This document shows, in pieces, positions 1 to 27,428 of a stretch of DNA of 27,428 nt (position 1 is its first letter; each line of letters opens with the position of its first letter). Made by a program: the position numbers and the translations under genes. Source of the DNA: Octopus sinensis (taxonomy: Eukaryota); NCBI RefSeq assembly GCF_006345805.1, contig NW_021836487.1, forward strand, positions 1-27,428. The letters run 5' to 3'. Under the pieces are notes generated by a model, which did no database searches, was not told the DNA's origin, and saw only the letters and a list, made by a program, of their open reading frames with translations.

Positions 1-560
1 TATTAATTCAACTCTTGCAAAAGGGAGACTTTACGTTTCAGACGTTTGTCTTTCTTCACAGAAAAATATAAAGAATGAGAAAATGTAGTTGAAAAATAAA
101 GGTTAGGGGCCAGAATGAATTGCAGCTCTTTGGGAAGAGTTAGGAAAGGAGGAGGCAGAGGTGGTGTATCCATGCTTAGGAGTGTATTCATGTGTAAAGA
201 CAGGCATTATTGCTTCGTATGTGGTTGTAAGGTGCGTGTGTGGCGTTTCAGCATGTGTGTGTACGTGTAATTTTTATTTCATGTTCAGGAAGGCATGGAG
301 AGGAGGATGTGGCAGGCGTGGGTGTGAGATGAAAGGGAAGGTGAGAGGAATGTAGTATCGAAGAAGATAAACCAATGATGGAATAAACCGTATTGATAAT
401 GGAGAAATATAAATAAGAATAGTAAAGTGATAACACTGGTGAAAAGCCTAGAAGTTATGCGACAGATATACTGTCCAGAGAAAGTAATAAAAGATGGATA
501 AAGAGAATGCTGTGGAAATGGGCCCAGACAAAGAAACAAATGGGGAAATAGTAGGGGAGA
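1..560 (-). mobile_element. Probable 3' non-coding/terminal-repeat part of a decayed Penelope-like element
   Basis: Same purine-rich + strand bias as 1640-3370. Minus strand 31-60 reads GTGAAGA-A-AGAC-AAAC-GTCT-GAAAC-GTA, a degenerate minimal hammerhead layout typical of Penelope terminal repeats. The link to the GIY-YIG fragment is inference. Confidence 0.4.
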
Positions 561-587
561 CACATTGTGGTTAAATGCTTAAGAAAA

Positions 588-750
588 ATGGCATGGCTGT
601 GCGATAAGGAGTTTGCTTTCCAAGCACATGGCCCTGGGTTCAATCCCTGTGCATGGCGCCATGGGCAAATGGCTTCAAATCTCGCTTCAGGTCGACTACA
701 GCCCTGTGAGTAGATTCATTAGACAAAAACTGAAAGAAGTCCGTTGTATA
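588..750 (+). mobile_element. Diverged CORE-type tRNA SINE, 5' half
   Basis: Aligns by eye to 10169-10333 (tggctgtg...gggttcaatccc...aactgaaagaag). Confidence 0.7.
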
Positions 751-754
751 ATAA

Positions 755-1093
755 GCGGAACATTTTCCAATCGAAGTCGGATGTAGAGGGTTCGTTGGAC
801 ACAGTGTGAGACTGTTGTTATCGCTAGGCCTAACTCATCAGAAAGTCAATACCGCCATGAGTGATATCCAATCTACAGTGGAGAAGGCTAGCCACTGGAT
901 TTGGTTAAAAAGGGACGATGAGCGATGGCTAGAAGGATATAGAGCTTCATTTGATAACCAGCTGATCTAGCAAGCGGGGCCGGTGCGCATTGATGCCGTT
1001 GAGACGTAGGTCCCGAAACGGCGTGCATTCTCTCCTGATGACCCCATACACTTGCTGGCTTCAGGTATACGGAGTTATTGACTGGTAGCACTT
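755..1093 (+). mobile_element. 5'-truncated HERO-type (R2-group, restriction-like endonuclease) non-LTR retrotransposon 3' end
   Basis: 755-970 translates without stops to AEHFPIEVGCRGFVGHSVRLLLSLGLTHQKVNTAMSDIQSTVEKASHWIWLKRDDERWLEGYRASFDNQLI*. PIEVGCRGF and EKASxWIWLKR are C-terminal motifs of HERO-clade proteins. A structured 3' UTR follows. Confidence 0.8.
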
Positions 1094-1314
1094 ATATATA
1101 TAGATTATAGATTTGCAAATGCTATTAACCTACCCCTTGCATTCCGATCCTGCACCATCGGAGATAACAGAAGATAGTCAGAATATCCAAATCCATATAG
1201 ACGAATGAATTCATATTTTCCCTCCAAGATTACCATGTGTGTCACAAAATAGTACAGCAGAAAGAGAACTGCAGTTCGTGATAAGAGAGTGAAAATTTTC
1301 ATTACTAATATAAG

Positions 1315-1523
1315 GGTAAATAATTATTAATTTTTAAAATTAATAATTATTACCAAGTAGTTTCAGTATGGAAAGAGAACCATTATCACTAGGAACTTTT
1401 ACAAAAAGGTTTTATATATATATAATTAGAGTTAATCAACAAATTTTCAGTATGTGGTTAAGTAACAAGTTGCTTAACCACATACTGAAAATTTAGAAAT
1501 AGCAGCCAAAGACTGCTATTTCT
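1315..1523. repeat. Three short near-perfect hairpins
   Basis: 1315-1354 (19 bp arms, one bulge), 1441-1494 (22 bp perfect arms plus inner pairs), 1495-1523 (11 bp arms). Confidence 0.8.
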
Positions 1524-1542
1524 ATTACTACAGGAAATTCTT

Positions 1543-1566
1543 TATATATATATATATATATATAAT

Positions 1567-1619
<53 letters not shown>

Positions 1620-1637
1620 ATATGTATGTGTGTGTGT
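1543..1637. repeat. (TA)n/(TG)n microsatellite
   Basis: Directly visible. Confidence 0.95.
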
Positions 1638-2125
1638 GCAATCGGGGTTGGAGGGTCTGTAGCAAAGACTGACTGCTGAATTGGATAATTGTCAAACCAG
1701 TGAAGAACAGTTGTCAGGCAAGGTGGAAGTGGAGGTGCGGGCGTATGAGGGTGAGTGAAGAGACATGTGTGTGTGTGTGTGTGTGTGTGCGCACGTGTGT
1801 GCGTGCGCGTGTAGGTTGGTGTGAGAATGGGTATGCATTCTAGTGCAGGTATGTGTGTGTAAGATAGAACGTAAGTTCATATGTATGTTTGTAAGTAGTG
1901 GAGTGTAGACATACGTGGATATGTACGTCTCAGTGAGAGGATGTAAGAGAGTATGTGTGAGTGTGTGGAGATTTTGCTGTAAGGGGAGTGTTAAAGGAGC
2001 AGGAAAGGGAAGGAGATGGGTGTGTGTGTGTGCGTGCGAATGTGCACGTGGAAGTTATGTTTGTGTGTTGGGTGGCGGGTTTGTAGGGTGTTAGTGTAAA
2101 AGGTGTAGCTGTATTGAGAGTAAGT

Positions 2126-2429
2126 TGTTTGTTCCTTCTCGAGCCATGCCTGGCTCATAAGGGCCGGTTTCCCAATTTCTTGGCATATAGGTTCCCCACC
2201 TGGACGGGACGCTGGTCCATTGCAGGTGAGCTGCAAGATGCAGGAGGAAAGAGCGAGAGAAAGTTGTGGCGAAAGAGTCAGCAGAAGTTTCGCCATTACC
2301 TTCTGCCGGAGCCGCGTGGAGCTTAGGTGTTTTGCTCATAAACACCCACATCGCCCGGTCAGAGATTCGAACCCGCAATCCCTCGACCGCGAGCCCGCTG
2401 CTCTAACCACTAGGCCATGTGCCTCCACA
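2126..2429 (-). mobile_element. tRNA-Arg-like SINE (octopus OR-like), tail type A
   Basis: A/B-box head at 2429-2355, shared body, AAC-rich end, 13-bp target duplication ATTGAGAGTAAGT at 2113-2125 and 2430-2442. Confidence 0.85.
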
Positions 2430-2607
2430 ATTGAGAGTAAGTGATGGTTGCAGGAGGAAGAGATGGTGATCAGATGGATGTGCGTGCGAGTAGGTTACGT
2501 AGGAGCAACGAGGAGAAGAGGCAGATAAAGTGAGGGATTGAGTGGGGAGAAAACAGGTTGAAGAATTGGAGCCGAAAGGACTATAGGTTTAGAGAGAGAA
2601 AATGATC

Positions 2608-3026
2608 GGATCTTTTCGGTTTAAACAGCAGTTTCTTCTAGCGGTGTCATATGAAATTGTCACCCATAATTATGACCCTAGTATTGATCTATTGCATTTC
2701 AATCTGTTTTAGGGTTAGGGTTAGGGGTTGGGGGAATGGTATCTTTTTTTTCTTCACAAATATAAATAAACCCAATCTGTTTCTTAAACGAGGGACATAT
2801 TCATACGGCACAGAATGTTTTTTTACCTCAATGGACGTCATGATGGTTGAAATTGCAGAAATTGAAGAAAAAAAACAACAAATATCTTACAAACTATAGA
2901 ATTTTCTCAATAAAGTCAAGAGAAAAAGATGTTTTATAAAAACACATTCTACCAGTATATGAAGTTTAAAATTTTTTAGTTACCTAGAAATTATGTTAAA
3001 AGCTGCCATTCAAACCGAAAAGTTCC
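2608..3026. mobile_element. MITE with ~28 bp terminal inverted repeats (Merlin-like or hAT-like)
   Basis: GGATCTTTTCGGTTT...AAACCGAAAAGTTCC ends, 8-bp duplication AAATGATC at 2600-2607 and 3027-3034, internal (TTAGGG)3. Confidence 0.9.
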
Positions 3027-3144
3027 AAATGATCTTCTGTTTTCTGGGGAGGTGAGGGGTGAGGAGAGTCATGGACAGTGGCCACACAGAAGACTGAGCG
3101 GTGTTGAGCATAATGGTTTGTGGAGCCGAAATGTGGAGAGAACG

Positions 3145-3300
3145 TTACTCGTTTTTAAGTCGGATGTCTCTGAGGTACTATGCGGACCTATCAGCCGGTC
3201 GGTTCCTGGTTGTCCCGATGTAGAAAAGATTGCAGAAGGAGCAATGGAGTTCAAATATAAAGTTAGGGGAAGTGCAGCGGAGGGCATTTGTAATGCAAAA
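3145..3300 (-). pseudogene. Penelope-type GIY-YIG endonuclease remnant
   Basis: Minus frame FCITNALRCTSPNFIFELHCSFCNLFYIGTTRNRPADRSA*YLRDIRLKNE* matches the CTSxNxIY-xxCxxC-xxYIGxT-R-xxDRFxEHLRDIR pattern, with an internal stop. Confidence 0.85.
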
Positions 3301-4141
3301 GCATGGTGGCTGGATCTGGTAAGGGAGGTGATATTAGAGAGAAAAGGGCCTTAATTTGGGTCTATTGCGATACATAACATGTTGCCTAGTGAGTATATTA
3401 TGAGGCTACTTCCAGCAGAATCTATATCAAAGTATATATATTAAATGAAGGCTAGTAGCAAACCATAACACAAATAACACAATTCAATGAATATCTTCTG
3501 TAAGAAGTGAAACCGGTTTGAAACTATGTACAATGATGTATTTCTGTCATTATAAATTTTGAAATGATCTGAATGTACTTTGGGATCTGTAATCTTAAAA
3601 TGATTTGATTGTAGTAATGTATTTTGGATATGATATTTTGTAATATGTAATAATGTATTTTGAAATAATTTGATTGTCATAATCTGTTTTTCAATGGATA
3701 TTACTGTATTTTAAAATGATTTGACTGTAATACTATTCTTTGGATTAATTCACTGCAATATAAAATCGCATTTTCTTCTTAATATGTATCTCAATCTGTG
3801 TTGTAGTTTCCTTGAATCATTGCAGAATATATGAAAATTGCTATTTATAGAACGAGACCAATACTACTGGTGGGTATGATTGAACTTGTATTAGAAGGGC
3901 AAAGACTGAAATTTTATCTGAAATACATTTAATATTATTTATATTTCAAGTGTGTAATCTTGTACTCTTCACACCTTGATAAAAGTTATTATTACTTGAA
4001 ATGTGTGGATTATGAAATATAGTTGACGTTAAGTTCAGCTTTCTTTTTCTTTTCATACAAATGCAATCATACTCCAATTGCATCATCACCGTCATCATCA
4101 TCATCGTTGTCATCATCTTCTTCTTTGTTTCTGACATCCAG

Positions 4142-4380
4142 AATGGGAGATTGGATCATCTTCTGGTCAGTCGGACATATTTCCTCGAATCAAGACTGGT
4201 ACCGGCAGAAGCAAGAAGGTCTCCCTGATCAACGGTCAGCTGTTTATGGATGGTGCTTCAGCCAATGACTCTATGTCTATATCAATGATGGCTAAACGGA
4301 ACTGGACAAATGACCAGTCGATTGAAGAGACCAAAAAGTCATTGGTTTTCCAGATGGAACCAGGGCGATGTCTCCACCAA
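4142..4380 (+). CDS. Candidate coding exon of an unidentified gene
   Basis: Pyrimidine-rich acceptor (tcttcttctttgtttctgacatccAG). Non-repetitive open frame WEIGSSSGQSDIFPRIKTGTGRSKKVSLINGQLFMDGASANDSMSISMMAKRNWTNDQSIEETKKSLVFQMEPGRCLHQ. The donor is uncertain: only GC-type sites at 4381/4385/4389; otherwise the frame stops at 4423-4425. Confidence 0.55.
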
Positions 4381-4521
4381 GCAAGCAAGCAAGCATGCAT
4401 GCATGTCATCAGTTTTATTTCATGATTTTTTGCCAATAGAAAAAGAGCCGGTTTCTAACCTAGATCCAAGGTTAATTTCAACAACACCAACAGGGTATTT
4501 CTGTATGTATGTATGTATGTA

Positions 4522-4590
4522 TTTTTTTATCTTTATTTTTATTTTATCTAGTTTCAGCTCACGAGCTGTGGCCATGCTGGGGCACCGCCA
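4522..4590 (-). mobile_element. Short retroposon 3' tail fused to a U6 fragment
   Basis: Minus strand GGCGGTGCCCCAGCATGGCCACAGCTCGTGAGCTGAAACTAGATAAAA resembles the CORE-SINE 3' end at 9115-9160. Confidence 0.75.
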
Positions 4591-4593
4591 TTT

Positions 4594-4635
4594 AAAAATA
4601 TGGAACGCTTCACGAATTTGAGTGTCATCCTTGCG
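4594..4635 (-). pseudogene. RNU6: U6 snRNA 3' fragment (retrocopy)
   Basis: Minus strand CGCAAGGATGACACTCAAATTCGTGAAGCGTTCCATATTTTT matches the conserved U6 3' end, as recalled, with one mismatch. Confidence 0.92.
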
Positions 4636-5384
4636 TATGTATGTATGTAATTATGTATGTATGTATGTATGTATGCATGCATGCAGATTTGTATGTTTTG
4701 CTTTATCTCTGTATTCTCATACATATAGTTGCATATCTAGACATGCGCATATATATACTTAAATGATAAACTTCCGGAAATTTTTACAGATTATTACAGT
4801 TCCAGTGATGGCTTGGATCTGTAGTCTTCGAACCAGCTTTTTGCTTTCTGCTTTTGAGAAGCCTAATTTCTCAAGATTGCAAACTATAAACACACACACA
4901 AACACATATCATTTTTATACGCGTAAAATTATCAAACTAGAAAAACGTTATTAAAAGTTGCATAAAGCCATTGACTTCTACATATGTAGATTGCACAAAT
5001 CTATACTCACACACACCTATAGTCATCGCCTGATTACACACACACATATACACACATTCACTCAACAACGATTGTTTAACTTATACTTCATTGCCTGCCC
5101 TTCATCCCAGCACCTGTTACACTAATTCCCTCCCCCATTGGCTCTTCTTCTTCTTCACAATCCACACCTTATTCTCTATGAATTTTCCTGTGTGGTAGTA
5201 ATTTATATTATTTATCAGTGATCTAAAATAGCCGCAAATGTAAAGTGTGGTAAGCAGGAGGAAGGATTAACCACAATGTTGGTAGAAGAGAATACGCCCT
5301 CAATAACCACAATCCGGATAGCAGATAGCATTGAAGCACAAATACAATTTTAAATGAATGACCAAGAAAAAACAAAAATACAAG

Positions 5385-5540
5385 TGAAAACAACAAATAC
5401 CTTACAAACTATAGATTTTTCTCAATAAAGCCAAGAGAAAAAGATGTTTTATAAACACATTCTACCAGTATACGAAGTTAAAACTTTTTTTAGTTACCTA
5501 GAAATTATGTTAAAAACTGCCGTTCAAACTGAAAAGATCC
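5385..5540. mobile_element. MITE, right-hand part only (same family as 2608-3026)
   Basis: Ends in AAACTGAAAAGATCC; the left part is absent. Confidence 0.85.
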
Positions 5541-6927
5541 AACTTTTGCTTTGTATTTTTATAAGTTGACTCCAAGTCTCACCTGGAGACCCCAAGAGAC
5601 AATGAGTTAGAAGTTGAAGCTGGTGTTATAACTAGGGTGCCATATTTTTGGTTTTGCCCGGAGTATTGTTCTAGAGAATGTCTGTCAAATCATGAGAAAA
5701 TTAAATAACACACACACATACACACACACAAACATACATATTCAACAGGCTTTTTTCAATTTCTGTCTATCAAACCCTCTCGCAAGCCACTTGGCCAAGG
5801 TGTCACACAGTGACAGTGAACCCGGTGCCATGTGACAGGGAACAAACTTTGAATCATTTCGGTTTGAACGGCAGTTTTTTCTAGCGGTGTCATATGAAAT
5901 TGTCACCCATAATTATGACCCTAGTATCGATCTATTGCATTTCAATCTGTTTTAGGGTTAGGGTTAGGGGCGGGGGAAGGGTATCTTTTTTTCTTCACAA
6001 ATGTAAATAAACCCAATCTGTTTCTTAAACGAGGGACATTAATATGGCACAGAATGTTTTCACCTCAATAGACGTCATTGATTGGTTGAAATTAGAGAAA
6101 TTGAAGAAAAAAAACAAGAAATATCTTACAAACCACAGAATTTTCTCAATAAAGCCAAGAGAAAAAGATGTTTTATAAACACATTCTACCAGTATACGAA
6201 GTTAAAACTTTTTTTAGTTACCTAGAAATTATGTTAAAAACTGCCGTTCAAACTGAAAAGATCCAACTTTTGCTTTGTATTTTTATAAGTTGACTCCAAG
6301 TCTCACCTGGAGACCCCAAGAGACAATGAGTTAGAAGTTGAAGCTGGTGTTATAACTAGGGTGCCATATTTTTGGTTTTGCCCGGAGTATTGTTCTAGAG
6401 AATGTCTGTCAAATCATGAGAAAATTAAATAACACACACACATACACACACACAAACATACATATTAACAGGCTTTTTTCAATTTCTGTCTATCAAACCC
6501 TCTCGCAAGCCACTTGGCCAAGGTTGTCACACAGTGACAGTGAACCCGGTGCCATGTGACAGGGAACAAACTTTGAATCATTTCGGTTTGAACGGCAGTT
6601 TTTTCTAGCGGTGTCATATGAAATTGTCACCCATAATTATGACCCTAGTATCGATCTATTGCATTTCAATCTGTTTTAGGGTTAGGGTTAGGGGCGGGGG
6701 AAGGGTATCTTTTTTTCTTCACAAATGTAAATAAACCCAATCTGTTTCTTAAACGAGGGACATTAATATGGCACAGAATGTTTTCACCTCAATAGACGTC
6801 ATTGATTGGTTGAAATTAGAGAAATTGAAGAAAAAAAACAAGAAATATCTTACAAACCACAGAATTTTCTCAATAAAGCCAAGAGAAAAAGATGTTTTAT
6901 AAACACATTCTACCAGTATACGAAGTT
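5420..6927. repeat. Near-identical 724 bp tandem duplication
   Basis: 5521 matches 6245 and 5851 matches 6575; I noticed only two single-base indels. Confidence 0.92.
5851..6264. mobile_element. MITE, chimeric copy
   Basis: Left part identical to the 6575-6988 copy, right end identical to 5480-5540. The flanks are not a matched target duplication. Confidence 0.85.
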
Positions 6928-7022
6928 TAAAAGTGTTTAGTTACGTGGAAACTATTTTAAAAAACTGCCAGTCAAACCGAAAAGATCCCAAACTTTTTGT
7001 CACACACCCACATCTGCTCCTG
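6450..7022 (-). mobile_element. Diverged CORE-type SINE head split by the MITE (partial duplicate at 5725-5850)
   Basis: 6450-6574 joined to 6997-7022 aligns to the reverse complement of the SINE head. Confidence 0.6.
6575..6988. mobile_element. MITE, full copy
   Basis: Terminal inverted repeats and 8-bp duplication CAAACTTT at 6567-6574 and 6989-6996. Confidence 0.9.
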
Positions 7023-7169
7023 TCAGGCAGATTCTGTATGGAAGTTATTCGCGTCTTTGAGATACTCAGCCACTTACATGCTAATTCAAGGCACAGGTTG
7101 TACAATTGTTGGAATAAACGGAGTACTCAGCAACCATACGGACGGAAAACCATTTCATATTTTTAAATG

Positions 7170-7326
7170 TGTATATATAAGGTACACATGTGTGGGTATG
7201 TATGTATGTAAGTATGTATGTAAGTATGTATGTATGAATGCATGTCTGTGAGTGTATGTGTGTGTTTGTGTATGTATAGACACATACACCCAAACACGTG
7301 TGAGTGTGTGTGTGTGTATATATATA

Positions 7327-7357
<31 letters not shown>

Positions 7358-7418
7358 GTATATATATGTATATATGTATATATATATATACATATGTTTG
7401 TGGATTGATGACGGCAAA

Positions 7419-7464
<46 letters not shown>
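7170..7464. repeat. Compound (TATG)n/(TA)n/(TG)n microsatellite
   Basis: Directly visible. Confidence 0.95.
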
Positions 7465-7465
<1 letters not shown>

Positions 7466-7483
7466 CTGCTCTTCTATTGCCAG

Positions 7484-7622
7484 TGGTACCAAAAAATGTT
7501 GAATAGTACACACTCCAGATCTTCCTTTGATCACTCTGCCAAGGAATGCCGACTTCCAGTTTGGAGATGATGTGTTTAGCAGCGGCACCAAAAGCAGCAG
7601 CAGTGGGAAGGGTAGGAAGTCG
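7484..7622 (+). CDS. Candidate exon with unresolved frame
   Basis: Acceptor cctgctcttctattgccAG; donor candidates GTAGGA (7612) and GTGGGT (7623). The frame [40 protein letters not shown] is open from 7503, but no frame is open across the whole interval. Confidence 0.45.
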
Positions 7623-7729
7623 GTGGGTGGGGGAAGAGGTGTAGGAGGAGGAGGAGAAAGAACATTGGATGGGGTCTTACTCTACTTGTCTGTCTCACAC
7701 CCTCTCTCTCTCCTCTCTCTATCCCACTC

Positions 7730-8036
7730 TCTATATATATGTGAACATATATATATATATATGCATACATACATTCATACATACATACATATATATAAGT
7801 GTATATATATATATGTATGTATATATGCATATATATATATATATATATATATATGTTCGTATTGTTCTGTTATATGTGATATGTATTACACATACACATA
7901 TATATCAGATTTATACACACACACATATATGCACGTATATTATTAAAGCACAAAAATGTATATACACACACACATATATATGTATTTATATATGTATGTA
8001 TATTACAATATATGAATATTACACACACACGCACAT

Positions 8037-8074
<38 letters not shown>

Positions 8075-8310
8075 GTATTTATATATGTATGTATATTACA
8101 ATATATGAATATTACACACACACACACACACATCCATACATGCATGTGTTACATAGAGATTTCTAATCGAGATAAATTATCGGGAAAAACGGAAATGACA
8201 AACTCGAAATAGCGACATAATTGAAGTTCGGCTTCTAATATGTGTGTCTGTGCGTGTTTGTACACACACACACACACACACACAAACACACATGCACGCA
8301 CACTCACACA
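7730..8310. repeat. (TA)n/(CA)n microsatellite field with a ~65 bp unit repeated at ~7965 and ~8055
   Basis: Directly visible. Confidence 0.9.
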
Positions 8311-8766
8311 TTGTGTCAATATATTCTCTCTGTCGCCACTTAAAGTTTCACTGTCGTGCACAAAGTTCTGTCGATCAAGGAATACGTTTATGTGTAAACG
8401 AGGGTGTGTGTGTGTGTGCGTATTTGTAGACAAGGGTGTGTGTATGAGTGTGGATGAAAGGCTGTTTCATGTGTATAGACGAAAGACCATGGTATATGTG
8501 TAGTTCGTAAATGATCTCAAACAAGCGTGAAATTCCGAGTGGTGATGACGGAATCACCGGCCTTACACAAGTATATAGATCTTCCCAGATATGCCGAGTA
8601 TACTTTTTTAATACTTTGCATTTTTAAAACGCACACACCTTTACACACACAAACACGCACACACACACACACATACGCACACATGGACGCATACTCACAC
8701 ACGCACACACGTACTTACGCATCACATATGTACGTATGTTACGCTGTGTATGTTTATGTGTATATA

Positions 8767-8929
8767 GGTGCAAGAGTGGTTGTGTGGTAAGTAGGTTGCT
8801 TACCAACCACATGGTTCCGGATTCAGTCCCACTGCGTAGCACCTTGGGCAAGTGTCTTCTACTATAGCCTCGGCTCGACCAAGTCCTTGTGAGTGGATTT
8901 GGTTGACGGAAACTGAAAGAAGCCTGTCG

Positions 8930-8960
<31 letters not shown>

Positions 8961-9171
8961 TTGTTTGCATGTCTGTGTTTATCCCCCAACATCGCTTGAT
9001 AACCGATGCTGGTATGTTCACGTCCCCGTAACTTAGCGGTTCGGCAAAAGAGACCGATAGAATAAGTACTAGGCTTACAAAGAATAATCCCTGGAGTCAA
9101 TTTGCTCGACTAAAGGTGGTGCTCCAGCATGGCCGCAGTGAAATGACTGAAACAAGTAAAAGAGTTAATGA
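8767..9171 (+). mobile_element. Full-length CORE-type tRNA SINE with internal microsatellite
   Basis: tRNA-like head, CORE-like GCACCTTGGGCAAGTGTCTTCT, (TA)(TG) spacer, tail ending GAAACAAGTAAAAGAG. Confidence 0.9.
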
Positions 9172-9531
9172 GTATATAATATACTTATTCATATGTATAG
9201 GACTGCCACATTCTGTTGGCAAATACCATATATATATATATATATATGTGTGGTGTGTGTGTGTTTGTTTGCATGTCTGTGTTTATCCCCCAACATCGCT
9301 TGATAACCGATGCTGGTATGTTCACGTCCCCGTAACTTAGCGGTTCGGCAAAAGAGACCGATAGAATAAGTACTAGGCTTACAAAGAATAATCCCTGGAG
9401 TCAATTTGCTCGACTAAAGGTGGTGCTCCAGCATGGCCGCAGTGAAATGACTGAAACAAGTAAAAGAGTTAATGAGTATATAATATACTTATTCATATGT
9501 ATAGGACTGCCACATTCTGTTGGCAAATACC

Positions 9532-9545
<14 letters not shown>
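8931..9545. repeat. 304 bp tandem duplication of the SINE 3' half plus unique flank
   Basis: 9116 matches 9420; the units are bounded by (TA)n(TG)n tracts. Confidence 0.92.
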
Positions 9546-9583
<38 letters not shown>

Positions 9584-9584
9584 A

Positions 9585-9757
9585 TACGATGGGTTTCTTT
9601 TAGTTCCCCTCTACTAAATCTACTCACAAGGATTTAGTTGGCCCAGGGCTATAGTAGAAGACATATGCCCAAGATACCGCACACCAGGACTGAACCCGGA
9701 ATCACGTGGCTCATAAACAAAGAAACACACTTCTTACTCCGCAGCCACATCTGTGTC
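9585..9757 (-). mobile_element. CORE-type SINE 5' half
   Basis: Reverse complement of the 8767-8930 head, diverged. Confidence 0.8.
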
Positions 9758-10168
9758 AACGTGTGTGTGTGTGTGTGTGTGTAATTGAGTGTGTATCTGT
9801 GTCACTTCTGACCGGCTTACAAAGCCCGCTTTTGAAAAAACGCCCCAGAAAATCAAGTTGCGTCTTATAAAAAGCCAGTTCAAGATTTAATGTTCCTGGT
9901 AAGTAATGGTTAGGTCGCTTCAGTGACCCATAAAACGAACTACTTCCCAGAGTTATTTTTAACCATTTTCAAAGCCAGCATTGCATATCGTATTGTATTT
10001 AACTTCATATAAAATGACAACAGCCAAGAGGAAATTACGTGATAATGCTTGACCCCACATGAAATCAAACCAGTACTTGATTGTATACCGAACTTGACGC
10101 TCTGAATGAAATTAGGGCACAGTTCCCATATACAGATTATGCGTTATATAAATAATATATACAATTCA

Positions 10169-10343
10169 GGCATAGGAGTGGCTGTGCACTTAGTAGCTTG
10201 CTTACCAACCACATGGTTGCGGGTTCAGTCCCACTGCGATGCAGCTTGGGCAAGTGTCTTCTACTATAGCCTCGGGCCGACCAAAGCCTTGTGAGTGGAT
10301 TTGGTAGACGGAAACTGAAAGAAGCCCGTCGTATGTATATATA

Positions 10344-10376
<33 letters not shown>

Positions 10377-10835
10377 AGTTACGGGGACAAACACAGACAT
10401 ACAAACATGCACACACACACATATACATATATATATACGACGGGCTTCTTTCAGTTTCCGACTACTAAATCCACTCACAAGGCTTTGTCAGCCCGAGGCT
10501 ATAGAAGATACTTGCCCAAGGTACCACTCAGTGGGACTGAACCCAGAACCATGTGGTCCGTAATTAAGCTACTTACCACACATATATATATATGTATGTA
10601 TGTATCTATATGTAAACACACTCATGCATACATACGTTTTTTCCCACCACCACTTGACAACCGGTGCTGGTGTGTTTACGTTTCTGTAGCTTAGACATTC
10701 GGCAAAAGAGACCCATAGAAGAAATACTATGCTTAGAAAAAAATATTCTGGGTTGATTCATTCGGCTAAAAATTCCTCAAGATGGTGACCCAGCATGGCC
10801 GCCATCTAATGACTTAAGCAAGTAAAAGATAATAA
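10169..10835 (+). mobile_element. CORE-type SINE (head 10169-10335, tail 10635-10835) containing an inverted copy
   Basis: Head and tail match 8767-9171. Confidence 0.8.
10376..10581 (-). mobile_element. CORE-type SINE, inverted and internally deleted
   Basis: 10437-10581 is the reverse complement of the head. Confidence 0.85.
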
Positions 10836-10874
10836 AAAAAACAAACAAACGTTTATACATATGTATGCGTGTGC

Positions 10875-11160
10875 ATCCTTGTGTGTGTGTGTGTGCGTGC
10901 TTGTGTGTGTGTGCGTGCTTGTGTGTGTGTATGTGTGTGCGTGCTTGTGTGTGTGTGTGCATGCTTGTGTGTGTGTGTGCATGCTTGTGTGTGTATGTGC
11001 GTGCTTGTGTGTGTGTGTGTGCGTGCTTGTGTGTGTGTGTGTGCGTGCTTGTGTGTGTGTGTGTGTGTGTGTGTACTTGTGTGTGTGTGTGTGTGCATGC
11101 TTGTGTGTGTGTGTGTGCGCGTGCTTGTGTGTGTGTGTGTGTGTGTTCGTGTGTGTGTGT
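10875..11160. repeat. Minisatellite of GCTT(GT)n units
   Basis: Recurring (GT)n-GC(G/A)TGCTT units of variable length. Confidence 0.9.
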
Positions 11161-11239
11161 GAATGTGTTTTGAGCCAGCCGCCACCTACAACCATCCGTG
11201 TATGGCCTCATAACACCATGCTTTCTCTTGTTGTTTTAG

Positions 11240-11335
11240 GTGCATATGTACCATACTTGCGAGCATACAAGCACCCCCCCCCCGTCGAGTCCTCCACCCG
11301 TTGATCCAGCTGTCGTATCAAGGATGCAACAGCTG
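11240..11335 (+). CDS. Candidate 96-nt phase-0 coding exon
   Basis: Strong acceptor ctttctcttgttgttttAG, donor ctg|GTAGGA, open frame VHMYHTCEHTSTPPPSSPPPVDPAVVSRMQQL (32 codons). Confidence 0.6.
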
Positions 11336-11361
11336 GTAGGAGACGAAACTGCACAAGAACT

Positions 11362-11490
11362 CGCCCGGTATTGATTTACGGCTGACAAGACTGGTGCAAC
11401 CGGAATTGCAGTGTCTTACTCAAGGACACAACGCGTGGCTTGGTCCAGAAGCCAAACACCGTAACTACTAGACCACATGCTTTCACCATG
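11362..11490 (-). mobile_element. Old V-type SINE fragment
   Basis: AGTGTCTTACTCAAGGACACAACGC resembles 14630-14660. Confidence 0.55.
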
Positions 11491-11811
11491 CTTTCGACCG
11501 GTCTTCTGCACAGTTTCCGCCCACCAGATCCCTCTCATAGAATATTCGTCAACTGAAGGTCTTTCTTGTTCGGCATCTTCCACAGTTGTCGTTCTGTAAG
11601 ATCGAGCTTGGTACCGAATGACTACGAAGCGAACTACTCCAAAAGAGATTAAATGCCGAATTGATATGTGCTGTAGGTATCAATATCTATAAAGCTGAAA
11701 TGCAAAAATGTTTTTGGTCTCTTGGTTAAGAATGGGTCAAAATAGCTAGTCTTTCTATAACTTCAATCTCGATACTTCTTGATCAGACCTCGTACATATA
11801 TATGTATATAT

Positions 11812-12059
11812 ATAAATTAATCAAAATAAAAACATGATGCCAAGGATTCAGCGGTACATATGTTTCGGGCCTTTATTAGGGCCTTTTGCATCCCCAACGT
11901 AGAATTTTTGATGTAATACATGTCCTTGAGGTAGTAGTTGTGCGCGGCTGAAAAAGGCCACAGACAAACATTATGCATTGTTATCAATCGTCTAATAAAG
12001 GCCCGAAACATATGTACCGCTGAATCCTTGGCATCATGTTTTTATTTTGATTAATTTAT
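11812..12059. repeat. Perfect 68 bp inverted repeat with 112 bp spacer, Penelope-terminus-like
   Basis: 11812-11879 is the reverse complement of 11992-12059; each arm has CTAATAA-AGGCCC-GAAAC-ATAT-GTA. Confidence 0.9.
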
Positions 12060-12079
12060 TGTGATTAATTTATGTATAT

Positions 12080-12637
12080 ATATTATATATATATTGTATA
12101 AAGGGCATTATTACACATAAATGCCTCACACTAGGAGGGACAAAGTCATTACTACCAAAAATTATACTAATCAACCCAAATGCGTTTTTCAAAGCAAGAC
12201 ATTTAAAAATGAATTATGTTTTCTTATCACCGTGATTTCACATACAACTTGCGTCTAATGATCGTCAGCAGAACTGATTCTGAATACATCATAAATAACC
12301 AACCTTATGTAGCGAAGACGAAACAGCAACTGTTCCTCCGGCCAAGCACATGAATGTTTATAAACATTCCATGTGCTTGGCCGGAGTGAACAGTTGTCTG
12401 TTCGTCTTCGCTACATAAGGTTGGTTTATTTATGATGTATTCAGAATCAGTTCTGCTGACGATCATTAGACGCAGTTGTATGTGAAATCACGGTGATACA
12501 GAACATAATTCATTTTTAAATGTCTTGCTTTGAAAAACTGCATTTGGTATGATTAGTATAATTTTTGTATATGACTTTGTCCCTCCTAGTGTGAGGCATT
12601 TATGTGTAATAATGCCCTTTACAATATAGATATAATT
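12080..12637. repeat. Spacer-less palindrome with ~278 bp arms
   Basis: Centre GTTTA|TAAAC at 12360/12361; the arms differ mainly by small indels. Confidence 0.92.
12450..12504 (+). ncRNA. Minimal type I hammerhead ribozyme motif (mirror copy on minus strand 12218-12274)
   Basis: Stem I GTTCTG/CAGAAC, core CTGACGA (12456-12462), stem II CAT/ATG with a U-U closing pair, GAAA (12484-12487), near-palindromic stem III ATCAC-G-GTGAT, AUA cleavage triplet. Confidence 0.7.
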
Positions 12638-12782
12638 AATTTGTTCAAAAGAAAAAATTATTTTCGGATTCTTTTCTTTTATGAGGTTTCACGCTAGCTA
12701 CCCGATAATTTCTTGTTAAATCCCTTATTAAGAGATTATCCTTAATTGTTTCCTTATCTATATATACTATATATATAGATAT

Positions 12783-12813
<31 letters not shown>

Positions 12814-13279
12814 TCCGCGTTCGCAATACTTTTTTCGTTCGGCTTAACAGCCTTCTATCTTGTTTTTCCTTGTCTGTCTTTTACTGTTTATAATCTGTAC
12901 TGTCGTTACTGTCCTGTTTTTGTTACCATTTTTACCACCCCTCTGCGAAAAGATCTCAGAATTTTAATTGATTTGCTTTTCGCAGGAAGGAAAGTTTCTT
13001 GTCAAAGATACGTCTCGCTTTTATCCTTCGAAACGTAGAGTAGATGAAACCATAGCGACTGAAGAAGGGTTTTTTTCTTTGTGTTAATTGTCCTGTACTC
13101 TATTTTTTTTTGTTGTTTTAAAAAAATGTCCAGTTCCTTTGGTTTGTGTCTATGTTTTCGTTTCTCATTGTGTTCGACGTCCTTTTGGTGTCCTGTACTC
13201 ATATATGCGTGTATATGTACATGTAGAGGTAGGTACGTACATATATGTTTATATATATGCATATGTTTTATTTTATTAT

Positions 13280-13311
<32 letters not shown>

Positions 13312-13434
13312 CTATATATATATAATATATAATATATATAATTAATAATAATAATATTAGGGAGTAAATCCAAACTTACAGGGAAAAATTAGATTTAGGA
13401 TTAAATCTAATTTTATAGTATAAATATATATATT

Positions 13435-13604
13435 AAACAATTGCAGCGTGGAAGGTGTTTGTAAGCCCTTTAAGAAACACAAAAAAGCCGTTCGATTCAC
13501 TTCAACATTTAAACTTAAACTTAAACTTAAATGTTGAAGTGAATCGAACGGCTTTTGTGTGTTTCTTAAATGGCTTACAAACACCTTCCACGCTGCAATT
13601 GTTT
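13435..13604. repeat. Inverted repeat with ~78 bp arms and an (ACTTAA)n loop
   Basis: 13435-13513 versus 13527-13604, about two mismatches. Confidence 0.9.
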
Positions 13605-13658
13605 TCGTTTCAGCACACGATCTCAGATCAAATCACTTGCTATGCGAGTACATCTCCG

Positions 13659-14392
13659 TATATATATTAAATTAGAGATAAAACCACTATTAGGCAAATC
13701 AAACAGTGAAAATCATAAACCAATGCATAGAAATAAAATTAATTGATAAAAAATATATAAAATATAAAATTCAAAATTTAAATTATTTAAATTTAAGTTA
13801 AATTTAAAAAATTATTTAATTAATAATTTATACGTATAAATTTATATATATACAGATATTATATATATATATATTTTATTATTATTATTATTATATATTA
13901 TTATTATTATTATTATTATTATGTTTTTTTAATATATATAACTATCAAAAAGTATTTAAAGTTTAATATAAGATAAAGAGTAAAACCACTACGATCGTTT
14001 CATGCCCATAAACCAATTCGAATAACAATAATTTAAATTCAATTAATAATTCGAATTATAGTTATAGTCAATCTTCAGGTTAATTATAATATTTAAATAA
14101 ATAATCAGAAATATTTACTCTTTATCTTATATTAAACTTTTAATACTTTTTGATAGTTATATATATTAAAAAGAATAATAATAATAATAATAATATATCA
14201 TAAAAATTTATAAGTATAAATTATTAATTTAAATAATTTTTTAAAATTTTAACTTTAAATTTAAATAATTTAAATTTTGAATTTTATATTTTATATATTT
14301 TTTATTAATTAATTTTATTTCTATGTATTTGTTTATGATTTTCACTGTTTGATTTGCCTAATAGTGGTTTTATCTCTAATTTAATATATATA
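13659..14392. repeat. Nested AT-rich inverted repeats forming one long fold-back
   Basis: Outer arms ~13659-13845 and ~14203-14392; inner arms ~13900-13984 and ~14114-14195. Confidence 0.88.
13982..14085 (-). ncRNA. Hammerhead-like motif with extended stem II
   Basis: Minus strand CTGAAGA-T-TGACTATAA...AATTCGAAT/ATTCGAATT...TTATGGGCA-T-GAAAC-GATC-GTA. Stem III ACGATCGT is a perfect palindrome; stem I is weak. Confidence 0.5.
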
Positions 14393-14400
14393 TGGTGGTG

Positions 14401-14734
14401 ACCCCCTTCGGTCAGACACTGATCATGGGTTTGCACCTAGAGAGTTACCCTATGAGGCACAAGTCTGGGCAAGGTTGTTTTATGGAAGACCAGCAGTCGC
14501 CCATGCATACCGGCCTCCCCTCTCCACTTCACCGATGTTGTCCAAGGGAAAGGCAAGGGCCGATACAGCTTGGCACCTGTGACGTCGCAACTCATTTCTA
14601 CAGCTGAGTGAACTGGAGCAACGTGAAATAAAGTGTCTTACTCAAGAACACAACACGCAGCCCGGTCCGGGATTCGAGCTCACAACCTCACGATCGTAAG
14701 CTCGACGCTCTAACCACTGAGCCACGTGCCTTCA
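14401..14734 (-). mobile_element. V-type tRNA SINE, full length
   Basis: Minus-strand head GGCACGTGGCTCAGTGGTTAGAGCG, then V-domain-like GTGTTGTGTTCTTGAGTAAGACACTTTATTTCAC. Confidence 0.8.
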
Positions 14735-14840
14735 TGTATACATATTTACATATATAACACTAAGTAAGTTAGGGGTTAACATTCTAATATCCTAAAGTTG
14801 ATGACCCAACTAAATTGTTTCTCCATTTTCTTATTTGTAT

Positions 14841-14873
<33 letters not shown>

Positions 14874-15644
14874 ATTACACAAACACACACTCTTTCTCTC
14901 TCTCACACACACATACACAGAATATATATGAAATTGCGTCTAATGACGTAAAGTAATTGGCATATACAATAAGTCACTACTAAAACTCTGACTTGCACTA
15001 AAGGCTATTTCTCTTTAGATATATTTATATAAGTTCCTTTTTGGAATAGTATAGCTCGAAGTGGACACATAAAGCTATAAAAACCATAATGTAAATATAT
15101 GGTACAAAAATCCTTTTGGCTAGACACGGTCAAATGTTCCGTAATATTTTATTTGTAGAAACGAGTAAAAGAGTAAAAAGGGGGAACCAACTGCCACAGA
15201 GAACTCGCCGCCTCTTATACGGCTGGCTCTTTATTTAATCATTCCATCTATGAACTTTTCTGCATTAAGATCTGAAATGTAAAATCTTCTCTACCCTGAT
15301 GTCATAGGCTCGTCTTACCCTATGCCGATTGCATCCATTACGGCCGCATATTGCGATGAAGTATATATATTATTATATAACTGCTATCTCTCAGAAACAG
15401 CTGTTGGACTTATAACATCTTTCTTATGACATCACCGAATTAATCCCCTTTGTTGTTTGTACTCTGCATAAGTTGGACCCATTAATGTAAATATGTATAT
15501 ATATGTACTTAAATATTCATCGTCTGAAAGTCTCCGTCTTTTGCTTTCTCTCGTTTTTCATGTCTACATATATACGTATTTTGTGTTTCATGCCCAAACT
15601 ATTATATTTAACATGTCTAATTTGTTTATCTACGTAATTGCCTA

Positions 15645-15738
15645 TGCATACACATATATATATATATATATATACATACATGCATACATACATACATACA
15701 TATATATATACACATACATATATACATATATATATACA

Positions 15739-15770
<32 letters not shown>

Positions 15771-15996
15771 CATACATACATACATACATATATATATACA
15801 TACATACATATATATATACATACACACATATATATACATACACACATATATATACATACACATATATATACATACATACATATATGCATATATATACATA
15901 TATATATATATATACATATATATAAACACACATATATATAATAAATATACTACATATATATATACACACGTATATATATATATATATACATATTAT

Positions 15997-16027
<31 letters not shown>

Positions 16028-16168
16028 CACATCTATATATATAATACATATACATATATATACATATATATATTACATAATAACAACCCATATATAATAT
16101 ATATATACATATACATATATATCTATCATATATATATAATATATACATATATATACATATATATATGC

Positions 16169-16205
<37 letters not shown>

Positions 16206-16225
16206 TATATATTATATATACATCT

Positions 16226-16269
<44 letters not shown>

Positions 16270-16270
16270 C

Positions 16271-16323
<53 letters not shown>

Positions 16324-17220
16324 TATATTATGTATATATTATATATGTATATATATGTATATATAATATATATGTATATATATATATGAGTATATATATA
16401 TATATGAATATATATATAGATATAGTATATATATTAATATATATACATATATATATGCGTATATATATATATATATATATATATTCTATAATATATATAT
16501 ACATATATATACATATATATACATACATATATATATAATTTATGTGTATATGTATATATATGTATAAGTGTGTGTAGGTATCTGTACAGTATATATGCAT
16601 GTATATGTAACATGCATCCCCCCCACACACACAAACACATATGCAGTGCAAATAAATAAATTATCAACAGTGGTCACATGGTGTCACGCTCTGATGACTG
16701 TCATACAATGCGTGCGTGTTTGTGTTTATGTGCGTGTGTGAGCATATTGTATGAGTGGTGTGTGTGTATGTATATATATATATATATAACACACACATAC
16801 ATATATATTTATCAATATATGTGTATATGTATGTGTATGTATGTATGCATGACCGTGAACATATGTGGGTGTATATATGCTTATATGTGAATTATGCATA
16901 TATATATATATATATATATACATATTTGTGTGTGCATGTATGTGTGAATATGTGCGTATATATAAATATATATATATGTTTCTTTTTGTGTGTATATATA
17001 TATATATATATAAATGTATATGTATATATGTGTATGTATGGGTATGTGCGTGTGTATGTAATTGTATGTATGTGTGTATGTATATGTTAGTATTTCGATG
17101 TGTACATCTGTATACACGTATGCATGTATGTATATATGTATGTACGTACGTTTGTGTGTATGTAAGTGCCTACATATGTGTGTGTGAGTGTGTGTGTGTG
17201 TGTGCGTGTGCGCGCGTATA
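15645..17220. repeat. ~1.6 kb compound (TA)n/(TACA)n/(TG)n microsatellite
   Basis: Directly visible. Confidence 0.95.
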
Positions 17221-17295
17221 TGACGTGCAGTGACGCGTGAAATTACAGCTTAACACCTGTTGAGATTCTATTGTTGACATTTACATCGCTATCGA

Positions 17296-17420
17296 GATCA
17301 TCGTCGTCATCATCATCATCATCGTCATCGTCATCATCATCGTCATCGCCGTCATCGCCATCATCGTCATCATCATCATCATCAACATCATCATCATTGT
17401 CATCGTCGTCATCGTCGTCG
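17296..17420. repeat. (CAT/CGT)n trinucleotide repeat
   Basis: Directly visible; source of the poly-D/S/M ORFs. Confidence 0.9.
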
Positions 17421-17709
17421 TGGTTGTCGTCGCCATTGTCGCCCTCCATGCCATCCACACCACCACCAAATCCACTACTGCCACCACCTCCACAAACACT
17501 ACCAAAATCATGGGCAGTGCTGTGGTTGTGTTCTGGTTGAGTTTTATTTACCGGGTTAGCAGCGTTATAGATTTTCCCCCCGTTGTGTTAAAGCACTACG
17601 CTGGGGCCACTCTATATAGAGGACTAGGATCTTGGGCTCGTAGATCTGTCCTCCCTATACTCTCGGCAATTGATCAGCCTGAATGTCTTAGGACAGCATT
17701 AGGTGTCGT

Positions 17710-18128
17710 GGATCTTTTCGGTTTGAACGGCAGTTTTTCTAGCGGTGTCATATGAAATTGTCACCCATAATTTTGACCCTAGTATCGATCTATTGCATTT
17801 CAATCTATTTTAGGGTTAGGGTTAGGGGTGGGGGGAAACGTATCTTTTTTTCTTCACAAATGCAAATAAACCCAATCTGTTTCTTAAACGAAGGACATAT
17901 TCATACGGCACAGAATGTTTTTTTTACCTCAATGGACGTCATTGATTGGTTGAAATTGCAGAAATTGAAGAAAAAAAAACAACAAATATCTTACAAACTA
18001 TAAAATTTTCTCAATAAAGCCAAGAGAAAAATATGTTTTATAAACACATTCTACCAGTATACGAAGTTTAAAAGTGTTTAGTTACATGGAAATTATTTAA
18101 AAAACTGCCGTTCAAACCGAAAGTATTT
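17710..18128. mobile_element. MITE, full copy
   Basis: Same family; duplication GGTGTCGT (17702-17709) / GATGTCGT (18129-18136). Confidence 0.9.
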
Positions 18129-18293
18129 GATGTCGTTACTATTTTGGAATGTTGAAACTGCTTTTGAAATGTGTAAGTTGGAACAAGGGTTGATGTATGT
18201 TTTAGAATGGTAGGCCTTCTCGGGACGTGGGTCTTCATCTACTGGCCAATCGCCCAGTATACCTACGCGTTAAGAAGTCACTGCAGTTGCTGT

Positions 18294-18651
18294 AATGTTG
18301 ATGTTGATCATAGCGGACTTCTGTAGTGATAGAAGTCCGAAACGAGGTCCTTTGCCATTCGTAAGACCCGCAGAAGAGAAAGCAGGTCAACCCCCGACAC
18401 CGAAAGCATCGACGGATGGATGAATGCGCATCCATGCTCAGCGGTTGCATAGGAAGTCCGGGACAAGAAACAGGAAGAAAGAGTGAGAGAAAGTTCGAGC
18501 GAAAGAGTACAACAGGGGTCACCACCACATGCCGGATACTCGTGGAGCTTTTAGGTATTTTCACACACGACGCCCGGTCTGGGAATCGAAACAGCGATCC
18601 TCCGACCGCGAGTCCGCTGTCCTAACCATCGGGCCATTGCGCCTCCACCCA
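18294..18651 (-). mobile_element. tRNA-Arg-like SINE, tail type B
   Basis: Shared head and body; 12-bp duplication TGCAGTTGCTGT at 18282-18293 and 18652-18663. Confidence 0.85.
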
Positions 18652-18799
18652 TGCAGTTGCTGTTCTCGAGTGTTGTAGCTGCTTTATGGAATGTGTAAGA
18701 TGAACCGAGGGCCGGTCTCTTTAGAACGATGTTGTAACAACGATTAGACAAATCTATATAGCAGTGGATTAAATGTATAGTAGTATATGATATATGCGT

Positions 18800-19382
18800 T
18801 CGAATCCTGCTACGGTCGAATTTGCTTTTTATTAAACTAAGGTCGATAAATAAAGTACCAGACAGAAGTAGTAAGCTGGCGGAATCGTTAAGTGCGTCGG
18901 CAGGGATGTTTTGTGGTATATGTTCCAGCTCTAAGGCGATGAGGTGGCAGAAACGTTAGCACGCTGTGCGAAATGCTTAGCAGTATTTCGTCTGCCGCTA
19001 CGTTCTGAGTTCAAATTCCGCCGATCGACTTTGCCTTTCATCCTTCGGGGTCGATAATTAATACCAGTTTACGCACTGGGGTCGATTAATCGACTAATTC
19101 TTTGTTGTCCGTGTTTTGTCCCGTCTGTGTTTAGCCCCTTGTGGGTAGTAAGAAATAGGTATTTCATCTGCCACTTCTTGTTCAAATTCCGCCAAGGTCG
19201 ACTTTGCCTTCCATCCTTTCGGGTCGATAATTAAGTACCAGTTACACACTGGGGTTGATGTAATCGACTTAATCCGTTTGTCTGTCCTTGTTTGTCCCTT
19301 CTGTATTTAGCCCCTTGTGGGTAGTAAAGAAATAGGTTTATTTTCCAGCTCTTTTCGTCCTGAGTTCAAAACATGCCATGGT
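18800..19382 (+). mobile_element. Cluster of nested MetaSINE-type elements
   Basis: Meta-domain-like GACTTTGCCTTTCATCCTT(T)CGGGGTCGATAA at ~19027 and ~19200; units 18935-19157 and 19158-19334 lie inside an older copy. Confidence 0.8.
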
Positions 19383-19546
19383 GTACGTGGCTGGAACACT
19401 AAACCCACTTGGTCACTGGAAGACATTAGTAGAGTCCACTACTTTGAAAGCATTTGGATCAGGTCTTTGACTTCAGGATAGCAACCCCCTTCCTTCTTTC
19501 TCTCCCCTTGTCAATATTGGAAACCCTTTACCCAGGGCAGGATTAA

Positions 19547-19689
19547 GGTATAATTGAATGGTAAAGACGTTTGCTTCGCAACCGCAAAGATCCAGGTTCG
19601 AACTGGTTGCAAAGCCTTTTTGGGTATCTTCTACTGACTAACCACAGGTAGTCTAATTTGTGAGTTGAATTTATGAGGAAGTCTGTCAG

Positions 19690-19692
<3 letters not shown>
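19547..19692 (+). mobile_element. Highly diverged CORE-type SINE head
   Basis: B-box GGTTCGAAC and remnants TCTTCTACT and TTGTGAGT in the expected order. Confidence 0.5.
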
Positions 19693-19737
<45 letters not shown>

Positions 19738-19807
19738 ACGTTTGTGCACGCATGTATGTGTGCGTGTGTAAGTGTGCATGTGTGTGTATTTCTGTGTATA
19801 AGTATAT

Positions 19808-20119
19808 GTCACTGTGATCACCGTAACCGACCAGGTTATCAGATGTTGCTACACATCGCTGATCACAATGCACTTCGCATTGTTTTAGCCTTCAAATGAC
19901 GCCACCCCACTGGCTAAGCGAGCAGGCCAACAGAAGAAACAGTGAGAGAAAGTTGTGGTGAAAGAGTACAGCAGGGATCACCACCATCCCTGCCGGAGCC
20001 TCGTGGAACTTCAGGTGTTTTCGCTCAATAAACAGTCACAACGCCCGGTCTGGGAATCGAAACCGCGATCCTACGACCGCGAGTCCGCTGCCCTAACCAC
20101 TGGGCCATTGCGCCTCCAC
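19808..20119 (-). mobile_element. tRNA-Arg-like SINE, tail type C
   Basis: Shared head and body 20119-19935; distinct tail 19935-19808. Confidence 0.85.
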
Positions 20120-20319
20120 ACTTACATATATACAACTAAAAAAGGTTAATCTCTTGTAAAAGTCATCCCCGGGCTTCCAGGGAGATCAATGAAACGTTTG
20201 AGTGCTGGAGCTATTATCTCTTTCATAACAGAGTCATATCGAGGAAACACGATTCTCTAGTTTTGTTCGTTTTATGGTTTTACTTTTATGTATATATTCA
20301 CAAACTATATACTCGAAGG

Positions 20320-20655
20320 TGGAGGCGCAATGGTCCAGTGGTTAGGGCAGCGGACTTGCGGTCATAGGATTGCGGTTTCGATTCCCAGAGCGAAAACAAC
20401 TAAATCTCCGGTGAATCCAGCTGTATTCTTTCTCCACAACTTTCTCTCCCTCTTTCTTCATGTGTCTGCTGTATTTGTATTTCAAAGGGCCAGCCCTTGT
20501 CACACTCTGTGTCACGCTGTATATCCCCGAGAACTGCATTAAGGGGACACGTGTCTGTGGAGTGCTCAGCCACTTGTACGTTAATTTCACGAGCAGGCTG
20601 TTCCGTTGATCGGATCAACTGGAACCCTCGTCGTCGTAACCGACGGATTGCCACG
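20320..20655 (+). mobile_element. tRNA-Arg-like SINE, tail type D, with internal deletions
   Basis: Head GGAGGCGCAATGGTCCAGTGGTTAGGGCAG; 13-bp duplication ATAT(A/T)CTCGAAGG at 20307-20319 and 20656-20668. Confidence 0.85.
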
Positions 20656-20674
20656 ATATTCTCGAAGGAATGTT

Positions 20675-21100
20675 TGTATGTGTGTGTGTGTGTGTGTGTG
20701 TGTGCGTGCGTGTGTGTGTGTGAATGTATATAATGTATATACGTATGTACCTATGTAGGTAGGTAGTTATAATTTACCTGTACACATTTATTTAATCTAT
20801 TCTTGAAAGAGTGCATGCATGTATGTATGAATGAATGTAAACTTCACTTATATATATATATACACATACACACATATATAAATATATATATACATACATA
20901 TACACTATATACACACACACATATATATATACATTTATATATACGCATATATATACACACACATATATATATATATTTATACACACACATACATATATAT
21001 ATATAAACATACATATATACATACATATATATACACATACTTATATATATGGACATATTTATACATACATACGTATGTATGTATGAATGTATGTATATAC
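20675..21100. repeat. Compound microsatellite
   Basis: Directly visible. Confidence 0.92.
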
Positions 21101-21462
21101 GCGAAGACTACCCTGGAAGGGATGTATAGTATATAAGTTTTGTTATTTATAAAACTTATTACAGCCTTAAGAGAAATCTCTGTCAATATAACGTTTTCAG
21201 TTGAAAACAGCGAATTACTGGCCGACAGCAACACGTCAAGATCCATTAATACAACATAGATACTATTATGCACGTAGTTTCTAGTTGGTGGAAGAAATTC
21301 TCGTATTATATATGTATATATATAAAATACAGTGTACATTTAAACACATAAGGAATCCACTTGTTGGATTCAACACGCTAGAAAGAACAGCTAGGTTCTA
21401 TAACCACAAAATTAGGGATAAAATTCGTCAGGAACGAAATGAAAAAGTAAAAACATTTTACC

Positions 21463-21486
21463 ATATATATATATATATAAATATAA

Positions 21487-21518
<32 letters not shown>

Positions 21519-21653
21519 GTGTGTGTATATATGCATACATGCATATATATATATATATATATGTATATATATGCATACATGCATACACATATATAAATTA
21601 CATGCAAAGTGAAGGCAATAATTATATCTATCTATCTATCTATATATAAATGT

Positions 21654-21704
<51 letters not shown>

Positions 21705-21880
21705 CATGTATATACATACATACATATATGTATACACACACACACACACATATATATAGATATAGATATAGATATATATATACATTGACGCGTACATCTA
21801 TCTGTCTGTGTATATATGTGTATGTGTTTGTGCACGTGTTTTTTTGTATATATGTATACACACTCACACACAGACACACA

Positions 21881-21935
<55 letters not shown>
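21463..21935. repeat. Compound microsatellite
   Basis: Directly visible. Confidence 0.92.
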
Positions 21936-21939
<4 letters not shown>

Positions 21940-22224
21940 GGTGTCCCAAAATGTATACACACTTTCACTGTTGAATACTTATTTAGTTTTAATTTCGTAA
22001 GTGGGTATTTTGTTGTTGTTTAGAGATCAGTCAAGTGTGGAAGTAACTTTGTAGACAGCTGTGTCCAACTTAACAGATCTCCAGACCAAACAAAATTTTC
22101 CAACAATACGCTTCTATCAACTCACTCTATAAATCTGTATGATTATAATTTTACACAGTTCCAAATGTCCCAGAAAAATAGCTCGCCAAAGACTGTATAA
22201 CGCCAAAAGGATCTCAAGAGTAGC

Positions 22225-22268
22225 ACAGTCTGACGAAGGCTAGCGAACCGAAACTTAGAAATTACTGT
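22225..22268 (+). ncRNA. Minimal hammerhead-like motif, probably decayed
   Basis: Stem I ACAGT/ACTGT, CTGACGA-A-GG...CC-GAAAC; stem III is mismatched and the triplet is AUU. Confidence 0.45.
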
Positions 22269-22351
22269 CACCTCTCGTAAAACTTCAGTATGTGTGTGTG
22301 TGTGCGTGAGTGTACCTGTTTGTGTGCCTGTGTACCCATATACATATATAT

Positions 22352-22503
22352 AAAAATAAAAATAAATGCGCCCTTTTAAAGCCTAGCCAGGCTCATGGGC
22401 CCGGTTTCCCGGTTTCAATGGCGTTACTCATTTTTGCCAGCTGACTGGACTGGAGTAATGTGAAATAAAGTGTTTTGCTCAAGAACACAACATGTCACCT
22501 GGT
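22352..22503 (-). mobile_element. Tail-only retroposon fragment (22352-22424) next to a V-type SINE fragment
   Basis: Match to 25385-25450 and 14590-14670 respectively. Confidence 0.75.
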
Positions 22504-22598
22504 GAGTGTCACCCTAATACTTTCCCTATATGCATCTTTTTGACTTATGTCGTTTTTCCGGTTTTTGTATTTATTTTTAATTTGTTTATACATATATA

Positions 22599-22765
22599 GG
22601 CGTAGGAGTGGCTGTGTGGTAAGTAGCTTACTTACGAATCACATGGCTCCAGGTTCAGTCCCACTGCGTAGCACCTTAGGCAAGTGTCTTCTACTATAGC
22701 CTCGGGCCGACCAAAGCCTTGTGAGTGGATTTGGTAGACGGAAATTGAAAGAAGCCCATGGTATA
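22599..22765 (+). mobile_element. CORE-type SINE 5' half
   Basis: High identity to 10169-10333. Confidence 0.88.
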
Positions 22766-23132
22766 TTTAATCGGTGTACATTCAAAACAATGATTAGTAA
22801 ATTCACGAAACCGGTATGCTTCTGAATCTCTTTAACAATTCACAATAATGACTTTTATTCCTACCTCACTTCATCTAATTGTATATATCTATCGTTATTT
22901 TTCATAAAAAGCCTTTACTTTTTTGATTTCCAATGTGCATTTTCGCTTATTTTTCTTCTTACATTTCCACGTGTAGTCTCTATTTTCTTTTTGTAACTAT
23001 TTTCTATTATATATATATATGCAGGTGTGTATGTGTGTGCATATGTATGTATGTGTGTACGCAGGTGTCAGCGCGCACGGATGTATGTGTGTGAGTGTGT
23101 ACCTGTACCCAGATCCACTAAAGTACATACAG

Positions 23133-23232
23133 ATATTATCTGGCAGAAATCAGGATTTTGGCACCATGCCTGTCTATAGGGAGTCTTGTACTCGGAAGTG
23201 TGTTGATGTGTGTATGTGCGCATAGGAAGTGA
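23133..23232 (+). CDS. Possible terminal exon encoding a hydrophobic C-terminus
   Basis: YYLAEIRILAPCLSIGSLVLGSVLMCVCAHRK* after a weak acceptor (catacAG). Confidence 0.25.
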
Positions 23233-23360
23233 AGAAGCCATATGATGTTCTGATGTACTGCAACACGGTACTCGACTTGCCAGCAATGGAAACGTGATTG
23301 TGGCAGCGAATATATTTTACAAATGACCCCTTCGCCCTTGAATATGCACACACACACACA

Positions 23361-23393
<33 letters not shown>

Positions 23394-23859
23394 AACAAAC
23401 AATTTAAGACAGTATTTTGAAATTGTAAATAATTTTCTCATTTTCTGAATGCTTTCATTAAATTCAAGAGGAGAAAAGGCAAAAAAATCAACCACCATCA
23501 TATTAAGGGTTATTGATAACACTTCTTGGATAATCAATACCTGCTTGTATACAACTGCTATTTCTCTGAGGGGATATGTAGAACCTAACCGCAGAACGTG
23601 ATAAGGACATGACTGAACACAGCTACCCAGGTGGACAATAAATCAAGAAAATACAGACAACCTGCGTTACAGAACTTATTTAAATATCACCATAAAAATT
23701 GTCTGGGGAGAGTCATTTTCTTTTTGTGCCTTATAATTTAACACACTCACCGGTAAAATTTCCACTTATTTCTTATTTTTATTTTCCTAAAATTTTCGTT
23801 GCGTCTTGCAACCTTTTCAATTGTCTTGACTCTCTTAAAAGTAAGGTGAATAATAAGCT

Positions 23860-24728
23860 CGCCGCTGAGTGGTAAGGAGTTTGTTTCCCAGCTACATGGC
23901 TTCCGGTTCAGTCCCACTGCGTGGCACCTTGGGCAAGTATCTCCTACTATAGCTTCGTGCCGACTAAGGCCTTGTGAGTGGATATGGTAGATGGAAACTC
24001 AAAAAAGCGCATCGTATACACACATTATGTGTTTATATATATATATATATACATATATATGAGCAAAACGCCCTCCCCCATCCAATGGACGGTGCTGAGT
24101 TGTTAAACATTTAAACCAAATTTTCTCAAAACAACTTGTCCGACCGTCCCATAGGCCTCCCCTTTGGGAAACACTGATTTAACTTAAACTTGAGACACCA
24201 GCAAAAGAAATAAAGATGGACTTTTTTTTCTATTCCGAGAAAAACGATTTTACAAATGCACGGCTTTATCGATCGCATTCTCACCTGGAATCGATTTTTT
24301 GAATTTTTTCAAGACTTACACACGCCCTGATATCGTCGGTATCTACATATTAAATTTGAGCGCAATCGGATGGAGGATGCCCGAGATCCTAGAAGACACA
24401 CACAGACAGAACGGATTTCATATAATAGATATATAAGTTAGAGGTGTTTAAAACCTCTAAGGGATGGTTAAATCCCTTCTTGCATATATATATATGGGGA
24501 ACACATACGCCATTGAAACCTGGAAACTGGGCCCATGAGCCTGGCTAAGCTTTAAAAGGGTGCATTTATTATTTTATTTTAACTTAGCGATTCGGCAAAA
24601 AGACAGGGAGAATAATAACCAGGCTTTAAAAAAAGTAGTGGGATCGATTTATTAGATAAAAACCCCTCAAGGAGGTGCCCCAGCATGGCCGCATTCCAAT
24701 AACTGAAACATGTGAAAGTTAAAAGATG
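23860..24728 (+). mobile_element. CORE-type SINE head (23860-24018) and tail (24580-24728) separated by insertions
   Basis: Both parts match 8767-9171; a tail-only fragment of the Arg-like SINE lies at 24496-24575. Confidence 0.7.
24060..24430 (+). mobile_element. Probable non-autonomous Helitron/Helentron-like element
   Basis: The 3' end AAATTTGAGCGCAATCGG...ACACACAGACAGA...ATATAATAGAT resembles DINE-1/Lep1-type termini (pattern recall). Confidence 0.45.
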
Positions 24729-25010
24729 TCTGCAAAACCTTAGAAGTTGAAGAGTTTTTACAAATCGATCAAAAGATTGAATAATAACCTTAAAAGTTGA
24801 AACTAAAAATTAAAAATTGCAAATTAAAAACTAAATGTTATAAGGTATTCAAAAATTCCAAAATTAAAAATGTTGAAAAAAAAAAAAAAAATTAAAATTG
24901 AAATTAAGAATTGAACAAAAAATAGATAAATAAATAAATGAATAAAACGGATGAAAAATAAAATTTAGAATTAAATTAGAAAATGAAATAAGTGTTTTTG
25001 GTCGATATAT

Positions 25011-25738
25011 CTTTTATCCTTTACTTGTTTCAGTCATTAGACTGCGGCAATGCTGGAGCACTATGTTGAGGAACTTTTAGTTGAAAGAATCAACCTTAGT
25101 TCTTTCTCTGTTTTTCTGTTTTTAAAAGCCTGGTACTTCTGGAGGTGCAATGGCCCAGTGGTTAGGGCAGCGGACTCGTGGTCGGACGATCGCGGTTTCG
25201 ATTCCCAGACTGGGCGTTGTGTGTGTTTATTGAGTGAAAATGACTAAAGTTCCACGAGGCTCCGGCAAGGGTTGGTGGCGACCCCTGTTGTACTCTTTCG
25301 CCCCAACTTTCTCTCACTCTTTCTTCCTGTTTCTTGAGTAACGCTGCGATGGACTGGCTTCCTGTCCAGCTGGAGGGAACACATACGCCACAGAAACCGG
25401 GAAACCGGGCCCATGAGCCTGGCTAGGCTTGAAAAGGGCGCATAAATAAATAAAAGCCTCGTACTTATTCTCTCGGTCACTTTTGCCGATCATGGAGTCT
25501 TAAACGCAATAGCACTTGCTGTCAAGTGGTGGTGAGGGACGGACACACACACACACACACACACACACAATATACGACGGAATTCTTTCAGTTTCCATCT
25601 ACCAAATCCACTCACAAAGCTTTCGATCGGTCCGAGGCTGTAGTAGAAGACACTTTCCCAAGGTGCCACGTCGCGGGACTGAACGCAGAGCCATGTGGTT
25701 GGAAAACAAACTTCTTACCACACTGCCACAACTGTGCC
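25011..25738 (-). mobile_element. Full-length CORE-type SINE interrupted by another SINE
   Basis: Tail 25011-25138 and 25467-25540, (CA)n, head 25572-25738. Confidence 0.82.
25139..25450 (+). mobile_element. tRNA-Arg-like SINE, tail type A'
   Basis: 16-bp duplication TAAAAGCCT(G/C)GTACTT at 25123-25138 and 25451-25466. Confidence 0.88.
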
Positions 25739-26135
25739 TATACATATGCATGTGTATATCTATATATCTATCTCAAAAGAAAAAAACCAAAAGGAAAAAA
25801 GAGACCCACTTACTGTAATGTGTTTTCTTTTTGCATGACACTATTGCCCAAGGTTCCCGTGGTCTTTTCCGTAGGCTTTTCTATCCACGGACAAACCTAA
25901 TCTGTTTTCCCTTTTTACTTTGACATTTCCGTGATACATGATCCCTATTGATCGGTTCCACTGTTTTTTTCTTCACGATCCTTTTGAACGGAATTCCCCT
26001 CCCCCCCTTTTTTTCACGATCCCTTTTGATCGGAATTCGTCCCACCTTTTTTTCCTCCTCCCTTCTTCCTCAAAAGAAAAGCTCTACTTTGTATTTTGTC
26101 CCTTCTGTGTCTAGCCCTGCGTGGCCAATAAAGAT

Positions 26136-26256
26136 ATCTATCTATCTATCTATCTACCTACCTACCTACCTATCTACCTACCTACCTACCTACCTATCTA
26201 TCATCTATCTATCTACCTACCTACCTATCTAACTACCTACCTATGTATCTACCTAC

Positions 26257-26300
<44 letters not shown>
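26136..26300. repeat. (CTAT)n/(CTAC)n microsatellite
   Basis: Directly visible. Confidence 0.95.
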
Positions 26301-26301
<1 letters not shown>

Positions 26302-27104
26302 ATCGTCGCTGTAACTTAGCAGTCCGCTGCAAGAAACTGATAGAATAAGTATACAAATTTTTAAAAAAATAAACTTACTGAAGCCTATTCGTTGGAAGCG
26401 GTGTCTCGGCATGACCGCATTCAAGTAACTGTAAAAAAAATAAAAAATTAAAGTTAAAAAAAGAAAGATAAATTTACTTAAAGTCAAGCGGGATGATCAC
26501 TGCTGGAGCGTCTTTGAATGCAGTTAAGATCTGCGTTGTCGTGGATCAATGTATTTAACCTAGGGCTATACAAGTAAGCCATTAAATAATTGTTTCTTTA
26601 GAGAAGTAATTTTACTTTATCCTCCAACATTAACGACTTTTAATAAATCCGTCTTAACGGTTTCACGCTTCGCTTCATTCCACAAGAAAATTTTCTTCTC
26701 TCTTTGTTTCGCTTGATTTCATTAAAAAAATCTTTTATTGTCGGTTAACATTCTCTCTCCTCTGTTTCTCTCCCTCACTTTCTTTCTTTCCTTCTTTCTT
26801 TCTTTCTTTCCTTCCTTCTTTCTTTCTTTCTTTCTTGCTCTTTATTTCATCTTGCAAATAATCACTCCGCTTCCACCTCTTCCACTCTACCAATGTCTCC
26901 GCACCACCACCCGCCATCCTCTCTCCGCCACCGTCCTCCACCGCCTCCGTGCCGCCACCCGTCACTTCGTCGCCGCTTACACGGACTTTGATATCGACAG
27001 TATAGCCGCGGGAGAATTTTTTAAAGTTTTCGATAATTAAAAGATGTAACGAGAGAGGGAGGGAGAGAGAGAGAGAGAGAAAGACAGAGAAAGAGAGAGA
27101 GAAA

Positions 27105-27194
27105 TGGCATGGCTCTGTGGTTTAGAAGCTTGCCTCCCAACCGTGTGGTCCTGGGTTCAGTCCCATTGCTTTTCAAAGGCATAATGTGTCTTCA
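27105..27194 (+). mobile_element. Truncated CORE-type SINE head
   Basis: TGGCTCTGTGGTTTAGAAGCTTGC...GGGTTCAGTCCCA. Confidence 0.7.
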
Positions 27195-27428
27195 CTGGTA
27201 GTTCTCAACTGGGGTCCATATATGACTTTTAGTGGTCCACGCAACAAAATAGTAAACTGGGGATCCAGAACAGTATTTTAAGGGTCTCTGAAGAAAGAAG
27301 CACCTAGAATATTTTACATAGATCAACCTACACAAGTCAATGTGTGAAAAAGGAAAATAGGAATTTTGAAAGATGTAACTATAAAACTAGTTTTTAACGA
27401 TTGAATGGCTCTAGGGGTCTATCGGAAT
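27195..27428. mobile_element. Probable hAT-type MITE running off the window
   Basis: GTAGTTCTCAACTGGGGTCC resembles CAGTGGTTCTCAACC-type hAT/Charlie termini; the other end is not visible. Confidence 0.45.

What the first reader, a model, noticed from the sequence alone, without database searches (positions are those of the whole stretch)
12080..12637. Spacer-less ~555 bp palindrome with a hammerhead ribozyme core on each strand
Seen: two ~278 bp arms meet with no loop. The + strand has a complete type I hammerhead layout at 12450-12504 (6 bp stem I, CUGACGA, GAAA, self-complementary stem III, AUA site). The mirror copy is on the minus strand with an altered stem I. Known: Penelope-like elements carry minimal hammerheads with palindromic helix III that work as dimers, and often leave inverted termini. 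Inference: this is a small non-coding fold-back retroelement whose transcript from either strand would be a rod-like RNA holding a ribozyme and its antisense. It could be a retrozyme-like unit, a strong ADAR/Dicer substrate, or both.
Basis: partly seen in the sequence, partly recalled or inferred. Interest (0 to 1): 0.75.

Follow-up and report, generated by a model that had tools for sequence, protein, structure and literature searches.

The report
Hammerhead retrozyme, two-armed Penelope-style insertion
This palindrome is one short copy of a young, protein-free repeat carrying a conserved hammerhead (self-cutting RNA) motif; its copies sit in TA runs as two back-to-back arms ending at two different fixed points, likely because a borrowed Penelope-type enzyme starts copying the RNA twice, once from each side of the cut.

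Summary
The palindrome and hammerhead layout are real, but the palindrome is not the unit. Both arms are pieces of a 477-nt non-coding monomer (514 exact hammerhead matches in G000), and the insertion runs on to 12757. Of 107 family loci, 91 are two-armed, all head-to-head; 79 pair an arm ending at monomer position ~280 with one ending at 407, and none has both arms ending at the same site. Outer ends abut (TA)n. Arms reach 14.5 units, and the two arms of one element are near-identical. In 26 of 91 the junction is symmetric, as here; in 11 of 76 neither arm can be a copy of the other. An autonomous Penelope-like element (PLE) in this genome leaves the same footprint (7 of 7 pairs). Hammerhead stems covary across 21 relatives. 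One probable RNA run shows A>G clusters. Verdict: a metazoan non-LTR retrozyme, likely mobilised by two-site PLE priming. This copy has one hammerhead per strand and is probably a dead end; its 'altered stem I' is likely sequencing error. The partner PLE was not found; cleavage and circles are untested. The scan noted this architecture before in other repeat families of this genome.

The parts
12082..12360 (-). Left arm: 0.6 of a retrozyme monomer (positions 473 through 477, then 1 to ~280), ending at the fixed '280' site in a TA run
12361..12757 (+). Right arm: 0.85 of a monomer (to position 407), ending at the fixed '407' site
12357..12364 (.). Head-to-head junction centred on the self-complementary TTTATAAA that exists in the monomer (8-nt overlap)
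12450..12504 (+). Type I hammerhead motif; predicted cut after 12498; U.U at the base of stem II
12218..12274 (-). Mirror hammerhead motif; stem I 3' strand disturbed by indels that are likely sequencing errors
12641..12757 (+). 'Tail' (monomer 281-407, 127 nt in the family) present on one arm only; lies between the two inferred priming sites
12073..12081 (.). Left TA-rich target flank (short; continues into the TA-like arm end)
12758..12808 (.). Right (TA)n target flank

Best explanation
This is a short insertion of a 477-nt hammerhead-bearing non-coding repeat whose copies lie in (TA)n as two head-to-head arms ending at two different fixed sites, likely written by a borrowed Penelope-like reverse transcriptase that primes once from each cut target strand. 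Shown: the monomer, tandem arrays, the head-to-head layout, one arm per end site, TA targets, near-identity of the two arms, covarying hammerhead stems. Inferred: (1) arrays are transcribed, cut by the hammerhead and circularised. (2) A PLE RT/GIY-YIG protein, probably a dimer, nicks both strands of (TA)n. (3) Each 3' end primes inside the RNA, one at ~280 and one at 407, on one template or sibling templates. (4) Each RT runs a variable distance, up to 14.5 laps. (5) The two cDNA ends are joined by microhomology or short templated patches. In about 30% of cases both arms stop at the same point, by snap-back of one cDNA or a shared template end, and give a spacer-less palindrome like this one. 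This copy has one hammerhead per strand, so it cannot release a monomer; a read-through transcript would pair the ribozyme with its antisense and be edited by ADAR.
For: Of 107 loci (20 chosen blind to ends, 80 by a 407 end, 7 others) 91 are two-armed head-to-head: 79 with ends 280+407, 5 with ~250+407, 7 interrupted or other, 0 with the same end twice; blind set 11, 2, 1 of 14. 171 of 173 outer ends abut TA runs, about half of them selected for that. 11 of 76 elements have arms that cannot be copies of each other. Arms of one element differ by 0.26% against 2.2% between elements, closer in 50 of 50; 9 element-private variants are shared by both arms. Arm lengths correlate in asymmetric elements: rho 0.63, n=53; 0.55, n=32. 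A young PLE with RT and GIY-YIG domains (620 ends) shows one arm per end site with a 38-nt tail in 7 of 7 head-to-head pairs. In vitro, a PLE protein nicks and extends both strands of AT-rich DNA and starts at two internal RNA sites that bound the tail (PMC11167929). Hammerhead stems covary: 12 of 19 pairs with double changes, 0 of 500 shuffles reach the score.
Against: No autonomous PLE sharing sequence with the monomer was found; the one PLE-retrozyme join, L181, is a one-off (0 of 29 other copies). Symmetric junctions are far more common than chance (26 of 91 against 3.7) and often centre on template palindromes or hairpins, which two independent cDNAs do not explain by themselves. 16 of 107 loci were not scored as two-armed. 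17 private variants are on one arm only. The 280 end is itself TA-like, so it could be a repair join rather than a priming site. No cleavage, circle or strand-specific RNA data; contigs cannot tell a circle from tandem read-through.
Confidence: 0.7

Rival explanations
1. Single priming plus fold-back: one cDNA is made, its 3' end snaps back and copies itself, and the copy is joined to the other target end at the TA-like 280 site. This is close to the self-priming reading of PLE palindromes in PMC3846280.
For: 26 of 91 junctions are symmetric within 6 nt and nearly all keep the same register. Three independent elements fold at the same natural hairpin near position 376. This window's junction is an 8-bp palindrome.
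Against: In 11 of 76 elements the shorter arm is not contained in the longer, e.g. L052 (371-407 and 186-280), L076, L077. Either arm can be the longer one. It may hold for the symmetric subset only.
Confidence: 0.12
2. PLE-mobilised by two-site priming, but from linear multimeric transcripts of existing arrays; the hammerhead and circles play no part in transposition.
For: PLEs form tandems, and hammerhead cleavage was not needed for insertion in vitro (PMC11167929). 8 of 9 predicted frog retrozyme dimers did not cleave (bioRxiv 10.64898/2026.07.22.740005). The U.U at the base of stem II may weaken this ribozyme, and its fold is 1.2 kcal/mol above the local minimum.
Against: Units within long arrays are nearly identical (0-0.25% substitutions in 12 of 15 arrays) and carry element-private variants in both arms. 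Stems covary across families. 13 arm 5' ends fall in the 17 nt after the cut site against 2 in positions 121-137 before it, though RT stalling at the structure could do the same. This rival shares most steps with the best explanation.
Confidence: 0.3
3. Satellite DNA expanded by unequal crossover, with inversions made by DNA repair; no RNA intermediate.
For: Tandem arrays of near-identical units.
Against: Hundreds of dispersed loci with two precise ends, random 5' truncation and TA targets, and the same footprint as a coding PLE.
Confidence: 0.03
4. The palindrome is a fold-back read or assembly artefact of a small unplaced contig.
For: The contig is 27 kb, has many indel errors, and this junction occurs once. 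Reads were not checked.
Against: The arms end at different family-specific sites with unrelated flanks; 25 other loci, nearly all on large contigs, show symmetric junctions.
Confidence: 0.03

Closest known systems
Metazoan non-LTR retrozymes (PMC7229834, passages and Discussion read; bioRxiv 10.64898/2026.07.22.740005, parts 1-3 of 5 read)
   Same: Non-coding, low-GC (33%) tandem monomers with one type I hammerhead each; structured as a circle; coexist with PLEs. A U.U at the base of stem II also occurs in axolotl HHR_Amex2, which cleaves.
   Different: Monomer 477 nt, above the 170-400 nt of the 2020 paper but inside the 51-972 bp of the preprint. The parts of the two papers that I read do not describe head-to-head arms, two fixed ends, or (TA)n targeting. 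No target duplication can be read inside TA runs.
EN+ Penelope-like elements (PMC8557442 and PMC3846280, passages; PMC11167929, parts 1-2 of 4)
   Same: Partial tandems, an inverted 5'-truncated copy, a tail on one end only, palindromes at the inverted junction, AT-rich or microsatellite targets, two internal RT start sites.
   Different: No ORF; tail of 127 nt rather than 30-40; arms are whole multimers up to 14.5 units; full rather than minimal hammerhead; no sequence link to a coding PLE found.
MRC1 and other non-autonomous Chlamys elements (PMC8557442, one passage)
   Same: Non-autonomous PLE derivatives with multicopy head-to-tail insertions.
   Different: Those resemble their autonomous partner at the 3' end and belong to a group reported to lack canonical hammerheads.
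LINE-1 twin priming (recalled, not read here)
   Same: Two target-primed cDNAs joined 5' to 5', giving an inversion.
   Different: In L1 the second site is variable and set by microhomology; here both sites are fixed, there is no poly(A), and the arms overlap in sequence.

Membership tests
Metazoan non-LTR retrozyme | [quoted passage not shown] | tested here: met
   477-nt monomer, arrays to 14.5 units, 514 exact core matches. The window copy itself holds less than one unit per arm.
Metazoan non-LTR retrozyme | No protein coding; no LTR | tested here: met
   Longest sense ATG ORF 41 aa; a 98-aa antisense ORF is not kept in subfamilies or the sister family; no direct terminal repeats.
Metazoan non-LTR retrozyme | Transcribed | tested here: inconclusive
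   Contigs in four runs, one recorded as RNA, three guessed; A>G clusters in X1. Family level only; species match unknown.
Metazoan non-LTR retrozyme | Self-cleavage and circular monomeric RNA | not testable with these tools
   End-to-start joint in all four runs fits a circle or tandem read-through equally. Circular fold z = -6.4 against 40 approximate dinucleotide shuffles.
Type I hammerhead ribozyme | Core CUGANGA, GAAA, NUH with three helices | tested here: met
   Core and stem III were selected by my search pattern, so their invariance is no evidence; stems I and II were not selected and covary (5 of 6, 3 of 3 and 4 of 5 pairs).
Type I hammerhead ribozyme | G10.1-C11.1 pair | tested here: not met
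   U.U in this family; G-C in 9 of 21 relatives. A cleaving precedent with U.U exists (PMC7229834).
Type I hammerhead ribozyme | Match to an Rfam hammerhead model | tested here: not met
   No hit at E<=1 in the window or E<=10 in the monomer.
PLE-mobilised element | Inverted 5'-truncated copy, tail on one end, microsatellite target | tested here: met
   same footprint in a coding PLE of this genome.
PLE-mobilised element | Sequence shared with the pLTR of an autonomous PLE | tested here: inconclusive
   None in 69 PLE loci except neighbouring retrozyme copies; only the best 150 of 5029 GIY-YIG candidates were scored and about 40 loci from that list fetched.
Autonomous PLE | RT plus GIY-YIG ORF | tested here: not met
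   No ORF in monomer or window copy.

The most novel reading that the evidence does not exclude
The family is a genomic record of the whole retrozyme cycle: a PLE dimer binds one 477-nt RNA circle, primes both cut strands of (TA)n at two fixed sites, strictly one site per strand, rolls both ways for up to 14 laps, and sometimes runs off at the hammerhead cut. That would give a general two-site twin-priming explanation for the PLE tail and inverted copy, and structural evidence that animal retrozymes move as circles on PLE machinery.
Probability: 0.4. Interest if true: 0.75.

Novelty: new variant of a known kind. Interest (0 to 1): 0.5.

Why it matters
Two published open questions meet here. 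Which enzyme moves animal retrozymes has been argued from co-occurrence and pLTR similarity (PMC7229834; bioRxiv 10.64898/2026.07.22.740005). How PLEs make their inverted copy and one-sided tail is unresolved (PMC8557442, PMC3846280, PMC11167929). A young family with hundreds of short, mappable insertions gives a sharp rule (one arm per start site, never the same twice) and two exact RNA positions to test with purified PLE protein. The head-to-head layout also makes most insertions a potential source of long dsRNA for ADAR. The window's palindrome as such is an ordinary, probably inactive copy.

Tried and rejected
Rfam: no hammerhead match. L181, a degenerate PLE ORF joined to a related monomer, looked like the parent pLTR, but 0 of 29 other copies of that PLE share the join. 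No similarity between the monomer and the 3' end of the young coding PLE or other fetched PLE loci. A second copy of the window's junction: not found; other hits were at control level, and L237 is a single-armed family copy. A conserved ORF in the monomer: none. Pure fold-back, satellite and read-artefact readings: see rivals. Consensus fold of monomer 195-410 across 7 families gives a long-range stem enclosing the 280 site but weak covariation (-0.18 kcal/mol), so it is only a lead. Runs X6, X9 and X11 show no editing pattern. Literature searches listed no paper describing this family or two-site twin priming for PLEs or retrozymes; subscription journals and preprint supplements were not covered, and repeat databases could not be checked.

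Full report
Observation. The two arms are present and meet without a loop at TTTATAAA, 12357-12364. The + strand hammerhead layout at 12450-12504 is as described, with the predicted cut after 12498. The right arm continues beyond the palindrome to 12757. Against a family monomer the window differs almost only by single-base indels (21 gap columns, 3 terminal substitutions), and the altered minus-strand stem I occurs in no other fetched copy. It is most likely read error on a small contig. The host is a repeat-rich animal genome of 2.7 Gb; that it is an octopus comes from my recall of its repeats and an earlier scan note, not from a test here.

The unit. The arm belongs to a 477-nt, 33% GC monomer in tandem arrays; the best-scoring copies are 97-100% alike. 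There are 514 exact matches to a 24-nt core pattern and 274 exact right ends followed by ATAT. No ORF is conserved. A sister family has 2252 matches, and further relatives 893; those aligned are about 70-87% alike and many end at the same two sites. Monomer position 1 is window 12362.

The ribozyme. Rfam does not detect it. I aligned 21 hammerheads picked as one per variant type. With a structure that I set by hand, 91.8% of cells pair, 12 of 19 pairs change on both sides, and 0 of 500 shuffles reach the covariation score; slid controls pair 18-41%. The core and stem III were fixed by the search pattern and the sequences are related, so only stems I and II count. This family has U.U at the base of stem II; an axolotl hammerhead with that mismatch cleaves 22% in an hour as a monomer and better as a dimer (PMC7229834, passage). 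Stem III is a near-palindrome that can form an intermolecular duplex. Activity is untested.

The insertion footprint. I mapped 107 loci: 20 chosen by the core pattern, 80 by the 407 end, 7 others including the window. 91 are two-armed and head-to-head. 79 pair a ~280 end with a 407 end, 5 pair a ~250 end with 407, and 7 are interrupted or end elsewhere. None has the same end twice. In the blind set the counts are 11, 2 and 1 of 14 two-armed, with 6 single. One tail-to-tail 407/407 pair (L248) is separated by a TA run and reads as two insertions. 16 loci were not scored as two-armed; one of them (L278) has two arms further apart than my 40-nt limit. 171 of 173 outer ends abut TA runs; the 407 ends of the selected set do so by construction. 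73 of 182 arms exceed one unit and the longest is 14.5 units. Junctions show overlaps of 2 nt or more in 42 cases, blunt or 1-nt joins in 19, and inserted letters in 30, the longer ones often copied from the monomer; this resembles polymerase theta joining (recalled).

One template, two starts. Across the 50 elements with enough overlap, the arms of one element differ by 0.26% and differ from other elements by 2.2%; 9 element-private variants are on both arms and 17 on one. In 11 of 76 elements neither arm contains the other (three elements left out for incomplete or uncertain lengths), so the second arm is not simply a copy of the first. Arm lengths correlate in asymmetric elements. Yet 26 of 91 junctions are symmetric within 6 nt, against a permutation mean of 3.7 and a maximum of 12 in 20,000, often at short palindromes or a natural hairpin of the monomer. 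The window is one of these. Snap-back of one cDNA or a shared template end could each explain them; I cannot separate the two. 13 arm 5' ends lie at positions 139-155, just after the cut site, and 2 at 121-137 (binomial p 0.004). Bins at 173-206 are as full, and RT stalling at the ribozyme fold is an alternative, so this only suggests cleavage in vivo.

The likely enzyme. The genome holds PLEs with long open frames carrying RT and GIY-YIG domains. Their cysteine linker fits the Neptune/Nematis type as described in PMC8557442; no tree was built. One young family has 620 exact ends in TA runs. In 7 of 7 head-to-head pairs taken from the first 100 matches, one arm ends at its first site and the other 38 nt further; two more pairs agree. 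In vitro, an anole PLE protein nicks and extends both strands of AT-rich DNA, is predicted to be a dimer, and starts at two internal RNA sites that bound the tail (PMC11167929). The actual partner of this retrozyme was not found.

RNA. Laid on one monomer, run X1 (RNA by guess, organism coded) shows 42 A>G among 55 changed places on the hammerhead strand, and two of its contigs carry 32 and 23 differences; the other three runs do not show this. That fits ADAR hyper-editing of fold-back RNA from this family. There is no matched DNA, a few A>G are subfamily variants, and the locus of origin is unknown. All four runs join monomer end to start, which a circle or a tandem transcript would both give.

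Comparison and novelty. The family meets the tested criteria for a metazoan non-LTR retrozyme and carries the known PLE footprint. Inverted copies, tails and junction palindromes are in print for PLEs, and a PLE origin for retrozymes has been proposed. I found no paper that reports this footprint for a retrozyme or the one-site-per-arm rule, within the limits of the library; preprint supplements were not seen. PMC4209133 was read in part 1 of 4. Earlier notes of this scan describe the same architecture in other repeat families of this genome; I read them after reaching my view, and they are not independent support.

Verdict. Real; an ordinary, probably inactive copy of an informative family. 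New variant of a known kind, interest 0.5.

Noticed in passing
L068:4930-6635 and L270:4444-6138: A 1.7-kb element (96% alike in the two loci) sits at exactly monomer position 45, about 45 nt upstream of the hammerhead, with a duplication of roughly 15-19 bp. It encodes a gag-like frame with a weak zinc-knuckle match (E 0.035) and no RT was seen: a site-specific parasite of the retrozyme. Earlier scan notes mention a similar insert.
   Followed up: partly
window 11793-12075: Directly left of the finding, another inverted-repeat element flanked by TA-rich sequence, with a degenerate minimal-hammerhead-like motif on each arm (11992 +, 11879 -); similar sequence in L049 and L115. Probably a second PLE-type insertion in the same TA run.
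   Followed up: partly
window 13435-13604 and 13656-14395: Two more inverted-repeat elements (94% hairpin of 170 bp; 76% over about 800 bp), each with similar sequence in several fetched loci.
   Followed up: no
window 10192-10573: Two copies of a common short repeat face each other tail-to-tail across TA/CA runs, giving a 79% inverted repeat; it caused the top spurious Rfam miRNA hit.
   Followed up: no
window 22230-22270: A CUGANGA ... GAAAC motif on the + strand, possibly another minimal hammerhead.
   Followed up: no
L113-L116, L310-L316: A young PLE family with a 781-codon open frame, 620 exact ends in TA runs, partial tandems and a 38-nt tail: a good candidate for in vitro work.
   Followed up: partly
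L181:5013-7298: A degenerate PLE ORF and 3' region joined without a TA run to a related retrozyme unit; a one-off among 30 copies.
   Followed up: yes
L182-L186: Hammerheads with the same stem III but no similarity to the monomer and no PLE ORF match within 5 kb; further families of unknown layout.
   Followed up: no
monomer 205-350 across 7 families (A2): Conserved motifs on either side of the 280 site can pair to form a long-range stem, a candidate protein-binding element; covariation is weak.
   Followed up: partly
window 8930-9573: A 304-bp tandem duplication at 98% identity.
   Followed up: no
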